The notes beneath the pieces were generated by a model. It ran no database searches, was not told the origin of the DNA, and was given only the letters and a program-made list of their open reading frames with translations. Positions 1-64,000 of a stretch of DNA of 64,000 bases are shown here, one piece after another. How positions within the stretch are numbered: position 1 is the first letter of the stretch; each line of letters opens with the position of its first letter. The stretch is from positions 14,032 through 78,031 of the forward strand of contig CAZLVU010000005.1 of assembly GCA_964563355.1 (NCBI GenBank), given 5' to 3'. This DNA comes from an uncultured Candidatus Poseidoniales archaeon. GTDB lineage: Archaea; Thermoplasmatota; Poseidoniia; Poseidoniales; Thalassarchaeaceae. The translations under genes were made by a program, and so were the position numbers.

Positions 1-570
1 GTTCTAGTTGACGCCGGTTGTGAGATTCATGGTTATGCCTCGGACATTACTCGTACGTGGCCGGTTAATGGGGCCTTCAATGAAGCTCAGAGGGAGATCT
101 ACGATCTAGTTTTGGAGGCTCAGATAGCTGGAATTAGGGCTTGCCAGCCCGGCTCCCCCTGGCTTTCCATGCATCAGGCAACATCCCAGGTCTTGGCACA
201 GGGTTTGATTGATCTGGGTGTACTAGATTGCTCTCTGACCGACGCCCTTGGGAATGATTTTGATGGTCCGTTTCGTAACTACTTCATGCATGGGACTGGT
301 CACTTACTAGGGCTCGATGTGCACGATGTCGGAGGGGGTCGTCAAGGTGACGATGACCCAGGACCTATACTTCAGCCGGGCATGGTTTTCACTGTGGAGC
401 CGGGCTTGTACTTCGCAAGCTGGCGCTCAGATGTTGAAATCCCCAAGAGATTCTCAGGTATTGGTGTGAGAATTGAAGATAATGTGCTGATAACTGCTAA
501 TGGCCCTGAAGTCCTAACCTCAGCATGCCCTAAAGGCGTGGCTGAAATTGAGGATTTGATTAATTCATGA
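1..570 (+). CDS. pepP: Xaa-Pro aminopeptidase (M24B family), C-terminal part; 5' end cut by the window edge
   Basis: Frame 1 is open from base 1 (VLVDAGCEIHGYASDITRTWPVNG...). Metal-ligand motifs are HGTGHLLGLDVHD, VFTVEPGLY and GVRIEDNVLIT. Confidence 0.85.
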   Translation, partial: VLVDAGCEIHGYASDITRTWPVNGAFNEAQREIYDLVLEAQIAGIRACQPGSPWLSMHQATSQVLAQGLIDLGVLDCSLTDALGNDFDGPFRNYFMHGTGHLLGLDVHDVGGGRQGDDDPGPILQPGMVFTVEPGLYFASWRSDVEIPKRFSGIGVRIEDNVLITANGPEVLTSACPKGVAEIEDLINS

Positions 571-579
571 GGTGATTAA

Positions 580-1731
580 TTGACAGATTGCAGGCACATC
601 CTTGACCAGCAATTGTCCAATCACCCCCCTGAGTTGGACGTTGCCAGTGCAACTATTCTCTACGAGGACGGAGATCTAAATGATTTGATGTTCGCAGCTT
701 CGGAGAGACGGAAGGCCACCGTCCCTGGAAGCACCATTTCATATCTAGTAGACCGAAACGTCAACTACACCAATGTTTGTAACATAAATTGCCAATTTTG
801 CTCTTTCTACAGGCCCCCTGGGCACAGCGAGTCATACACGCTATCTTACGAACAAATCAGTCAGAAGGTTATCGAATTGGAGCAAATTGGGGGGTCAAGG
901 ATACTTATGCAGGGCGGGGTTAACCCCGAACTGCCCCTGCAATGGTATATCGACCTCATCAGACATCTCAGGCGCCATCATCCAAATATCTCACTCGATT
1001 GCTTCTCGCCAATAGAGATAGAAGGGATTTCAGATGTTTGCGGCCTTCCGACAAAGGAGGTCCTCCTCAGCCTTCAGGCTGCGGGATTGCATGGATTGCC
1101 GGGTGGGGGTGCAGAAATGCTTGTCGATGAAGTGCGATTTTCCGTTTCTCCGAAGAAGGGCTCTTCTGACAACTGGATCAGAATAATGCGTGAAGCGCAG
1201 GAAATTGGCCTAATTACATCAGCCACCAACGTTTACGGATTCGGCGAATCTTACATGCAGCGAATTGAACATATGGCTGCAGTAAGAGACCTTCAGAAAC
1301 AATCATTGGAAGATGGGTTGCTTGGTTTCGGTTCATATATCTCATGGCCTGTGATGCTCGAGAATAATGCACTCGGCTCTAGAATTGGTGGTCGCAATAT
1401 GAACGAGCTAGAATCTGGGGTCGTAGAATACCTCCGACATGTTTCTATTTCACGGTTGTTCTTCCACAACATTAGGCACATTCAAGCATCTTGGCCAACA
1501 ATGGGGATGGACGTCGCTCAGATGGCGATTTTTGCTGGTGCTGATGACCTAGGATCAACTATGATGGAAGAGAATGTCGTCTCCTCTTCTGGATCTACCA
1601 AATCCGAGGCAAGCGAGAGTGAGTTGCGCAGAGTCATTACAGAAGCAGGATATTCGGCTGTAAAACGAGACTCCGAATACAACATCATAGATGCCTCAGT
1701 AGAAACGAATATTGCGTCGATGTCAACCTGA
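580..1731 (+). CDS. Radical SAM enzyme of the CofH/MqnC/MqnE family (futalosine-menaquinone or F420-type chemistry; member not resolved)
   Basis: CxxxCxxC cluster in NYTNVCNINCQFCSFY. Family-typical MQGGVNPEL, GLPGGGAEML and ADDLGSTMMEENVV. TTG start preceded by GGTGA. Confidence 0.7.
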   Translation: MTDCRHILDQQLSNHPPELDVASATILYEDGDLNDLMFAASERRKATVPGSTISYLVDRNVNYTNVCNINCQFCSFYRPPGHSESYTLSYEQISQKVIELEQIGGSRILMQGGVNPELPLQWYIDLIRHLRRHHPNISLDCFSPIEIEGISDVCGLPTKEVLLSLQAAGLHGLPGGGAEMLVDEVRFSVSPKKGSSDNWIRIMREAQEIGLITSATNVYGFGESYMQRIEHMAAVRDLQKQSLEDGLLGFGSYISWPVMLENNALGSRIGGRNMNELESGVVEYLRHVSISRLFFHNIRHIQASWPTMGMDVAQMAIFAGADDLGSTMMEENVVSSSGSTKSEASESELRRVITEAGYSAVKRDSEYNIIDASVETNIASMST

Positions 1732-2823
1732 CAGCTCGGCTCTCCCACTTCTTACGGGGGCTTCCTCGATCGTGATCGGCTCATCTGCCTGATCTACAGT
1801 TACTGGCTGAACCCAAGATATTTCCGAACCGTCCGGTCTCTGGAAAACTACGTACAACTCCCAGTGAATTGCAATTAGTGCGGAATATACTGTTCCAGGC
1901 CACATTGGGATCTCAAGGTCAATTTTATTTGACTCCGCGAGCCTATCTATATGTGCCCACGGACCATCTTGCATTATTCTCATGGGTTCGAGAATCGTTG
2001 ATCTGCTGTTTGATAGTGCCATTGGCGTAGATTCACCAACGCCCGTTCCAGTTTCATCACCGCTCGCAACCCGCTTTTCGGGAAGAGCTGTAGACATCCC
2101 TGGAGACGGTTGCCCCGTGCGGCGCCGATTAAGTGCACGAAGGATTACTTCCCTCTCGGGAACGGTGACGCCAACCTGGACCCGGGCTTTAAGCGGAGAA
2201 ATTCCTTCGCCAACCGAATCTGGAAGGGTTACTGAGAAGCGCTGCCTATCGGAGTTGATATTCAACATAGGATCGGGTGGAGGCGAATCAATAAGCGCCT
2301 TTTGCCGTGCGAAATCTCGAAAATTTGCTATAGTTCTGATTATCAGGGGTATCATGAACAATGGAAAGGCGAAGAACAGGAGTTTCGGGTATTCGAGAGG
2401 TCCAAAGCTGTATGAGCCAGCGAACGATTCAGAAATGACTCCCCAATCAACTAATCCGGGTTCGATTGCATGGACGAATAGGGAGAGGATAAGAATTGAC
2501 ACTGTGGGGGGTATCAATTTCCTGGAAAATTGATGCATAGGATCTGGTTTGATGAACCATCCTAGCCTAGATCTAAGTATGAATGGAGGGGGGGATAATG
2601 AAACATCAGCCTCAACAATCTCCAATCTACCCTCTGAGTCATCATATGGCTCCCATTGAACAAGCCAGCTTTCATTATTGCCTATTCTGAATTTTGGTAT
2701 GGGCGTGAAATTTGTTTCAATGGCGACCTGAGCAATTGGTACTTCGTCGGGATTCATGTGATGATGCTCAAAGGACGGATATCTAACCCTCTGAACCGAT
2801 AGAGAAATGGTATTTACCCCCAC
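1723..2823 (-). CDS. Hypothetical membrane protein (central hydrophobic helices)
   Basis: 366-aa ORF with TM-like segments (LIPPTVSILILSLFVHAI, LLFFAFPLFMIPLIIRTI). Its start overlaps the stop of the upstream geranylgeranyl reductase gene by 10 nt. No family recognised. Confidence 0.5.
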   Translation of the reverse strand: MGVNTISLSVQRVRYPSFEHHHMNPDEVPIAQVAIETNFTPIPKFRIGNNESWLVQWEPYDDSEGRLEIVEADVSLSPPPFILRSRLGWFIKPDPMHQFSRKLIPPTVSILILSLFVHAIEPGLVDWGVISESFAGSYSFGPLEYPKLLFFAFPLFMIPLIIRTIANFRDFARQKALIDSPPPDPMLNINSDRQRFSVTLPDSVGEGISPLKARVQVGVTVPEREVILRALNRRRTGQPSPGMSTALPEKRVASGDETGTGVGESTPMALSNSRSTILEPMRIMQDGPWAHIDRLAESNKIDLEIPMWPGTVYSALIAIHWELYVVFQRPDGSEISWVQPVTVDQADEPITIEEAPVRSGRAELSG

Positions 2824-4040
2824 AATACGGCCTTGGCAGCTCTACCCGCCAGCCTTCTGAATTCGGGTACGTCCTTCAGCATCTTAATTCCCAATGGAAT
2901 TGGGTTCTCAATGTCGCCAAATTCATTGATCAAGGCAGTAACTTCCGGTTTGGCCCATACACTGAAAATTTCATCGAGCTCAAGATCGCTAAGCTCAGTT
3001 AGAAACGCGTCACGTAGAGCACGCTTTCTTCTTTGATCCCTTGCCATATCAGATAGCTTCCGAGCAATCGCTGACATGCGCTTAGAGGAAAGATCGTTAT
3101 TGTTCAGAGCATTGCATAAATGGGGGACAAGTAAGTCTACTTGTCTGAATCCGGGGCCGATTCCACCGCCCGTAGTGGGTTTACAGAGACCAGCTGCATC
3201 CCCAAAAAGCGCAACCCTCTCTATTAGCGGATTTTTCACTATACCGGATGGGATGGGGCCGCAGTATCTGCCTATTTCGTTGCAATCAGAGAATCTCCCG
3301 TGCCACTTATCATCAGATTGTAAATTCTCGAGTAGGTTTTCGCACGAGATATCGCTAGGCAGCAGACCAGATTTGGTCCAGGTGCCTATCCTAGTGGTCT
3401 CACCAGAGGGGATGGCCCACGCAAAGAAACCAGGAGCGACTTCAGCTCCTGTGTACATATCTAGTCTGCCTTGATCACCACGGTATCCCGTGACTTCGAC
3501 TTGAAAACCAATCATTCTCTCAGTGGGCTTACCCATCCTAAACACCTTCCTAACCCATGAATGAGCGCCGTCTGCGCCGCATAGCAACTTTGCGTTAACT
3601 TCTGTGATACTGCCATTGGAGTCAATGGTGATTTTCACTCCTGAATCACTTACTGTTGCAGCTGTCGGTTTGCTGCTTAGCGAAAGCTGGGCCCCGGACT
3701 CAATGGCCTGCATTACAACGGCTTCGTCGAACAGTTTTCTGCAAACTGAGAGCGTTCTGATGGTGCTCGGTGCCCCAACGCTGACCTTCGTTCCTGAAGG
3801 GCTGTGGATATTCGCCCCCCAGATTTCAGTAAGGATGGTATGCTCTAGACCAACAGAATCCATTGCCCCGGGATTGACTAGGCCTGCACATTGGAAGGGC
3901 CTTCCAATCTCTTCGTGTTCCTCAAGAATCAATACACTATGGCCGTTTTCACAAAATGCTCTAGCCAGGTAACCGCCAACAGGTCCCGCACCAACAACAA
4001 CGACATCGTATTGCAGGCTCATACTGTGGCCACTATTCAT
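2814..4040 (-). CDS. FAD-dependent geranylgeranyl reductase family protein (archaeal lipid saturase-like)
   Basis: N-terminal Rossmann motif YDVVVVGAGPVGGYLA, then LLCGADGAHSWVR and ALFGDAAGLCKPTTGGGI, typical of GGR/ChlP-type flavoproteins. Confidence 0.8.
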   Translation of the reverse strand: MNSGHSMSLQYDVVVVGAGPVGGYLARAFCENGHSVLILEEHEEIGRPFQCAGLVNPGAMDSVGLEHTILTEIWGANIHSPSGTKVSVGAPSTIRTLSVCRKLFDEAVVMQAIESGAQLSLSSKPTAATVSDSGVKITIDSNGSITEVNAKLLCGADGAHSWVRKVFRMGKPTERMIGFQVEVTGYRGDQGRLDMYTGAEVAPGFFAWAIPSGETTRIGTWTKSGLLPSDISCENLLENLQSDDKWHGRFSDCNEIGRYCGPIPSGIVKNPLIERVALFGDAAGLCKPTTGGGIGPGFRQVDLLVPHLCNALNNNDLSSKRMSAIARKLSDMARDQRRKRALRDAFLTELSDLELDEIFSVWAKPEVTALINEFGDIENPIPLGIKMLKDVPEFRRLAGRAAKAVLWG

Positions 4041-4046
4041 TTGCTT

Positions 4047-6308
4047 CTATTTCTTTCTTCTCTTGGATGCCTTGATACTCTTCTTTAGATTGGAAATTAG
4101 AGCGCTGGCATCAGATTTAGATATGGTTTCTATAGATTCAACTCTGACGATTTCCATCGCTTCGTCTATTGAAATTCCCAAATCTTCAGACATAGATCGA
4201 ATAGCATTAGTTTGTTTTTCGGTCGCCGGTGATGAATTATCCAAGGCAATTAGTTGCTCGATAACTCCACTGGCCGTTCCGCCCCTGCCACCAGTGAGGT
4301 CAGAAATATCTGCATGACCCATTTCACTTAGGAAACCAGATAATTCCAAATCTAGCTTGTCTACAAGCTTGATAATCAGACCTATTTGCTTCTCACTTGC
4401 GGAAATAGAACCGGATCCGTTCTCACCTAATTTGTCGATGGCGGCCTTAGCTTCAGCCCCCGTAAGCTCATCCGTACTCTTTCCACCTAGAATCATAGAG
4501 CGTTCACTCTCCTCCGTCCCCCCTAGTAGTCTTTCCAAGTACTCCTTTTGCCTAACAGTGGGTGCCTCTCTTCTTTTATCGAGTGCGGAATTGTGCATCT
4601 TTCGAAACAAATCCTCAAAATCTTGCCAAATAGTAGACGATTCAGCTTCACCGATTTCGATTTTGTCTAGACTCCGTTCCATAATTGCTGTGAAGTCAGT
4701 GGTGAATAATCCAGCATCGAAAAGAGTAGATTCAGAATAGTGGGGTGCGACGTCAAGCCATAGTGTTCTACCATTTTCTGTGGGAATTAGTGAAGACCCT
4801 TCTTTATCCAGGTATCCCTTCTGGGATAATTTAGTGATAGTAGAGACATATGTGGAGGGGCGACCTATTCCAGCTTGTTTCATGTGTTGCACAATTGAGC
4901 TTTCACTAAGCCTTCTTGGGGGCTTGGTAAAATCAGAAACCAATTCTGGAGGCTCATCTAGTTTCCATTCCGATCCTATATCAAATCCACAGGACGGTGG
5001 AGATGTTACTGCCTTGCTGGGGGAAACGCCTTCGAAGGCCTTCTCCCATCCAGCGTGGGTTCTCCAACTGGCAGTACCAACAATTTCTAGCTCTAAACCA
5101 TCACAGTTCAGCGATAGTCTCCTTCTCTCACTGATCGAGTTGGACATCTGGCTGGCTGCAAACCGAGCCCAAATCAAACTGTACAACTTAACCTCATCCG
5201 CCTCCAAATCTACAGAGTCAATTTTCGGATTTGTCGGTCTGATGGCCTCGTGTGCGTCCTGGATCTTGCCCGATCCCTTTTTCTTTTGCTCTCCGACGCC
5301 ATCACCCAAGAATTCGTCCCCAAATCTCTCAGTGATAATTTCGCGTATCTCAGATCTAGAGTTTGCACTTGTTCTGGTGGAATCGGTCCGTATGTAGGTA
5401 ATATGTCCGGTCTGATATAGAGATGTAGCGACCCGACTAGTTCTTCCAATAGGCCATCCAAGAGATGAATTGGCGGTTTGAAGCAATGTATCTGTGGTAA
5501 AGGGGGGATATGGCTTCCTTTTCACGGTCCCTTCTTTCACTGAACTTAGCGTAATCGTACGGGAATTGGTCAATACCTGATGCGCATTCTGTGCAAGCAC
5601 GCCGTCCGACGTTCTGTCGTATTGTGGCTTGCCATCGTCACCCCTCCAAGCATCGGGATCGTCGCTTTGATGGAAATTGACCCTGAGATCCACCCCGTTT
5701 GATTGCAGATTCACAGAATGGAACTCTATCGGGATATGAGCCTCCCGCTCAAGCTCTCTATTGACAACGAACCCCAATGTTGGAGTTTGTACCCGACCCA
5801 TTGATCTCAATTTCCACGATCTGCAAAATTTTGAACACCTGAAGCCAACTAAACGATCCATGAATCTCCTAACCATGGCTGCTTCAACTAAATCCATATC
5901 TAGTTCTCTGGGACTGTTTATTGCATCAGTTACTGCAGATTTGGTGATTTCATTGAAGGAAACTCTACTCACTTCATTAAATTCTGCGAAAATGATACTC
6001 AGCCTCCATGCAATGAACTCCCCCTCTCTATCTGGGTCAGTTGCAATGTAGACGTGATCGACTCCCGAAGAAACTGCCCTGCGCAGAATCTTGTCGATAA
6101 TTGACTCGGCCCTCTCAGTCCATGCCCACGGTGGATTTGGTAGTTTACCGGGCTTAGAAGCCCACAGTGCCTTTGAACTGTTCTTAGTACCATCGTTTGT
6201 CGGCAAATCTTGCACATGCCCGTTACATGCTTCAACAATCCAACCCCTCCCCAGGTATTTCTTGACGGTGCGAGCCTTGGCACGTGACTCCAGAATTACA
6301 AGTTTCAA
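4047..6308 (-). CDS. topA: DNA topoisomerase I (type IA) with a non-zinc C-terminal repeat region
   Basis: Toprim N-terminus (KLVILESRAKARTVKKYLG, DPDREGEFIAWRL) and the catalytic-Tyr region GHITYIRTDSTR. TTG start preceded by GGGGTGA. Confidence 0.9.
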   Translation of the reverse strand: MKLVILESRAKARTVKKYLGRGWIVEACNGHVQDLPTNDGTKNSSKALWASKPGKLPNPPWAWTERAESIIDKILRRAVSSGVDHVYIATDPDREGEFIAWRLSIIFAEFNEVSRVSFNEITKSAVTDAINSPRELDMDLVEAAMVRRFMDRLVGFRCSKFCRSWKLRSMGRVQTPTLGFVVNRELEREAHIPIEFHSVNLQSNGVDLRVNFHQSDDPDAWRGDDGKPQYDRTSDGVLAQNAHQVLTNSRTITLSSVKEGTVKRKPYPPFTTDTLLQTANSSLGWPIGRTSRVATSLYQTGHITYIRTDSTRTSANSRSEIREIITERFGDEFLGDGVGEQKKKGSGKIQDAHEAIRPTNPKIDSVDLEADEVKLYSLIWARFAASQMSNSISERRRLSLNCDGLELEIVGTASWRTHAGWEKAFEGVSPSKAVTSPPSCGFDIGSEWKLDEPPELVSDFTKPPRRLSESSIVQHMKQAGIGRPSTYVSTITKLSQKGYLDKEGSSLIPTENGRTLWLDVAPHYSESTLFDAGLFTTDFTAIMERSLDKIEIGEAESSTIWQDFEDLFRKMHNSALDKRREAPTVRQKEYLERLLGGTEESERSMILGGKSTDELTGAEAKAAIDKLGENGSGSISASEKQIGLIIKLVDKLDLELSGFLSEMGHADISDLTGGRGGTASGVIEQLIALDNSSPATEKQTNAIRSMSEDLGISIDEAMEIVRVESIETISKSDASALISNLKKSIKASKRRKK

Positions 6309-6350
6309 TTTTTCACCCCGACTCTATTTTTCACTTGCCGAAACATGCGA

Positions 6351-6358
6351 TGTATAAA
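6351..6358 (-). promoter_or_regulatory. TATA-like box upstream of topA
   Basis: The minus strand reads TTTATACA 43-50 nt upstream of the topA TTG start. A GGGGTGA Shine-Dalgarno-like element lies between them. Confidence 0.3.
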
Positions 6359-6382
6359 CGTGAGTAGTCCAGTCACCTTCCA

Positions 6383-6410
6383 ACGCGCGCGTGCGCGCGT
6401 GGGCGTGCGT
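6383..6410. repeat. Alternating purine-pyrimidine (CG/TG) tract containing the self-complementary ACGCGCGCGT
   Basis: ACGCGCGCGTGCGCGCGTGGGCGTGCGT lies in the 108-nt spacer between the stop of the 6417-6947 ORF and the topA start. Confidence 0.6.
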
Positions 6411-6416
6411 AGCCAA

Positions 6417-6947
6417 CTACAAATTGATCGAATTGCGATGCTCAGCTTCGTCCCAGACAATTCGGGCAGCGGGACCAAGGCAATCTTCGCATCCTGGAAA
6501 GCCCGCCTCATAGTACTGGAATAGCAGACCGAGGAACTCACGAGTAAATATCCACAAGTCCTCTTTTATCCAAATCATAGACAGTGATTCCGGTTCGAGG
6601 GGCCCAATCATTGCTAACTTAGTGCCATTTGCGCTGAATATGATCTGATGCCCATTTCCATCAATAATCTGGATATTTACAATGAGGGTTGGTATTGCAT
6701 CCTGAGCATTTAGTAATTTGTTTGCAAACCACTCACCAAATGGGATTTCGTGTTGGCTAGTAGGCGTGGAAGCCGGAATCGTGACCTCTAGCTTTGCCTT
6801 CTTCAATACCAACTTCGCCACTTCCGAAATTGCCAAACTGTTTGATGAATGGGCCATCGTATGCAGTATATCCGCAACGATTGAAGGATAAGTGCCTTTA
6901 CCATTACTGATGGGTTTAGCATGGAAGGCATTTTCGCATATTCCCAT
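6417..6947 (-). CDS. Hypothetical protein
   Basis: 176-aa ORF with no recognised motif. An internal Met at 6857 (MAHSSNSL...) would remove the overlap with pyrD, so the start is uncertain. Confidence 0.45.
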   Translation of the reverse strand: MGICENAFHAKPISNGKGTYPSIVADILHTMAHSSNSLAISEVAKLVLKKAKLEVTIPASTPTSQHEIPFGEWFANKLLNAQDAIPTLIVNIQIIDGNGHQIIFSANGTKLAMIGPLEPESLSMIWIKEDLWIFTREFLGLLFQYYEAGFPGCEDCLGPAARIVWDEAEHRNSINL

Positions 6948-8013
6948 GTCAATCTTTGATTCCGAGACGGCCCATTCGATGGCAATGTTCTCAATGTCAA
7001 AATTCGGCGAAAAGCCATTCGGGCAATTCGTTTTGAACAGCCTTTACAGATCACCCGAGCTTCCAATTGAGGTGTTCGGAAAGCTCTTCCATCATCCATT
7101 GGGTCTGGCTGCCGGATTCGACAAAGGTGCTGAAGCACTACTAGCTTGGTCAGCAATAGGTTTCTCATGGTGCGAATATGGGGGAGTAACCAGATATCCA
7201 CAGGATGGCAATCCGAAGCCCCGCATGTTTAGGGCCAATAAGGACAGGGCTCTGGTGAATAGTATGGGGTTCAACAATCCCGGCGCTACTGTGGTCAGGG
7301 AGCGATTGGCCGCTCGTAGGGCCTTTGAAAAATGGCCCAAATCCCCTGTTGCAGCAAACATAGGCAGATCCTCTAAGGTGCCGAGCGAATATGATTACGA
7401 GGACTATCGCTCTACACTAGATTTGCTTTGGGATCATGCAGATATTTTCGTCTTGAATGTTTCATCACCTAACACACCGGGACTAAGGGAGATTCAAGGC
7501 GGTCCAAATCTTGACTCGATCATTTCTTCTTGCTGCGATTTACGACAGAATAAATTGGATCCTAAACCCATACTCCTCAAACTATCACCCGACTCTACGG
7601 ACGAACAAATTTGTGAGATCGTCAGTAAGGCAACGAGCATAGGAATTGACGGCTTTGTGGCAACAAACACCACTGTTAAACGCCCTATTCCTGGTTCCAC
7701 CCAATCGAGGAAAGCTTACTCCAATGATGGAGGGTTATCGGGACGCCCTCTTCGCGATAGAGCTATCGAAGTAATTAGCACGGTTTACCAAGAAACCGGC
7801 GGAACTTTGCCAATAGTGGGAGTGGGTGGAATAGATTCCAAGGATTCAGCATGGGATGCGATTACCTCTGGTGCTTCCCTGATCCAGATATATTCAGCTC
7901 TTGTTTTCAATGGCCCCTCAGTGGTATCATCTATTGTCAAAGGACTTAGTCATAGAACCAAAGAGTCAGGCTTCTCTAGTATTAGTGAAGCGGTGGGATA
8001 CAAACACAATTAG
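6910..8013 (+). CDS. pyrD: Dihydroorotate dehydrogenase, class 2 (quinone-dependent)
   Basis: N-terminal membrane-association region (MGLAWKAFSHIP..ETAHSM), GLAAGFDK, catalytic-Ser motif NVSSPNTPGLR and GVGGIDS. The track ORF starts at GTG 6892; ATG 6910 fits the family N-terminus. Confidence 0.85.
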   Translation: MGLAWKAFSHIPMSIFDSETAHSMAMFSMSKFGEKPFGQFVLNSLYRSPELPIEVFGKLFHHPLGLAAGFDKGAEALLAWSAIGFSWCEYGGVTRYPQDGNPKPRMFRANKDRALVNSMGFNNPGATVVRERLAARRAFEKWPKSPVAANIGRSSKVPSEYDYEDYRSTLDLLWDHADIFVLNVSSPNTPGLREIQGGPNLDSIISSCCDLRQNKLDPKPILLKLSPDSTDEQICEIVSKATSIGIDGFVATNTTVKRPIPGSTQSRKAYSNDGGLSGRPLRDRAIEVISTVYQETGGTLPIVGVGGIDSKDSAWDAITSGASLIQIYSALVFNGPSVVSSIVKGLSHRTKESGFSSISEAVGYKHN

Positions 8014-8042
8014 CAATAAACCCCCGTACCTTGTGAGCGTTA

Positions 8043-8993
8043 ATGCCCGACATCTCCGTCAATGTTCCGGGGCTAGAGATGAGGAATCCATTGATGCTGG
8101 CATCAGGGATCCAAGGGGGGACCGCTGCTTCTCTCCACAGGGTATCTGCAAGTCAATCAGGAGGGCTCGTATCTAAATCAATTGGGCCCAAACCAAGAGC
8201 TATGTATCCGGGGCCCGTCTGCGTTGAGGCTTTGGACTCAGTAATTCTCAACGCAATGGGACTTCCAAATCCCGGCGTCGAGGTGTTTTCTGAGATTATT
8301 GCAAACGAGGATTTTTCGAAACCAATACTTGTTTCTGTATTCGGTAGCAATGCTGACGAATTTGCTAACGTTGCAACAAAACTCGTTAGTGCTGGAGCCA
8401 AATCAATTGAACTGAACCTTTCCTGCCCCCACTCTAAACCCGGAAGTAGGGCGCTAATTATCGGTCAACAGCCGGAATTAATTTACGATGTAGTTTCTAC
8501 TGTTAGGGACGCAGTAGATGTTCCACTATATTCTAAGCTATCTCCAAACACTACAAACATAGTTAGTGAAGCCCGGGCAGCTCTCGAAGCTGGGTCTGAT
8601 GGCCTCTCCCTGATAAACACGGTTTCAGCAATTGAAGTCGATCCCTTTGCAGGGCGACCAATAATTGGGAATCTACTATGTGGCATGTCTGGTCCAGCCA
8701 TCAGGCCAATTGCTCAGAGAAAGATTGCTGAGGTTTCCCTTGCTATGCGGCGGGAGGAAATTCCGACAGCTCCCCTATTGGGGATTGGGGGGATTAGCAC
8801 GGGACTCGACGTTGCTCGTTTTTTGATGTTGGGGGCATCAGCAGTACAGATTGGCAGTGCCCTGGTTTGGGGTGATGTTGACCAATTCGGGAAAATTGTC
8901 AAGGAACTGGAAGAATTCATGGTCCTGAATGACTACTCAGACATTTCGTCCATGCAGGGCATAGCGCTTGATTCATTGGAGGGGTTATCGTGA
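8043..8993 (+). CDS. pyrD: Dihydroorotate dehydrogenase, class 1B catalytic subunit
   Basis: LEMRNPLMLASG, catalytic-Cys motif ELNLSCPHS, and GIGGISTGLDVARFLMLGASAVQIGSA. Confidence 0.85.
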   Translation: MPDISVNVPGLEMRNPLMLASGIQGGTAASLHRVSASQSGGLVSKSIGPKPRAMYPGPVCVEALDSVILNAMGLPNPGVEVFSEIIANEDFSKPILVSVFGSNADEFANVATKLVSAGAKSIELNLSCPHSKPGSRALIIGQQPELIYDVVSTVRDAVDVPLYSKLSPNTTNIVSEARAALEAGSDGLSLINTVSAIEVDPFAGRPIIGNLLCGMSGPAIRPIAQRKIAEVSLAMRREEIPTAPLLGIGGISTGLDVARFLMLGASAVQIGSALVWGDVDQFGKIVKELEEFMVLNDYSDISSMQGIALDSLEGLS

Positions 8994-9946
8994 TGAATGA
9001 CCAGTCCTTTTTGGAAGACACTACCTCTGAATTACTCGCACTTTCAGATGCCTGCTCTCTTAGACTATCAAACCGTTATGCCGAGAGGGGCATGATTGCC
9101 TCACCAATTCCGCTGCCAATATTGGGAATTGACACCGAGGCCCCCGGAATCGCCACGCTTTGGGTGCAAGTACCCCAATCATTGGCTTCAGAATATAGGC
9201 CCGGACAGTATTTCATGTGCTGGAATCCCTATGACTCAACGGGAGGAATGAACAGATCCCACTTCAGCTCTGAGAAGCCATACAGCGTAGGGAATATGGG
9301 GCATGGTACTGATGGTCGGGTGTTTCTGGGATTTACTGTGAAAGATTTGGGCATCCAAAGCGGGGAACTTACAAGGTTGAGCACCGGAGATTGGTTGGCA
9401 ATAAGGGGGCCTTTCGGGACCTCATTTCCAAATTCTACCGACGGAGACAGGATGATACTAGTTTCCGGTGGAATTGGATCTACACCAATCCATATGGCCG
9501 CGTTGGCATGTCGAAACGCCTTGGGTGATCACGCTCGAATCGATGCTATAATGGGATTTCGAAATTCTGAAGAATCACATTATGTTTCTAGGATGGAAGC
9601 TGTTTGTGATACTGTGCAAATCACGACTGATGATGGGTCATTGGGATCACATGGTTTCCCAACAATCCACCTCCCCAATCTAATTGAGACGCCGCATACA
9701 GGTAAGACCAAGCTCTTCACATGCGGACCTGAACCAATGATGAAGGCTGTCCTCATGATGGCAATCGACGCTGGCATCGAGTCATATGCTGCCATGGAGA
9801 GGTATCTCCCATGCTCCGTTGCTGTTTGTGGACTTTGCATGGTGGGCGACCGACTCACTTGCATAGATGGGCCTGTTATGGGGGGTGATTGGCTGCTAGG
9901 TCAAGATGACTTCGGGAAACCACACATTGCTCACAGTCACACTTAA
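8990..9946 (+). CDS. pyrK: Dihydroorotate dehydrogenase 1B electron-transfer subunit (FAD/NAD-binding, 2Fe-2S)
   Basis: 4-nt overlap with the 1B catalytic gene. RPGQYFM flavin motif, LVSGGIGSTP NAD motif and the C-terminal Cys cluster CSVAVCGLCMVGDRLTCIDGP. Confidence 0.8.
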   Translation: MMNDQSFLEDTTSELLALSDACSLRLSNRYAERGMIASPIPLPILGIDTEAPGIATLWVQVPQSLASEYRPGQYFMCWNPYDSTGGMNRSHFSSEKPYSVGNMGHGTDGRVFLGFTVKDLGIQSGELTRLSTGDWLAIRGPFGTSFPNSTDGDRMILVSGGIGSTPIHMAALACRNALGDHARIDAIMGFRNSEESHYVSRMEAVCDTVQITTDDGSLGSHGFPTIHLPNLIETPHTGKTKLFTCGPEPMMKAVLMMAIDAGIESYAAMERYLPCSVAVCGLCMVGDRLTCIDGPVMGGDWLLGQDDFGKPHIAHSHT

Positions 9947-9969
9947 CGCTGGGAGCTCAAGGGAACAAT

Positions 9970-10353
9970 ATGGCACTTAGTCGAAGAGATCGTCTGCTGA
10001 CTGTGGGCATTGTCAGCTTTGCTGCTTTTGCCATTGTTTTCATGGGGGTAGATCCGGTGGTACAGTATTCTGTTGATGAGATACTCGACAATGCCGATGA
10101 ACATGAGGACAGTATGGTATTCGTAAGGGGAGCTGTAGCTTCTAACTCAACGGATGAAGATTCACGAACTTTCATAATCAATGGGCCCTCAAAATCAATT
10201 CTTGTCGATTACTCTGGAACTGCCGTACCAGATGGATATTCAGAGGGCATCACTATTTCCGTTAGGGGCATAATGGTTGATGACGATGGTACATGGAGAA
10301 TTAATGCGCAAGAAATTCAAACCGGCTGCCCATCTAAATATGAATCTGAGTAA
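9970..10353 (+). CDS. ccmE: CcmE-like heme chaperone, CxxxY variant
   Basis: N-terminal anchor (RRDRLLTVGIVSFAAFAIVF). OB-fold core is colinear with CcmE (VFVRGAVASNS, ILVDYSGTAVPDGYSEG, ISVRGIM). The C-terminal CPSKY sits where bacteria have HDENY. Confidence 0.6.
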   Translation: MALSRRDRLLTVGIVSFAAFAIVFMGVDPVVQYSVDEILDNADEHEDSMVFVRGAVASNSTDEDSRTFIINGPSKSILVDYSGTAVPDGYSEGITISVRGIMVDDDGTWRINAQEIQTGCPSKYESE

Positions 10354-10375
10354 TTGGGATTGTTCATAGGTGACT

Positions 10376-10697
10376 GGGGCGTGCCACTGACGGGCTAGGG
10401 GGAGAGTTGACGTGCTCTGTATTTCACAAATCGTCGAAAATGGTGACCCGAAGTTCGAGGGCGGCGCAGACGAGCCATTGGAACCTCACCAGTTGACGTC
10501 GATGTCTCGCCCCCGAGAGATCCAGGTTGGAAATATCGCATCCCGTAGGGAATGCGTGACGTCCTTACACCCGGGAACCAGGTCAGGCGCGGAAGCGAGC
10601 AGCCCGACCGGGGATGCTGGATGCCTCGGGATAGCGGGACGGAGGAGACCGGTGTCTAATTTCCTATGGTGACGAGCGTCCACCGAGAACATGCCCA
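10376..10697 (+). ncRNA. Signal recognition particle RNA (archaeal 7S type)
   Basis: Helix-8 signature GGGAACCAGGTCAGGCGCGGAAGCGAGCAGCCCGACC. 5' GGGCGTG (10377-10383) pairs with 3' CATGCCC (10690-10696). About 320 nt and locally GC-rich; the ends are approximate. Confidence 0.8.
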
Positions 10698-10698
10698 C

Positions 10699-11193
10699 CT
10701 ATTCCGGTACTGTGGAAAGTCCACCCATTGTACATATGGTAGCAAATTGACTCTTGGAAACAGGTTGGACCGACAGCCTCTGACCTCTCTTTAGCAAAGC
10801 CATCCCCTCTAATGCGGGGTTGCTTCTGAGATCTGGTAGCGCAACATTCTCAATAGGCATTACTGGCTCAATGTCTACCATCATCCATCGAGGATTTTCT
10901 GGGGTAGCTTTCGAATCAAAATAGTTTGAATCCGGATCCTGTGCAGTGTGATCTGGATACGCTTCTTTGCAAATCCTCGCGATACCCGCAATATGGGGGG
11001 GTTTGCAGTTCGAATGATAAAATAGTACGAGATCGCCAATAGACATTTGGTCTCTCATTATGTTTCGAGCTTGGTAATTCCTCACCCCATCCCAGTGAGT
11101 TGAGCCGTCATTGACTAAGTCTTCCCAGGGGTAGACGTGAGGCTCGCTCTTCATCAGCCAGTAATTTACCATACACTTCGATGGAAGTGCCAA
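10699..11193 (-). CDS. EVE (PUA-like) domain protein
   Basis: NYWLMKSEP..YPWEDL....THWDGVRNYQARNIMRD.MSIGDLVLFYHS matches the EVE/thymocyte-nuclear-protein fold signature. The likely start is the MVNYW Met at 11172. Confidence 0.8.
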   Translation of the reverse strand: MALPSKCMVNYWLMKSEPHVYPWEDLVNDGSTHWDGVRNYQARNIMRDQMSIGDLVLFYHSNCKPPHIAGIARICKEAYPDHTAQDPDSNYFDSKATPENPRWMMVDIEPVMPIENVALPDLRSNPALEGMALLKRGQRLSVQPVSKSQFATICTMGGLSTVPE

Positions 11194-11205
11194 AAATCAA
11201 TTTTC

Positions 11206-14178
11206 CTACCAAGCGTCTTCTGTTTTTCCAAATGCAAAGGAGGCATCAATGCCATCAATTTCATCTCTTGAGATAGCCCTCCTGAGGCCAGCGGTCTTTA
11301 CCATAGCATCCATCCCTCCAGTCAGTCCGAGATCAGAGGTTACCATGAAGGAATATATTGCGGGTAGTAGAAGTAATGCTGACAGTGATGCGATAATTAG
11401 CAGGATTATGATGACAGTTACGAATGGGGTGATTGCCTCAATTGGAATCCCATAGGCACAGGTTAAACCGGCTGCAGTTACGGTTGTAGCCTCAAACAAA
11501 CTCATTCCGGTGCTGGAACACGACGTCCTGATCGCTTCGATTGTACCGCCCCCTTCTTTGACACGGTTGGCAATATGGATTGAGAAGTCAATGCCCACGC
11601 CAACGAGAATGGACCCAATCATTACAGTCACTAGTGATAGGGACACGCCTCCAGAATCCATTACAAGCCATTGCATTGCTACGGTAAACCCTACTGGGAT
11701 AGTTGTAAGTAAGGCATAACGGACGTCTCTGAACACCATTGCCAGCGTGAAAATAGTGAAACCGAGGGCGAATGCCAAGGACGTCCATTGTGAATCGACA
11801 ATCAGTTTGTTAACCTCGATTGTTACCGAAGCTACGCCAATCAGCGAGTCGCCAGCTACCTCAATAGGATTGGATGAGTCGCCGGCCGCTTTAGCCCATG
11901 AGTTGATTTGCTCGGTGGTTTTCTCTGTAGCCCTTACATCCATGAATGGCATGTCAATGTAAATTAGCGTCTTCTGGTAATCAGGGGAAATGAATAGCTC
12001 CCGCATCTCCTCGGTCATACTATTGTAAAACACATACAGAAGGAAATTCTGAATCTGCCTGCCACCATCGTCTTCTTGGGCATCTAGAGTATCGAGTACG
12101 GTCCAAAATGAAACGTTGCCAGATTGCCCCCGGTTGAAAATCAAATCTGCAAGCTCTTTGATTGGATCAGGAAGTGGTTGGTCTTCGATCAAATCATTGA
12201 TTGGTGTACCGGATACGTTCACTCCGACCGCAATCGCCTTCATCAAAAATACGATAGATACGGCAGTAGCGTTGTCAACGTTGTTGCAATTAGTCTCTAA
12301 CTTCTCAATACCTTCCAAATTCGCATATGGGTGTTCTGCAGTCAAGCCCCCCAAACCCAATTCGGGATCTGCACGAATATCTGCTTTGACAAGGAGGAAT
12401 CCGGGTTGTCCTGCCTCAAACTCCTCTGAATACACCGCCATCTTCTGTACGGCGCCAACATCGTTTGGAGCCATTTTCAATAGATCGATATTTTCTTCAA
12501 CATTGTTTCTATTGTATCCTGCAGAAATTAGCATCAAGGAAAGGAAAATTACCAATGTTAACTTTGACCATTTAACGGGAATATTTACTGCAGCGACGAA
12601 GATTTTGGGTGGGGGATGAGACGGCTTTTTCAAGTCGAGGAGAATGGTGAGGTTGGGCACCATTATCATGGTCAAAACGTAAACTACAACGATTCCACCG
12701 GCCAAGGCCCAACCAACGGTTTGAATCGGTTTCATAGGTGCGAATGTTAGTGAAATGAAACCGATTATTGTCGTCATGGCGGAAAGAAATACCGCACGCC
12801 CGGTCGAATTGAGTGCGACGGACATTTTTTCTTGGGGCGTGCCTTTAGATTCTGCATATCTGTTAGTGATGTGCAAACCATATGAAACCCCTAGAGCCAG
12901 GACTATGGGGCCAACGAGGATTACAGTCATTGTAACTTCATAGTCTAATAATCCGATCAGGCCCAAGGTGACCCAAACAGCGCAAAGTGTAGGCAATCCA
13001 GCAATAATGATGACTTTGATTCCCTGGACGAAACGGATTCGACCTGTTTGCAACAAATCACAATGGAATATAAACAACCCCAATGCAACGGCCGCTCCGC
13101 CTACCGGAAATACTTCCCAGAATAACTTGAATGACTCCTCAGTTACCGCATTTGTAAGGGGTGCCGGCCCAGTAAGTGTCATGGTTAGGGAGATCTCGCC
13201 CCAGCCTTCTTCCTCAGAGACCTTGTCGATCCGTTCTTGTGTAAGATCAACGATTGCCCCCACAGTCATATTTTCTCCCAAATCGTCCGCAATGCCAATA
13301 ATTATCACGGCCCGGTTCCAAAAGAACGCCCGTTCAGCTTCCTTGATTCCGTCTCCATCCAAATCCCGACCGACATCTCGAACAAGCTTATCGAGAGCGT
13401 TCTGAGGCATCTCTTGTAAGATCTGATCAACTCGTTCTTGCTCGTCGGGTATTGCATAATTTCCGATAAGGTCACTTTGAGCATCAATAGTGTCGTTAAT
13501 CTCGTCGGAAAGTTGTTGGTTTCCTGTAGCTTCAGCTAATCCAGAAAAGAAGGCTTTGACAACCCTGCCACCGCTCGAGTTTACTTCCTTGATCACGGTG
13601 GATATAGAAAGGACGTATACTACGTTATCTTCGGCGCCTCCATCGTTCATTACAGGATTCAGCTCTCTTTCGATCCTGTCGATTTTGTCGAGGATTGGAA
13701 TCTCAGTAACGTTATTTTCCTCTGATTCAACGTAGATAACCATGACATTCGTTGTCCAATCCTGCTCGACTTGTGCAATCAGGTTCTTGACGCTATCTGG
13801 CTTGTCATCATTTGGAAGATAGACTTCCAAGTCTCCGTTTACGTTTAGGGCAGGTTCGGTATTACAGAAGCTGTATTCGAATCCGTCCCTGCAGTCCTTA
13901 ATTCCAGAATGAGGGAGTAGTAGTATTGTAAATACGAGTGAAACGGCGACTGCACTTTTTGGAAACATGGTAAGTAAAGAAGCAGCATTAGTCTCGTCCA
14001 TTTTCCTTCTAAAAAGGTTAGGCAGCCTAGCCAGTGATTTCTGCGCTCCGCCCGCATCTATTGATCTGATCTTATCACCAACATCAGTGGCCTTCTCTAG
14101 CCCCTTGGAATATGCAGAAGCGAAGCGAGTTTCACTCGTTTTACCTTCACCCACGTCGTCCCTTTGCATGCTCCTCAA
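11206..14178 (-). CDS. RND-superfamily exporter (MMPL/SecDF-like, two 6-TM bundles with large loops)
   Basis: 990 aa with two hydrophobic bundles (residues about 350-520 and 800-950), each preceded by a large soluble domain. This is the typical MMPL/RND layout. Confidence 0.75.
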   Translation of the reverse strand: MRSMQRDDVGEGKTSETRFASAYSKGLEKATDVGDKIRSIDAGGAQKSLARLPNLFRRKMDETNAASLLTMFPKSAVAVSLVFTILLLPHSGIKDCRDGFEYSFCNTEPALNVNGDLEVYLPNDDKPDSVKNLIAQVEQDWTTNVMVIYVESEENNVTEIPILDKIDRIERELNPVMNDGGAEDNVVYVLSISTVIKEVNSSGGRVVKAFFSGLAEATGNQQLSDEINDTIDAQSDLIGNYAIPDEQERVDQILQEMPQNALDKLVRDVGRDLDGDGIKEAERAFFWNRAVIIIGIADDLGENMTVGAIVDLTQERIDKVSEEEGWGEISLTMTLTGPAPLTNAVTEESFKLFWEVFPVGGAAVALGLFIFHCDLLQTGRIRFVQGIKVIIIAGLPTLCAVWVTLGLIGLLDYEVTMTVILVGPIVLALGVSYGLHITNRYAESKGTPQEKMSVALNSTGRAVFLSAMTTIIGFISLTFAPMKPIQTVGWALAGGIVVVYVLTMIMVPNLTILLDLKKPSHPPPKIFVAAVNIPVKWSKLTLVIFLSLMLISAGYNRNNVEENIDLLKMAPNDVGAVQKMAVYSEEFEAGQPGFLLVKADIRADPELGLGGLTAEHPYANLEGIEKLETNCNNVDNATAVSIVFLMKAIAVGVNVSGTPINDLIEDQPLPDPIKELADLIFNRGQSGNVSFWTVLDTLDAQEDDGGRQIQNFLLYVFYNSMTEEMRELFISPDYQKTLIYIDMPFMDVRATEKTTEQINSWAKAAGDSSNPIEVAGDSLIGVASVTIEVNKLIVDSQWTSLAFALGFTIFTLAMVFRDVRYALLTTIPVGFTVAMQWLVMDSGGVSLSLVTVMIGSILVGVGIDFSIHIANRVKEGGGTIEAIRTSCSSTGMSLFEATTVTAAGLTCAYGIPIEAITPFVTVIIILLIIASLSALLLLPAIYSFMVTSDLGLTGGMDAMVKTAGLRRAISRDEIDGIDASFAFGKTEDAW

Positions 14179-14292
14179 GTAGATGTGATTCTTGACATCC
14201 CTTGAACCCCACGCCGCCAGTGTTGTTCTTATTGGTAATTTTTAGCATATTCATAGGTAACGGTCAAGAATACCTCACTGTGGCAATATGAA

Positions 14293-16788
14293 ATGGGAAA
14301 GGCTATGCGCGAGCCGATAATTTCTGACAAGCGTTGGAGTGTAGACCTTGAAAAGAGAATTCAAGAAGAACACTACATGGATGACGAATATCGCAAAAGA
14401 TACTCATTCAATCCCAATAGCGACAGGGAGCTGTTCATCATTGATACGCCCCCCCCATACCCCAGTGGCACTTGGCACATAGGGGCTGTTGCACAATACA
14501 GCATGATCGATGTTATTGCTCGCAGCCAACGACTACTCGGAAAGGAAGTAAGATTTCCCTGGGGCGTCGACAGGAATGGGATAAACATCGAGTTTACCGT
14601 CGAAAAGAAGACGGGGAAAAAAATGCGTAGCTACGAGAGGGGAGAATTTCTTGAGCTATGTTCGGCAACGATTGAGGAATTTACCAAGGCCATGAGGCAC
14701 ACTGCAAAAAGAGTCGGCTTATCCTGCGACTACGATAATGAATATCTAACAGATGCCCCCGACTTCAGGGCCGTTTCCCAGTCAATTTTCGTGGACCTCT
14801 TCAGGAAGGGAGAAATTATTGAGGATTTGCGTCCAAACATTTACGATCCCGTAGAGGGAACTACAATTGCCGAGGCAGAGGTACAACGAATCAGTAGGGA
14901 AACCCTGTTGTGCGACGTTATTTGGGAAACTGAAGACGGAGAATCCGTAGTTATTACCACGACAAGGCCAGAACTCATTTGTGCTTGTGGTGTAGTTGTC
15001 GTGCATCCAGATGACCAACGATATTCCCACCTTGTAGGAAAGCGTATCAAAATGCCTTTGCCCGTTTCAAATCGTGATGAAACCGTCGAAATATTAGCAC
15101 ATCATTCAGTTAAGATGGAATTTGGAAGCGGGGTCCTAATGATTTGTTCATTTGGCGATCAAAACGATGTTGCTGTCTTCAGGGAGCTCGGTATGCGCCC
15201 GTTTGCTGCAATTGATTTAGATGGGAAGATGACTGATATCTCAGGCCCACTCCAAGGGATGCCTGTGGATGAAGCAAGGAAGTCTGCAATTGAGATTCTC
15301 CGTAATTCTGGGAAGATTGAGGCTACACACGAAAGGCTCCAAGAGGTTCCCGTCAGTGAGCGAGGTGGGAATCCAATAGAAATCATACTACTCAAAGAAT
15401 GGTATGTACGACAGACTCATATTCTTGATAGGCTACAGAATTTATCTGATCAAAGTAAATTTATTCCAGAACGGAACCGTCAATTTTTGCATGATTGGAT
15501 GGATGGCATAACAATTGATTGGCCCATAAGCAGGCGACGCTGGTACCATACCGAAGTTCCAATTTGGTATTCTGAAGACGGCACCAAGGTAGTTGTACCT
15601 CCAAGGGGGGTATATGTTCAGCCATGGCGAGAGGAGCCACCGGGTGACTCGGAGGTATTAGATCGAAATACGAAGGAAACTCTCGGGCAATTCTCGGAAA
15701 TTTCACCGAGCCTTGGGATTTTGATCGGTGAGGAAAAGGTATTCGACACTTGGATGGATTCATCTAACTCCAACCTATTCGTCTCGGGGTACATCAGTAA
15801 TCCCGATCTTTTCGAAAGGGCGTTTCCAACTTCAATTAGGCCACAGGGCAAGGAAATTGTTCGTACCTGGCTATATTACACTCTTCTCAAGAGTGCATTA
15901 TTGCTTGATAAGCCCGCCTTTGAGAATATCTGGGTTGATGGACTTGGTATGGATCCGTGGGGCCGCAAGATGTCAAAATCACTTGGTAATGGAATCGATG
16001 CAAATTCAGTCCTGGAATGTGGGGCCGGAGGTAGGACTGGCTCATGGAAGATCAAAGGTCCTGATGGCAAACAAGTACGACTCACTGCAAACAAGATTGG
16101 TAGTGAATGCTTCCGCTTATGGAAGGCATGTGACGCTCAGGTTGGCGATGACTTCCATATCAACCCTGAAGAGATAGAAACCAAGTATTACGGGGTGTTG
16201 ACTAAGATATTCAACGTTGCTCGTTTTGCTAGCCAATTCGATGTTCCTGATGATTTGGATCATAATCCTCCTGAGATAGAATTTGAGGATAAGTGGATAC
16301 TGGCTGAGTTCGATTCCGTACTTTCGAATGTTGAAAGATCTTGGTCCGATATCGATATTTACAATGCCGCCCAGGCCATTAAGTCGTTCGCAACCGGTAT
16401 CTTCCCAAGCCACTGGCTTGAAATGGCGAAATCTAGATTATACAATGATGACCGATCTGCAAACTGGACTTTGCACCGAATTGTGAGGGATTTACTAAGT
16501 TCATTCACTCCCATTTGCCCCTTCTTCACTCATTACCTCAGTATGACTATTTATGGTCAAAGTTCCACTGACGTACGAAAGTTCCCACGCATCCATCCTT
16601 CGATAGTTGGCAATGCCCATACCGAACTACAATCATTGACCGATCACATTATCAAATTTAACTCAATGATTTGGAAGCTCAAGAAGGATAACAGTCAATC
16701 GCTGAAATCGGCTATCAGTGGGATTGATGTCCCCGAAGAGTTGGTAAGATTCCAGGAGACCTTCCAAGTAATGCACAACATAGTGTAA
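14293..16788 (+). CDS. valS: Valyl-tRNA synthetase (archaeal/actinobacterial type)
   Basis: IIDTPPPYPSGTWHIGA (HIGH region), editing-domain motif TTTRPELICACGVVVVHPDDQRY, and KMSKSLGN. Confidence 0.8.
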   Translation: MGKAMREPIISDKRWSVDLEKRIQEEHYMDDEYRKRYSFNPNSDRELFIIDTPPPYPSGTWHIGAVAQYSMIDVIARSQRLLGKEVRFPWGVDRNGINIEFTVEKKTGKKMRSYERGEFLELCSATIEEFTKAMRHTAKRVGLSCDYDNEYLTDAPDFRAVSQSIFVDLFRKGEIIEDLRPNIYDPVEGTTIAEAEVQRISRETLLCDVIWETEDGESVVITTTRPELICACGVVVVHPDDQRYSHLVGKRIKMPLPVSNRDETVEILAHHSVKMEFGSGVLMICSFGDQNDVAVFRELGMRPFAAIDLDGKMTDISGPLQGMPVDEARKSAIEILRNSGKIEATHERLQEVPVSERGGNPIEIILLKEWYVRQTHILDRLQNLSDQSKFIPERNRQFLHDWMDGITIDWPISRRRWYHTEVPIWYSEDGTKVVVPPRGVYVQPWREEPPGDSEVLDRNTKETLGQFSEISPSLGILIGEEKVFDTWMDSSNSNLFVSGYISNPDLFERAFPTSIRPQGKEIVRTWLYYTLLKSALLLDKPAFENIWVDGLGMDPWGRKMSKSLGNGIDANSVLECGAGGRTGSWKIKGPDGKQVRLTANKIGSECFRLWKACDAQVGDDFHINPEEIETKYYGVLTKIFNVARFASQFDVPDDLDHNPPEIEFEDKWILAEFDSVLSNVERSWSDIDIYNAAQAIKSFATGIFPSHWLEMAKSRLYNDDRSANWTLHRIVRDLLSSFTPICPFFTHYLSMTIYGQSSTDVRKFPRIHPSIVGNAHTELQSLTDHIIKFNSMIWKLKKDNSQSLKSAISGIDVPEELVRFQETFQVMHNIV

Positions 16789-16792
16789 GAGT

Positions 16793-17770
16793 CTAGTTGA
16801 GAGAGTTAACCGGCTTAATGCCATCAAAAAACTCGAGTAATGTGTTTGCCATTTCAACCCCAATTCTAGCCTGGGCTTCCATGGTTGATGCAGCTATGTG
16901 GGGGGAACCGTGGAAATCATCATGGGCAAGCAAAGGGGACTGGTCCGGGGGTTCGGTTTCGAACACATCCAAGGCAAGTGAGGACAACTGCCCACTTTCC
17001 AAGGCTTTGAGAGCAGCATCCTCGTCTATGATCCCTCCCCTGGCACAGCTAATCAGATGGTTGCCACATTCAATTCCATCTGCCCCAACACCCGTCATTA
17101 GGGAGATCCGAGCTGAATTGACAATATGTTTGGTTTCTTCACTGAAGTTACAATGGACTGAAATGTGAGTACAAATTGTAAAAAGGTCATCCAATTCTTT
17201 GTGTAACGTACACATTGAAGCGTCTATTGATCCATTTTCGACGTATGGATCGAATGCATGAATCTCCATTCCAAGGCTCCTTGCTGCGTCTGCAACTCCT
17301 CTAGCAATCCGTCCGAATCCGATTAGGCCTAATCTCTTACCATAGATCTCAGATCCTCGAAATGTCTTTTTCTCCCAAGAACCAGCCCGCATTGTCCTGT
17401 CAGCTCGAGGTATGTTTCTTACCGATGATAGTAGATGTCCGATCGTCAACTCTACAACACTACGTGTGGAGGCACCTGGAGTATTGCATACAATAATGCC
17501 GTGTTCTGATGCAGCTTCTAAATCGATATTATCTATACCGACGCCCGCCCTGCCGATGAATTGAATTCCGTTTGATTCAGTTATCGACGAAGTGATGACT
17601 TCCCTGGTCATTTTCGTGGCGCTACGTACGATGACAGCGTCGAAACTAGATAAGACACCGCTCAGTAGGTCCTGTGGTTCGAAATGTTCCGAGGAAATTT
17701 CGTGACCAGCATCTGAAAGAATTTTCATGGCGTCATCTGACATCCCGTCGGTAATTGCAATACGTGCCAT
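16793..17770 (-). CDS. serA: D-isomer-specific 2-hydroxyacid dehydrogenase, D-3-phosphoglycerate dehydrogenase-like (short form)
   Basis: NAD-binding GLIGFGRIARGVA, ARGGIIDE and the catalytic-His region SPHIAAST. No ACT domain. Confidence 0.75.
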   Translation of the reverse strand: MARIAITDGMSDDAMKILSDAGHEISSEHFEPQDLLSGVLSSFDAVIVRSATKMTREVITSSITESNGIQFIGRAGVGIDNIDLEAASEHGIIVCNTPGASTRSVVELTIGHLLSSVRNIPRADRTMRAGSWEKKTFRGSEIYGKRLGLIGFGRIARGVADAARSLGMEIHAFDPYVENGSIDASMCTLHKELDDLFTICTHISVHCNFSEETKHIVNSARISLMTGVGADGIECGNHLISCARGGIIDEDAALKALESGQLSSLALDVFETEPPDQSPLLAHDDFHGSPHIAASTMEAQARIGVEMANTLLEFFDGIKPVNSLN

Positions 17771-17860
17771 GTATCGTTGGCGTGGCAGATATCCATCAAC
17801 ATTGTGAGTGTATCAGTCGATAGAATTGTAATCTTCAACCCCCTCGCGGTAACGATAAGA

Positions 17861-18454
17861 ATGAGTTTTGTTTTACCTGACCTTGAATATGAATACGATG
17901 CATTAGAACCCCACCTTGATTCTCTAACTATGGAGATTCACCATACCAAACATCATGCTGGATACACTGCAAAACTGAACTCTGCTGTCGAAGGTACTGA
18001 TATGGAAGGAAAAACTATCGAAGAATTACTACTTGAGTGTTCAGACGCTCCAGCGATTCGGAACAATGGCGGTGGTTACTGGAATCACAATCTATTCTGG
18101 TCCACAATGTCTCCAGATGGTGGCGGTGGACCAAATGGTGAACTAGCCGCAGCAATAGATGATTCATTCGGATCGTTTGAGTCGATGAAGGAGCAATTTT
18201 CTAACGCGGCAATGACCAGGTTTGGAAGTGGGTGGGCATGGCTTTGTTTCTCAGATGATTCACTGTGTATCTGCTCGACCCCAAACCAGGATAACCCACT
18301 GATGAATGGGGCGGGAGTCCCCATTCTTGGATTAGACGTTTGGGAGCATGCGTACTACAAAAAGTTCGGACCCGCCCGTGGAGAATATATCCAGGCTTGG
18401 TGGAATGTAGTCAATTGGGATGCTGTTTCTGGAAACTTTGCCAACTCTGTCTGA
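17861..18454 (+). CDS. sod: Fe/Mn superoxide dismutase
   Basis: MSFVLPDLEYEYDALEPHLD..MEIHHTKHH at the family N-terminus, and the C-terminal DVWEHAYY metal motif. The track ORF starts 84 nt upstream, which is implausible for this family. Confidence 0.9.
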   Translation: MSFVLPDLEYEYDALEPHLDSLTMEIHHTKHHAGYTAKLNSAVEGTDMEGKTIEELLLECSDAPAIRNNGGGYWNHNLFWSTMSPDGGGGPNGELAAAIDDSFGSFESMKEQFSNAAMTRFGSGWAWLCFSDDSLCICSTPNQDNPLMNGAGVPILGLDVWEHAYYKKFGPARGEYIQAWWNVVNWDAVSGNFANSV

Positions 18455-18514
18455 TAAGCCCCCAAGGCGAAATTAATACCGCTTCATTATTGGGCAATAT
18501 GGTAAGCGCGTTGT

Positions 18515-19588
18515 GTGGTTGCATCTACAGAGGCACTGCTAAACTCACTTCTGATTCTACTATCCCCGGTGTTTTTGGCATTACCTGTATCGTTCGCTTG
18601 GAGGTGGTGGGTTGGGATTGAGCCAGAGCAAGAGCACTATCGAGAGAAGGTAAGACGGGTTCTAGATTCAGGTCTCCCCCTAATCAAATATCGATCTGAA
18701 TTAGATGCCGAAGCCAGGAAGATTCACTTATTGTCTGACAGGCAAGCAAGAATTGAGTCCGATCTACTTCATCCCCTGAGACTACAACATTTCCTACTCT
18801 TTCCCAGCCTGATATTATGGCCATTAGTTGGAATTTTCGCAGCCATCATTACCCTCCCTATGATGCCATTTCTGAGATTAGTTGAGTGGGTAATGATCGA
18901 TAAGCGCATCCTTTCGTTAGTGGCGCGTACCATACAGAGATACACTCGCTGGGAGGTCATCGGCATCCCAAGGCTGGATCATGGTGCTAAAGAACTGGAC
19001 AAGGTATTAGCATCAATCCATCGAATGCCGATAACCGTGTTCCTGGGATTATTTGCATATCTTATCGTTTCATACATGCCATTGAGTTCCTTCCACGTGC
19101 TACTAGTTAGTGCTGCTGTTTACATTATTCTGGTTTCTGCTATTTCTGTAATCAGAGCCGCAACAGAAAGCGCTTTGGTGTTCGCCGACCCTACGCATAG
19201 GAGAATTACCCCCATGGATTCATTTGTAGAAGACGCTCTAGGCCCGTGGGTTGGGGTAGGGTTACTTTTCCTCCTATCGCGCCAATTGATGTACGGTTCA
19301 AGCATTAGGACTGGCGAACTATTACAGGACCCGGTTGCATTCTCCATTAGCGTACTATTGGTACTCTATACTGCAACCATAATCGGTATCACTGTCGAGT
19401 TGGTCTTCTTCAGGAATAGGGGGGATTACGTTAGAACAACATTCCAGAATCAGATGGTAAGTGAGTTTGATCCAATGGTATACCTGTTCACTCGTAACAT
19501 GGGCTCACTGAGAATTTCACCACTTATGCCCATGTCTGAATGGGTAGATGCGGAAGAGGGGATACACGTTTCAATCATGGATGATTGA
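18515..19588 (+). CDS. Hypothetical polytopic membrane protein
   Basis: 357-aa ORF with at least 6 hydrophobic helices. No family recognised. Confidence 0.5.
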   Translation: MVASTEALLNSLLILLSPVFLALPVSFAWRWWVGIEPEQEHYREKVRRVLDSGLPLIKYRSELDAEARKIHLLSDRQARIESDLLHPLRLQHFLLFPSLILWPLVGIFAAIITLPMMPFLRLVEWVMIDKRILSLVARTIQRYTRWEVIGIPRLDHGAKELDKVLASIHRMPITVFLGLFAYLIVSYMPLSSFHVLLVSAAVYIILVSAISVIRAATESALVFADPTHRRITPMDSFVEDALGPWVGVGLLFLLSRQLMYGSSIRTGELLQDPVAFSISVLLVLYTATIIGITVELVFFRNRGDYVRTTFQNQMVSEFDPMVYLFTRNMGSLRISPLMPMSEWVDAEEGIHVSIMDD

Positions 19589-20477
19589 TTGGCTCAAGCG
19601 TAGCTTGCATTCCTTCTATGGAAATCATTGCTAATTCGATTGCTCTAATCGGCACTAGTGCAAATGCCATTGACTCTGTGCCCGTATTGCAGCAGGAAGT
19701 AATCCTAATTGTTCCGATATCTTCGGATGCTTTCTTGCCGCATTCGAAATTTCCTACTGAACGCAACACCACTAATTTTTTCGATGCCTTTCCGCGACTA
19801 TCCAATCTCGCATGAATCTCTTGGCCGGGATAGCACCCTTTACTGAGTACAACATACTCATCAAGGCCAACTTCTGATGGAAGATTACCACAAATGTCAT
19901 CGATCTCAAGTATGCCCAAACTCATCCTTAATGGCTGCCAAGCATCCTCTTGTATACGGGAGCATCCATTGAAATCAAGTGCCTCGATGAAATGTTCAAC
20001 CTCTCCTTTTGGGATGATCACCTCAACTACGTCAGAGCTCGTTGCTGTGAGCAAAGCGTTACCGAATTCCGTCCAATTTGATTTATTGAGCTCCTCGTAT
20101 TCAATACCCAATCCGACGAGTACCCTGCCGATGTTCTGCCCAACAATGGTCAAATGGGATATCGCTTCATCGGCGTAGGTAACCGTCACCTCCTCGTCCC
20201 AAGCAATGCCATTGAGAAGAATCTGCCTGGTTTGGTCATTTGATCCATCGTAACCAACAATAATCATCCGGCCTTCAATAGCAGCCAAGAGTAGTTTGTC
20301 CAATACGCGGCCATTTGAATTGCACAGCAATGATTCGCGCCTCTCCAGATGGGTCATATCGGATATTACTGATGTTAGACAGCGTTCTAGATTATTCAAT
20401 GAATCTGCTCCATCCAGCACCGTGATGGGGGATTTCCTGACGAACACCTGTGCATTTGGATGAAGGATTTTGTTCAA
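19575..20477 (-). CDS. ygfZ: YgfZ/CAF17-family folate-binding protein (GcvT-like fold)
   Basis: Signature SKGCYPGQEIHARL (family motif KGCYxGQE) near the C-terminal third. About 300 aa, as in the family. Confidence 0.65.
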   Translation of the reverse strand: MNKILHPNAQVFVRKSPITVLDGADSLNNLERCLTSVISDMTHLERRESLLCNSNGRVLDKLLLAAIEGRMIIVGYDGSNDQTRQILLNGIAWDEEVTVTYADEAISHLTIVGQNIGRVLVGLGIEYEELNKSNWTEFGNALLTATSSDVVEVIIPKGEVEHFIEALDFNGCSRIQEDAWQPLRMSLGILEIDDICGNLPSEVGLDEYVVLSKGCYPGQEIHARLDSRGKASKKLVVLRSVGNFECGKKASEDIGTIRITSCCNTGTESMAFALVPIRAIELAMISIEGMQATLEPINHP

Positions 20478-20486
20478 TTGAAACCC

Positions 20487-20873
20487 TCAGCCAAATGACT
20501 GGCCACACCCACACGTCCTGTCAGCATTGGGATTAATTATCTGAAATCCCCCTCCCATCAACGTATCTTTGAAATCGACTGTGATCCCAGTCAATAGAAG
20601 ACTGTCTTTCTTATGTACTAGCACGGAAATACCATCGATTTCAAGTCTTTGGAAATCATCGTTTTCGGGATCCTCGATGATTTTCATGTCGTATAAGTAT
20701 CCGGAACAACCACCTGATTGTGCGCTGATGACTAGGACATGAGATCCCTCGTCACCACTCATGGCATCATTGATTGCTTTCTTTGCGGTTTCAGTGAAAT
20801 CGATGTGCGCATCGACGACCTCAACTTCTGCCACGACTGGTAGGGAAAATCCCTCACCACCCAGTATACCCAT
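20487..20873 (-). CDS. iscA: Iron-sulfur cluster insertion protein, IscA/HesB (A-type carrier)
   Basis: GGCSGYLYDM and the C-terminal NPNADRTCGCGQSFG three-Cys signature. Confidence 0.85.
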   Translation of the reverse strand: MGILGGEGFSLPVVAEVEVVDAHIDFTETAKKAINDAMSGDEGSHVLVISAQSGGCSGYLYDMKIIEDPENDDFQRLEIDGISVLVHKKDSLLLTGITVDFKDTLMGGGFQIINPNADRTCGCGQSFG

Positions 20874-20956
20874 GTCGGTCTGTTGTAAGGGATGTATTTC
20901 AACAGTTGCTGTGAGTCGCCATCACTGCTATCAATCAAACACTCTCCCTTCAAACC

Positions 20957-21766
20957 GTGGAAGGAAGCCATGAACGTGATTCTGCTAGAATAAATGGTTC
21001 TGGAATTGAACGTGTTCCAGACTCTATTGTCATCGAGAGAGCACTGGAGATTTCTGTAAAAACTGATGACTCTGTTAGTTATTCGTTAGGAGTGACCATG
21101 CGAACCCCGGGATCCGACACAGAGCTGGTACTGGGATTTCTCCTATCTGAGGGGATAATTCAGAATATTCACGATGTCAAGGGATTATCTGTTGGGGAGG
21201 ACATAGGAGTTGTTTCTCTTGCACAGTCATCTACGTTCGATCCTGATGTTCATTCAAGAAGGTCTACCATCAGCTCGTCTTGTGGTGTTTGTGGCAGGAT
21301 CTCAGTGGATGGTATGTTGAACAACCCCGACTCAGTAATTTGTGATGATGTGAAAATAAACTTAGAAATCATAAATTCCTGTATCATATCGATGAAGCAG
21401 CATCAGACATTGTTCAAATTCACCGGGGGATCTCATGCGACTGCCAGTTTTACACCAGAAGGAGATTTGGAAAGGATCTACGAGGATATTGGCAGGCATA
21501 ACTCGATGGACAAATTGGTTGGTTCATATCTGAGCGATTGTAATTTGCCAATCACAGACAGGATAGTCGTGGTTTCCGGCAGGGCATCATTTGACTTGGT
21601 ACAAAAGGCGTTAGTTGCCGGATTTCCCATAATGGTATCAATCGGTGCCCCCAGTACTATGGCTATTGATATGGCCAATGAGCATGGATTGACGTTAGCG
21701 TGCTTCGCCAAATCTAGTTCGATTTCAGTTTTCAGCGGCACTAGCCGTATCAAATATAGGCAATAG
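20957..21766 (+). CDS. fdhD: Formate dehydrogenase accessory sulfurtransferase FdhD
   Basis: SSCGVCG active-site loop and DIGRHNSMDKLVG motif. Lies directly upstream of a molybdopterin oxidoreductase. Confidence 0.8.
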   Translation: MEGSHERDSARINGSGIERVPDSIVIERALEISVKTDDSVSYSLGVTMRTPGSDTELVLGFLLSEGIIQNIHDVKGLSVGEDIGVVSLAQSSTFDPDVHSRRSTISSSCGVCGRISVDGMLNNPDSVICDDVKINLEIINSCIISMKQHQTLFKFTGGSHATASFTPEGDLERIYEDIGRHNSMDKLVGSYLSDCNLPITDRIVVVSGRASFDLVQKALVAGFPIMVSIGAPSTMAIDMANEHGLTLACFAKSSSISVFSGTSRIKYRQ

Positions 21767-21796
21767 AAAGATGAACTCATACACCCACGCAAAGTC

Positions 21797-24121
21797 ATGG
21801 GTAGAGATGTAATCGCGACGACTCCCCTGGAATCTTTTCCCCCACACAAGACATCGGCTAAGACAGTTGCAGCAGGGATTCCCGCTGTAATATCGACAGC
21901 TATGCATGGATTCACCAATATGGGACCATTGAACAGTGTGGTAACGCTAAACCGGCTGAATAAATTCAATGGATTCGACTGTCCCGGTTGTGCATGGCCG
22001 GACCCCGATGGCCATAGGACCATTGCAGAATTTTGTGAAAATGGTGCTAAAGCCGTTGCTGACGAGGCCACGAGAAAAAGAGCGGATGTAGAATTTTGGT
22101 CTAACCACAGCGTTTCAGCACTATCAAGAAAGTCTGATCGTTGGCTAAACTCTCAAGGTAGGCTAACAGAACCCCTGATTCTTCGCCCCGGAAGCAATTT
22201 CTATCAAAAGATTGGGTGGCATGAAGCATTCGAAATAATCGCGGAAGAGCTAGCTTCACTAAAGGACCCGGACCAAGCGATATTCTATACCTCTGGAAGA
22301 ACTAGCAATGAAGCGGCTTTTCTCTGGCAGCTATTTGCCAGGAGGTTCGGTACCAACAATCTTCCTGATTGCTCAAACATGTGCCACGAATCATCAGGAG
22401 TCGCCTTGACTGATGCAATTGGTATCGGAAAGGGCACAGTCAAACTGGATGATTTTACCAAATCAGACCTAATATTGGTAGTTGGGCAGAATCCTGGTAC
22501 AAATCACCCAAGGATGTTGACATCCCTCAGAGATGCTAAGAAATCGGGTGCATCAATTATTAGCATAAATCCACTCAAAGAAACGGGGATGGGCAGGTTC
22601 AAACACCCTCAAAATCCCTTGGAGATTATAGGAAAAGGCACTCGAATCGCTGATGCCCATATCCCACTAAAGGTAAACGGTGATCAGGCCTTATTCAGGG
22701 GATTTGCTAAGGTCATGATTGAATCAAACTCTGTCGATAATGAATTTATTTCTGCGTTTACTCATGGTTTTGACGAATATCACCAATCTGTAATCAATAC
22801 TTCGTGGAATGATATTGTAAGGATGTCTGGTGTAGACCGGCCAACCATAGAAAAGATAGGTAAGTTCATTTCTAAATCAAAGGCAATGATTACTTGTTGG
22901 GCGATGGGCCTGACACAGCACAAAAATTCGGTACAGACCATCCAGGAAATTGCAAATTTGTCCCTTTTAGGCGGCCACATTGGTAAGCCCGGTGCGGGCT
23001 TATGCCCAGTTAGAGGTCATTCGAACGTTCAAGGCGATCGTACCGTCGGAATCAACCACAAACCGTCCAAAATATTCTTAGATAAACTGTCTGCAGTTAC
23101 TGGAATTATCGCACCTTCTAAACATGGTGTTGATTCTGTGGGAGCTGTTAGGAAGATGGCCTCCGGAAAATCTAGTGTTTTCCTATCTATGGGCGGCAAT
23201 TTCATTTCTGCAATGTCTGATACTAAAACTACTGCGGCAGCGCTAATGGAATGCTCACTTACGGTACAAGTATCGACTAAACCCAACAGGTCCCACCTCA
23301 TAACTGGTGAAACTGCGATCATTCTACCATGCTTGGGAAGAACTGAGGTGGACAGAACGGGTTCAGGGAATCAATTAGTAACTGTTGAAAATTCTATGGG
23401 AGTAGTACACTCTTCAATTGGAAGATCCAAACCGGCCAGCAGTAACCTCAGGTCAGAACCAGCAATAATTTCTGGAATCGCCAGGGCATTTGAGTCCAGA
23501 TTGTTGAAATTGGGAAATCCTGACACTCAGGAACAATGGAGGAGATATTTTACAATTGACTGGAAAGGATTGGCAACTGATTATGATCGTGTTCGTTACC
23601 TAATCGAGCAAACAATCCCCGGTTTTGAAAATTATAACGTTAGGTGTAGGGCTAATGGTGGCTTCTACCTGCCCAACCCAGTAAGAGACTCACTGATTTT
23701 CGATACCGATACCGGCAGGGCAAATTTCAGAACACACAAATTGTCCTCTATACATAGTGACGAAGGAATGTTTGTCATGATGACTATACGATCACATGAT
23801 CAGTACAATACCACAATATACGGGACAAATGATCGATATAGGGGCATAAACCATGGACGTAGGATTGTATTTGTCAGTCAATCCGACATGGATAAATATG
23901 ACTGGAATATTTACGACCTGGTAGACATTACTTCACATTTCGAAGATATGGAAATGCGCTCTCAAAATTGGTTTGTGGTACCATATGACATTCCGGTTGG
24001 TAACGTAGCAACCTACTTCCCCGAGGGCAATGAACTGATTCCCCTCAACAGTGTATCAGACACGAGCAACACGCCAACCAGCAAATCTGTGTTGGTATCC
24101 ATTGAGTCCTCTACACCTTAG
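21797..24121 (+). CDS. Molybdopterin oxidoreductase, formate-dehydrogenase-alpha-related (YdeP-like)
   Basis: N-terminal Cys motif FDCPGCAWPDP...EFCENGAKAVADE. The SNMCHESS Mo-ligand region is typical of the YdeP/Fdh-like clade. 774 aa with no in-frame stop. Confidence 0.8.
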   Translation: MGRDVIATTPLESFPPHKTSAKTVAAGIPAVISTAMHGFTNMGPLNSVVTLNRLNKFNGFDCPGCAWPDPDGHRTIAEFCENGAKAVADEATRKRADVEFWSNHSVSALSRKSDRWLNSQGRLTEPLILRPGSNFYQKIGWHEAFEIIAEELASLKDPDQAIFYTSGRTSNEAAFLWQLFARRFGTNNLPDCSNMCHESSGVALTDAIGIGKGTVKLDDFTKSDLILVVGQNPGTNHPRMLTSLRDAKKSGASIISINPLKETGMGRFKHPQNPLEIIGKGTRIADAHIPLKVNGDQALFRGFAKVMIESNSVDNEFISAFTHGFDEYHQSVINTSWNDIVRMSGVDRPTIEKIGKFISKSKAMITCWAMGLTQHKNSVQTIQEIANLSLLGGHIGKPGAGLCPVRGHSNVQGDRTVGINHKPSKIFLDKLSAVTGIIAPSKHGVDSVGAVRKMASGKSSVFLSMGGNFISAMSDTKTTAAALMECSLTVQVSTKPNRSHLITGETAIILPCLGRTEVDRTGSGNQLVTVENSMGVVHSSIGRSKPASSNLRSEPAIISGIARAFESRLLKLGNPDTQEQWRRYFTIDWKGLATDYDRVRYLIEQTIPGFENYNVRCRANGGFYLPNPVRDSLIFDTDTGRANFRTHKLSSIHSDEGMFVMMTIRSHDQYNTTIYGTNDRYRGINHGRRIVFVSQSDMDKYDWNIYDLVDITSHFEDMEMRSQNWFVVPYDIPVGNVATYFPEGNELIPLNSVSDTSNTPTSKSVLVSIESSTP

Positions 24122-25355
24122 ATCTGGATTGTCGTTTTTCTTGCTCTCTGGATAGGAGGCGGCATCGGTTCAGTTGAATTCCACACAGACCAACATGATC
24201 CTTGTCCAATCCCAATTGAAGTGCCTGAGAAAAACACTTGACTGCGTCCTCATAAAGTTCTACTGCAGCATATGAAGAGCCCATATTGAATAGGGTCCTT
24301 CCGGTAATGCTATCTGGATCCATGGAAATTGCTGCATGGTATGCAATAACGCTATCAGTGTACCTAGATGATCTGTATAGTGCGTTACCGCGACCGACTT
24401 GAGCCTTGACGCGAAGCTCTATTTCTTCGCGTGGACAACCACCAATCGCCTTTTCGAAACAAGTCAAAGCCTCAACTGGGTTTTCTTCGTTCAATAGGGT
24501 CAACCCCATGTTATACCATTCTATAGATTCGTTGAGTCCACCGTGCCTATTGTTTGGCGGTTCAACGGATTGAGATGCCTGTGCTTCAGCGGCAGCGATA
24601 AATGATGCATCATCGCTTACAGGTAAATTTTCACTTGGTTGTGCGAGGTTGTTGTGTGAGTCTTCAAGATTTTCTGCCCTCAGACGGCACTGCTCTGCAC
24701 GATCTTGGTGTCCAGCTGACAGCAGAGCTTGGGAAAGCCCCCTCCAAACCTCAGGAGATTTTGGCGATCCCTCCAATAAGGACTTCCACAATGCTACAGC
24801 AGAACCATGCCTACCCTCACTACTCAATGTCTCAGCTTGAATCATGCGTTCATCGATGGAACTAGATTCCTGAGGCTCGATTGGAAATGACTCAACAAAT
24901 ATTTTACTATCGTCAGATTTTTCTACAGTCAGTGATGAAATTTCGATTAATTGTTCGTTTTCCGGATATTCTACCAAAGCAGCCTTAGCATATTCAGAGG
25001 CTTGTGTAGGGCTGCGAGTTCTCAGAAGGAAAGCCAAATTTGCTAGTGTGGGGCCATAGTTTGGATATATCTGATCAGAAGATGTGAATGATTCGATTGC
25101 ATCAGCGTCCAGTCCCATCTTTTGTTGGAGGACTCCCAAGCAGTACCATGCATTGGAATTTTGTGGGTCATCTGAAACAATCTGTTGGTATAGCTCAATG
25201 GCGTTTGAATATTCACCGTTATCGGCTAACAATCCGGCCCTTTCCAAAATATTTGGTTGCGGAGGCCTATCCATGAATGAACGGCGAAAAGTGTCATGGA
25301 TAAGCATTGGCAGCATTTGTTGAAAGGTACTATTGAAGGGCGAAGCCTCTTCCAA
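24111..25355 (-). CDS. TPR-repeat protein
   Basis: Repeated 34-residue A/Y/G patterns, for example NAWYCLGVLQQKMGLDADAIESFTSS, EVWRGLSQALLSAGHQDRAEQ and YNMGLTLLNEENPVEALTCFEKAI. Confidence 0.7.
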   Translation of the reverse strand: MEEASPFNSTFQQMLPMLIHDTFRRSFMDRPPQPNILERAGLLADNGEYSNAIELYQQIVSDDPQNSNAWYCLGVLQQKMGLDADAIESFTSSDQIYPNYGPTLANLAFLLRTRSPTQASEYAKAALVEYPENEQLIEISSLTVEKSDDSKIFVESFPIEPQESSSIDERMIQAETLSSEGRHGSAVALWKSLLEGSPKSPEVWRGLSQALLSAGHQDRAEQCRLRAENLEDSHNNLAQPSENLPVSDDASFIAAAEAQASQSVEPPNNRHGGLNESIEWYNMGLTLLNEENPVEALTCFEKAIGGCPREEIELRVKAQVGRGNALYRSSRYTDSVIAYHAAISMDPDSITGRTLFNMGSSYAAVELYEDAVKCFSQALQLGLDKDHVGLCGIQLNRCRLLSREQEKRQSRSKV

Positions 25356-25360
25356 GCACT

Positions 25361-25906
25361 ATGGCCGACCCCGTTGTGATAATGGGCATATGCGGATCAT
25401 ATGATCTCAATTCCGCCAATGGTAGACTTTTGGATATAGTCCTCGAACACTGCAAATCACTAGGAGCTATAACGTGCATGTGGAACAACGGAGAACATCC
25501 ACTGCCCCTTGTGGGCGAAGAAGGATGTTGGTCACACCCAAATGTAGATGATTACAAAATCATGGCAGATTCGGCCGACGCCTTTGTCCTTTCTAGCCCG
25601 GAATATCACGGTACTATGAGTGGCGTAATGAAGAACAACCTCGACTGGCTTTCCTCAAAACAAACATCTGGAAAAGTTTTCGGGTTAATGAGCACCCTTG
25701 GGGGGCAATCTAGTAACAACACTCTCAACCATATGCGCATTGCTGCTAGGTGGATACATGGGTGGGTCGTTCCCGAACAAGTCGCCGTTGCCAACATCAA
25801 GCATGCATTTGACGATGAGGGGAACATTCTCGATGAAGTCGTTGGAGAGAGAGTTACTGCACTCGCAGAGTCGCTCGTACTTAATACTGCTAAACTTAGG
25901 CGGTAA
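25361..25906 (+). CDS. NADPH-dependent FMN reductase family protein
   Basis: ICGSYDLNSANGRLL and SSPEYHGTMSGVMKNNLDWL match the family signature. Confidence 0.7.
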   Translation: MADPVVIMGICGSYDLNSANGRLLDIVLEHCKSLGAITCMWNNGEHPLPLVGEEGCWSHPNVDDYKIMADSADAFVLSSPEYHGTMSGVMKNNLDWLSSKQTSGKVFGLMSTLGGQSSNNTLNHMRIAARWIHGWVVPEQVAVANIKHAFDDEGNILDEVVGERVTALAESLVLNTAKLRR

Positions 25907-25908
25907 CT

Positions 25909-26088
25909 GTGGCCTCTGGATCTCTACCAAATGGAAGTGAAATCCTCCTATTCTCCATGGCATTTTTTGGTGTAGCAACATGGTGGGCAAATAATTTCAC
26001 TGAAAGGCGTCACTGGACCATAATTTGCGCCCTGGGTGGAATTATTTCCGCTTCATGCCTATTATTTGTGGTCTTCGGGGGTACCTGA
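25909..26088 (+). CDS. Small hydrophobic protein (59 aa from GTG, or 43 aa from ATG 25957); two predicted TM helices
   Basis: Not in the ORF track because it falls below the 60-aa cut-off. It starts 2 nt after the FMN-reductase stop and ends in a TGATG overlap with the next gene. Sequence: ILLFSMAFFGVATWWANNF...IICALGGIISASCLLFVVFGG. Confidence 0.35.
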   Translation: MASGSLPNGSEILLFSMAFFGVATWWANNFTERRHWTIICALGGIISASCLLFVVFGGT

Positions 26089-26474
26089 TGATAGCGGATT
26101 GCTTGCCCACTAGAGTTCCTGTGGATTGGATAATTTGCCCAGATGGGTTAGTCATTATTAGTCATCTGAAAGAAATGGGCCGCATTGAAAGGATGATTTC
26201 GAACATTACTAACGCACCGAAGAGTATCAATAGGAAGCTGGACACCATGAACTCAGCCCTATGGACTCTTATGGATGGACAAAATTCACTACGAAGCATC
26301 ATCATGAAAATGGACGATCGTTTCGCCGAAGAAATTTCACCCGTTTCAGAGAGAGTGTGTAAGTCAATATCTGATTTCGTTGAGCTTGGATACGTTTCAT
26401 TATTGGATAAGTCAGATGATTTGACATGGGATGTAGGGCCCACTATTGGTTCCCAACAACCACAGCACCCCTGA
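26088..26474 (+). CDS. PqqD-family (RiPP-recognition-element-like) protein
   Basis: LDTMNSALWTLMDGQNSLRSIIMKMDDRFAEEISPVSERVCKSISDFVELGYVSL fits the PqqD/RRE winged-helix pattern. The ATG 26088 start is chosen because of the TGATG coupling; the track start is 26025. Confidence 0.55.
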   Translation: MIADCLPTRVPVDWIICPDGLVIISHLKEMGRIERMISNITNAPKSINRKLDTMNSALWTLMDGQNSLRSIIMKMDDRFAEEISPVSERVCKSISDFVELGYVSLLDKSDDLTWDVGPTIGSQQPQHP

Positions 26475-27264
26475 TTTCTTCGTCTCTCCTTTCCCTATAC
26501 ACGGACGAATAGTATGCCATAAGAGGGATTACGAGTACGAGGAAAAAACACCCAACTAGTGTAGCAAAACTGTACACAGTCTCTTGAACTGGATCGAGGC
26601 TGAATTGTTCGATAGTATCGAATTCATGTGTGGTTACTACCCCGTTAACAAGAACTCCATCGCTGGATGCTAGCTCCCCATCTACTTGGATTGATATTCT
26701 CCATGTAATTGTTTTATTTTCAGATTCAATCATTGCCATAGCTTCCTCCGTAGCACCCCCAATATCTTCATTTTCGAGATACCCCTTTCCTTGAATTGGT
26801 AGCACCAGTGACACCCTCCCCCTCATTACACCCTCACCGCCAATCAATTCCATCGAATGTTCCCTCCTGATTGTACATGTCTCAATAATGCCGGAGTAAT
26901 CTGTTTCTGGTTCATTGCAGACATAATTGGATTCATGTAGTCCAAGACTAGGTGAATGAGACCAATTGGATTGAAACCCCTCAGCGGAGACTGTCAGCGT
27001 AGAATCTTCCAGTGGCGCACCAGAAACACTGACATTGATCCAGGTTAATGCAGCATCGGTTGTGTAATACCAACTAGCCCCTCCCTCCACATCTTGCTCT
27101 AGTTGCATTTCATGCGGTTGGTTACTTGTTGTATATCCATAATACTCAGACTCGACGGTGTTAGAATACACTGCATATGAAAGTATGACTATCAACATTA
27201 GACCGGTCCCAATCATGGTTCGGAGCATGTTTGGATTCTTTGAAAGTGATCGCTTCACGGCCAT
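26443..27264 (-). CDS. Hypothetical cell-surface protein anchored by N- and C-terminal TM helices
   Basis: N-terminal TM (IGTGLMLIVILSYAVY), a soluble domain of about 200 aa, then a C-terminal TM (FATLVGCFFLVLVIPLMAYY) with a basic tail. Confidence 0.5.
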   Translation of the reverse strand: MAVKRSLSKNPNMLRTMIGTGLMLIVILSYAVYSNTVESEYYGYTTSNQPHEMQLEQDVEGGASWYYTTDAALTWINVSVSGAPLEDSTLTVSAEGFQSNWSHSPSLGLHESNYVCNEPETDYSGIIETCTIRREHSMELIGGEGVMRGRVSLVLPIQGKGYLENEDIGGATEEAMAMIESENKTITWRISIQVDGELASSDGVLVNGVVTTHEFDTIEQFSLDPVQETVYSFATLVGCFFLVLVIPLMAYYSSVYRERRDEEIRGAVVVGNQ

Positions 27265-27385
27265 TGCACCCTAAGTAGATTATTCAATGCTTTTCGAGGA
27301 CGGTCTACGTTCCCATGCAATAAGAAAAATCGGGTCATCACGGTTAAATACGGTCTGTTGGACGGCCGACACGCAAGGTGATTGC

Positions 27386-27862
27386 TTGACAACGTACTAT
27401 GACGTTCCCGCTGATCAGTTAATTGAGGGGATTGCCGAGAGGCTACAGGCGTTCGAGTCTATAGCGCCCCCTGAATGGGCGGCGCACGTTAAAACCGGAA
27501 CGCACAGAGAAAGGCCACCTGTGCAGCTCAACTGGTGGCACACCAGATCTGCGGCTATGCTGAGAAAGGTAGCCATCAAGGGCCCCATCGGAGCTAATCG
27601 GATTGCTCAGGAGTATGGTGGGACAAAAGATCGCGGTGTCAAAAAGAACAAATCCGTTGCTGGATCCAGGAACATTTCTCGAAAAATCCTCCAACAGCTA
27701 ACAGAATCTGGTTTGATAATTAGCCTGATGAATACCGCTGGAACAGTTAATCTAGGGAAGGTAGTCAGCCCCTCGGGTCAGTCTCTATTAGACGATGTTG
27801 CACATTCCGTTAGAGATTCAGCTCTAGATCGCTATCCGGGTCTTGTTAAGGTACTAAGGTGA
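27386..27862 (+). CDS. rps19e: 30S ribosomal protein S19e
   Basis: [37 protein letters not shown]...[13 protein letters not shown]. The TTG at 27386 gives the family-typical length; the track ORF starts at 27287. Confidence 0.85.
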
Positions 27863-27866
27863 AATA

Positions 27867-28022
27867 ATGGCACGAAACAAGCCCTTTGCCAAGAAGAAAC
27901 GGCTGAATAAGGTCACTAAACAGAATAAAAGAGTGCCAGTTTGGGTCGTAATGAGGACCAATAGAAAGGTCAACACACACCCCAAGCGTCACATGTGGCG
28001 ACGCTCGAAACTACAGAGGTGA
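27867..28022 (+). CDS. rpl39e: 50S ribosomal protein L39e
   Basis: 51-aa ORF missing from the track: [51 protein letters not shown]. Preceded by AAGGTGA. Confidence 0.85.
28016..28022 (+). promoter_or_regulatory. Shine-Dalgarno-like site for rpl31e
   Basis: GAGGTGA lies 4 nt before ATG 28027 and overlaps the rpl39e stop. Confidence 0.5.
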
Positions 28023-28026
28023 TTCA

Positions 28027-28290
28027 ATGGCTGAGGTAAAGGAGATCATAATACCCCTTAGGGCGGCGTGGAATGTTCCCCGTACCAACAGGGCCAAGAG
28101 GGCAATGGCAGAAGTAAAAATTCACGTCTCTAGGCATATGAAAAAGACTGAGGACGAGGATATTTGGATTGACGAATCTGTCAATCACGCAATTTGGTCC
28201 AGGGGGATGCAACACCCACCCAGGAAAATCAAAGTCATATGCACGCGCGAGGAAGGGTTTCCGCTCGAAGTTAAGTTATTGGAGGAATGA
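28027..28290 (+). CDS. rpl31e: 50S ribosomal protein L31e
   Basis: [32 protein letters not shown]...[23 protein letters not shown]. Confidence 0.9.
28281..28286 (+). promoter_or_regulatory. Shine-Dalgarno-like site for rps17e
   Basis: GGAGGA lies 5 nt before ATG 28292, inside the end of rpl31e. Confidence 0.5.
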
Positions 28291-28291
28291 A

Positions 28292-28483
28292 ATGGGCAAT
28301 ATCAGACCATCATTTATCAAAACTCGAGCTTTGAGGCTTGTTGAAATTTATCCCGATAAATTTACAGATGATTTTGAGTTGAATAAACAGCTCGTCGCTG
28401 AGTTCTCCGATGTAGATAACAAGCGCATGAGGAATTGGATTGCCGGATATATCACCAGATACACTCAACGACGTGTTGACTAG
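28292..28483 (+). CDS. rps17e: 30S ribosomal protein S17e
   Basis: [35 protein letters not shown]...[12 protein letters not shown]. The track ORF (28169) carries a spurious upstream extension across rpl31e. Confidence 0.9.
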
Positions 28484-28498
28484 CGCATTCCTCATCAC

Positions 28499-29275
28499 GT
28501 GTCCACTGCTCGGAACCCTATGGGAGAGAGGTTCACTGACACCCTGCCTTCTTTCAATGACAGGGTTTGCATAGTACTTGTACATCCTGAACATGATGGA
28601 AATATTGGAGCAGTAGCACGTTCTATGCTAAATTTTGGGATTACAGATCTTAGGGTAATAAGAAAGAATGGCAATTTTTCTGATGAGACTAGAAATAGGG
28701 CTAAAAACGCACAATCGGTACTAGAGAGTGCCCGAGTAATTGACACTCTCGAACAAGCAGTTGCCGACTGCTCAATTATTGTAGGGACTTCTGGTAAGAG
28801 GGAATTTGGAAACAAAACGGCTATGCGCCATTTCCTTACTCCGGAAGAGCTGCCAGAACGACTCTTTGGGGTAACTGGAAGAGTAGCTATGGTGTTCGGA
28901 CCAGAGGGTAAGGGTCTACTCAATAATGAGTTGAGGCTCTGCGACTTGCTTGTCACCATACCAACTTGGGAGGGATACCCCATTCTGAATCTTAGTCATG
29001 CTGTTGCAATAGTATGTTTTTCCTGGTTTGTTGGGAATGCAGAATCGCGCCCCCACGGAGCCGGCGAAAGATTACTAGATCCAAATCTCAGACAGACACT
29101 GAGGAACGAGGCGTCCAGACTAGTAGCTGCAATGCCAACCAAGGAACACAAGAGGAAAGGAGTAGAGGATACGCTTGTCAGAGTGATAATGAGGGGTCTG
29201 CCTAAAGATGATGAAATCCACAGACTTCTGGCAATAATTTCTGAATCAGCTGATGCCTTTGAAGAAAGGAAATGA
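28499..29275 (+). CDS. trmJ: SpoU/TrmJ-class RNA 2'-O-methyltransferase
   Basis: CIVLVHPEHDGNIGAVARSMLNFGI, MVFGPEGKGL and LNLSHAVAIV match the SPOUT motifs. Confidence 0.75.
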   Translation: MSTARNPMGERFTDTLPSFNDRVCIVLVHPEHDGNIGAVARSMLNFGITDLRVIRKNGNFSDETRNRAKNAQSVLESARVIDTLEQAVADCSIIVGTSGKREFGNKTAMRHFLTPEELPERLFGVTGRVAMVFGPEGKGLLNNELRLCDLLVTIPTWEGYPILNLSHAVAIVCFSWFVGNAESRPHGAGERLLDPNLRQTLRNEASRLVAAMPTKEHKRKGVEDTLVRVIMRGLPKDDEIHRLLAIISESADAFEERK

Positions 29276-29279
29276 ATGA

Positions 29280-29639
29280 TCAGATCCATTCATCGTTGGG
29301 GGCAGTCATTTTACTGGAGGTTCCACCAGTGTTCACGACCCCACGAGGTTCTACTAGCATAACATTACACAATGATTCGGAGCTAGGTTTGTGATTCACT
29401 CCTTTGGGTACGACATACATATCGCCCTCCGTGAGCTCCACTGTATCATCTTCAAACTCGATACGCATGTTACCATCAATCACAATGAATACTTCATCAG
29501 TGTCTTCGTGATTATGCCATACGAATTCGCCATCAATTTTTACTAGTTTGAACTGGTAGTCGTTCATCTCAGCGATAATTTTTGGAGACCACAGGTCAGA
29601 GAATTTCGACAGTTTTTCCTTGATGTTAACTTTATTCAT
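29280..29639 (-). CDS. Cupin-domain protein
   Basis: [16 protein letters not shown]....[14 protein letters not shown] gives the two cupin motifs. The ATG at 29639 overlaps the subtilase stop by 8 nt; the longer track ORF is rejected. Confidence 0.7.
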
Positions 29640-31614
29640 TTTGCTCCTCCAAATCCGAGATTTCACCTTCTCGGTCAGGTACAGGATGAGTATCAGAATC
29701 CTCTGTTTCCAATTCCCAATCATCATCCAAATATTCATCCCTAATTCTTAACAATGCGAAGGTCAGAAGTAAAAATAACAATACCACAAGAGTGGTCAAT
29801 ACGGTCACCATAAGATTCAGAAATGATTCAGAGCCGTCATCTTCAGGTAGTGGCTCTGGATCAGTAATGAACAAATGAATTACTAGATTTGTGGAAGCAT
29901 TATCACCTAGAATTGCCCGAGCCATCAGGGTTTGATTCCCCTCAATCTGATTGCCTGGTAGGTACTTCAAACGGTTAACTATCATTGAATGACTGATTTC
30001 TAGAGACTGATCGCCCGGGATAAAATCTACATGGTTCATCCAGTTGTCCCTCATATCCCAAGTCCTCCATTGGATTTCTACAGGACTTCCGGTAACTTCC
30101 ACTGCAATCGACTCACCGGATGAGATATGGATTCGGCTATCTTTGGAAACTTCTGAAAGGGTTGAAAGGTTTAGATCTAAAGAAAGTGAGTAGACATAGT
30201 TTGCTGCTTCCATTAGAGCGGGGTGTCCTTCGACATGACCATGGCCATAGACATTATTCTGCCTGTTTTTAGGTATCAAATCCTCAGGGCAGGGCTCGTT
30301 GTCTAGCATGTAGTGGCATTGTCGATAGGTGGCTGTTTCCTGCATAATATTCCTGATGTCAAAGGGTGAGAGATCTGGATTTGCCTGATACATTAGAGCT
30401 GCAAGACCCGCTGCTCCTGGAGTAGCCATACTGGTTCCTGACTTGTCGGTGTATCCATCCCCGGTGTTGAAATCGGGGGCCATGACGTTTGAACCCACAA
30501 AGGCGATGTTGGGCTTTATCCTCCCTTCCTCAGTAGGCCCTTGGCTAGAATATATTGCGATCGATGTGTCCTTGTCCAGCGCTCCTACAGTGATAACGTC
30601 CTCCGCAGATCCGGGAGTTCCTATCTGTCCACTAACACCACTATTTCCTGCAGCTATGAAAAGAGCTATTCCCGATCTAACCATTTCATTTGCCATTCTA
30701 TTTACCGATTCTTCCTCTGATTGCGTCCACTCGATTAGCCCAAATCCTCCAAGGCTCATACTAGCAGCTCTGATGTTGAAGTCGTGCCTTTTATCCACTG
30801 TCCACTCCATTCCGGCCATAACAGTAGCAAAGGACCCCGAGCCACCCTCATCAAGAACTTTGACGCCAACAAGCTGAGCCTTAGGAGCGACGCCGACGTA
30901 ATCAAAATTCGGAGCCCCGGTTCCAGCTGTAATTCCGGCACAGTGAGTACCATGCCCCTGATCATCATAGGCTTGAATCTCGGTTCCATTTGTCAGTTCA
31001 GGACTATTGACGGCATCATAGAATGCGATAACTTTGGAGTCGTTGGTAGAATTATCATCGTCTAGGTCGTCAAGCCCCATATGCTTTGAATCGATGCCAG
31101 TATCAATGATTGACACGACGCTGCCTTCTCCCGTGTATCCCGTATCCTCCCAAATCAACGGAATCCCATGGACATCGTTTACATCATTCATCTGAATTGT
31201 CAAAATTCCGTCAAGTTCAACGAAAACCACGCCCTGGAGGCTTGTAAGTTTAGCAATGTTATGAATGGGGACCCTTCCAGCGATACTATCAATCAAATGA
31301 TATCGAAATTGTGTCTGGAAGCCGGTTTGGTCCTCCAACATTTCTTGATCTTCAGCAGTTGGAAGATGGTCAAAATCTACTATTACGCTAATGGTTTGAT
31401 CTTCTCCAACCCAATCGTATAATTCACTCTCAACAGCAATCCAAATAGCGTCGTGAATCTTGTCACCATCTAAATCCATAGAAGTTGATTCCCACCACGG
31501 GCTGTTGTCATAGTGCTGAAATTCAGTAGTTGGAGAGTCTGAAACTGAAATCGCAGATGATGAAAATGGAAGAATGATGAACATCGCAAGAACTGATGCG
31601 AGTGGGGGTCTCAC
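29632..31614 (-). CDS. Secreted, membrane-anchored subtilisin-like serine protease (S8)
   Basis: Signal peptide, catalytic triad motifs [15 protein letters not shown] and [11 protein letters not shown], a C-terminal TM ([17 protein letters not shown]) and an acidic tail. Confidence 0.9.
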
Positions 31615-31698
31615 AGATGTTTCAATATGCTGTTAGACTTGAATCAGACGGTCACATCTGAGCATAATGCTCACTAATAGTAGAGTTTGCCCATAGTA

Positions 31699-32160
31699 TC
31701 AGTTGCCCAAAGGAGTCCAACTTGCCCATGATTTAGGAGTCTCTCTGACATGAAAGGATCGGAGTCTGAGAGTGTTCCCGTAAACAGATGAAATGTGGGG
31801 TTCTATTTGGTTGAAACCCCACTTGGCGAGATTTTCAGCCGTTGGAATAAATGGAACGACTAGTGTTTTGTGATCACTGCCCATGACTGAAAGTGCCTCT
31901 AGGGCTTCTAAATCGGACTCATAAACTATGAAGGCGTGATCCACCAAATCGTGGATATGTTCAATCAATATTCTAGATACGTCTCCGAAATCCATCAGCA
32001 TCCCCTCATCTGAAGAATCTGCTAGGGTAACGACCTCGCCCTCAAGTTCGGCCTCCCACCTGTATCTGTGGCCGTGCATGTTTCGACATTTACTCCGGTG
32101 ATTAGGAACTCTATGCCCTGTGTCAGTCTCAACCCATCTACGAATCCTGGTAACCATCAT
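31699..32160 (-). CDS. queD: 6-carboxy-5,6,7,8-tetrahydropterin synthase
   Basis: GHRVPNHRSKCRNMHGHRYRWE (Cys plus HGH Zn motif), and its position in the que cluster. Confidence 0.85.
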   Translation of the reverse strand: MMVTRIRRWVETDTGHRVPNHRSKCRNMHGHRYRWEAELEGEVVTLADSSDEGMLMDFGDVSRILIEHIHDLVDHAFIVYESDLEALEALSVMGSDHKTLVVPFIPTAENLAKWGFNQIEPHISSVYGNTLRLRSFHVRETPKSWASWTPLGN

Positions 32161-32572
32161 CCACCTCCCGCACGAAATCCATGCTAGCTGAATTTATGCA
32201 GTATCTTTCCCCACCGAACTCACTCGGCCCATCTTCGAAAACATGTCCAAGGTGACCATCACATGACCCGCATCTTACTTCTACTCTCAGCATCCCATGC
32301 GATTTATCATCCAGTCTCCTTATACTTGCTTCAGGATGCTCTGTGTGGAATGCAGGCCAGCCACAACCAGAATTGTACTTCTGTTTAGATGAGAATAATA
32401 AGTGACCACAACAGATACAATGGTAAATTCCAACCCTGTCCTCTAGATTATAGGCACCAGTGTTCGGTCGTTCTGTACCCGCCTCCCTAGTAACATGATA
32501 CTGAATTTCAGTGAGCCGGGCACGCCACTCAGGATCCTTCACGGGATCGAATCTTGGATATCTATCAGTCAT
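32138..32572 (-). CDS. msrB: Peptide-methionine (R)-S-oxide reductase
   Basis: GIYHCICCGHLLFSS..KYNSGCGWPAF and RVEVRCGSCDGHLGHVFEDGP. Confidence 0.9.
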   Translation of the reverse strand: MTDRYPRFDPVKDPEWRARLTEIQYHVTREAGTERPNTGAYNLEDRVGIYHCICCGHLLFSSKQKYNSGCGWPAFHTEHPEASIRRLDDKSHGMLRVEVRCGSCDGHLGHVFEDGPSEFGGERYCINSASMDFVREVDDGYQDS

Positions 32573-33348
32573 GCAGATGCCTCATGAAATTTAGCTACAT
32601 TCAGAGCGTTATTGAGAACTACATCCCAGCTATCTACGTATTCCAGAGGATCGATCTTACCTAATTCGTAGAAAGCCAGGATCCTCTCTACATCTGCACC
32701 TGATCGTCCAGAGCTACGACCCTGGGAATCGGGGTTGTATGAGGTGTTGGTATTTCTCAATACAGTGTCAAAATCTAGACCCAATGACTCAACGGATTCT
32801 ATTGCGCCGAGCAAAATTGATTTTTTGTTCCCATCAATATAGGGTAGGTGAAATGATACCCTATCACTATCCCAATTACCTATGGAGAATGCATGGCCCA
32901 ATGACTTGTAGAAATCAGGCCTACAATCTGGATAGATCTCGTGATCGCCACTGTGCACGCCAAGAGCGATGATCACATCAGTATCTTCAGTCGTTGATGT
33001 TGATAGAGCGTGACCAAACACGATTGATGAGAAGATGGCGTTACGATTTGGTACAACTGTTTGACGCATCTGCTCAGACTCATAATGGCCCTCGGGAACA
33101 TTCTGTTCAGTATCGGTTAATGAGGACTTTAATGTCTTGAAGGCGGATGATATGTCTATGACAATATGCTCAACATCTATGCCATTTTGACCCAGATACG
33201 CTATGTTCATTCTAGCTCTTTCAATCTCCACGTGATGTTTTTGTCCGTAGTCGAAAGTTAGGCATGTGACCTTGTAACCCTCATCTAGAAGTTTCAGCAA
33301 TAGAGCAGTGCTGTCCATACCCCCAGAAAGAGACATCACAGCCCTCAT
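32569..33348 (-). CDS. queC: 7-cyano-7-deazaguanine synthase-like protein (PP-loop ATPase); the Zn-site cysteines are absent
   Basis: MRAVMSLSGGMDSTALL (SGGxDS PP-loop), TFDYGQKH and YPDCRPDF. The ATG at 33348 forms a TGATG overlap with the queE stop; the track start is 33366. Confidence 0.8.
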   Translation of the reverse strand: MRAVMSLSGGMDSTALLLKLLDEGYKVTCLTFDYGQKHHVEIERARMNIAYLGQNGIDVEHIVIDISSAFKTLKSSLTDTEQNVPEGHYESEQMRQTVVPNRNAIFSSIVFGHALSTSTTEDTDVIIALGVHSGDHEIYPDCRPDFYKSLGHAFSIGNWDSDRVSFHLPYIDGNKKSILLGAIESVESLGLDFDTVLRNTNTSYNPDSQGRSSGRSGADVERILAFYELGKIDPLEYVDSWDVVLNNALNVAKFHEASA

Positions 33349-34031
33349 CATAACACACCAATCCATTTATGGGTCTGTAGGGAAAGTCGCCAGTCGGGAT
33401 TTGACTTGACCAGTTCGTAAGTATCACGGAAATTTTCACCATTCCAAGCTAAATCTTCGGTTTCGATATAACAAGGCTGGACATAGTGGTATCTGAAACC
33501 CTTTTTGTAATCGTCATACATGGATAGATCTTGACCCACCCAAACAACCTTTAGTTCATCACCAACGAGTTGACGCAACTTAACATTTGGATAAATTTGA
33601 TCCTTTGGAGAAACGCAAATCCAATCTAATGCGTCAGCGGGGAGTTCGATGGTCCCATTTGTCTCTATAGCCAACTCGTACCCCAATGGTCGTAATACAC
33701 TGCCTAGAGTAGCGATATCCTGCAGTGCAGGTTCTCCACCAGTAAGAATCACCCTTTTACATTCCCATGATTCCATCTCACTGATAATTTCTCGAAGATT
33801 CATGTCCGTCCACTTATCGAACTCTGTGTCACACCAGGAACAGGATAGATTGCAGCCACCAAACCTAATGAAGATTGAAGGGGCACCTACGAAATGGCCC
33901 TCGCCCTGGATTGAATGGAACATTTCTACAATAGGAAAGACTTGATCCAAGGGGTCGCCATCATAAAGCTGGGCATCAAATTGAGGAAGGGGGTCTGCCA
34001 AAATATCACTTCGCGGGTGTGTTGTGTCCAA
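33348..34031 (-). CDS. queE: 7-carboxy-7-deazaguanine synthase (radical SAM)
   Basis: EMFHSIQGEGHFVG, FIRFGGCNLSCSWCDT and ILTGGEPALQ. Confidence 0.85.
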   Translation of the reverse strand: MDTTHPRSDILADPLPQFDAQLYDGDPLDQVFPIVEMFHSIQGEGHFVGAPSIFIRFGGCNLSCSWCDTEFDKWTDMNLREIISEMESWECKRVILTGGEPALQDIATLGSVLRPLGYELAIETNGTIELPADALDWICVSPKDQIYPNVKLRQLVGDELKVVWVGQDLSMYDDYKKGFRYHYVQPCYIETEDLAWNGENFRDTYELVKSNPDWRLSLQTHKWIGVL

Positions 34032-34587
34032 TCAGCTGAAATAATTCTAATCGAGCTGTAGGCTCGCTGAAGAATGCCCCCCTCAGCGCGCTTGTCGTCA
34101 TAACCGCATTCTGTTTCTTCACGCCTCTGCATTTCATGCATCCGTGCTGGGCCTCGATAATTACGGCACAACCAAGTGGGTTGAGATGCTCCTCGATATC
34201 ATTTGCCACGGACATAGTAATCCTTTCTTGGTTCTGTAACCTCTTCGAATGCATATCTAGAAGCCTTGATAGTTTGCTAATACCTAAGATTCGATCCACA
34301 GGTATGTAGGCTATGTGCGCATTGCCAGAAAACGGTTGTAGGTGGTGTTCACAGGTGCTATGGAAATCGATATCCCTGAGTAAAACTATTCCATCATAAC
34401 CCTCGGCGTTAAAAGTCGACTCCAATATGGAAGCAGCGTTTTGTCGATATCCCGAGAATATCTCATCATATGACTCTATCACCCTCTCAGGAGTCCTGTG
34501 CAAACCCTCACGAAGATCTCCATTGGCATCTTCTATGTACCTGACAATGGTTTCCACGGCAGATACCGCATCTTTCCTGCTTACCAT
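34006..34587 (-). CDS. folE: GTP cyclohydrolase I (FolE type)
   Basis: FHSTCEHHLQPF, SKLSRLLDMHSKRLQNQERIT and HGCMKCRGV. Confidence 0.9.
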   Translation of the reverse strand: MVSRKDAVSAVETIVRYIEDANGDLREGLHRTPERVIESYDEIFSGYRQNAASILESTFNAEGYDGIVLLRDIDFHSTCEHHLQPFSGNAHIAYIPVDRILGISKLSRLLDMHSKRLQNQERITMSVANDIEEHLNPLGCAVIIEAQHGCMKCRGVKKQNAVMTTSALRGAFFSEPTARLELFQLIGHNTPAK

Positions 34588-34595
34588 ACCTATCC

Positions 34596-34757
34596 CTACC
34601 TGCCATGCCTAGAGTCGATCTCATCCAATTGATCGAGCATCTTTCTACATGCGGTCCTTATGGCATCGGCCACACTAACGAACTTCTTGGCATCGCCCAC
34701 GTGTACCTTCAAATCATCAAGAATCTCATTTGGCATATCCAGGCTTACCTTGGGCAT
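34596..34757 (-). CDS. Small ribbon-helix-helix (CopG/Arc-like) protein
   Basis: 53-aa ORF not in the track: MPKVSLDMPNEILDDLKVHVGDAKKFVSVADAIRTACRKMLDQLDEIDSRHGR. It has a beta-strand-then-two-helices pattern and ends 8 nt before the folE start. Confidence 0.55.
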   Translation of the reverse strand: MPKVSLDMPNEILDDLKVHVGDAKKFVSVADAIRTACRKMLDQLDEIDSRHGR

Positions 34758-34785
34758 AGATCATTCCGATAACGAAGGCGATATA

Positions 34786-34814
34786 ATATTACCTGAGTAA
34801 TACTCAAGTAATAT
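34786..34814. promoter_or_regulatory. 29-bp near-perfect palindrome (candidate operator) in the promoter of the RHH-folE-que operon
   Basis: ATATTACCTGAGTA-A-TACTCAAGTAATAT is centred at 34800, with 13 of 14 arm positions complementary. It lies 29-57 nt upstream of the RHH ATG in an AT-rich (TATA-like) context. Confidence 0.5.
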
Positions 34815-34831
34815 ATTGGTGATTGGTGGCT

Positions 34832-35131
34832 TTATCTTCGACTCTCAATTTTACTATCTAAGTCAGGATATGTATCATTTAGTGACTTGGCCCTGTCCTT
34901 TAGCCTTAGCAGCTGTGAATTCGCCTCCTCATCAGTGATTCCTTGTGATAGCATGTTTAGAATTACTGACAATCCACCGTGGATTGCACCCGCCTCGAGG
35001 AACGCATCATTGCTGATCTTATTGGTCGCCCTGAGAATTTCTAATGTATCCATGAGATATGTAATCTCTTCCTGGATTTCAGAAATACTGTTGCTGCCGA
35101 TTTTGTCGAAACGTTCCAATGAACTGTTCAT
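34832..35131 (-). CDS. Hypothetical small helical protein
   Basis: 99-aa ORF, co-directional with its neighbours. No motif recognised. Confidence 0.45.
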   Translation of the reverse strand: MNSSLERFDKIGSNSISEIQEEITYLMDTLEILRATNKISNDAFLEAGAIHGGLSVILNMLSQGITDEEANSQLLRLKDRAKSLNDTYPDLDSKIESRR

Positions 35132-35168
35132 AGTTTGTCGAATCGAGGTTCCTTTTTGATGATTATCA

Positions 35169-35573
35169 CTATGAATCTTGAATCAGTTCTATGAGTACGC
35201 CCCCACAGGATGAGGGGTGTAGAAATGCTATCATGTGGCCATCTGCCCCCAATACAGGCTCATCGTTGATTAACCGAACACCCATTGCTTTTAGCTCGTT
35301 GATTTTTCCCTGTAGGTCAGAAACATTGAGTGCTATCTGCTGAACTCCGGGACCTCTTCGATTTATGAATCGGCCCACCGGCGTGTGTTCGCCAAGTGGT
35401 TCCAATAACTCAATTCTTGTCCGTTCCGCCCCTTCGAGATACCTAATCTTAACACCCTGATCTTGAGAAACAGCATCACCGCTCGCAACGAATCCCAATG
35501 CATTCCAAATTTGTTCTGCCTGATCCAGTGAGGTAGTTGCAATTCCAATGTGATTTACTGATCCATCGGCCAT
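35169..35573 (-). CDS. mce: Methylmalonyl-CoA epimerase (VOC/glyoxalase fold)
   Basis: INHIGIATTSLDQAEQIW..LGF, IELLEPLGE and GVLIELIQ. Abuts the mutase gene with no gap. Confidence 0.8.
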   Translation of the reverse strand: MADGSVNHIGIATTSLDQAEQIWNALGFVASGDAVSQDQGVKIRYLEGAERTRIELLEPLGEHTPVGRFINRRGPGVQQIALNVSDLQGKINELKAMGVRLINDEPVLGADGHMIAFLHPSSCGGVLIELIQDS

Positions 35574-37145
35574 TCAAACACCACTTGGAGCAGTCCAGGT
35601 ACCAAATTCGTCTCTCATTACGTCACATATCTCTCCAATGGTAGCTTCAGATTTCACTGCTTCAATTAGAGGATCCATAACATTCACATCACCCTCACAT
35701 GCTATACGAAGTTTGGAAAGTGCCTGCATAACTATCACTTCATCACGATTACTTCTCATTGCAGTCAATGCAGAAATCTTGTTTAGTTCATCGTTGGGGT
35801 CTATGACGAGCCCCTCAAATGCAGGTGTAGAACCATCTGAATGTGAGTTAACGCCGACTACTAGCTCCTCCCCGCTCTCAACTCGTTGCAGTTGTTTCCA
35901 CGCGCTTTCGTGGATCATACTCTGCTGGAATCCCAATTTTACGCAGTCCATGGCCCCCCCCAATCTGCCTATCTCATTGATAATGTCATTCGCTTCACTG
36001 ATTAGCAGATCAGTACGATTCTCTATCGCCCTAGATCCACCAAGGGGATCAACGTGGTTTACAACACCAGTTTCCTCAGCGATTATTTGCTGGGTCCTTA
36101 GGGCAATAGATACGGATTCTTCGGTCGGAAGGCCAAGGGCCTCGTCGAAGCTATTTGTGTGTAGAGATTGCGTACCACCGAAAATCGAAGCAAGGGCTTG
36201 AAATGCTACTCTGATGGCATTATTCATTGGTTGCTGTGCAGTGAGTGTGACACCTGATGTCTGGGTGTGAAAACGCAATTGCGACGAACGGGGGTTTTTC
36301 GGATGGAATTCTGAATTTACTAATTCAAACCAGAGTTGCCTTGCCGCCCTGAATTTGGATACCTCCTCAATGAAATCATTGTGGCACGCAAAGAAGAATG
36401 ACATCCGAGGTGCGACGTCATCAATTTCTAATCCGCTTTTAATTGCCTGTCTGGCATAATAGAGGGCGTTAGAAAGTGTTAGAGCTATTTCTTGGCTTGC
36501 GGTACATCCTGCTTCCCTCATGTGATATCCACTTACTGATATCGTGTTCCATTTGGGGGTGTTGGAGTTGCACCACTTCATTACATCAGTAGTCAGTCGG
36601 ATTGAGTTTTCTGGAGGGAAAATGTAGAGCCCCCTGGACATATATTCCTTGAGGATGTCATTCTGCAAAGTTCCCGATAACTTGTCTCTGGGGATTCCCC
36701 TCTCATCTGCAACGGCTACGTACAATGCGAGAAGAGCGGATGCGGGGGCATTTATGGTCATGGATGTTGAAACCTCCCCGAGATCTATGCGGTCGAATAA
36801 CACCCGCATATCATGTATTGAATCTATGGCAACACCTACCTTGCCGACTTCTCCTGAAGCAAGCTCGTCATCGGAGTCGAGACCTAATTGGGTCGGTAGA
36901 TCGAATGCGACCGAAATGCCGGTTTGGCCATCAGAAAGGAGTGAGCGGAACCTTTGATTGGTTTTCTCCGGTGTCGAGTACCCTGCATACTGTCTCATTG
37001 TCCATAGTTTGCTAGAATACATATCGTCATGTATTCCACGCCTATAGGGCGGTTTTCCAGCATCGCCTAAGACAAATGTCTTGTCTACTTCACTGACGCT
37101 GTCATCTTCCACAGTATCCCGAGTAAGTGAAAAGACAAGAACCAT
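35574..37145 (-). CDS. mcmA: Methylmalonyl-CoA mutase, catalytic (large) subunit without the B12-binding domain
   Basis: KLWTMRQYAGYSTPEKTNQRFRSLLSDGQTGISVAFDLPTQLG, ISVSGYHMREAG and FFFACHNDFIEEVSKFRAAR. Confidence 0.9.
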   Translation of the reverse strand: MVLVFSLTRDTVEDDSVSEVDKTFVLGDAGKPPYRRGIHDDMYSSKLWTMRQYAGYSTPEKTNQRFRSLLSDGQTGISVAFDLPTQLGLDSDDELASGEVGKVGVAIDSIHDMRVLFDRIDLGEVSTSMTINAPASALLALYVAVADERGIPRDKLSGTLQNDILKEYMSRGLYIFPPENSIRLTTDVMKWCNSNTPKWNTISVSGYHMREAGCTASQEIALTLSNALYYARQAIKSGLEIDDVAPRMSFFFACHNDFIEEVSKFRAARQLWFELVNSEFHPKNPRSSQLRFHTQTSGVTLTAQQPMNNAIRVAFQALASIFGGTQSLHTNSFDEALGLPTEESVSIALRTQQIIAEETGVVNHVDPLGGSRAIENRTDLLISEANDIINEIGRLGGAMDCVKLGFQQSMIHESAWKQLQRVESGEELVVGVNSHSDGSTPAFEGLVIDPNDELNKISALTAMRSNRDEVIVMQALSKLRIACEGDVNVMDPLIEAVKSEATIGEICDVMRDEFGTWTAPSGV

Positions 37146-37154
37146 TCTCAGAGA

Positions 37155-37958
37155 CTACCGTCTAATGGTGTAGTTGTCTACTATTTTTTCCAGAACCTGC
37201 TGCTGTTCTTGATCAATGATGCCTTCACTAACCTTCTCTACAATGAATTCCTTAGCCTCATTGACAGTTTGCCTCTCCCCCCTGGCCCAAATAGTTGCTA
37301 ACAGGAGCGATCGGAACTCTTCGGCAATTCCCAATTTTACAAGTAACCCCCGCATTTCATACTTATACTCCATATGTCTACTTCTGTCTAGTCGCTTTGC
37401 CCTCGTTGCTGGTTGGTAGGTAGACTTGTTGCTTCGGAACTTCCGTTGGCGTTTTTTCACAATCTCTTTTTTGGGTTGGGCTGGAGTCTGAGATTCTGGA
37501 ATAGTTCTAGTTTCTTCCACAACGGTTGGCTTCAGCATTGCCCTCTCAAAGCTGCTTTCAATCAACTCTCTTGCTTTTTCGCTTGTTCCCTTCGTGGGCT
37601 CTTCCACAATTTCTGGCTCAGCTTTGATTTCTTCTCTATTCAACCCGATCAGCTTTCTTGGAGAAGCTCCCAATAACTGCTGTTCCACAATAGTCTCATC
37701 TGAGCCAACCCCTGATTCGGAGTCCTCACGAATTTCGGGTTCATTGAGTGGTACTTCGGGCGAGAGAGCCGGGGGTTCTGGTTCAGGAGCAGGTGAGGTA
37801 GGGGGTTTTGCACCTGGAAGTGAGGGAGGTACTGCCTTTGGCTTTGGGATAGTGGGCGCCGACTGTTTTCTGGGAGCGGGTTTTTTCTTTTGACCGGGCT
37901 GTGAACTAGTACCGAAGACATTCTTCGGTACAGCCTTTCGTCTCCTCCTTCTCTGCAC
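37155..37958 (-). CDS. Hypothetical protein: Arg/Lys/Pro-rich disordered N-terminus plus a helical C-terminal domain of about 90 aa
   Basis: MQRRRRRK...PKPKAVPPSLPGAKPPTSPAPEPEPP low complexity, then YKYEMRGLLVKLGIAEEFRSLLLATIWARGERQT. Ends 9 nt upstream of the mutase start. Confidence 0.5.
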   Translation of the reverse strand: MQRRRRRKAVPKNVFGTSSQPGQKKKPAPRKQSAPTIPKPKAVPPSLPGAKPPTSPAPEPEPPALSPEVPLNEPEIREDSESGVGSDETIVEQQLLGASPRKLIGLNREEIKAEPEIVEEPTKGTSEKARELIESSFERAMLKPTVVEETRTIPESQTPAQPKKEIVKKRQRKFRSNKSTYQPATRAKRLDRSRHMEYKYEMRGLLVKLGIAEEFRSLLLATIWARGERQTVNEAKEFIVEKVSEGIIDQEQQQVLEKIVDNYTIRR

Positions 37959-38017
37959 TTTCTAATCAGTCCTAAGGGATACGGTCGGATGGACTCTCAT
38001 AAGCATTCTCGATTTTA

Positions 38018-39025
38018 TTAGGGCCATTTAACATCGGTGTTATCGGTTCTGAGTGCTGGGTTGACTGCGCTGTCATCTATGTTAGTCGTGATTCCGGAGT
38101 CATACATCCTCCTACCAAGTTCAGCGATCATTGTTCCATTATCGACACAATATCGCTTTTCGGGCCAATGAGCTGAAGCACCCCTCTCATGGCACATTAT
38201 GGTAGCCATCTCACGTAATCTGGAGTTGCATGCAACTCCCCCCCCTAGAAGTAACTCATCCTTTCCGGTGTGGGCCAAAGCCCTCTCAGCCACCTCAATG
38301 CATGTAGCGAATGCATGTTCTTGTAATGACCAACAAACCAAATCTAGTTGACTACCATCTGAAACCCGTTTCAATGCTGATGTCAATATCCCTGAAAATG
38401 CTATATCCATGCCATGAACACCGTATGGTAATTGTATTTCTTCATCCATTAGGGATTCGTGACATGTGAATTGAGCAGCCAGCTTCTCAATCTCGGGACC
38501 GCCTGGGAATGGAATGCCTTGGGATCTAGCGAATTTATCAAGCATGTTACCTATCCCAATGTCCAGCGTCTCTCCCAGAACCCTATATCGGCCATCTGCA
38601 CGTGCAATCACCTGCGTGTTACCTCCACTGACATAGAGTAATACTGGATCTTTGCACCCGGTTTGATTTCTACCAACTTCGATGTGTGCGACACAATGAT
38701 TTACACCAATAAGAGGGACTTCAAGTGCTTTAGAAAGCGTCCTAGCAACAGAAGCGCCTATTCTGAGGCATGGTCCAAGACCCGGGCCCTGGCTGAATGC
38801 AATAGCCTCAACGTAATCCCAGTCGAACCATTCGGCGGAACCCACATTTCTCAATAGTCCCGAAGCTGCAATAGAATGATGATCGGCAGCTTCTCGTGGG
38901 TGAATTCCGCCTTCCTCTGGAAGATATAAAGCTGAATGCGATGGGAATAGTTCCCCTTCTGTGCTAACACCCCCAACCGAAAGAGTATGGGCAGTGCTCT
39001 CAATTCCCAAAACAAGGCCGCTCAT
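38018..39025 (-). CDS. kae1: tRNA N6-adenosine threonylcarbamoyltransferase Kae1 (KEOPS), not fused to Bud32
   Basis: LGIESTAHTLSVG, GVNHCVAHIE, LYVSGGNTQV and LLGGGVACNSRLREM. Confidence 0.9.
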   Translation of the reverse strand: MSGLVLGIESTAHTLSVGGVSTEGELFPSHSALYLPEEGGIHPREAADHHSIAASGLLRNVGSAEWFDWDYVEAIAFSQGPGLGPCLRIGASVARTLSKALEVPLIGVNHCVAHIEVGRNQTGCKDPVLLYVSGGNTQVIARADGRYRVLGETLDIGIGNMLDKFARSQGIPFPGGPEIEKLAAQFTCHESLMDEEIQLPYGVHGMDIAFSGILTSALKRVSDGSQLDLVCWSLQEHAFATCIEVAERALAHTGKDELLLGGGVACNSRLREMATIMCHERGASAHWPEKRYCVDNGTMIAELGRRMYDSGITTNIDDSAVNPALRTDNTDVKWP

Positions 39026-39075
39026 GGCACCTGCAAGAGCGGGAGTTCTTTCAACTATCGCCGATATCGAAGTAT

Positions 39076-40368
39076 GTGAGGACCCTCATTGCAAATTGTG
39101 GGGAGGTCGCCCACCTCTCTACCGGAGATGACCAATTCCCCTTATCGGGGCGAAATCTAACTGATAGGAGCTCCCTTGTGCATCCTCCGGGCATGGCGAT
39201 TCTAGTCGAAAACGGCGTAGTTGGAAGAATTGGTCCCTCTACTGAACTAATTGCAGAGTACGCACCATGGTATCCTTCGAAACAATCAGCTTCAGAAATA
39301 GAGGTACTTGATGTTCATGGCATGGCAATAGTGCCCGGATTCGTTGATTGTCATACTCATCTGGTTTGGGCAGGAGACCGTTCGAATGAGCTCGCTCAGA
39401 GGCAATCAGGAAAATCATACAAAGACATTGCTTCATCCGGTGGTGGAATTCGAAAGACCGTGATGGAAACTAGAGCGGCTCCCATAGAATCCCTCGTAGA
39501 GTCAGGTGTTCGTAGGGTTTCGACTGCTATATCTAATGGAACCACTTCAATTGAAGCAAAAAGTGGCTATGGTCTCGATCTGGAAAGTGAAGTGAAATTA
39601 CTGGAGGCCATTTCAATGACAAACAGGTCCTCCCCTTGCAACATAGTCCCCACATGGCTAGGGGGTCATGACTTCCCCCCTGAAATGAGTAGGGGCGAAT
39701 ATGTTGAACATCTCATCAATGACCAATTGCCCGTAATCAGTGAGCTGTCCTTGGCTAGATGGGCTGATGTCTTTTGTGAGGAGGGGTGGTATAATCACGA
39801 GGAGACTGAAAGGATCGTTAAGGGTGCAAATGAACATGGCCTTGGCTCGAGGTTGCATGTGGATGAATTTGTTGATTCGGGGGGATTGGCACTTGCTGCT
39901 GAACTCGGTTCAGTCAGTGGCGACCATGCTGCCTGCTCGAACGAAGACTCTAGAATATTAGCAGCTGAATCAGGAACGGTACAAACCTTCCTCCCTGGCA
40001 CTCCTTACGTCCTAGGCTCAGAAATAAATTCCCCAATAAAACAATGCATCCAAGAAGACTGGCCGTTCGCTACTGCTACAGATTTCAATCCTAACTGCCC
40101 AACGATCTCCCTCCCATTCATTGGTAGCCTACTCTCCCATCGTTTGGAAGTAGATCCTATTGTTAGTCTGGTCTCAGTAACGAGGAACCCCTCCACTACA
40201 ATGTTTGATGATGACAATGTTAAGGGCGTTATTGCTGAAGGAAATTCGGCTGATCTCAATGTTCTGTGGTCTGGTTCCGCTGATAGTTGGTGCCAAACTC
40301 CTGGTTCTCCGCCAGTTAGGATGACTATGATCAATGGAAGTATTGTAAATTCAAATGAGGTTTATTGA
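39076..40368 (+). CDS. hutI: Imidazolonepropionase
   Basis: VPGFVDCHTHLVWAGDR, GGGIRKTV, IEAKSGYGL, GDHAA and ATDFNPN. GTG start. Confidence 0.85.
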   Translation: MRTLIANCGEVAHLSTGDDQFPLSGRNLTDRSSLVHPPGMAILVENGVVGRIGPSTELIAEYAPWYPSKQSASEIEVLDVHGMAIVPGFVDCHTHLVWAGDRSNELAQRQSGKSYKDIASSGGGIRKTVMETRAAPIESLVESGVRRVSTAISNGTTSIEAKSGYGLDLESEVKLLEAISMTNRSSPCNIVPTWLGGHDFPPEMSRGEYVEHLINDQLPVISELSLARWADVFCEEGWYNHEETERIVKGANEHGLGSRLHVDEFVDSGGLALAAELGSVSGDHAACSNEDSRILAAESGTVQTFLPGTPYVLGSEINSPIKQCIQEDWPFATATDFNPNCPTISLPFIGSLLSHRLEVDPIVSLVSVTRNPSTTMFDDDNVKGVIAEGNSADLNVLWSGSADSWCQTPGSPPVRMTMINGSIVNSNEVY

Positions 40369-40467
40369 TTCTAATAATTATTTATTACCTTATTGATAGA
40401 ATAAATATAAATTTTCATAATATCTCCTATAAGTGGGAAAATATTGCAAATTTTTCGCATGCATTCC

Positions 40468-40491
40468 TTCTGATAATCCGGGTTATCAGAA
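40468..40491. promoter_or_regulatory. Perfect 9-bp-arm inverted repeat (TTCTGATAA-TCCGGG-TTATCAGAA) in an AT-rich spacer
   Basis: Read directly from the sequence. It lies 100 nt after the hutI stop and 124 nt before the small zinc-ribbon ORF. Whether it acts as a hairpin terminator or a protein-binding site is undecided. Confidence 0.4.
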
Positions 40492-40614
40492 ATTGATTGA
40501 TGATAATGAATGGATATTAGCTCGCAGTACGACGATTATGGAAAATATCCAATATTTGGGTGATTATCCCTTGATATTATGAAATATTGAAGATGCAATG
40601 GCCTATCACAGTTC

Positions 40615-40770
40615 ATGGAGGCTCGGCATCATGGATATTGCATGAAATGCAAGTCATACGTTTTGATTGCTAATCAAAAGAAGATCGTAATGAGCAACGG
40701 TAGAACCAGAGTCGCTGGTAGCTGTACTGCCCAGGGATGTGATGGAAGGATCTCTAAAATCGTTTCATGA
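40615..40770 (+). CDS. Small zinc-ribbon protein (DUF5679-like)
   Basis: 51-aa ORF absent from the track: MEARHHGYCMKCKSYVLIANQKKIVMSNGRTRVAGSCTAQGCDGRISKIVS. The pattern CxxC...NGR...G.C..C.G matches, from memory, the DUF5679 family. Confidence 0.5.
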   Translation: MEARHHGYCMKCKSYVLIANQKKIVMSNGRTRVAGSCTAQGCDGRISKIVS

Positions 40771-40814
40771 CAATCAGAATGATTCTTGAGTACGTGTCAT
40801 TTAGCATGTAAGCC

Positions 40815-40890
40815 GGGCTCGTGGTCTAGGGGTTATGACGTCGCCTTGACATGGCGAAGATCGCAGGTTCAATTCCTGCCGAGCCCACCA
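40815..40890 (+). tRNA. tRNA-Val (anticodon GAC), CCA encoded
   Basis: Cloverleaf folded by hand: acceptor GGGCTCG/CGAGCCC, anticodon stem TCGCC/GGCGA with loop TTGACAT, and T arm GCAGG-TTCAATT-CCTGC. Discriminator A, then CCA. Confidence 0.95.
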
Positions 40891-40914
40891 ATAGTTTCAA
40901 TACTATTATTATAA

Positions 40915-41631
40915 CTATTCAAATTGGTAGGTAATTCGTAGCCTTCCCTTACCTTTGTTTTTCTTGCCTACGTAGGAGACTAGTGGAATTTCAGCCGTGT
41001 TTGACACATGCGTTCCAGCACAAGGACAAAGATCTACACCCTCGACCTCTACTACCCGAAGTACTGGTGATGGGATTCTGTCCATGAACTTTGTATGTCG
41101 CATCTGATCGTGGGATAGTATTCGCTTCCTCTCCCATTCGTGTACGTTCACTGGCCTAGACGATGATAGTATGCTGTTTACCTCATCGATTAGTGAATCC
41201 GGGTCAAAAATACCTTTGTCTTCGAAAAACAAGTCTACCCTTGATTGGGTAGTGCCGATTTGATTTCCCACCGTTTCAGCTCCCCATATGTCTTCAGCTA
41301 TTGCTGAGAATATGTGCTGTGAGGTATGCATTTTGGCATGTGCATTCCTTTTCTCTACATCTATTTGGCACGTGATCTCATCTCCTTCAACATAGTCCCC
41401 GGAGTCTTCTACGGGATGGATGATCATGGATCCTGGTAACACTTCAAAAAATTCTGTTTTGACGCCGTCTGCACTGGTAAATATTCCTGTATCACCTGGT
41501 TGGCCGCCACCCTTGGGGTAGCAGTAAGTCTCTTCGAGGAATATTGAATTTCCATTGATTCCTGAAACTATCGATTGAAATGCTTCTGGATTTGTTCCGG
41601 GATGCCGTCGCATGTGTAATTTTTCTTGCAT
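40915..41631 (-). CDS. alaX: AlaX-type alanyl-tRNA editing protein (Thr/Ala-tRNA synthetase second additional domain)
   Basis: HTSQHIFSA (HxxxH) and CPCAGTHV (CxxxH) zinc motifs. The start is set at MQEKLHM (41631) to avoid overlap with hutH; the track start is 41691. Confidence 0.75.
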   Translation of the reverse strand: MQEKLHMRRHPGTNPEAFQSIVSGINGNSIFLEETYCYPKGGGQPGDTGIFTSADGVKTEFFEVLPGSMIIHPVEDSGDYVEGDEITCQIDVEKRNAHAKMHTSQHIFSAIAEDIWGAETVGNQIGTTQSRVDLFFEDKGIFDPDSLIDEVNSILSSSRPVNVHEWERKRILSHDQMRHTKFMDRIPSPVLRVVEVEGVDLCPCAGTHVSNTAEIPLVSYVGKKNKGKGRLRITYQFE

Positions 41632-41635
41632 TCGA

Positions 41636-43186
41636 TCACCTGAAAATTTCAGAAATAGCTCCTCCAAAAATCTGTTCGGAAAGGGTTTCACACTCTTTTG
41701 TCAATGATCTATCAATCTCAAGAGAAGCTACACTATCTCTGATCCATGAGTGAATCTTCGTCACCCCGTCACCAGGCTCCTCATCTATCCTATCCAGTGC
41801 CTCTGCTGAACAAATCAGTTCGTTGGCAATAACTTGTGAAAGTAGTTTTGTTGCTTGCAGCGTCCTGAAGGTCCCAGTAGCGCCCATCGAAACGTGGTCC
41901 TCCTTGCCCATGCTGACTGGGACGTTCGAGGATGTTGCTGGGTTTGCTAGTAAGTGCAACTCTGAAATCAAAGCTGCTGCGACGTATTGGATAATCATGA
42001 GGCCGCTTTCCAAGCCTTCATGATTCGCAAGAAACGCCTTTTGTCCACTCCATTTAGGATCCAGAATTTGATTGATCCTTCGTTCGGAGATACTTGCTAA
42101 TTCGTGGCATGCAAGTGCTAGTGAATCACTAGCCAATGCAAGGTTTTGGCCATGAAAATTCCCTCCGCTGATAATCTCTACATCGTCGCCCTCTACGAAG
42201 ACTAGGGGATTATCGGTTGCGCTATTTATTTCAATCTGCAAAATCCTTCTGATCTCTCTTAGTTGATCGATTACCGGGCCATGTACCTGTGGTGCGCATC
42301 TGAAACTGTATGCATCTTGGACGCGATCGCAATCAACGTGTGATAACGCTATTTTCGAGTTCGCAAGCAGGCCGGAAATTCTTGCTGCCGAAGTTGATTG
42401 CCCCAATTGGGGCCTACTGTCGTGAATTCTTCTATCAAATGGAACGTGTGATCCTTTGATAGCTTCAATTGAGCAGGCTACAGCAAAATCAGCTGCAAGT
42501 ACCAATCTCTCCATCCTAATTAGCGATATTGTGAGGAATGCACACATCTGGCTGGTTCCATTGATGAGTGAAAGCCCCTCCTTAGCTTGCAATTTTAGAG
42601 GTGTGATCCCAGCCTCCTTGAGCGCAGAATTTGCCGGGAGAACATTCCATTGCCCTTCTTTGTAGACTGAACTCTCGCCCTCGCCCATCATACCCATAGC
42701 CATGTGCGATAACGGTGCCAAATCACCGGAAGCGCCTAGTGAGCCGATTCTGGGTATTTCCGGGGCAATTCGAGCGTTGACCATTGATAACATGTGATCA
42801 ACGATTTCTGGGCGCGCCCCGGAGATGCCCTTTGCGAGCGAATTGGCCCTGATAACCATCATCAAGAGGGATTGCTCAGGTTCCATCCGCTCACCAACTC
42901 CACACGCGTGACTCCTAACGAGATTGGTTTGGAGGTCTTCTAGCTCGTCATTACTAATTCTAACTGATGACAACGCACCAAATCCGGTGTTGATGCCATA
43001 AACAACTTCACCAGAATCCAGAACTCGTTCTACAGCAGATCTGGATAATTCCATTTCTTTACGAGATTTGGGAGAGAGCGTTACACTGTATTGCCCGGAG
43101 GATATTGCCAATGCATCCTCGGGAGTAAGGGACTCGCCATCTAATTGAATCTCGTCCATGTGGTGATTCCGAGGCGAGTTGCCCAA
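41636..43186 (-). CDS. hutH: Histidine ammonia-lyase
   Basis: GSLGASGDLAPLSH (the ASG triad that forms MIO), GINTGFG and NPLVF. Confidence 0.9.
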   Translation of the reverse strand: MGNSPRNHHMDEIQLDGESLTPEDALAISSGQYSVTLSPKSRKEMELSRSAVERVLDSGEVVYGINTGFGALSSVRISNDELEDLQTNLVRSHACGVGERMEPEQSLLMMVIRANSLAKGISGARPEIVDHMLSMVNARIAPEIPRIGSLGASGDLAPLSHMAMGMMGEGESSVYKEGQWNVLPANSALKEAGITPLKLQAKEGLSLINGTSQMCAFLTISLIRMERLVLAADFAVACSIEAIKGSHVPFDRRIHDSRPQLGQSTSAARISGLLANSKIALSHVDCDRVQDAYSFRCAPQVHGPVIDQLREIRRILQIEINSATDNPLVFVEGDDVEIISGGNFHGQNLALASDSLALACHELASISERRINQILDPKWSGQKAFLANHEGLESGLMIIQYVAAALISELHLLANPATSSNVPVSMGKEDHVSMGATGTFRTLQATKLLSQVIANELICSAEALDRIDEEPGDGVTKIHSWIRDSVASLEIDRSLTKECETLSEQIFGGAISEIFR

Positions 43187-43192
43187 ATAGAG

Positions 43193-45217
43193 TCATCGTG
43201 AAGTGGTAAACAGCTGATCTAGAATGCCGCCGTCAACCAGTTCAGGAAGTGGCACTTCGAGTTGTAAATCCGTTTTCATTGCTCTGGCGATAGCAAAAGT
43301 AGCTGCTTCGTTTCTGGCCCATGAACGTCGAGCTAATCCGTTATTTACATCCCATGAAATCATAGAGTCGATATTCTCAGAAGATTGTTGCGAGCCATCC
43401 AAAACCAAGCCGAAACCTCCGTTGATAGCTTCACCCCATCCAACGCCCCCGCCATTATGCAAACTTACCCATGTTGCCCCTCTAAATGAGTCGCCAACGA
43501 AATTCTGAACTGACATGTCCGCAGTGAACATTGACCCATCATAGATATTTGCAGTCTCTCTGTAGGGGCTATCGGTTCCACTAACATCATGATGGTCCCT
43601 GCCCAAAACAATCTGCGCTGAAACTTCTCCCTCTGCGATCGCAGTGTTAAACGCCTGAGCGATTTCCCTCCTGCCTTCTTCATCAGCATAGAGGATTCTA
43701 GCCTTACTACCAATAACTAGGCTGTGCTGGCTGGCTTCTCTAATCCATCGGACATTGTCGGTGTATTGGGTTCTAATTTCCTCGGGGCAATTTGTAGACA
43801 AATCTGTCAATACCCGCTGTGCAATTTTATCAGTAGCTCTCAGGTCGCTTTCATCTCCCGAGCAGCAAACCCACCTGAAAGGACCAAAACCATAGTCGAA
43901 GCACATTGGTCCCATGATATCTTCAACATAAGATGGGTAACGAAAGGTTCCATCCTCCAGCAATACATCAGCTCCAGCCCTTCTAGCCTCAAGCAAAAAT
44001 GCGTTGCCGTAGTCCCAGAATCTTGTCCCATTTGCACAGAGCTTATTGATTGCAGAAACATGACGTTTCAATGACTCTTGAACTCTTTGTTTGAATTGTT
44101 CGGGGTCGTCCTTCAAGAGTTCGAGGCCCCTGTCCAAAGAGACTCCAGCTGGCATATAGCCACCCAACCAAGGATTATGCAAACTAGTTTGGTCGCTAGC
44201 AAGATCAGGGAAAATGCCCTGTTCAATGAGATGCTCCAATAGATCAACGATATTCCCCAGGTATCCCAAGGAAATCGCCTCTTTGTTCTGTACTGCTATT
44301 TTCGCTCGATTTGAGATTTCATTTAAGTCGTCGTAGAGTTCAGTTACCCAACCCTGAGAATGGCGCTTTTTTGCTGGGCTTGGATCGATTTCCGCGATGA
44401 TACAAACTGCTCCGGCTATTACTGCAGCCTTCGCCTGTGCCCCTGACATGCCCCCCAATCCAGAAGTTACGTACAGCACGCCGGCAAGGCCTCCATCTCC
44501 AAACCCAGATGTAGAGCCGAGATACTTCCTTGCCGCGTTCAAAATGGTAATAGTTGTCCCGTGGACTATTCCCTGTGGCCCAATGTACATGTATGATCCA
44601 GCTGTCATCTGCCCATATTGAGAAACACCCAGAGCACTCATTCTCTCATATTCAGATTGTGAGGAATAGTTTGGGACGACCATGCCATTAGTTACAACTG
44701 CCATAGGGGCCTCGACGCTAGATGGGAAAAGCCCCATCGGATGGCCCGAATACATTACCAGAGTCTGTTCTTCGTTCATCTTGCTAAGTAATTGCATCGT
44801 GAGTCTGTATTGGGCCCAATTCTGAAATACCGCGCCGTTTGCACCATATGTTATCAGTTCATGTGGAAATTGCGCTACAGTTGGATCTAGATTGTTCTGT
44901 ATCATCAGCATTATTGCGGCAGATGAAGAAGAATTTGCGGGATATTCGGAAATGGGCCTTGAGTGCATCTCATAATCAGGTCTGAATCTGTGCATGTATA
45001 TGTGGCCAAAATGATCCAATTCATCGAGAAACTCAGTAGCCAGTGTTTGATGCCAGTCAGCTGGGAAGTACCTGAGTGCGTTCTCTACTGCAAGCCTACG
45101 TTCTGTGTCAGATAGAACCTGTGGCCGGTTAGGTGCGTGTGATACCGAAGTATCTAGAGGCTTGAATGGTGGGAGAGTCTCAGGGATGCCCTCTTGAACT
45201 TCATCTCTGAATCCCAT
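43193..45217 (-). CDS. hutU: Urocanate hydratase (long form, 674 aa)
   Basis: MTAGSYMYIGPQGIVHGT, TSGLGGMSGAQ, GRDHHDVSGTDSPYRET and the WVSLHNGGGVGWGE-like region. Confidence 0.9.
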   Translation of the reverse strand: MGFRDEVQEGIPETLPPFKPLDTSVSHAPNRPQVLSDTERRLAVENALRYFPADWHQTLATEFLDELDHFGHIYMHRFRPDYEMHSRPISEYPANSSSSAAIMLMIQNNLDPTVAQFPHELITYGANGAVFQNWAQYRLTMQLLSKMNEEQTLVMYSGHPMGLFPSSVEAPMAVVTNGMVVPNYSSQSEYERMSALGVSQYGQMTAGSYMYIGPQGIVHGTTITILNAARKYLGSTSGFGDGGLAGVLYVTSGLGGMSGAQAKAAVIAGAVCIIAEIDPSPAKKRHSQGWVTELYDDLNEISNRAKIAVQNKEAISLGYLGNIVDLLEHLIEQGIFPDLASDQTSLHNPWLGGYMPAGVSLDRGLELLKDDPEQFKQRVQESLKRHVSAINKLCANGTRFWDYGNAFLLEARRAGADVLLEDGTFRYPSYVEDIMGPMCFDYGFGPFRWVCCSGDESDLRATDKIAQRVLTDLSTNCPEEIRTQYTDNVRWIREASQHSLVIGSKARILYADEEGRREIAQAFNTAIAEGEVSAQIVLGRDHHDVSGTDSPYRETANIYDGSMFTADMSVQNFVGDSFRGATWVSLHNGGGVGWGEAINGGFGLVLDGSQQSSENIDSMISWDVNNGLARRSWARNEAATFAIARAMKTDLQLEVPLPELVDGGILDQLFTTSR

Positions 45218-45865
45218 CTACCAACCCAACCTACCAGAGATCGTCAAACGGATTTGTTCAACTAATCCATCTGAAATATTGGTGACCTTCTCCAATTCAT
45301 TGGCAAGAGCCACAGTATCTGGGCCATCAATTGAATCTAAGTTAATCTTCACATTCATTGCTGCAACAATTACAGCCGTGTGTGCTAATTCAGCTGATGC
45401 AGCTAGATCAGTAAGAGCATTGATGTTACCGAATTCCGAAAGCGCAACAAGCGATTCTAGGAGAGCGCAAGCATGAGAAGCTGTTTCCAAGGGTGCTGAG
45501 GCCGCGCCAATAGTCGCCTTTTGAATTGCCTCTTTCCTGTTAGCCGTCTCTTCTTTAGACGCCTTGGGTAGACGATAGGCACTCATGACATCATCGAAGG
45601 CCTTAGCATCATTTTCAGCGAGTTTTAGTGAGTACACTAAACCTCTTTCCGAATTTGAAATTACCGATTCAGCAGCGCTATGCCCTTGAACCCACTTCTC
45701 TCGTCCCGAAGTCAGTCTAGCTACCATCAATGCAAGGGCGTGTGCATGAGCGATAGCTAATGCAGATACAGAACCACCTCCAGGAGTCGGTTCGGAAGAT
45801 GCGATTGATTCTAAAATTTCGAAGTACCCCTCATTCATCGCTGAACCCCCGTCTCTATTGCCCAC
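45218..45865 (-). CDS. Formimidoyltetrahydrofolate cyclodeaminase
   Basis: SSEPTPGGGSVSALAIAHAHALALMVARLT, the hallmark of the cyclodeaminase domain. It overlaps the transferase gene by 31 nt. Confidence 0.8.
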   Translation of the reverse strand: MGNRDGGSAMNEGYFEILESIASSEPTPGGGSVSALAIAHAHALALMVARLTSGREKWVQGHSAAESVISNSERGLVYSLKLAENDAKAFDDVMSAYRLPKASKEETANRKEAIQKATIGAASAPLETASHACALLESLVALSEFGNINALTDLAASAELAHTAVIVAAMNVKINLDSIDGPDTVALANELEKVTNISDGLVEQIRLTISGRLGW

Positions 45866-46878
45866 TCGATAATATTTGATTCGGGGATGAAATCGCCCAA
45901 AACATCGAGCATTAGGCCTGAAATTGCTGCATCTACCAATCCGTTTTCGTCAGCTTCGGAGGTTTCGTCGTGATAATGCAATCCAGCTGTGAGCATAGCC
46001 TCAAGAGGCACTAGTCCGACGAGCTCGCTTGCTACAACTATTAGGCCTATTTTTTCGGCTTCTAACCTTATCGCGTCCGTCACTGTGTGCAATCCAGTAA
46101 CTCGGAAATTTAGTAGATTCATGGATACCTGGGCGGTATTTTCGTCGTACATCCATCCTGCAGCCTGTAACGATTGAAACAAGCCGGGGTTCCTGAGTGG
46201 TTTTCCATCATCACCCATGAGTTTCTCACCATTTTCATCCTTCATCAGTGAGCCGCTTGTCCGTATAGTTGACGCGATAGAGTTTGCCTTTGCTTTGTCG
46301 TTTGTATCTAGATTGACGTTGTAGGCAATCAAAACCTGTCTAGCACCAGTAGCTGTGGCACCCATAAGCGGATTGAACTGAGACGGTCCGTAATCCGGCG
46401 CCCATTCATCCTTGTTCAGTTTTTCTTCGAGGCCTTCGTACTCGCCCCTTCTGATGTCAGGTAGCCTTACCCTCTGTTCGGATCTTGCCGCTTCGGCATA
46501 CAAATATACAGACAGGCCTAGGTCTGCCGAAACTGAATTGGCGTAGCGCTCAGAGAGCTTTACGCACTGATCCATAGTGGAGTTCTTGATCGGAATAAAT
46601 GGAACTACGTCCACGGCCCCCATCCTTGCATGTTCACCTTTGTGATTTCGCATGTCTATCAAATCCGTAGCAACCTTGGTCGAAACAATGGCTGCCTGGA
46701 GAACCGCTTCGGGATCGCCAACCATGGTTACTACTGTTCTATTGAAATCGTGCCCCATGTCTACATCAAGTACAGAAACGCCGTCAACCGATGAAATACT
46801 AGCTATAATCGAATCAATGACGGATTTATCCCTTCCTTCACTATAATTGGGAACACACTCGACTAGCGCCGCACTCAT
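45835..46878 (-). CDS. Glutamate formimidoyltransferase
   Basis: LVECVPNYSEGRD, DFNRTVVTMVG and HARMGAVDVVPFIP. Confidence 0.85.
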   Translation of the reverse strand: MSAALVECVPNYSEGRDKSVIDSIIASISSVDGVSVLDVDMGHDFNRTVVTMVGDPEAVLQAAIVSTKVATDLIDMRNHKGEHARMGAVDVVPFIPIKNSTMDQCVKLSERYANSVSADLGLSVYLYAEAARSEQRVRLPDIRRGEYEGLEEKLNKDEWAPDYGPSQFNPLMGATATGARQVLIAYNVNLDTNDKAKANSIASTIRTSGSLMKDENGEKLMGDDGKPLRNPGLFQSLQAAGWMYDENTAQVSMNLLNFRVTGLHTVTDAIRLEAEKIGLIVVASELVGLVPLEAMLTAGLHYHDETSEADENGLVDAAISGLMLDVLGDFIPESNIIEWAIETGVQR

Positions 46879-46914
46879 GGGCCTTGGAGTGGTTGGGTCA
46901 ACATGAGCATTTGC

Positions 46915-48165
46915 TTAGTTATACAATCCGTCTACACCAGAGGTTTCGGCTTCCTTTCGTTTGCGATCGACCTTCTTAATGGCAGAAGTGAAATCAGTTC
47001 TCTTTACGGATTTTCTTCCTGCAGAAATCGCTGAAATACCCGCTTCAAGAACTACAGATTTAATTTCAGCCCCGCTGAATCCTTCAGAAAGGAGTGCTAA
47101 TTTTCCGAAATTTACTTCTGAATCGGTTGGCATTGACCCAGTATGAACTTTGTAAATGAGTTCCCTCGCATTGCAATCTGGCAAAGGGATCTCGATTATT
47201 CGATCAAATCGACCGGGGCGTAGCAAAGCTGCATCAAGCAGCTCTGGGCGGTTAGTGGCAGCGATTACCTTGACATTATCTAGAGGGGTGAATCCATCCA
47301 TTTCAGAAAGAAGTTGCATGAGTGTTCGCTGAACCTCCCTATCGCCCGACGTAGCAGTATCAAGGCGTTTTGAGCCAATTGAATCCAGTTCATCTATGAA
47401 AATTATTGACGGGGCCCTTTGTCTAGCGAGATCAAATAGTTCGCGAACCATCCTCCCACCCTCACCTATGTATTTCTGGGCTAGCTCAGCACCAACGAGA
47501 CCTAGGAATGTCGCATTGGTAGAATTGGCTACCGCCTTGGCTAACATTGTCTTTCCAGTACCCGGGGGCCCTGTGAGAAGTACGCCTTTTGGTGGCTCGA
47601 TGCCGATATTCTCGAATGCAGCAGGGTTTTCGAATGGAAGCTCGACGCTTTCCTTCAGTTCCTTAATCTGGTCGTCCAGACCTCCAATGGATTGATATTC
47701 CACATTCGTGTTTTCAATAATTTCTGCACTACTAATCAACGGGTCCCATGAATCTGAAAGTATTTCCACAACAGAAAGAGTGTCTTGATTAAGTGCAACT
47801 CTAGTGCCGGGATTAAGCTCATCATTAGCAAGACGCTGATTGACAGAAACAAGGAAAACTGTACCATTTGAGCTTCTTACAACTGCCTGATCTCCAACCA
47901 TGTCTTGGACGTAACCGATTACTAAGGGAGGGTTTTTGATGTTCCTTAGTTCTTCGTCGAGTCTGTTTGTTCGCTTTTTCAATTGTGCATACTCGTTCTC
48001 GAGATACAGTTTCTCTGTAAGAAGCTGTTGCGCTTTCTCTGAAAGTTCCTCAAAGTCACGGGTTAGTCGGGTTAGTGCGTCGTTGGCCTCAGGTGTCTCG
48101 GAAAGGGGGGAATTGGCCCCACTGGTGGGGTCCTCGGCCTCGCTTGCCATATTGTTCACTAGCAT
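46915..48165 (-). CDS. pan: Proteasome-activating nucleotidase (AAA+)
   Basis: N-terminal coiled coil, OB region, Walker A GPPGTGKT, Walker B IIFIDELD, ATNRPELLDAALLRPGRFD and a C-terminal hydrophobic-Tyr-X tail (GLYN). Confidence 0.9.
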   Translation of the reverse strand: MLVNNMASEAEDPTSGANSPLSETPEANDALTRLTRDFEELSEKAQQLLTEKLYLENEYAQLKKRTNRLDEELRNIKNPPLVIGYVQDMVGDQAVVRSSNGTVFLVSVNQRLANDELNPGTRVALNQDTLSVVEILSDSWDPLISSAEIIENTNVEYQSIGGLDDQIKELKESVELPFENPAAFENIGIEPPKGVLLTGPPGTGKTMLAKAVANSTNATFLGLVGAELAQKYIGEGGRMVRELFDLARQRAPSIIFIDELDSIGSKRLDTATSGDREVQRTLMQLLSEMDGFTPLDNVKVIAATNRPELLDAALLRPGRFDRIIEIPLPDCNARELIYKVHTGSMPTDSEVNFGKLALLSEGFSGAEIKSVVLEAGISAISAGRKSVKRTDFTSAIKKVDRKRKEAETSGVDGLYN

Positions 48166-48220
48166 CGGGCATTTATGACTCCTACGAAGGAATCATGATG
48201 TCCCTAGTAGTGCGGTATCT

Positions 48221-48787
48221 GTGGGAGCTTGTGAGTTGTGCGGTCTCGAAGGCGTTGCAACTCAGGCGGCAATTGCGTCACAGACCTCCGTGGATTGTTG
48301 CAAAGGATGCATTGTGTCAATGGGCCTTGAAGTTAAACGTCAACCTAGGCCTCGAAGTAATCCACCCGCTACCCAAAATCAGGTTACCAGCAGGGTAGTT
48401 TCAGGAATTGATATTATGACCAAAGAGGAAATGGAGCTTGCTTCTGATTTCCATTCAAAGATAAGGATGGCGCGTGAAGTTAAGGGTTGGTCTCAATCCG
48501 ATCTGGCCAGGAGGATTAATGAGAAATCATCTACCATCCAGAAGGCTGAAAATGGAATCAGGCCTACTGATTTGGTACTCAAGAAAATTTCCAAATCACT
48601 AGGCCTGAACTTATTCATTGAATCCAGTGCTAACCACCACAGAGTCGTGACGGGCAATATATCGAGAGACTTGACAATCTCAGATGCTGGTGATTCCACC
48701 ATCCAACCTACGAAAGCCAAGAAGATCAAGAAAAAGGGTAGGAAGCTCGGGGTCTCCAGATCTGGAGCCAGATCAAGGAGAAAATAG
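48221..48787 (+). CDS. mbf1: Archaeal multiprotein bridging factor 1 (zinc ribbon plus Cro/C1 HTH) with a basic C-terminal tail
   Basis: CELCG...CCKGC zinc ribbon, HTH GWSQSDLARRINEKSSTIQKAENG, and the tail KKIKKKGRKLGVSRSGARSRRK. Confidence 0.8.
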   Translation: MGACELCGLEGVATQAAIASQTSVDCCKGCIVSMGLEVKRQPRPRSNPPATQNQVTSRVVSGIDIMTKEEMELASDFHSKIRMAREVKGWSQSDLARRINEKSSTIQKAENGIRPTDLVLKKISKSLGLNLFIESSANHHRVVTGNISRDLTISDAGDSTIQPTKAKKIKKKGRKLGVSRSGARSRRK

Positions 48788-48788
48788 A

Positions 48789-49313
48789 TTGATTGGGGTG
48801 CCACTTCACGTAATACATCTGGATCAAGATGATCCCAAGAAGTGCACAGCTAGGAAACTTGAGGCACGAGGTCAGGCCAAACTCCACCAATCAGTAAAAT
48901 TGGCCCCTCGCAGAGGGTTTCTTCTGAATCCGAATGCGGAAACCATTCTAGGTCCAGAAGACAGGGGGATGATCGATATTGGTGGATCATTAGTCGCTCT
49001 AGACTGCTCATGGAAGAATATCAGTCAATCATTGGAAATTATCCACAATAGAACAAGTTTGGAAGGCAGGCGTCTACCATCCTTACTAGCTGCCAATCCT
49101 GTTTCATGGGGCAAGCTGGGGAGGCTGTCTACAGTGGAGGCTCTTGCCGGATCTTTGGTCATACTGGGCCATTTTGAGCAGGCAAAAGAAATTCTGAGGG
49201 GTTTCCCCTTCGGCAATCGTTTTCTTGATCTTAATAAGGAACCCCTCGAGGCTTACTCAAGTGTTGTTTCCAGGGATGATTTAGAGTCCGTGCAATCGGA
49301 CTTCTTCTATTGA
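48789..49313 (+). CDS. tsr3: 16S rRNA aminocarboxypropyltransferase Tsr3 (DUF367)
   Basis: HLDQDDPKKCTARKLEARG, DCSWKNI, LLAANPVSWGK and STVEALA. The TTG at 48789 starts 1 nt after the mbf1 stop. The track ORF (48684) would overlap mbf1 and is rejected. Confidence 0.75.
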   Translation: MIGVPLHVIHLDQDDPKKCTARKLEARGQAKLHQSVKLAPRRGFLLNPNAETILGPEDRGMIDIGGSLVALDCSWKNISQSLEIIHNRTSLEGRRLPSLLAANPVSWGKLGRLSTVEALAGSLVILGHFEQAKEILRGFPFGNRFLDLNKEPLEAYSSVVSRDDLESVQSDFFY

Positions 49314-49323
49314 CCAACATAAT

Positions 49324-50577
49324 ATGCAAGCGCGTATTCCCTCGACCGAGATAATGGCTGCTGATGATGATGAACCTAACATGTTCCAACATATGGCCAC
49401 AATGGCAGTTCACACGGGGGAGATTCACGATTCGTCAGGAGCGCATATTGCTCCGATCCACCAAACCTCAACCTACGTTTTTGAGGATTCTGGGGCAATA
49501 GAATCCTGGGCAACCGGTGAATCCGAAGCCCACGTGTACTCTCGTGTTGGCAACCCCAATAGATCATCACTTGCTCGTAAGCTGGCCGCTCTCGAGGGAG
49601 TGGGAGTCGAAGGAGCCCCGGTTACTGCGGAGATTTTCGCATCTGGGATGGGTGCAGTGAGTGCCTCAATTCTAGGTCTAGCCAGAGCAGGAGATCACGT
49701 CATCACTCAATCTGTACTATATGGGACTACAAATCATCTTTTTTCTGCTATCCTACCGAACTATGGGATTTCCAACAGCAGAGTCCCGCTATTGCAACCG
49801 GATCTACTAGAGGAAGAATTGGCTGCAAACCCTGACACTAAGGTCATATTTCTTGAGACGCCAGCAAATCCAACTATGACGATAATTGACATCTCTAAGA
49901 CGGTAAAGATCGCAAATTCGCATGGTGTTGACGTAATCGTCGACAATACGTTCGCTACACCTGTGCTTCAACGACCCCTGGCCATGGGTGCAAACGTAGT
50001 CGTGCACAGTACTACGAAGTTCATCAACGGCCATGGTACGGTGATAGGTGGTGCTCTAGTCAGTAGGGATCCGGAATTCATCCTAAATGGCGGTGGGGCA
50101 CTGGTTCGCTACATAGGAGCTGTGCCAAGTCCTTTGGACTGTTGGATGACTAACATCGGCCTCAAGACGCTCCCCCTCCGCATGAAGCAGCACTGCACAA
50201 ATGCACGCATTATTGCTGAATTCCTTAATTCCCATCCCAAAGTCAACGTCACTCACTGGCCCGGTCTGAAGAGCCATCCTCAGCATGAAATTGCAGCTCG
50301 CCAAATGGATGATTTTGGTGCTATGATGTCCATAGAACTGGGCAACTACCAATCAGCAACCAGATTTATGGATGGTTTGGAATTGTGCTCCCTTGCGGTC
50401 AGTCTGGGCAATGTGGACACACTAGTGCAACATCCCGCATCGATGACTCACAGATTAGTCTCCGAAGAAGAGAAGGCTGCGTCAGGAATCACAGAAGGAT
50501 TAGTGCGTATTTCTGTCGGAATCGAGGGCGCCGATGACCTAGTGGCGGATTTTGATCGCGCATTATCACAAGTATGA
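49324..50577 (+). CDS. PLP-dependent Cys/Met-metabolism enzyme (O-acetylhomoserine sulfhydrylase / methionine gamma-lyase family)
   Basis: YSRVGNPN, DNTFATP, the PLP-Lys motif HSTTKFINGHG, and LGNVDTLVQHPASMTH. Confidence 0.8.
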   Translation: MQARIPSTEIMAADDDEPNMFQHMATMAVHTGEIHDSSGAHIAPIHQTSTYVFEDSGAIESWATGESEAHVYSRVGNPNRSSLARKLAALEGVGVEGAPVTAEIFASGMGAVSASILGLARAGDHVITQSVLYGTTNHLFSAILPNYGISNSRVPLLQPDLLEEELAANPDTKVIFLETPANPTMTIIDISKTVKIANSHGVDVIVDNTFATPVLQRPLAMGANVVVHSTTKFINGHGTVIGGALVSRDPEFILNGGGALVRYIGAVPSPLDCWMTNIGLKTLPLRMKQHCTNARIIAEFLNSHPKVNVTHWPGLKSHPQHEIAARQMDDFGAMMSIELGNYQSATRFMDGLELCSLAVSLGNVDTLVQHPASMTHRLVSEEEKAASGITEGLVRISVGIEGADDLVADFDRALSQV

Positions 50578-50633
50578 TTTTACTGCCTTAGTAATGCAAG
50601 TAATCATGTACCTGTTGCACACGGAGTGGATTA

Positions 50634-50825
50634 ATGGCACAAGGTACGGTTAAGTGGTTTAATCAAATAAAGGGATATGGATTTATTGAGCAGGATGGAG
50701 GGGACGACCTCTTTGTCCACAAATCCGAGGTAGAGGGGACGATTCGTGACGGCGACTCTGTAGAGTTTGAGGTTGGTGAGGGACCTAAGGGTCCAAACGC
50801 TGTAAATGTCAGCAAAATCGACTGA
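50634..50825 (+). CDS. csp: Cold-shock protein (CspA family)
   Basis: [15 protein letters not shown] (RNP1) and DLFVHKSE (RNP2). 63 aa. Confidence 0.9.
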
Positions 50826-50843
50826 TTGCCCTAATCTTTGTGG

Positions 50844-51176
50844 TTATCGCAATTGGCCCCCGGCTGGAGGGATCGGTGGATCCCTCTCGCCGTAAGGTAG
50901 TATCAACACGAGGCCCCCTACACCGGCACCTACGAAAATTGACAGTGACGCAATGAAAATTCTGAGTTTGGACTGCTTTTCATCCTTGATATCCTCGCAG
51001 GCGATTGGATCAATGGGTTCCGTTAACCCCAGGTAGAGGATTCTGAATACGAGGTCGCATTCACGGTCATACTCCTTCTCAGATCGATCCCAGTCATCCA
51101 TAGTGTAACTCGTTAGAGGTATTGCCAACAGGCACAAAACCAGCAAAGTTGCTCCCTTTCTCAATTCACTATTCAT
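50844..51176 (-). CDS. Hypothetical small membrane protein
   Basis: N-terminal and C-terminal hydrophobic helices. The start abuts the stop of the upstream phosphorylase gene. Confidence 0.4.
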   Translation of the reverse strand: MNSELRKGATLLVLCLLAIPLTSYTMDDWDRSEKEYDRECDLVFRILYLGLTEPIDPIACEDIKDEKQSKLRIFIASLSIFVGAGVGGLVLILPYGERDPPIPPAGGQLR

Positions 51177-51941
51177 CTAGCCACCAAGTTCTGAAAGCAA
51201 AGCCAATATGCATGAGGAAACCAAATCGTGCATTTGGGAGGCAATTGATTCAACGGAAAGGTGATCTATGGGTGCGTCTGGGTTTTCGGGATTCTTTCCC
51301 GCAGCCCAATTAGATGAGCACGGGATGGCTATGTGGGGCAAGTTAACCTCGGCTACCAGTCTAGATTCAGGTCCAAGTGTCATCCCAACTACGTGGGCAC
51401 CTAATTTTTGGAGGGCATTTATTTCTGACGGGCTCTCAAATTGAGGGCCGATGCACTGAGCAACAATCACCTCCGCAGGTGAAGAACCTTGCATTTTTTC
51501 AAGTACCCCTGAGCAAATCTCCATAGCACCGGAGTCGAATGGAGATGTGCGATCTGCATGAATTGCGTTTTCATCGTGAAAAGTCCAGGGTCTTATTGAG
51601 AGATCAAGAACATCCGATGCAATGCCTACAATTCCTGGCGGCATGAACTCTACAATCGAGCCAACTGAGTTAATACTCACAACTAAGTCGGGATTGAAGC
51701 TGGCTGCTGCGTGTACGTTTGCTCTGTGCTCTATTGAGTGTGGTGGGGTTCTGGAGCCATCAGTGGAATGGTGCCGATCTATTACCATGATTTCTCCATT
51801 AGAGTTAGAGAATATCGTAACGGGAACATCCCCCCACTCTGATTCTACTGATATTCGGTAACTACTGGTACCTTCAATCCCTGAAATGTTGCGACTGAAC
51901 TCCCCCATGCCTGTCCCACAAAGCACCGCTATGCGGGCCAT
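51177..51941 (-). CDS. Purine nucleoside / 5'-methylthioadenosine phosphorylase family protein
   Basis: IAVLCGTGM, IDRHH....PPHSIEHRANVHA, INSVGS and VVGMTLGPE resemble the MTAP/PNP-I family. Confidence 0.7.
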   Translation of the reverse strand: MARIAVLCGTGMGEFSRNISGIEGTSSYRISVESEWGDVPVTIFSNSNGEIMVIDRHHSTDGSRTPPHSIEHRANVHAAASFNPDLVVSINSVGSIVEFMPPGIVGIASDVLDLSIRPWTFHDENAIHADRTSPFDSGAMEICSGVLEKMQGSSPAEVIVAQCIGPQFESPSEINALQKLGAHVVGMTLGPESRLVAEVNLPHIAIPCSSNWAAGKNPENPDAPIDHLSVESIASQMHDLVSSCILALLSELGG

Positions 51942-51945
51942 CTGC

Positions 51946-52980
51946 TCACTCCGAAAGTCTTTGGATTAGGTCGGCCTTCTTCCCGGAGACGGGTTTTTCT
52001 GACTCTTTGAGGAGTTGCTTGAGTTCGGCTACGGAGAGGGAACTGTATATCCTCTCGACCAAAACTGCCTTTGTTCCGCTAGATTCTATATTCAATGACT
52101 TCGAAATTTCGACAAGTTCAGCCTTGAGCCTACTACCCAGTCCGATGAGATTGGATGAATCGGGTTCTGGGGCAACAACCTCTCTTTCATTATCTCCCTC
52201 TTCCATTAATTCCTCAGGTTGATCATCAGATTCGATCACTTCCTCGGGAGTGGCGTCTTCGGATAACTCTGAATCAGCAATTTCCACGTCCGATTCCTCC
52301 TCGGATGATTTCTGGTCTTCTATTGCTGATTTTTCGTCTGCCTTAATCTGCTCAAGTGTGGGGCCATCGTCGATCACTACTCCGGACTGAATTAGTTGGC
52401 TGCGTCTGAAGAAGACCATCCTAACGGGTTGGATTTTGGAGATGGCCTTGCCTACTCTTTCTTCCAGGGAACCGTCAAGCAGACTACTCTGAACCTCAAT
52501 CCAAGTGCTCTTAGAGCAGAATTTGATAACCTCGTTCCTAGCTATGGTTCTCGTTTCCTGTTTTTGGCTACCCTTTACCCTTGATCTGGTTACGATGAAT
52601 GGTTTTAGTCTGATGAAATATCCATCATCAGTAATGACATCGATTGAATCGTCGATCTTGCCCCTCTCACGGCGAATCTGACGCCTGACAAAATCCTTCA
52701 TTGTGTCATGACCAATGAATTCAGTTAAGGCATCGTTTCCAACTACTTCGTGGACCCTGAATTGGATCTTAACATGCATCTTTGAGAAATCGCCATCTAG
52801 TTCATTTTGCATTACCTCGTAATGCCGCCCAACCAGCATCTGTTCTTCCTCGGCGATGGTCTCCCCGATCACCTTGAATGACCAGGGGTTGCGAGGTGCC
52901 CTAATCGAGAACCAACGTTTGGCCTTCCATTTGTCCTTCTGTCTTCGAGCCGCTGCTCTAGCCGATGCACCCTTGGCCAT
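51946..52980 (-). CDS. rps3ae: 30S ribosomal protein S3Ae (eS1) with an acidic linker and two C-terminal SAP/HeH-like motifs
   Basis: MAKGASARAAARRQKDKWKAKRWFSIRAPRNPW....GRHYEV is the S3Ae core. The C-terminus carries LKAELVEISKSLNIESSGTKAVLVERI and LSVAELKQLLKESEKPVSGKKADLIQRL. The start is set at Met19 of the track ORF. Confidence 0.8.
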   Translation of the reverse strand: MAKGASARAAARRQKDKWKAKRWFSIRAPRNPWSFKVIGETIAEEEQMLVGRHYEVMQNELDGDFSKMHVKIQFRVHEVVGNDALTEFIGHDTMKDFVRRQIRRERGKIDDSIDVITDDGYFIRLKPFIVTRSRVKGSQKQETRTIARNEVIKFCSKSTWIEVQSSLLDGSLEERVGKAISKIQPVRMVFFRRSQLIQSGVVIDDGPTLEQIKADEKSAIEDQKSSEEESDVEIADSELSEDATPEEVIESDDQPEELMEEGDNEREVVAPEPDSSNLIGLGSRLKAELVEISKSLNIESSGTKAVLVERIYSSLSVAELKQLLKESEKPVSGKKADLIQRLSE

Positions 52981-53112
52981 TGAATAGACTCCTATTTCGG
53001 GGGCTGCCCCGTTTGCGGGCCGTCCGACCTGCAACCAGTATTTGAACGAAATGCCATCAGCATACTATCCAAATTACATCTAAATGAGGATCATGTTTCC
53101 TCTGGACGCACC

Positions 53113-53571
53113 ATGGGACTGCACGGCGGAGCTTGGAGGGTTCACACCAGTGCTCTTGACGACGACGGTTTAATCCTGAATGCGCTTAGCTGGCTGTGTG
53201 GAAAGGAATCTCAAATTTCTATAGAAAATGAGAAGTCCGCTCTTGGTGCACCCATGAAAACCGTGGTTTGCCAAATGAATGGTAAACGTGCCAAGGAATC
53301 TCTGAGTAATCTTCCCGAAGAGGAGTTACAATCCCTGATTGAGGCAGGATTGGAATCTCTAATTGACGAAGATAAGTTTCTTCACATCAGAATCTCGCTT
53401 TCTGAGTTGGTTAGAGGTTATGTAACAATTGCGAATTCAAAGGAATCAATAGTCAAAGGGAGGTTCAAGTTGGAAGTATACCCCGGTCAAAATGCTATTC
53501 AGATAGTTAACGATCTGTTTGAAGAATTGCGCGAGTGTGAAAAATCGAACACAAGAATTGATATGCCCTAA
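53113..53571 (+). CDS. Hypothetical protein, possibly a DUF54/COG1931-type archaeal RNA-binding protein
   Basis: The size (152 aa) and pattern (VHTSALDDDGLILNALSWL..., KGRFKLEVYPG) recall COG1931. Recognition is from memory only. Confidence 0.4.
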   Translation: MGLHGGAWRVHTSALDDDGLILNALSWLCGKESQISIENEKSALGAPMKTVVCQMNGKRAKESLSNLPEEELQSLIEAGLESLIDEDKFLHIRISLSELVRGYVTIANSKESIVKGRFKLEVYPGQNAIQIVNDLFEELRECEKSNTRIDMP

Positions 53572-53593
53572 TCTCTACCATTAACTGGGAACT

Positions 53594-53872
53594 ATGACTC
53601 ACGTTGTGACCAGCGCTTGTGTGAATCACAAATACCAAGATTGCGTTGCAGTTTGCCCTGTTGAAGCCTTCAAGGAAGCAGATACATACCTCGTTATTGA
53701 TCCTGACGAATGCATTGACTGCGCTGCTTGTATCCCAGAGTGCCCCGTTGGTGCAATTTATGCCGATACTGACCTACCTGACGAAGAAATTGAATGGTTG
53801 GACAGGAACGAAGATGAATCCCCAGATCTTCCTCTCGCTGAAGGCGACTCACCTGTTCTTGCTGACTCTTGA
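53594..53872 (+). CDS. fdx: 7Fe-type ferredoxin (3Fe-4S plus 4Fe-4S) with an acidic C-terminal tail
   Basis: ACVNHKYQDCVAVCP (CxxxxxxCxxxCP) and ECIDCAACIPECP (CxxCxxCxxxCP). Confidence 0.85.
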   Translation: MTHVVTSACVNHKYQDCVAVCPVEAFKEADTYLVIDPDECIDCAACIPECPVGAIYADTDLPDEEIEWLDRNEDESPDLPLAEGDSPVLADS

Positions 53873-53923
53873 ATATACTGATTTGCAGCATAGGTTCTTC
53901 AATGCAAACCCTGCGCCGCGACT

Positions 53924-54913
53924 GTGTCACAAAGGCTGGACTTGGAGGATTTGCGTCACGGTACTGAACTCCTGAAAAGGGGATTCGCTAAGATGCAACA
54001 GGGCGGCGTAGTCATGGATGTAGTGACTCCCGAACAGGCGCAAATCGCCGAAGATGCGGGAGCTGTGTCCGTTATGGCACTGGAAAGGGTTCCTGCTGAT
54101 ATCAGGACCAGTGGAGGCGTGGCTCGAATGAGTCACCCCAGTCTGATTAAGGAGATTATCGAGACGACGAGTATTCCTGTGATGGCAAAGGCAAGAATTG
54201 GTCATGACGAAGAAGCCCGGGTCCTTGAGACACTCGGTGCGGACATGATTGACGAATCGGAGGTACTTACTCCCGCTGATCCATTTTTCCACATCGCAAA
54301 GAACCGCTACAACATTCCCTTTGTTTGCGGATGTACTAGCCTTGGGGAAGCGGTAAGGAGAATTGCCGAAGGGGCGGCGATGATTAGGACAAAGGGCGAG
54401 GCTGGGACTGGGAACATTGTTAGTGCCGTAAAACACGCCCGCCTTCTTTCAGCAGAAGTAGATGCTGCTCGGACAGCTGGATCATCGGAAAAGGAGGAGA
54501 TTGTTGATGTCATAATGAGGGGATTCAAGCGCATGGAAGATTCATCAGAACTAGATCTTTCAGTGGCTAATACTCCCTTCGGAGACATAAACTATGTTCG
54601 CGATGAGGTTTCAACTGTACTTGATGAGGTTGTTGAGAAAGGTAGGTTACCAGTCGTAACTTTCTCTGCCGGAGGAATCGCGACCCCAGCAGATGCTGCG
54701 CTCATGATGAGTCACGGGATGGATGGTATTTTTGTTGGATCTGGAATCTTCAAAAGTTCTGACCCCACTAGGACCGCGGAAGCGATTGTTCTTGCTACTC
54801 ATCACTTCGACGATTCCAAGGTTGTTGCGGAAGCAAGCGAGATGGTTGGAGAAGCCATGCCTGGATTAGAGATTGATTCACTGGAAGTCCGTTTAGATGA
54901 GCGTGGATGGTGA
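53924..54913 (+). CDS. pdxS: Pyridoxal 5'-phosphate synthase, lyase subunit PdxS
   Basis: [64 protein letters not shown] and [14 protein letters not shown] start. No pdxT is adjacent. Confidence 0.9.
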
Positions 54914-55900
54914 CTAGCTCTTCCGTCCCCTTGCTGTCCCAAGTTTGCGTGAGCTCTTCCTTTTTCTCCGGCGGGCAGGTTCTTCCGAAGATTGTTCTGC
55001 TACTGTGCCTCCGAATGTAATAGACCCGCTTTCAATTAGCTGCTCAGAGAGGGAGTCTGCAAGATCATCGTCCTGATCGGGGGTCTTTAGCGCCTGCCTT
55101 ACTGAATCATTGTGTTCCCTGACCATCCTCTCTCTCTCTTCATACTGAGACTTCAGCTCTTTTCTAATTTCAGTGACCTTGGTCTGCATTTCTACAGTAT
55201 TTGCATGTACCTCATCGGCCTTTTCTCTCTCCTTAACAAAGATTGAATGAAGCCTATCGCCCTCGCCTCTGAGGAAATCTCTCTCTTCCAGCATTGGTTT
55301 GATCTCCTCCCAAATCTGGTCAGCGAGTTTGTTCTTCTCTATCATCAACTGGTGCTCATTGTCTGCTTCGGCTCTGAGACGCTGTATGGATTCATCCATT
55401 TCACCTAGGTCGATGGTAATGAGTTGGTGTTCCTCCACCGAAGGAATCAGTTCGTCTCTGCGAGCCATCAACGATCTCAGCTTCTTGATCAAACTATTCT
55501 CCTTGTCAAGCGAGAGGGACCCGTCCGTCATGATCTGGTTCTCGATCCTGTCTATTTCACTAACTGTTTCAGACAATTGAATGACAACAGATTTGCTTGG
55601 CCCGTCACCCCTCCTGCCCTTCTTCCTAGACGTAAGCTCTCTAACGTGTTTCTGAATCTCATCTCTCCTAGTTTGATGGATCTTAGCTAAAGCCCGAGTG
55701 TCCTTCTGCTCTTCCATACGTTCCTTGATTGCTTTTCTAAGCTCGGCGCCCTGGTTTTGGACTGAGTCCCGAGAATCGGCTGCTCTCCTTGCAGACTCGT
55801 TATGTGCATTCCTTTGATCCCTCATTCTCCTGAGCTTGGATTCCATTGCGTGGAGTCTGTTCCTGAGGTCTTCACCCACGGGTGATTCTTCCTCGCCCAT
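54914..55900 (-). CDS. Coiled-coil protein, paralogue A (COG1340-like) with a basic C-terminal tail
   Basis: Heptad-rich K/E/R sequence, central IDRIENQIMTDGSLSLDKENSLIKKLRSL, C-terminal ESGSITFGG and the tail RRRKRKSSRKLGTARGRKS. Confidence 0.6.
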   Translation of the reverse strand: MGEEESPVGEDLRNRLHAMESKLRRMRDQRNAHNESARRAADSRDSVQNQGAELRKAIKERMEEQKDTRALAKIHQTRRDEIQKHVRELTSRKKGRRGDGPSKSVVIQLSETVSEIDRIENQIMTDGSLSLDKENSLIKKLRSLMARRDELIPSVEEHQLITIDLGEMDESIQRLRAEADNEHQLMIEKNKLADQIWEEIKPMLEERDFLRGEGDRLHSIFVKEREKADEVHANTVEMQTKVTEIRKELKSQYEERERMVREHNDSVRQALKTPDQDDDLADSLSEQLIESGSITFGGTVAEQSSEEPARRRKRKSSRKLGTARGRKS

Positions 55901-55934
55901 GGAGTTCGGAAGTGCATTTCCTTATTGAAACGAA

Positions 55935-57515
55935 CTAAAGTCCCAAAAGACTTGCTACGAAGGGTAACAAGGGCGAAGCGACCGCTAGGAAAGCGCCGAA
56001 CATGAATACTGCTCCCGTAGTCATCCTTAGCCGAGTGAATAGGTCCGACCTGACTTGTGCAGTAAGGACCTTCCCGGATATCAGGTTCCCTGAAGAGTCC
56101 TCCAGCCTGACAGTTACAGTTGTCTCGCCCATGGATGATGGTATCAGGCTCTGCCAAATTATTCTGGAAGATAACACAGATTCTGCCAATCTCTCGAAAC
56201 CCCTCTTGCCATCGAGGGAGGTGCTTCCAAGAGGCTCGGCTCGAAGTCTGTAAACACACTCGTTTGGTCTGAAGTCTGGAGTCTGGACTCTGAGAATCAG
56301 GTCCTGACTTTCATCTGTCTGATTTAGGATGAAAGCGAAGAGGTTAGCCTCGCCTAGTGTCAGGTTTTCCATGTCAACATCGAACCAAACGCCGGAAAAA
56401 TCGGTCTTCGTGAGATGCATTCTGAGCCTATCATTCAATCTGAAAAACGGCGCACATCTGGTTCTAGCGTGGAGGAGTAAACGATCCAGAGTCTCCTCTC
56501 CCATCTCAGGGTGATTGATGATTTGTTCTACGGTCTTTGAGTCTAGTACCGATTCTAGAGAGGTGTGGAAATCCTCCTCATCGATGATCCCTGAACGGAG
56601 CATGTGAAGCATTTGCAAAAGATGCTCCTGCAGCTCGGAGAGACTGGTGCCCTTGCGTAAATCATTGGAAAACGAAGAGACGTATTTCGAAACACGCACA
56701 GTTAGAAGAGGGTCAACATGTGCCCTAATTACGTCTGAAAAGGGCTTATCCAGTAGAGCGGGGTGAATAGGGGGGGAAAACGCCTCCAAAAGGCCCCAGG
56801 GCTCAATTGTGTTGAATCGAGGTCGATTGGAGACCATGTAAACGCTGTGCCCCGATAATAGAGCGCCAGTAGAGAGTGCAATCAGCACTGGAACACCTTG
56901 GGTCTCAGTTGAGAAGTTTAGCGCTACACCGAGCAACAGCGTTGCGATTACCATCAAGGTAGTTGTGAGGTTAAGTTGACTCGAGGCCCCATCAATTACT
57001 GCTTTCATCTCAGAGTATCCATGAGCGCTTCTGAATGTGACACCGGCGCTTGTAATTTGGTCAGTTTCAATTTGGAATATCCTTTGTGTCACCCACAATA
57101 AATAGTGGAGGACAAACAATAGGACCAGATCTGCAACCATGATAACCAATGACAAGAAGTAGATTGCCTTGGACAAGCTTAGATCGAAGAACAGCCCCTT
57201 AACGCTGCCAGACCACCAACTTGGATCCCCTCCCCTGTATGACTGTGCAAGACCAAACAGTACCACAACAATGATTGGCAAAAATAGAATTAGCCTGACC
57301 CCCCTACTAATCAGGAGGTCGTCCACCCCTGTCAACGCCGACTCTCGTGCTTTCAAGGACTTCTTGTATTCTCTTTCTTCTGTATTGACCTTGGAAACTT
57401 TTTCTGGCCCCCTCAAATCTGGAGCTGGTGGGGTCTGGGGATCCAAATCACTGATTAATGAGTCAAATTCGTCACCGACGTCTCTCAGGAGCCTGGAATC
57501 TTCTCTCCCGTCCAT
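55935..57515 (-). CDS. Hypothetical polytopic membrane protein with a large soluble domain and a C-terminal TM
   Basis: Cytosolic N-terminus, about 4 TM helices (residues 85-240), a soluble region of about 270 aa and a terminal TM (GAVFMFGAFLAVASPLLPFVASLLGL). Lies 4 nt downstream of the DtxR gene. Confidence 0.5.
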   Translation of the reverse strand: MDGREDSRLLRDVGDEFDSLISDLDPQTPPAPDLRGPEKVSKVNTEEREYKKSLKARESALTGVDDLLISRGVRLILFLPIIVVVLFGLAQSYRGGDPSWWSGSVKGLFFDLSLSKAIYFLSLVIMVADLVLLFVLHYLLWVTQRIFQIETDQITSAGVTFRSAHGYSEMKAVIDGASSQLNLTTTLMVIATLLLGVALNFSTETQGVPVLIALSTGALLSGHSVYMVSNRPRFNTIEPWGLLEAFSPPIHPALLDKPFSDVIRAHVDPLLTVRVSKYVSSFSNDLRKGTSLSELQEHLLQMLHMLRSGIIDEEDFHTSLESVLDSKTVEQIINHPEMGEETLDRLLLHARTRCAPFFRLNDRLRMHLTKTDFSGVWFDVDMENLTLGEANLFAFILNQTDESQDLILRVQTPDFRPNECVYRLRAEPLGSTSLDGKRGFERLAESVLSSRIIWQSLIPSSMGETTVTVRLEDSSGNLISGKVLTAQVRSDLFTRLRMTTGAVFMFGAFLAVASPLLPFVASLLGL

Positions 57516-57519
57516 CCAA

Positions 57520-58182
57520 TCAACCCTCTGTTAACTCGATGACTCTAGCAAGGACACTAAAAGACATCCCACTGGACAGCTCCAGACCCCTGCCCTCACA
57601 AGTAAATGCGCCATTTGAGTTGGTGATTCGCGAGCCGATTTCTATTCCTGATTCGTATAATGTAACCCTCTCTACTTCAGACGCGAGGATTAGTTCAACT
57701 TCTGCAATGGAACCTTCAGGAAGATTGGCTATTGGCAACAGAATTCCTACCTCCGCAACGTCGAAGGACCTTTCAATTGCAGGAATCCTAGTCCCATCCA
57801 TAGTCCTCTCAGGAAATCCCAATAGCCTGTCTAAATCAGCTTCTAGCTCGTCGCTAATCGTGTGCTCCATCTTGCATGCTGCCTCATAAACGTCCCCGGA
57901 AAACCCAATTATTTCGGAAAGTAGAATCTGAAGAAGCCCCTCTCGCCGTTTTATCCTAGCAGCAAGTTGGAACCCCTCGGGTGTCAACCTACATCCTTTG
58001 TAGGGGACATGCGTCACCATCCCCTTTTCAGACAGCCGTCTGATCATCTCAGTTGTAGAAGCTGGAGTGACCTGCATCAAGTCTGCCAGTTGGGTTGTTT
58101 TGACAATAGCTTCGGGGGTTTCACTGTGAACCTCGAAGATTCGCTTCAGGTACATCTCCTCGAATTCGCTGAACCCCGACAT
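57520..58182 (-). CDS. DtxR/MntR-family metal-dependent transcriptional regulator with a FeoA-like C-terminal domain
   Basis: EMYLKRIFEV, wHTH TTQLADLMQVTPASTTEMIRRLSEKGMV, and the metal/dimerisation region ACKMEHTISDEL. Confidence 0.85.
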   Translation of the reverse strand: MSGFSEFEEMYLKRIFEVHSETPEAIVKTTQLADLMQVTPASTTEMIRRLSEKGMVTHVPYKGCRLTPEGFQLAARIKRREGLLQILLSEIIGFSGDVYEAACKMEHTISDELEADLDRLLGFPERTMDGTRIPAIERSFDVAEVGILLPIANLPEGSIAEVELILASEVERVTLYESGIEIGSRITNSNGAFTCEGRGLELSSGMSFSVLARVIELTEG

Positions 58183-58184
58183 AA

Positions 58185-59768
58185 CTAATCCTCTGAGGTC
58201 TCAGCTAAGAACTCCAACTTGCATACGGGGCATCGTGCCCTTACCGGCCTTTTCTCAATGGACACTTTCAGGGTCTGGTTACAATCTGGGCACTGGAGCA
58301 GATCGTCAGATGAGCTGGAAACTGGCTGTGAGGTTTCCTCTGATGTCGGCGCCGGGGGCAATTCCCCGACAGTAAATTGCATCGTACATGCTGGGCATTT
58401 GACTCCACCGAAGTGGTTTGAAGGCAATTTCAGTCGCTGGTCGCAAAAGGGGCAGGGAATCTCTATCTTTTCTTGGCTCGACTGATTTTTCCGAGCCTCC
58501 CTAGTAGCTCTGAAACCGGATTCGGAAGTTGATGGGGTTCTTGTTGAGACGGCTCGCCAAGCCAATGTCCCCGCAAGTATTGCGGCGATACCTGCAAGCA
58601 CCCCATATGTAGCTGAAATTATATCGAATGGCAGGTTAGTTTCATCCTCTTTGGGTTTCGAATCAACGGTGATAAAATCTGATTTCGTATACCCCCCACC
58701 TGCCCACATTACTTCGATCTCAACACGGTCACCATCAGGCCAAGTTGGAATCTCCATCACACTGGAATATTTGCCGCCGGGTTGCACTGATGGCGCCAAG
58801 GATTCAGCAAGGATTGATCGATCGGAAGCACGGATGAGTCTCACCTTACCGGAAGGAGCATGGTTCACATCCTCATTGGCTAATTCAAACTCAACCAAAG
58901 TACTCTCACCGGAGCTAGGGCCATTAGGGGAAAAGGATGCTTCGATGCTGAATAAAGAAAGTTCCAAACCCGGCATCTCTACATGAAATCCCGTAGCGTT
59001 TGAAGACATATGGCGTGGTTGCCAACTCAGTGGAATAATTTCCACGATGATGTATTCTGTCGTTGGATTACCCAAATCAAATTGTACCGTTCTCCTACCA
59101 GGGTTTAGCTCAAATGGGAATTCCTGCAAAGGCGCGGCATCACCTTGAAGTTGAGTGGAAGCACGAATTGCAACATCTCTCTGTCTCCCCGGAGAGAGGA
59201 ACACAGAGATCTCAAGGGAGAGGGTTTCGTCTAGTTCCCAGCTGACTGAGTCAACACTCAGATTGATAACCTGTGATGCTGCTATTTCAACCGAAAACTC
59301 ACCATTCAGAGTGGGATCGATTAGGGAATTCGGGCTCGTGAGCCACCAATCGTAAATCAGAGTGCCATCGTGTTCGGGAACGAAGGTAGCACTAACCTCT
59401 CTGCTTGATCCCGGAGAAATCTCCACCGGTATTCCAGAAGAGGAAATCGAATTAATTCGGTCCTGAAGGTTCAATGTTACCAATCCTGAGGCCGAGCCAC
59501 GATTACTAACGAGAACCGTGGCAACTAGAGGGTCCCCCGCGTGAGAAGGCTCACCAAGTAAAGCCACTCCGGTACCGCCAGCAAATGAGAAGTTTGCAGT
59601 ACCGTTAGATTCGGATGAGAAGCTAACACTGGTTGGCTCGGAATCGAGCATACTGCAGCTAGAAATGCTGAAGAATGGCAATGGCATTAGGACTAACACA
59701 ATCAAGAAGCAAAACGCCCTCTTCGTATTTCCTAGCATTGTGACGTCCTCCTCAATGCATCGTATCAA
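58185..59768 (-). CDS. Single-pass surface protein with Ig/CARDB-like repeats and a cytosolic tail carrying two zinc ribbons
   Basis: Signal/TM FCFLIVLVLMPLPFFSISSCS, beta-rich repeats (LVATVLVSNRGSASGLVTLNLQD; VEFELANEDVNHAPSGKVRLIR) and TM VLAGIAAILAGTLAWRAV. The tail has CPFC..17..CPAC and CPDC..17..CPVC. Confidence 0.55.
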   Translation of the reverse strand: MIRCIEEDVTMLGNTKRAFCFLIVLVLMPLPFFSISSCSMLDSEPTSVSFSSESNGTANFSFAGGTGVALLGEPSHAGDPLVATVLVSNRGSASGLVTLNLQDRINSISSSGIPVEISPGSSREVSATFVPEHDGTLIYDWWLTSPNSLIDPTLNGEFSVEIAASQVINLSVDSVSWELDETLSLEISVFLSPGRQRDVAIRASTQLQGDAAPLQEFPFELNPGRRTVQFDLGNPTTEYIIVEIIPLSWQPRHMSSNATGFHVEMPGLELSLFSIEASFSPNGPSSGESTLVEFELANEDVNHAPSGKVRLIRASDRSILAESLAPSVQPGGKYSSVMEIPTWPDGDRVEIEVMWAGGGYTKSDFITVDSKPKEDETNLPFDIISATYGVLAGIAAILAGTLAWRAVSTRTPSTSESGFRATREARKNQSSQEKIEIPCPFCDQRLKLPSNHFGGVKCPACTMQFTVGELPPAPTSEETSQPVSSSSDDLLQCPDCNQTLKVSIEKRPVRARCPVCKLEFLAETSED

Positions 59769-59831
59769 TCAAACCCAAAAAGTTCTACCACACAGGGCTT
59801 TAATGCATGAATTGACCCGTGCCGAAACGTA

Positions 59832-60668
59832 ATGGACAGTGAAACACTGCTATCCCTCGGACCGGAAGAGCTAGCGAACGCCCTCTTATTGCGTAGGAAG
59901 GTGCTGAAGGAAAGCCTTCCGGGTGTGATTAGAAATCTCGAGGCTGAGGAAGAAGCCCTTGCGCCAAGACTAGAAAGATCTGAGAAATCATATCAACAGG
60001 CAAATGAGAAAGTTGCACGTCTTAAGGATGTTCGAGATGGGAGTCAAAGTGAAGCCGGATCAATTCTAAATTCTGTAAAATCTTCTAGGGAAAGACTACT
60101 GGAAACCGGGGGTTTAATCAATCTAGATCCACGATGGAAGAAAGAGAAGCTTTTTGAAAAACTAGATGAAATAGAGCAAAAAATCCAGACTTCCGCTTTA
60201 GATCACAAAGCTGAGAGGTTAATGCTAGACAAGAGAAAGAAGCTAATTGAGGAAAATGAAAGTTGGCTGATGGATAGAAAAGAGTCAAACCCTGAAATGT
60301 CTGATTATATTGAGAATCGGCGGAAGATGTCAAAATTGTACAAGGGCGCCGACAAAGCACACCGAAAGATGCTTGAGGCGGTTGAGAAAGCTCAGCCAAT
60401 TTACGAAAAAAGGATGGCTCTGATGCTAGATTTGAGGGAAGTCAGGAGTCAACTAGACCGGGCAAGGGAGTTATTGTCCCAGTCAGACAAGGCAATAGAA
60501 CACTGGCAAAGGAGGTTGGAAGAAGGCTTTGATGACCTAGGTCGTGGATTCCCAGACCTACTGGCTGACAGCAAGATTGTTTCTGACGGTGGAGCTTCTA
60601 CATTTGCAAGGAAGGTCACGCCCAAGAAAAGGCAGAAAATTAGCAACGAAGGAAGTGAAGGAGAATGA
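59832..60668 (+). CDS. Coiled-coil protein, paralogue B (COG1340-like)
   Basis: Central LDEIEQKIQTSALDHKAERLMLDKRKKLIEE and a basic C-terminus KVTPKKRQKIS. ATGA overlap with the next gene. Confidence 0.55.
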   Translation: MDSETLLSLGPEELANALLLRRKVLKESLPGVIRNLEAEEEALAPRLERSEKSYQQANEKVARLKDVRDGSQSEAGSILNSVKSSRERLLETGGLINLDPRWKKEKLFEKLDEIEQKIQTSALDHKAERLMLDKRKKLIEENESWLMDRKESNPEMSDYIENRRKMSKLYKGADKAHRKMLEAVEKAQPIYEKRMALMLDLREVRSQLDRARELLSQSDKAIEHWQRRLEEGFDDLGRGFPDLLADSKIVSDGGASTFARKVTPKKRQKISNEGSEGE

Positions 60669-61630
60669 GCAAGTCCCAGAATAGCCTAGATTGGGGTGAT
60701 CTCGAAGAATTTGATAGGGATGAAATTGATCAATTAATTAGCGGGCAAAAAAGGACCCTCTCAACATTGGAAAACGAGAGGAGAGGATTACGGGCAGAGA
60801 GGAAGGACCAGGTAGAGATAGTGAAAGCGCTCAGATCAGTTCTGGGAAAGGTGCAAACGGCAGACTCTGGGCGTAAAAGGCTCCTAAGTAGCTTTCACAA
60901 ATCAAGGAAGCTTGCTAATAAGAAGAAGAAACTTAGAGACTCGATAAATGAATTAATTCCACCCCCAACAAAAATCTTATTGGAATGGTTAAATGAAACC
61001 CATTCAAGACTGACCACAATAGACAATGACCTTACCTCCGTTCCAATGTTGAACAGAGAACTCGATGCGTTCAGCCGATTCTTTGAGATTCAGTCGGCAA
61101 TCAAAAGAAAGAGTGTCGCGGAATTAGCACATAGCGAATATGCATCTCATATCAAGGACCTGAAAGCGATAACGAAACAGCTTGATCAGAATAAGGATGA
61201 TGTTGCCAGCAGCATCTCTGAATTAGAGAAGGGCGGCAACCAGTTGGGGAAAGAGGATGTTAACAGGAAAGAGGTGCGGAAAATCAGCAATCGAATCTCT
61301 TACATTGACAAAAGGATGGATGAAATAAATGTTGAAAAGCGAATTACCAAAAAGGAATTGGGGCGGTTTGAAGCCTATCATCGTATTTCTTTTAGTAGGA
61401 AAGGCCGAGTAAAGATTTCAGACATCAAGGATATTGCCGTCAGTGGCGGGATGCTGACTACAGCAGAAATGGGGGCTCTGCTCGATTCGGGAAGTCTGTC
61501 AAACCTAGAACGAGAAACTGGAGGTAAAACTGAGGAGGAATTCAAAACTCCAAAGAAGAAGATTAGAAGGCTTGGAGTCTCAAGAAGAGGTAGCAGAAAA
61601 GGCAATCTGGCAAGACGAAAGGAAGAATGA
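60665..61630 (+). CDS. Coiled-coil protein, paralogue C (COG1340-like) with an MBF1-like basic tail
   Basis: Heptad-rich sequence, C-terminal SGGMLTTAEMGALL and the tail PKKKIRRLGVSRRGSRKGNLARRKEE. Confidence 0.55.
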   Translation: MSKSQNSLDWGDLEEFDRDEIDQLISGQKRTLSTLENERRGLRAERKDQVEIVKALRSVLGKVQTADSGRKRLLSSFHKSRKLANKKKKLRDSINELIPPPTKILLEWLNETHSRLTTIDNDLTSVPMLNRELDAFSRFFEIQSAIKRKSVAELAHSEYASHIKDLKAITKQLDQNKDDVASSISELEKGGNQLGKEDVNRKEVRKISNRISYIDKRMDEINVEKRITKKELGRFEAYHRISFSRKGRVKISDIKDIAVSGGMLTTAEMGALLDSGSLSNLERETGGKTEEEFKTPKKKIRRLGVSRRGSRKGNLARRKEE

Positions 61631-61696
61631 TCGCATTTGGGTATCTTTGGTATTGCTTAAATGGGTTTCCAAATTCGGCTACTATGAGGACTTGCG

Positions 61697-62554
61697 TTGG
61701 GGCTAAATCACACGAGTCTCGAAGCAATCTTCGAGCCTGTTACTGAAAGGGTTTCTGCGAGGTTATCTGATTTCAAGACCAAGCGTGATGAGTTTAATTC
61801 AGATGTAAGAGTCCACCTTGACAAAAGAAACGAAATTAACAGGCAAGTCAAGGAGCTAATTACAGAGGTGCAAAATCAAAAGGAAATTCGTAACCATGCT
61901 AATTCCAAAGTTCGTGATTTGAAAAAGCTTAGATTGCAAAGATCGAATGAATTGAAGGAGCTTCGTGCAATACTAAGGGACAGCAAACCATCCAAGGCAG
62001 AGAGGGCCAAGAACGGAAAGTCTTCCCAAAAAATAAGGGCAATGATGAACGGTCTGGAATGGAAGCACCAAACCGGTCAGATAAATCCAAGCAAAGAGAA
62101 GGAGTTCATCTCCAAGATGAAGAAACTCCAGAAGGAGTATAACGAGGTAAAGGCAATTGAGGATGCAAATAGTTCCAAAATTCTCAACAAAGTCAGAGCA
62201 GCGGAGTCTGTGCAAGCTGAGGCCCACAAGTCCGTCGAGGAAGCCGTAGTTTCTGCCCAAGAAGCTCATGACCTTATGATTGAGTTATCCGATGAGGTCG
62301 ATAGGCTCAGGAGTCTTGCTAATTCGGAGCATATCGATCTTACTAAGATGAAGAAGAAGGCAGATGATTTACACAGCAGATACATTGTGTCACTTCGTTG
62401 CATTCACTCAATGCAAGATATGCTGAAAATATTAGACTCGAAACAGAGGTTTGACCACGGAGATGAAAAAGTGGAGGTTTCTGACCTCATGTCGAGGCTA
62501 ATGTCTGGAGACACCTTGTCGACTGAAGAGTTGATGTCACTACAGAGGAATTAA
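61697..62554 (+). CDS. Coiled-coil protein, paralogue D (COG1340-like)
   Basis: RDEFNSDVRVHLDKRNEINRQVKEL, central MNGLEWKHQTGQINPSKEKEFISKMKKLQKE, and C-terminal SGDTLSTEELMSLQ. Confidence 0.6.
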   Translation: MGLNHTSLEAIFEPVTERVSARLSDFKTKRDEFNSDVRVHLDKRNEINRQVKELITEVQNQKEIRNHANSKVRDLKKLRLQRSNELKELRAILRDSKPSKAERAKNGKSSQKIRAMMNGLEWKHQTGQINPSKEKEFISKMKKLQKEYNEVKAIEDANSSKILNKVRAAESVQAEAHKSVEEAVVSAQEAHDLMIELSDEVDRLRSLANSEHIDLTKMKKKADDLHSRYIVSLRCIHSMQDMLKILDSKQRFDHGDEKVEVSDLMSRLMSGDTLSTEELMSLQRN

Positions 62555-63534
62555 TGCAATTCGAAAGTTCGGCCAATCCTGCCATGCAATAGAATGTCTT
62601 CTTGTTCATGAATAATCCAGCCGGGCAAGAATAGCGGCCTTTGTCCCAATCTTGCGGAGTCACTTCTGAAAGACCATCTCTGTAGTAACATGCTTCTGAC
62701 CGGTCCTTTCTCTCCAGAGCTAGTCGTACCGTCCTGTCTCCTAACCTCAAGCAATTTGCCTACCATCCCAGGCAGGTTTTCCTCTGCAATCCATGAATCA
62801 TCAGGAGGGGGGAGGACCTGTAAATCTGGTACATTTTCCAGCCTTTCCGACTCATCAAAAATTTCAATCTTAGAGGACCATGGGTCTTCGTTCAACTTCC
62901 AGGTATTCCTCTCTAGCTCTCCTTCGGGCCCCTCCAAATCTCCGGTTACGACCCATGTCTTCGCACCTAGCAAAACCGGTGTGTATGTTGCGCCTTCCAT
63001 CCCCCTGACAGACAACCAGTTTGAAACGTCAATAATGGGCCTGAGAAAGTCAGTTTTTTCGTGGGTTTCACCTTCTTTGTCGATTGGGGGGGGATTTTCA
63101 TTCTGGTTAGATGGGTGATGAGCAATTAATTCGCCAGACATTACAGCCCTACCGATCCAGAGAGAAACCTCTTCCGGCCCCCATAGGGCTATTTCGGGGT
63201 CAGAATACTGCGAGTTGTCCAATAGTAATTCCCTTTCAGACAGAATCCAGTGCCGACCCTCGGGTGCGTCCACTGACCATCTTTCTAACTCCTGCTCGGT
63301 CAAAGGCAATAAATCAGCAGGAACATGCCAGACGTAGACTTCACGTGAGTCGTCCGTGCCTATGTCAGGAACCTTGGCCGCTATTCCCAAGCAATGGAAG
63401 CCATGTACTGTTCTCGCAAGTTGAACAGGCCTAAGTCTCACCGTTCTGTTAACCAAAAGGTCTCTGACCGCAGACTCCATGAAGCTAAGGGAGCATCTTG
63501 GGACTTTCAAACGAACCCAAGATCCGCATGTCAA
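62551..63534 (-). CDS. Hypothetical protein immediately downstream of rpl30e
   Basis: 327-aa ORF, 16 nt after the rpl30e stop on the same strand. No recognisable domain. The start is possibly at MESAVRD (63480). Confidence 0.5.
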   Translation of the reverse strand: MTCGSWVRLKVPRCSLSFMESAVRDLLVNRTVRLRPVQLARTVHGFHCLGIAAKVPDIGTDDSREVYVWHVPADLLPLTEQELERWSVDAPEGRHWILSERELLLDNSQYSDPEIALWGPEEVSLWIGRAVMSGELIAHHPSNQNENPPPIDKEGETHEKTDFLRPIIDVSNWLSVRGMEGATYTPVLLGAKTWVVTGDLEGPEGELERNTWKLNEDPWSSKIEIFDESERLENVPDLQVLPPPDDSWIAEENLPGMVGKLLEVRRQDGTTSSGEKGPVRSMLLQRWSFRSDSARLGQRPLFLPGWIIHEQEDILLHGRIGRTFELH

Positions 63535-63550
63535 GGGGCCGATTCAGGAG

Positions 63551-63847
63551 CTAAAGATTGGGGGCGATTTGGAGAAGTTCACTCTGACCTCCATCCAAAA
63601 CGCCGATTGAACTAACGGAGAATGGCTTTCCGCAGGCAGCACCGAGTTGTCTGTTAACCAACATCAGCTGGTGAATCGGGACGTTGGGGTAGCTGTTCCT
63701 AACTTCATTGATGAAAGACTCAGGACAGTTCGCGGCTACCAAGACAAGCTTGGCATCTCCACTCGCACAGGAAGTCTTTGTCTGACGTTGCCCGAATACC
63801 AAAATTCCCGAGCTTATTCCTTGCTTGAGCTGTCTAGCTATGTCCAT
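63551..63847 (-). CDS. rpl30e: 50S ribosomal protein L30e
   Basis: GILVFGQRQTKTSCASGDAKLVLVAANCP.....NVPIHQL...NRQLGAACGKPFSVSSIGVLD. Confidence 0.85.
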   Translation of the reverse strand: MDIARQLKQGISSGILVFGQRQTKTSCASGDAKLVLVAANCPESFINEVRNSYPNVPIHQLMLVNRQLGAACGKPFSVSSIGVLDGGQSELLQIAPNL

Positions 63848-63856
63848 GAAACCAAC

Positions 63857-64000
63857 TCAATTGTGCTCCTCGGGTATGTAAAACAGCTCCACACTGCCAG
63901 TGCCAAGGGAAACAGGCTGCCCAACTATGATGTTCTCTGTAACTCCAGACAATGCGTCCCTCTCGCCTATTACTCCCGCCTTTAGTAGATGGGTGACTGT
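63857..64000 (-). CDS. rpoA2: DNA-directed RNA polymerase subunit A'' (3' end only; runs off the window)
   Basis: The reverse-strand frame is open from base 64000: [47 protein letters not shown]. This is the conserved RpoA''/Rpb1 C-terminal motif, and its position upstream of rpl30e fits. Confidence 0.8.

Follow-up and report, generated by a model that had tools for sequence, protein, structure and literature searches.

A basic C-terminal tail common to MBF1 and two coiled-coil proteins of Poseidoniales archaea

Why should a helix-turn-helix protein and two coiled-coil proteins encoded in the same archaeal locus end in closely similar basic peptides? The question is raised by the window analysed here, a stretch of 64,000 nucleotides from an uncultured Candidatus Poseidoniales archaeon (contig CAZLVU010000005.1, positions 14,032 to 78,031). 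In this window MBF1 and the two coiled-coil proteins that we call A and C carry C-terminal tails in which a K/R run leads into a common core, R-[KR]-[LIF]-G-[VT]-[STA]-R-(x)-G. The three tails had been reported in a reading of the letters by a model (here the original prediction), and when we re-read the open reading frames both their positions and their peptides matched exactly (Table 1). The same reading had proposed a single common core for all three. This needs correcting for A, whose tail is a distinct and looser variant, R[KR][LIF]GT.RG, lacking the spacer residue. The tails end in RRK (MBF1), RKEE (C) and RKS (A), contain no aromatic residue, and within each family the distance from the motif to the C-terminus is fixed.

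Table 1. Features of the window discussed in the text
Feature	Positions	Strand	Basis or remark
mbf1	48221-48787	+	archaeal MBF1; ends in basic tail
LTISDA of MBF1	48671-48688	+	corresponds to the C-terminal motif of canonical aMBF1, S standing for G; the canonical protein ends here
MBF1 tether, about 12 residues, variable	48689-48724	+	between TISDA and tail; pLDDT <50
MBF1 basic tail KKIKKKGRKLGVSRSGARSRRK and stop	48719-48787	+	core RKLGVSR at 48740-48760
AGGAGA	48776-48781	+	last two Arg codons of mbf1; Shine-Dalgarno-like site for tsr3
tsr3 (SSU rRNA acp transferase family)	48789-49313	+	PF04034, E=2.5e-34
coiled-coil A (DUF7121/COG1340-like)	54914-55900	-	PF23435 match, synteny
A tail RRRKRKSSRKLGTARGRKS	54917-54973	-	core RKLGTAR at 54926-54946
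coiled-coil B	59832-60668	+	orthologues match DUF7121; basic C-terminal patch without the LG motif
coiled-coil C	60665-61630	+	long helical-hairpin protein, small C-terminal helical region, variable linker, tail
C tail PKKKIRRLGVSRRGSRKGNLARRKEE	61550-61627	+	core RRLGVSR at 61565-61585
coiled-coil D, canonical DUF7121 without tail	61697-62554	+	PF23435, E=4.9e-15, 56.1 bits

Occurrence of the tail motif in the window and beyond

The likeness might be that of unrelated, low-complexity basic tails, arisen by chance. Translated in all frames, the window gives 127,996 residues, in which [KR]LG[VT][SA]R occurs three times against 0.09 expected, and all three occurrences lie 4-14 residues ahead of the stop of a long ORF. 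Strongly basic C-termini, defined as at least 9 K/R among the last 30 residues, are present in 4 of 64 non-overlapping ORFs; three of these have the motif, and the fourth belongs to topoisomerase I. The MBF1 and C tails share 9 of 11 positions, a score reached in 3 of 20,000 composition-matched shuffles (p about 1.5e-4), while the 6 of 11 identities that link A to MBF1, and likewise A to C, were reached in about one shuffle in four. The window alone therefore suffices to relate MBF1 to C, but the likeness of the A tail to either of the others is not significant by this measure, a point in favour of chance, and A needs outside support. Its inclusion is based on the position of the motif, on its conservation across the A family and on a profile alignment that pairs the A and C tails, both described below.

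Apart from these tails, no copy of the core turned up when the window and 450 kb of related loci were translated in six frames, and a looser pattern, run over the six frames of those 450 kb, matched only MBF1 and syntenic A orthologues. A 41-column profile of the tail gave 32-57 bits to MBF1 and 43-52 bits to C over 578 kb of sequence, in which spurious ORFs scored below 10 bits. Against 1.84 billion representative proteins the same profile yielded 15 matches at E<=0.001, all of them MBF1 or C proteins or their fragments. Note that A-type tails score 5-22 bits, while about 36 bits are needed in a search of that size, so that tails of the A grade are invisible there and further carriers may exist. 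The profile had no match among PDB sequences even at E<=10, none of 12 pattern matches in viral contigs was confirmed, so that viral mimicry is not indicated, and the peptide strings of the tails were not found in the literature.

The original prediction was exposed to the finding that such a motif is common among random basic tails. It is instead rare, in the window, in the 450 kb and among the 1.84 billion representatives; neither this representative set nor 578 kb read in six frames gave an off-target match. The tail motif of MBF1, C and A is thus real and specific, and among the families searched MBF1 and the A/C coiled-coils are its only carriers. These counts, together with the family-wide conservation of the tail, refute chance for MBF1 and C and make it very improbable as an account of the three tails.

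Conservation of the tail and the level of selection

Among the 120 MBF1 relatives listed (49-91% identical), 118 have retained R[KR][LIF]G[VT][STA]R, followed by seven residues, and R174, G177, V178, R180, G182 and R184 are invariant in an alignment of 24 sequences. The C family is similar: 111 of the 120 relatives listed (48-96% identical) have the strict core and 116 the loose one, after which the family continues as GSR[KQ]G..A.R[KR]E. Among the 120 relatives listed for A, the strict core is present in 75, rising to 109 when position 6 is left free and to 117 for the loose core. The consensus of this family is K[KR]KxSR[KR][LIF]GT[STR]RG[KR][KR]x, and in a few lineages the tail has decayed, to RRLRTTRG or RKPKSFRGRGE. 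Orthologues of MBF1, C and A in close relatives therefore carry the tail, where their lack of it would have told against the original prediction. The residue at the L/I/F position was compared for one pair of MBF1 and C tails matched to a single genome, where it read L versus I, with no co-variation. Taken over the three families, the tails are retained in orthologues at 45-75% identity.

A genome scan with MBF1 returned 31 loci, every one of them tail-bearing and with a shared gene order, from sources described as Poseidoniales, Thalassarchaeaceae or marine archaeal MAGs without classification. For the tail-bearing clusters of greatest divergence, too, the sources give the names Thalassarchaeaceae or Poseidoniales, and every identifiable carrier of the tail belongs to the Poseidoniales (marine group II archaea). 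For the absence of the tail outside this order the basis is the family models and the representative search; the genome scan gave loci of the Poseidoniales type only. Across the Poseidoniales the gene order is kept as pan <> mbf1-tsr3 ... S3Ae ... ferredoxin-pdxS >< A ... B-C-D >< orf-L30e-rpoA2-rpoA1-rpoB, with pan divergently adjoining mbf1 in 30 of the 31 loci. This information-processing neighbourhood (PAN, Tsr3, S3Ae, L30e, RNA polymerase) is compatible with a role in translation or transcription.

All three families show the same arrangement, a conserved fold followed by a poorly conserved linker and then by a conserved tail. Expressed as the mean majority-residue fraction, conservation in MBF1 is 0.74-0.76 for the folded domain, 0.34 for the linker (12 residues) and 0.82 for the tail. 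The corresponding values are 0.67-0.71, 0.35 (16-18 residues) and 0.75 for C, and 0.75-0.78, 0.32 (13 residues) and 0.65 for A. Each tail is thus conserved to a degree like that of the folded domains. Linker plus tail have a pLDDT of about 40-55 in the AlphaFold models of MBF1 and C, and both tails are predicted to be disordered.

Is it the peptide or the DNA that is being maintained? Each invariant residue of the MBF1 tail is encoded by 4-5 synonymous codons among 30 orthologous loci (AGG, AGA, CGT, CGA and CGG for Arg, all four codons for Gly and for Val, all four TCN codons for Ser), which places the constraint on the peptide. The codons quoted in the original prediction, AAG CTC GGG GTC TCC AGA in mbf1 and AGG CTT GGA GTC TCA AGA in C, are correct, and its claim that the similarity is upheld at the peptide level, and does not stem from a recent DNA duplication, is borne out by synonymous sites that are saturated both in the window and across the 30 loci. 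As judged from these codons, the tail is under purifying selection as a peptide.

The alternative is that a nucleotide-level element, for instance a ribosome-binding site, a terminator or an sRNA, is conserved where the genes end. The last two codons of mbf1 do lend themselves to it: the final Arg-Arg is AGG AGA in 28 of 30 loci, while the other Arg codons of the tail vary, and this AGGAGA would serve as the Shine-Dalgarno sequence of tsr3, whose start (GTG, ATG or TTG) lies a few bases past the mbf1 stop in 29 of 30 loci. From this arrangement mbf1 and tsr3 can be taken as translationally coupled in those 29 of 30. In the window the start of tsr3 is likely TTG 48789 or GTG 48798; a longer ORF from 48684, which overlaps the tail in another frame, is probably not translated, since orthologous tsr3 genes start right after the mbf1 stop. 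The remaining tail codons, by contrast, differ freely at synonymous sites without any change of amino acid, the three tail DNAs are alike in little beyond what the amino acids demand, and neither C nor A has a coupled downstream gene. A nucleotide-level element is thus largely refuted, and as an explanation of the three tails it is hardly credible.

The carrier families and the origin of their tails

MBF1 is laid out as an N-terminal Zn ribbon, a disordered linker, an HTH_3 domain, the TISDA element, a variable linker and the basic tail. The HTH_3 domain matches PF01381 (E=1.3e-11, residues 81-131) and, among PDB sequences, the chains of EDF1/Mbf1 and of Sulfolobus solfataricus MBF1. Among 24 orthologues the cysteines of the zinc ribbon (C4, C7, C26/C27 and C30) show little or no variation, and the AF2 model shows this part as a beta-strand ribbon. 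The aMBF1 model TIGR00270 aligns residues 4-155 with profile positions 2-154 of 159 (E=3.4e-24), at a score of 85.5 bits that is below the curated equivalog cut-off of 110 bits. Close relatives are named TIGR00270 family or aMBF1 by their sources, and the pan-mbf1 synteny holds; by its profile match, its relatives and its gene neighbours, the protein is a divergent aMBF1 orthologue. The aMBF1 C-terminal motif, defined as [TS]-[LIVMF]-G-[DEN] (Marrero Coto et al. 2011, PMC3062615), reads T-I-S-D in the window and is invariant as such in the clade, T152, I153 and S154 being invariant and D155 at least 90% conserved in the 24-sequence alignment. The TIGR00270 match ends at this T-I-S-D, at residue 155, and the basic tail falls beyond it.

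The coiled-coil proteins had been presented as paralogues, and for A and D this agrees with the family models. A matches PF23435 with E=9.4e-7 and 28.9 bits, just under the gathering cut-off of 29; its orthologues carry a precomputed match to the same model, and the gene is syntenic in 16 loci. The match of D covers profile positions 44-303 of 307 and runs to the last residue of the protein, whose orthologues likewise have no tail. For C the case is less direct: the protein has no match in Pfam, and its paralogy relies on gene order and on a profile comparison. It is flanked by two DUF7121 genes, B and D, its start overlapping the stop of B (ATGA). A local match of the C-termini of C and D places the end of D where the extension of C begins. 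In pairwise BLAST of the four coiled-coil ORFs, A and D matched with E=0.002 and C and D through that short C-terminal segment with E=0.02, while A against C was not significant. When the C family was compared with the A family by hhalign, the two were collinear over 256 columns (E=1.4e-4, probability 53%), the alignment pairing LLESGGLSSL with LLESGSITFGG and tail with tail.

The AF2 model of C (pLDDT 76) has helices spanning residues 18-243 and a disordered segment at 282-321, and the family keeps a conserved core, PPP..IL.EWL..T..LT.IDNDLT. A Foldseek search of this model against the PDB found only generic coiled-coil arms (SMC/Smc5-6, SH3BP5, chemoreceptors), none at E<=0.001. D had no match among PDB sequences, and we found no literature on the function of COG1340/DUF7121.

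Since the hhalign match is collinear and aligns the tails to each other, we regard those of A and C as probable homologues that arose by paralogy from one ancestral coiled-coil tail. On the simplest reading, A and C are old paralogues with an inherited tail, which B and D either lost or never had. MBF1 is unrelated in fold to the coiled-coils, from which we infer that its tail was captured long ago from a C-like gene or reached the same sequence by convergence; saturation of the synonymous sites makes capture and convergence look alike. In both families the tail appears as an addition to the normal end, that of aMBF1 and, in the A/C subfamilies of Poseidoniales, that of DUF7121. A link between the aMBF1 motif T-[LIV]-G-D and the C-terminal 'G.TLS.EEL' and 'SITFGG' elements of DUF7121 is suggestive only. 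The tails are best explained as one lineage-specific short linear motif, disordered, basic and C-terminal, on two unrelated protein families, aMBF1 and DUF7121-type coiled-coils.

The proposed partner of the tail and comparison with known systems

What would such a peptide bind? The reading that we put forward, to which we give a probability of roughly 0.4, is that the tail docks all three carriers on a common structured polyanionic partner, most likely the small-subunit (SSU) rRNA. The original prediction had already suggested the ribosome or RNA as the shared target, which is a reasonable proposal. Extensions rich in Arg, Lys, Gly and Ser are the usual grip of ribosomal proteins on rRNA, and the composition of the tail, being that of this standard device, favours rRNA. 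The translational coupling of mbf1 to tsr3, which encodes an SSU rRNA modification enzyme, points the same way. So does the binding of aMBF1 to 30S and 70S particles via its HTH, as stated in PMC7486125, citing Blombach 2014. [quoted passage not shown] With the HTH placed in this way and the residues past it flexible, a basic extension there would naturally reach rRNA. The tail would then be a tethered docking peptide with one partner for MBF1, A and C; on MBF1 it would act as an extra anchor beside the HTH, near h16/h33 at the mRNA entry channel, and A and C would be recruited to ribosomes by the like peptide of their own.

Several points temper this proposal. The link to the ribosome is on the MBF1 side only, through the literature and the mbf1-tsr3 operon, and we found no MBF1 in the recent literature on archaeal ribosome cryo-EM. 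The tail is not needed for ribosome binding as such, since the HTH of archaeal MBF1 alone is reported to be sufficient (PMC7486125). Taken alone, A fits the motif weakly, and the decay of its tail in some lineages counts against docking on SSU rRNA. A narrower version makes the tail an address label, directing MBF1, A and C to one SSU site (near the mRNA entry channel or the collision interface); this version is distinctly unlikely. If it were true, COG1340/DUF7121 proteins would be ribosome-associated scaffolds, sensing or tethering stalled or collided ribosomes for example, and archaea, like eukaryotes, would build such machinery via shared short linear motifs.

The tail could also be a generic nucleic-acid clamp for DNA, the nucleoid or any RNA, by which MBF1 and SMC-like coiled-coils stick to the chromosome or to transcripts with nothing specific to the ribosome. 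The very high K/R content of the tails is what such a clamp would have, MBF1 is an HTH protein historically viewed as a transcription cofactor, topoisomerase I has the only other strongly basic C-terminus of the window, and B-C-D adjoin the rpoB-rpoA1-rpoA2-L30e operon; the fold search placed SMC/Smc5-6 coiled-coil arms first, although such matches lack specificity. Electrostatic tails that bind without specificity tend to drift in sequence, however, and here G, V, R, G and R, with their spacing, are invariant at 45-60% identity. Neither the GRP core of AT-hooks nor RGG repeats are present, and archaeal and eukaryotic MBF1 are documented on ribosomes (PMC7486125). On balance we consider a generic clamp unlikely.

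A protein pocket would fit that same invariance of G, V and the spacing no less than an RNA site does, and the tail might be a protein-protein motif, where a protein peculiar to the Poseidoniales docks or adds a modification; the motif would then co-regulate the three carriers rather than place them on RNA. A fixed short core with invariant Gly, Val and Ser, a flexible tether and a fixed distance to the C-terminus are the classic anatomy of a short linear motif. Candidate partners would be an enzyme that modifies the conserved Ser or Arg (a kinase or a methyltransferase), an AAA+ unfoldase, for instance PAN, whose gene is the divergent neighbour of mbf1 in 30 of the 31 loci, or the acidic extension of S3Ae, which has a lineage-specific acidic linker and a SAP domain and is encoded in the same conserved neighbourhood. 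The sequence of that acidic linker is not conserved, though, and so cannot account for the invariance of G-V-S-R-x-G; no PDB sequence matches the tail profile, and HbYX, the PIP-box and the other known archaeal C-terminal motifs are absent from the tail. A protein partner, too, seems to us improbable.

Both aMBF1 and COG1340/DUF7121 are broadly conserved in archaea, and a strongly selected peptide common to them is a rare sequence-level clue that they may act on the same partner. The Poseidoniales, the one order to which the motif is confined, are the most abundant planktonic archaea of the surface ocean and are uncultured. The motif also supplies a concrete reagent, a 20-residue peptide for pull-downs and binding assays.

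Several known elements resemble the tail in part. The canonical aMBF1 C-terminal motif is likewise a short, family-wide conserved element past the HTH, and the MBF1 of the window has T-I-S-D in its place, with S for G; the basic tail differs in being a further 30 residues or so, basic rather than acidic or neutral, and present on a second family as well. The basic end of eukaryotic Mbf1/EDF1 is flexible and directly follows the HTH on the 40S subunit. It has no sequence similarity to the tail (the match to the PDB chains stops at the HTH), is dispensable in yeast Mbf1 according to the literature, and is not common to other proteins, unlike the Poseidoniales tail.

The basic extensions and NLS-type motifs of ribosomal proteins, which thread into rRNA, are rich in K, R, G and S, disordered, and become ordered on binding rRNA; they are our model of how the tail would act. 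They belong to stoichiometric ribosomal proteins and are family-specific, whereas the Poseidoniales motif occurs on non-ribosomal proteins of two unrelated folds. The AT-hook, like the extended AT-hook, is a short basic peptide with a Gly-containing core and K/R flanks that binds nucleic-acid grooves, and the tail is likewise short and basic, with a Gly-containing core flanked by K/R runs. We rejected the AT-hook as an identity for the tail, there being no R-G-R-P core, no Pro and no GRP in the three tails, nor any GRP in their orthologues, and the conserved hydrophobic-G-V-S-R signature being unrelated to it. The RGG/RG box was rejected as well, each tail having at most one R-x-G or R-G, and so were the HbYX motif of the 20S proteasome, a C-terminal hydrophobic-Tyr-X, and the PIP box of PCNA (Qxx[LIM]xx[FY][FY]), given the lack of aromatic residues and the ends RRK, RKEE and RKS.

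As for DUF7121/COG1340, D matches PF23435, A does so just under the cut-off and B through its orthologues, and C aligns collinearly with A at a probability of 53%. Canonical DUF7121 proteins end tail-less, as D does, and it is the A/C subfamilies of Poseidoniales that add the tail. The class to which the tail belongs, that of short linear motifs and basic C-terminal extensions, is well known, while its sequence, its distribution and the pairing of its carriers appear to be undescribed. A modular short linear motif gained by unrelated proteins in one archaeal order would represent a mode of evolution that has been documented mainly in eukaryotes.

Genes around mbf1 and tsr3

The genes mbf1 and tsr3, the latter belonging to the SSU rRNA acp-transferase family, are a tightly coupled pair. 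In 28 of 30 loci mbf1 closes, ahead of its stop, with the Arg codons AGG AGA, a sequence resembling a Shine-Dalgarno site, and the tsr3 start codon lies a few bases downstream of the mbf1 stop in 29/30. A 209-aa ORF starting at 48684 and overlapping the mbf1 tail is probably an over-extension. Neither the cold-shock gene nor the O-acetylhomoserine sulfhydrylase-like gene was found by tblastn in any of 31 related loci, and the two may therefore represent a local insertion within an otherwise conserved neighbourhood.

Features discussed in this part (positions in the window unless a related locus is named)
Feature	Position	Strand	Remarks
Topoisomerase I	4047-6308	-	TIGR01051, E=2.7e-124
mbf1/tsr3 junction	48776-48800		in loci L001-L031, just 3' of mbf1 stop
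O-acetylhomoserine sulfhydrylase-like gene	49324-50577	+	between tsr3 and MTAP-like gene
Bacterial-type cold-shock protein gene	50634-50825	+	between tsr3 and MTAP-like gene
S3Ae (eS1)	51946-53034	-	counterparts L032 1240-2268, L033 1339-2241, L034 1449-2357
Small conserved ORF	53113-53571	+	adjoins S3Ae
Coiled-coil genes B, C, D in tandem	59832-62554	+	L032-L034 about 9160-11900
C-terminal element [VI]SD[IL]...SG..L[ST]..E[LM]..L	61400-61500 and 62470-62551		common to C and D

The S3Ae extension

Ribosomal protein S3Ae, whose gene is present in 21 related loci, carries a long low-complexity acidic linker followed by one or two SAP domains (PF02037, E=1.1e-13) at its C-terminus. This extension, unusual for a ribosomal protein, was seen in all three orthologues checked (L032-L034), and, being acidic, it is conceivable as a counterpart for basic tails. 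Orthologues of the neighbouring small ORF gave a weak match to PF01877 'RNA_binding'.

Coiled-coil genes and basic C-termini

The coiled-coil A gene (-) and pdxS (+) are convergent, with stop codons abutting at 54913/54914 and 0 intergenic bases, a layout kept in 16 loci. In the B-C-D cluster, the B stop and C start overlap as ATGA, and the three genes are convergent with an unknown ORF, beyond which lies the L30e-rpoA2-rpoA1-rpoB operon. At the C-terminus of protein B there is a basic patch (KKRQK / KKSRKASKKEK) that lacks the LG core of the tails (R-[KR]-[LIF]-G-[VT]-[STA]-R-(x)-G); this patch is possibly a decayed tail. As a negative control for the motif we used topoisomerase I, whose end (…KKSIKASKRRKK) is the sole strongly basic C-terminus in the window besides those of the tail carriers, and the LG core was absent from it.

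At the position equivalent to the element common to C and D, proteins A and B carry G[GS][AS][IS]TF[GA]. These C-terminal elements of A-D bear a loose resemblance to the T-[LIV]-G-D motif of aMBF1 (TISD in the window protein), a likeness that hints at a possible older C-terminal element common to aMBF1 and DUF7121.

Follow-up and report, generated by a model that had tools for sequence, protein, structure and literature searches.

A conserved cluster of four diverged DUF7121/COG1340 coiled-coil paralogues in Poseidoniales, with a possible adaptor role in RNA 3'-end metabolism

Four coiled-coil paralogues, here called A, B, C and D, and a three-gene membrane/DtxR set form a seven-gene arrangement of 7.6 kb within the window, that is, the whole 64-kb stretch of DNA that was analysed. 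The gene order is A-TM-DtxR-IgZn on the minus strand and B-C-D on the plus strand. Paralogue A is an ORF of 328 aa (54914..55900, minus strand), and B (59832..60668, 278 aa), which leads the B-C pair, C (60665..61630, 321 aa) and D (61697..62554, 285 aa, TTG start) lie on the plus strand. On the minus strand, successive genes are 2, 4 and 34 nt apart; a 63-nt spacer separates the two divergent gene sets, and the stop codon of B and the start codon of C overlap in an ATGA (60665..60668, plus strand) consistent with translational coupling. The ORF coordinates, gaps, spacer and overlap given in a first-pass annotation of this DNA were all reproduced in the sequence, and each motif that it quoted was found verbatim. 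Conserved throughout the order, the cluster comprises four ancient DUF7121/COG1340 paralogues that have diverged strongly.

Paralogue D is a true member of the DUF7121 (PF23435) or COG1340 family, 'uncharacterized archaeal coiled-coil protein', and scores 56.1 bits against a Pfam cutoff of 29, whereas A, with 28.9 bits, lies at this curated threshold and B and C of the window, which gave no Pfam hit, lie below it. The DUF7121 model is matched by 25/30 A orthologues (E <= 0.01; the one in L084 is labelled PF23435), 10/32 B orthologues and 0/29 C orthologues. The family is archaea-wide, with 671 matching representative clusters at E <= 1e-3; 828 homologues of D were found, and D is the best match for all 63 full-length representatives. 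D is the canonical orthologue and A, B and C are lineage-specific divergent derivatives, C being the most divergent. In JGI and Tara data, family members are labelled 'uncharacterized coiled-coil DUF342 family protein' or 'COG1340'.

The first-pass annotation had described the four proteins as paralogues belonging to COG1340, an archaea-wide, uncharacterised family that is now Pfam DUF7121; Pfam and hhalign results support this assignment, and profile HMM comparisons with controls uphold the homology, though BLAST barely sees it. Pairwise BLASTP matches among the four are weak (top pair A-D, 24% over 244 aa, E 0.002), and comparison of orthologue profiles with one another gives 97.3% for A-D, 96.8% for B-D, 94.6% for A-B and 85.6% for A-C. 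When compared by hhalign with a broad archaeal DUF7121 profile built from 51 non-Poseidoniales sequences, D reaches 100% (E 3e-48), A 99.5% (E 1.6e-22), B 98.6% (E 1e-15) and C 95.4% (E 1.6e-8, 249 collinear columns). Reversed-sequence controls fail against the same profile (P at least 0.085), as do heptad-block-shuffled nulls (z = 11 for C, z = 13 for B), and the A and B profiles independently pick up canonical DUF7121 proteins of other archaea, with up to 72 and 47 bits, respectively. The four proteins thus emerge from profile comparison as true but remote homologues. That they are unrelated low-complexity sequences is ruled out by a mean column identity of 0.57-0.68 inside each orthologue set and by many invariant non-heptad positions.

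The AF2 models of D (pLDDT 84.4) and C (pLDDT 78.6) have the same topology, and both proteins are predicted to fold as one long antiparallel helical hairpin: arm 1 spans ~80-90 residues, a short central helix, which is conserved, sits at the turn, and arm 2, of ~115-125 residues, is followed by a pair of short helices at the C-terminus. As the first-pass annotation had proposed, A, B and C share the same three-part layout as remote homologues of DUF7121. The central conserved segment of A, IDRIENQIMTDGSLSLDKENSLIKKLRSL (55469..55555, minus strand), aligns to the DUF7121 central segment and, judging from the models of its homologues D and C, is the predicted hairpin-tip region. The C-terminal mini-domain of D, SGDTLSTEELMSLQRN (62504..62551, plus strand), comprises two short helices and fits the family-wide motif G-x-KLSTEDL-x-LQK-x-G, the LSTE(D/E)L part of which is degenerate in A and B. 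The motif SRKLGTARGRK marks a basic C-terminal tail that is common to A (54917..54973, minus strand) and C, where it is disordered (61553-61627, plus strand), and is lacking in canonical DUF7121 proteins. The motif occurs in 42/65 A, 34/70 C, 0/70 B and 0/79 D orthologues and, among the 91 ORFs of 100 aa or more in the window, in A and C only; the median net charge of the last 45 aa is +8. This shared, RG-containing basic tail has been acquired by A and C.

The neighbouring genes are much as first described and encode a surface protein, Ig/CARDB-like and with a pair of zinc ribbons in the cytosol, a regulator of the DtxR family and a membrane protein. The last of these, TM (55935..57515, minus strand, 526 aa, no Pfam family), had been called polytopic; it is a membrane protein, but its actual shape is four N-terminal transmembrane helices (72-90, 118-136, 181-199 and probably a fourth near 205-225), a soluble domain of ~270 aa (~226-500) and a C-terminal anchor (502-520). 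Orthologues of TM are present in all lineages. The type-I membrane protein IgZn (58185..59768, minus strand) has a signal/anchor at 18-36, an Ig/CARDB-like ectodomain of ~345 aa, a transmembrane helix at 381-399 and, on the cytosolic side, a tail carrying two zinc ribbons (58386-58454 and 58221-58292, minus strand). Its start is probably ATG 59738 rather than TTG 59768, and a GAGGAGG SD-like element lies upstream of this ATG at 59747-59753. Based on charge distribution, the soluble domain of TM and the zinc ribbons of IgZn are predicted to be cytosolic.

The metalloregulator between them (57520..58182, minus strand, 220 aa; PF01325, PF02742) shares with DtxR, IdeR and MntR the wHTH domain, the dimerisation/metal domain, the C-terminal SH3-like domain and a complete DtxR primary metal site, since Met10, Cys102, Glu105 and His106 are kept in an alignment to DtxR 1g3y. 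In contrast, the ancillary site is replaced (His79Arg, Glu83Leu, His98Tyr), the score is 93 against an NCBIfam equivalog cutoff of 350, and the gene is not beside a recognisable metal transporter.

Among 80 Poseidoniales species-representative loci, 60 contain the full collinear arrangement, spanning 7.5-8.0 kb, the remaining 20 being truncated or under the coverage filter, and not one of the 80 violates order or strand. The comparison with relatives that the first-pass annotation had proposed therefore shows the arrangement to be conserved, in MGIIa-type and more distant lineages as well. The A-TM-DtxR-IgZn|B-C block is never broken, and genes are gained and lost between C and D, where GNAT, Roadblock-like and KaiC-like genes are found in other lineages, and after D. 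The -4 overlap of B and C, seen here as the ATGA and earlier read as translational coupling, is kept in 58/67 loci and in all distant lineages. However, the flanking S3Ae, ferredoxin, PdxS, L30e and RNA polymerase genes are equally collinear. Because these housekeeping flanks are just as syntenic, gene order alone says little, and it is weak evidence for the 'dedicated module' that had been read from it.

Conserved TATA-like elements precede three of the units. The first, TTCAATAAGG (55920..55929, minus strand), sits between TM and A, within their 34-nt gap and ~20 nt before the start codon of A, is conserved across 59 loci and is a possible separate promoter for A, so that the earlier placing of A at the end of the minus-strand operon may not hold. 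In the divergent spacer, a conserved CTTTAATG (59798..59805, plus strand) lies 34 nt before the start codon of B and, being nearly symmetric, might also serve the minus-strand operon. A third element, GGTATnnCTTAAATG (61649..61663, plus strand; 68 loci), is located in the C-D spacer ~35-45 nt upstream of the D start and probably provides D with its own promoter. The coupling of B and C stands, whereas the transcription of B-C-D as one operon, also proposed earlier, is probably wrong given these elements; A, B-C and D are rather likely to be separate transcription units with similar promoters. The promoter-like elements of A, B and D resemble one another. The divergent spacer also contains a conserved 14-mer, TATCAATCAAACCC (59763..59776, plus strand), whose 12-mer core is found 50 times across 1.43 Mb of loci, against ~0.7 expected, and always in this spacer; it may be an operator or an element of the 5' leader.

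In other archaea, the family is recurrently fused to RNA enzymes or to nucleic-acid-binding domains. In Poseidoniaceae, the C orthologue is fused to a TUT4/7/Cid1-type terminal nucleotidyltransferase in a single ORF of 678-717 aa found in five species, with N-terminal PF22600 (E down to 4e-31) and PF03828 followed by the full C profile (positions 6-313). The closest PDB relatives of this nucleotidyltransferase are TUT7 (1e-48), TUT4, URT1, CutA, Cid1 and GLD-2, and its catalytic residues, GS...DLDLC...D, are preserved. Such enzymes (TENTs) act with non-catalytic targeting partners, and in our working model C is such a partner, a coiled-coil protein that directs a TENT to its target, although C of the window lacks the nucleotidyltransferase domain. 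To our knowledge, TENTs count as eukaryotic enzymes and no fusion of a TENT to DUF7121 has been described. A second type of fusion, of an NYN RNase (PF11977) to a DUF7121 hairpin, was found in four independent representative clusters (D profile E 1e-28 to 1e-31), with a SAP domain over cutoff in two proteins and a KH-like GXXG under threshold in three; in L106 and L107, NYN-SAP and DUF7121-SAP are separate, overlapping genes. The neighbours aIF2-gamma, S6e and Orc1/Cdc6 mark the NYN-DUF7121 loci as archaeal. In Methanocellales and Halobacteriota, DUF7121 has a HAD/SerB phosphatase as fusion partner. The claim that no enzymatic domain is visible holds within the window, where Pfam found no RNA enzyme, KH or SAP domain in A-D or the rest of the 7.6 kb and where none of the 64 kb holds a nucleotidyltransferase, GNAT, Roadblock-like or KaiC-like gene, but it fails in other lineages, which have the TUTase-type fusion of C and the genes named above between C and D. 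Structure and literature searches found no solved structure or paper informing the function of these proteins.

Because these partners are RNA enzymes or nucleic-acid-binding domains, we favour an RNA-related adaptor role over a membrane skeleton, and tentatively hypothesize that the four proteins are hetero-oligomeric adaptors in RNA 3'-end metabolism. The hairpins would be non-catalytic adaptors or scaffolds in tailing, decay or processing, with the coiled coil handling assembly and enzyme recruitment and the basic A and C tails contacting nucleic acid. In Poseidoniaceae, the recruited enzyme would now be covalent, as a nucleotidyltransferase joined to C, and in other marine archaea an NYN ribonuclease with SAP, and possibly KH, is fused or translationally coupled to the hairpin. 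B and C are quite plausibly produced from one bicistronic message and form a heteromeric coiled-coil bundle; the adjacent membrane/DtxR/IgZn operon, a conserved neighbour, may tether or regulate the assembly at the membrane, though with rather low probability. Bacterial RNase Y consists of an N-terminal membrane anchor, a coiled-coil region, a KH domain and an HD nuclease. RNase Y and membrane-tethered degradosomes offer a functional analogy only, as the NYN-DUF7121-SAP proteins join a coiled coil, an RNase and a KH-like domain and the neighbouring membrane proteins could, speculatively, provide tethering; there is no homology, the nuclease is NYN and not HD, the KH-like match is under threshold and the window proteins lack a nuclease. 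The A/C-specific basic RG tail was counted for the RNA role. Counted against it were the HAD/SerB phosphatase fusions, which do not fit, the circumstantial and heterogeneous nature of the domain fusions, the lack of an RNA enzyme in the window proteins, the KH assignment under threshold, and the ability of SAP domains and basic RG tails to bind DNA as well as RNA. For an unstudied, archaea-wide coiled-coil family, the fusions in relatives hint at RNA processing and not at a cytoskeleton.

Alternatively, but with rather low probability, the cluster is historical: tandem duplications of D would have given rise to A, B and C, which then diverged and took on roles of their own, and the arrangement would persist as Poseidoniales rearrange little near the L30e/RNA-polymerase operon, with the membrane/DtxR operon as an unrelated neighbour. 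The collinearity of the S3Ae to L30e/RpoA/RpoB segment across the order, the apparently separate promoters of A, B-C and D, the coming and going of PurP, LGT and radical SAM as well as GNAT and KaiC-like genes between C and D, and the lack of DNA-level similarity among the paralogues fit this account. Yet the maintained B-C overlap argues for stoichiometric co-production of at least B and C, the tail motif specific to A and C suggests a common partner, and the three promoter-like elements are alike.

The structural or scaffolding, membrane-linked module of the first-pass annotation is still conceivable, though unlikely. Here, the four coiled coils would polymerise or bundle beneath the membrane as an envelope-linked skeleton, anchored via the IgZn zinc-ribbon tail and the TM cytosolic domain and expressed in a metal-responsive manner via the DtxR-family regulator. 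A adjoins TM-DtxR-IgZn in every lineage examined within the uninterrupted block, B-C diverge from this set over the short spacer that holds the 14-mer, a TM-family paralogue lies 1.4 kb from the NYN-DUF7121 gene in L099, parts of TM and IgZn are predicted to be cytosolic, and D and C are modelled as long, rigid hairpins. However, adjacency has low weight beside equally syntenic housekeeping flanks, A has its own promoter-like element, and a TM-family neighbour is found in only 1/4 NYN-DUF7121 contexts. Moreover, the canonical family is near-universal in archaea without these membrane proteins, no membrane or cytoskeletal domain is among the fusion partners of DUF7121, and the coiled-coil proteins A-D have no amphipathic or transmembrane segment.

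It is very unlikely that the hairpins organise the chromosome as headless SMC-arm-like proteins, binding DNA via the tails of A and C (whose RGR-containing basic stretches resemble AT-hooks) or the SAP motifs of related fusion proteins and structuring or segregating the nucleoid, possibly at the membrane: SMC coiled-coil fragments are the top Foldseek matches of both models (5xg2, E ~7e-3, sequence identity 11-16%) and share the antiparallel two-helix geometry of SMC/Rad50 arms, with further weak SMC/Rad50/JetC/LmuB coiled-coil matches, but these likenesses are generic to antiparallel coiled coils, none reaches E <= 0.001, A-D have no ATPase head, hinge or zinc hook, and the catalytic fusion partners, TUTase and NYN RNase, are RNA and not DNA enzymes.

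The reading best supported for this locus is that four diverged DUF7121 (COG1340) hairpin paralogues, A to D, form a cluster conserved throughout the order, and that B and C are co-produced. On the minus strand, A (54914-55900, 328 aa) is accompanied by a 526-aa membrane protein (TM, 55935-57515), a DtxR-family regulator (57520-58182, 220 aa) and an Ig-like surface protein with a zinc-ribbon tail (IgZn, 58185-59768, 527 aa), while B (59832-60668, 278 aa), C (60665-61630, 321 aa) and D (61697-62554, 285 aa) lie on the plus strand. ORF calling reproduced the coordinates of the first-pass annotation exactly and confirmed its gaps of 2, 4 and 34 nt, its 63-nt divergent spacer and the ATGA overlap of B and C, and every peptide motif it had quoted was found verbatim in the proteins. 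The listed TTG start of IgZn (59768, minus strand) is probably wrong, and the in-frame ATG at 59738, which has a GAGGAGG Shine-Dalgarno-like element upstream (59747-59753), is the more probable true start; with this start, the divergent spacer is 93 nt and not 63 nt. Scans for Rfam families, tRNAs and repeats found none in the region.

Direct BLASTP comparison among A-D was nearly uninformative (best pair A-D, 24% identity over 244 aa, E 0.002) and too weak to settle paralogy, so profiles of orthologue sets drawn from 80 species-representative loci were used instead. Compared with hhalign, these profiles gave 97.3% for A-D (P 2e-11, 218 collinear columns), 96.8% for B-D, 94.6% for A-B and 85.6% for A-C (256 columns), with C-D at 71% through the C-terminal motif only and B-C at 6%. 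A broad reference profile was built from the results of an exhaustive search, using 51 canonical DUF7121 proteins from outside the Poseidoniales; against it, hhalign returned 100% for D (E 3e-48, 276 aligned columns), 99.5% for A (E 1.6e-22, 279 aligned columns), 98.6% for B (E 1e-15, 168 aligned columns) and 95.4% for C (E 1.6e-8, 249 collinear columns, end to end); reversed-sequence controls scored 14-19 (P at least 0.085). Under a harsher null, in which alignment columns were shuffled in 7-residue blocks, C still scored 65.5 against 21.6 +/- 3.9 (z = 11) and B 112.4 against 26.6 +/- 6.8 (z = 13). The A profile (up to 72 bits) and the B profile (up to 47 bits) also independently recognise canonical DUF7121 proteins of other archaea.

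The curated Pfam model (gathering cutoff 29 bits) captures this family unevenly. D matches at 56.1 bits over profile positions 44-303 of 307. The window copy of A scores 28.9 bits, just short of the cutoff; of 30 A orthologues, 25 reach E <= 0.01 (the lowest being 1.2e-11), and the one in locus L084 is labelled PF23435. Together with the profile comparison, this places A as a DUF7121 homologue at the edge of the model. The window copy of B does not reach the cutoff and has no match, as against 10/32 of its orthologues at E <= 0.01; none of 29 C orthologues matches, and 192 C homologues carry no Pfam label. The homology of B and the remote homology of C are nevertheless supported by the profile comparisons. 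All 63 full-length representatives match D best of the four, which makes D the canonical orthologue. D homologues bear source names such as Candidatus Thalassarchaeaceae and Poseidoniales, and the window is accordingly from a Marine Group II (MGIIb-like) archaeon; in D, the nearest GTDB species representatives share only ~61% identity with it. On this evidence A-D are four true paralogues, with A, B and C as divergent derivatives and C the most remote. Mean column identity within each orthologue family is 0.57-0.68, so that each is well constrained and none is low-complexity noise. The first-pass assignment of all four to the COG1340 family is supported. The A-D genes share no similarity at the DNA level, indicating that the duplications are old.

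According to AlphaFold models, D (pLDDT 84; helices 5-95, 110-125, 131-254, 261-269 and 276-284) and C (pLDDT 79; helices 18-95, 102-117, 129-244, which is kinked, 251-260 and 266-275) have one predicted topology: a first arm, a short central helix, a second arm and two short C-terminal helices, to which C adds a disordered basic tail. The C-terminal family motif G-x-(K)LSTE(D/E)L-x-LQ is complete in D (SGDTLSTEELMSLQ) and kept in part in C (GGMLTTAEMGALL, as aligned to the broad profile); A (GSITFGG) and B (GGASTFA) retain only its glycines. A and C have in common a basic tail motif (SRKLGTARGRK in A, IRRLGVSRRGSRKG in C) that is absent from B, D and all other window ORFs of at least 100 aa. 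In the PDB, a sequence search with the D profile returned nothing; the D and C models, submitted to Foldseek, brought up nothing but generic coiled coils, and no hit reached E <= 0.001.

The arrangement is kept across relatives, as the first-pass annotation had proposed to check. By tblastn, the order S3Ae, x152, ferredoxin, PdxS, A(-), TM(-), DtxR(-), IgZn(-), B(+), C(+), D(+), y327(-), L30e(-) is held in essentially all MGIIb loci, and the seven-gene core is complete and collinear in 60 of the 80 loci, spanning 7.5-8.0 kb; the remaining 20 are truncated at contig ends or fall below the coverage filter, and the 80 loci contain no violation of order or strand. MGIIa-type loci (L073, L075-L080) likewise retain the A-TM-DtxR-IgZn block and the B-C pair, as do loci reached via more distant D relatives (L081-L085). 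One way to read this is that the cluster is purely historical and the paralogues functionally independent. The housekeeping genes on the flanks are equally collinear, as far out as L30e and RpoA/RpoB, so gene order alone is weak evidence for a functional module. More weight is carried by the 4-nt overlap of B and C, present in 58 of 67 loci and throughout the distant lineages, and by the stretch from A to C, which is never interrupted, in contrast to the C-D and post-D junctions. A historical cluster and nothing more appears rather unlikely. The fixed cluster and the translationally coupled pair suggest that the A-D proteins work as heteromers.

The interruptions occur in MGIIa-type and distant lineages, in which the C-D junction holds a GNAT acetyltransferase, a small protein of about 105-122 aa weakly similar to Roadblock/LC7 and, in many cases, a KaiC-like ATPase (L075 9090-9910, L077 7054-8720, L080 3202-4824, L084 8308-9883 and L082 5499-9894), L082 additionally having LGT and a radical-SAM gene; PurP follows D. 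None of these genes is found in the 64-kb window, whose lineage has thus lost or relocated them. A defence island was also considered and rejected: the locus is a syntenic core region and PADLOC yielded no significant match. Some cluster proteins matched JetC and LmuB at 16-22 bits, through coiled coils only; the others gave no match at all, nor did NTase-C and the KaiC-like proteins from relatives.

The picture of transcription that emerges differs from the two divergent operons that had been drawn for the locus. Intergenic alignments contain conserved TATA-like elements 34 nt upstream of the B start (CTWTAATG, 59798-59805), about 35-45 nt upstream of the D start (GGTATnnCTTAAATG, 61649-61663) and in the 34-nt gap between TM and A (TTCAATAAGG, 55920-55929, minus strand), which points to A, B-C and D as separate transcription units with similar promoters. 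The divergent spacer between IgZn and B also holds a conserved, non-palindromic 14-mer, TATCAATCAAACCC (59763-59776, plus strand), located in the regulator's own promoter region. Across 1.43 Mb of related loci, 50 copies of its 12-mer core were counted, all of them in this spacer, against an expectation of ~0.7; the exact motif is lacking in some MGIIb clades and in MGIIa loci. The 14-mer may be an operator or a 5'-leader element. Two near-copies (13 of 14 positions) are present in the window, at 201-214 on the minus strand and at 20929-20942 on the plus strand, the latter between two divergently oriented genes, one IscA/HesB-like (20487-20873) and the other FdhD-like (20957-21766). The copy upstream of FdhD is preserved unchanged solely in near-identical strains; in L088, a relative at 55% identity, it has decayed, and it is therefore probably due to chance. 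A DtxR regulon defined by the 14-mer is unsupported, given this decay and the lack of any occurrence elsewhere in the 1.43 Mb of loci. The FdhD-like gene is followed by a gene for a 774-aa molybdopterin oxidoreductase.

The regulator itself has a winged helix-turn-helix domain (PF01325, 54.0 bits) and a metal-binding and dimerisation domain (PF02742, 62.4 bits), both above the cutoffs, followed by a C-terminal SH3-like domain. Aligned with DtxR (1g3y), it keeps all primary metal ligands (Met10, Cys102, Glu105 and His106) and has lost the ancillary site, where Arg, Leu and Tyr take the places of His79, Glu83 and His98. IgZn is a membrane protein of type I: its ectodomain is Ig/CARDB-like, and its cytosolic tail bears two CxxC...CxxC zinc ribbons. 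TM, which has no Pfam family, consists of a cytosolic N-terminus, three clear and one probable fourth transmembrane helix, a soluble domain of ~270 aa that is probably cytosolic judging by the charge distribution, and a C-terminal anchor. These neighbours were the basis of the earlier proposal that the four coiled-coil proteins form a membrane-linked structural scaffold. Linkage of the TM family to DUF7121 recurs in one of four contexts in which DUF7121 is fused to an NYN ribonuclease (L099, where a TM-family gene lies 1.4 kb downstream of the fusion gene with an RFC-like gene between them) and is absent from the other three, and we consider a membrane scaffold unlikely. The L099 gene (4153-5616, plus strand) encodes a 487-aa TM homologue or paralogue (TM profile 102 bits, E 4e-31).

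The first concrete lead to what DUF7121 does comes from its repeated, independent fusion or coupling to a TUT4/7/Cid1-type nucleotidyltransferase, an NYN ribonuclease and SAP domains. In five Poseidoniaceae-type species, the C orthologue is a single ORF of 678-717 aa (NTase-C; L073 6867-9020, L075 7017-9086, L076 6960-9038, L078 1850-3886 and L080 1166-3205, all on the plus strand), which still overlaps the B stop by 4 nt. Its N-terminal 370 residues constitute a terminal nucleotidyltransferase (PF22600, E down to 4e-31, and PF03828), and its C-terminal 310 residues align with the C profile end to end. The closest solved relatives of the enzyme domain are human TUT7 (E 1e-48) and TUT4, followed by Arabidopsis URT1, CutA, Cid1 and GLD-2, and the Cid1/TENT catalytic GS...DxD...D residues are intact in all five proteins. 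To our knowledge, this enzyme family is regarded as eukaryotic, and it is noteworthy in its own right that an abundant family of marine archaea has a TENT-type nucleotidyltransferase. Neither the window's C nor any other part of the window contains such a module (PF22600/PF01909 plus PF03828). Four independent clusters (P0329, P0364, P0373 and P0376) among the representatives retrieved with the D profile have an N-terminal NYN ribonuclease (PF11977), after which comes a DUF7121 hairpin with both arms matched (full E 1e-28 to 1e-31). Proteins of this type are encoded at L099 1144-2781, L100 1252-2868, L103 273-1832 and, in split form, L106 4250-5503 and 5481-6716; NYN-SAP and DUF7121-SAP are separate overlapping genes in L106 and L107. 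Two of the fusion proteins have SAP motifs above cutoff, and a GXXG region in three is consistent with a KH domain, at scores below threshold. Their contigs are archaeal, with aIF2-gamma, S6e and Orc1/Cdc6 adjoining. Fusions to a HAD/SerB phosphatase (P0295, P0330, P0416 and P0417, from Methanocellales/Halobacteriota) are a counter-example that does not fit an RNA role; they probably explain the 'phosphoserine phosphatase'/K01079 labels on DUF7121 proteins that have no HAD domain, such as P0373.

We infer the functions of A-D and their relatives from comparative genomics. The mechanism that we favour, as a tentative proposal, is that A-D would act as non-catalytic, hetero-oligomeric adaptors in RNA 3'-end metabolism, since the catalytic domains repeatedly attached to the family are those of RNA enzymes and the tails of A and C are of a nucleic-acid type. 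A DNA-organising role is very unlikely, as SMC/Rad50-type models gave only 11-16-bit coiled-coil matches (model cutoffs above 500 bits) and, unlike SMC and Rad50, the window proteins, at 278-328 aa and with entirely helical models of D and C, have no ATPase head, hinge or zinc hook. A broader version of the RNA-adaptor proposal is quite doubtful: an archaeal machinery for RNA 3'-end tailing and decay would be assembled on DUF7121/COG1340 as its scaffold, the four-subunit set of the Poseidoniales (A, B-C and D) would be docked at the membrane via TM and IgZn, and the Poseidoniaceae would have recruited a eukaryote-type terminal uridylyl/adenylyl-transferase by fusion. If true, it would imply TENT-type RNA tailing in archaea.

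DUF7121/COG1340 is among the few proteins present in nearly all archaea that have no known function. The family was already recognised as a DUF; what is added here are three unrecognised Poseidoniales subfamilies (A, B and C), their fixed clustering, the coupling of B and C, the tail shared by A and C and the fusions to RNA enzymes, which offer the first testable hypothesis for DUF7121. Although Marine Group II is uncultured, canonical DUF7121 orthologues exist in genetically tractable archaea, and the RNA hypothesis can be tested there. COG1340 received a one-line mention in 2005 as a highly conserved archaeal coiled-coil group of unknown function (PMC1322226). No later literature on DUF7121/COG1340 was found, nor any on TUTase/Cid1 in archaea or on NYN combined with coiled coils, and an MGII metatranscriptome paper does not mention the cluster genes.

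Two genes of the flanks stand out. The gene y327 (62551-63534, minus strand) encodes a conserved 327-aa protein, is convergent with D and overlaps the D stop by 4 nt; the protein has no match in Pfam or NCBIfam, and the gene adjoins L30e in every lineage examined, with profile matches of 215-254 bits in L081-L084. On the other side, the S3Ae homologue (51946-53034, minus strand) carries a long acidic C-terminal extension, the end of which resembles, by eye only, two SAP-type helix-extension-helix motifs.
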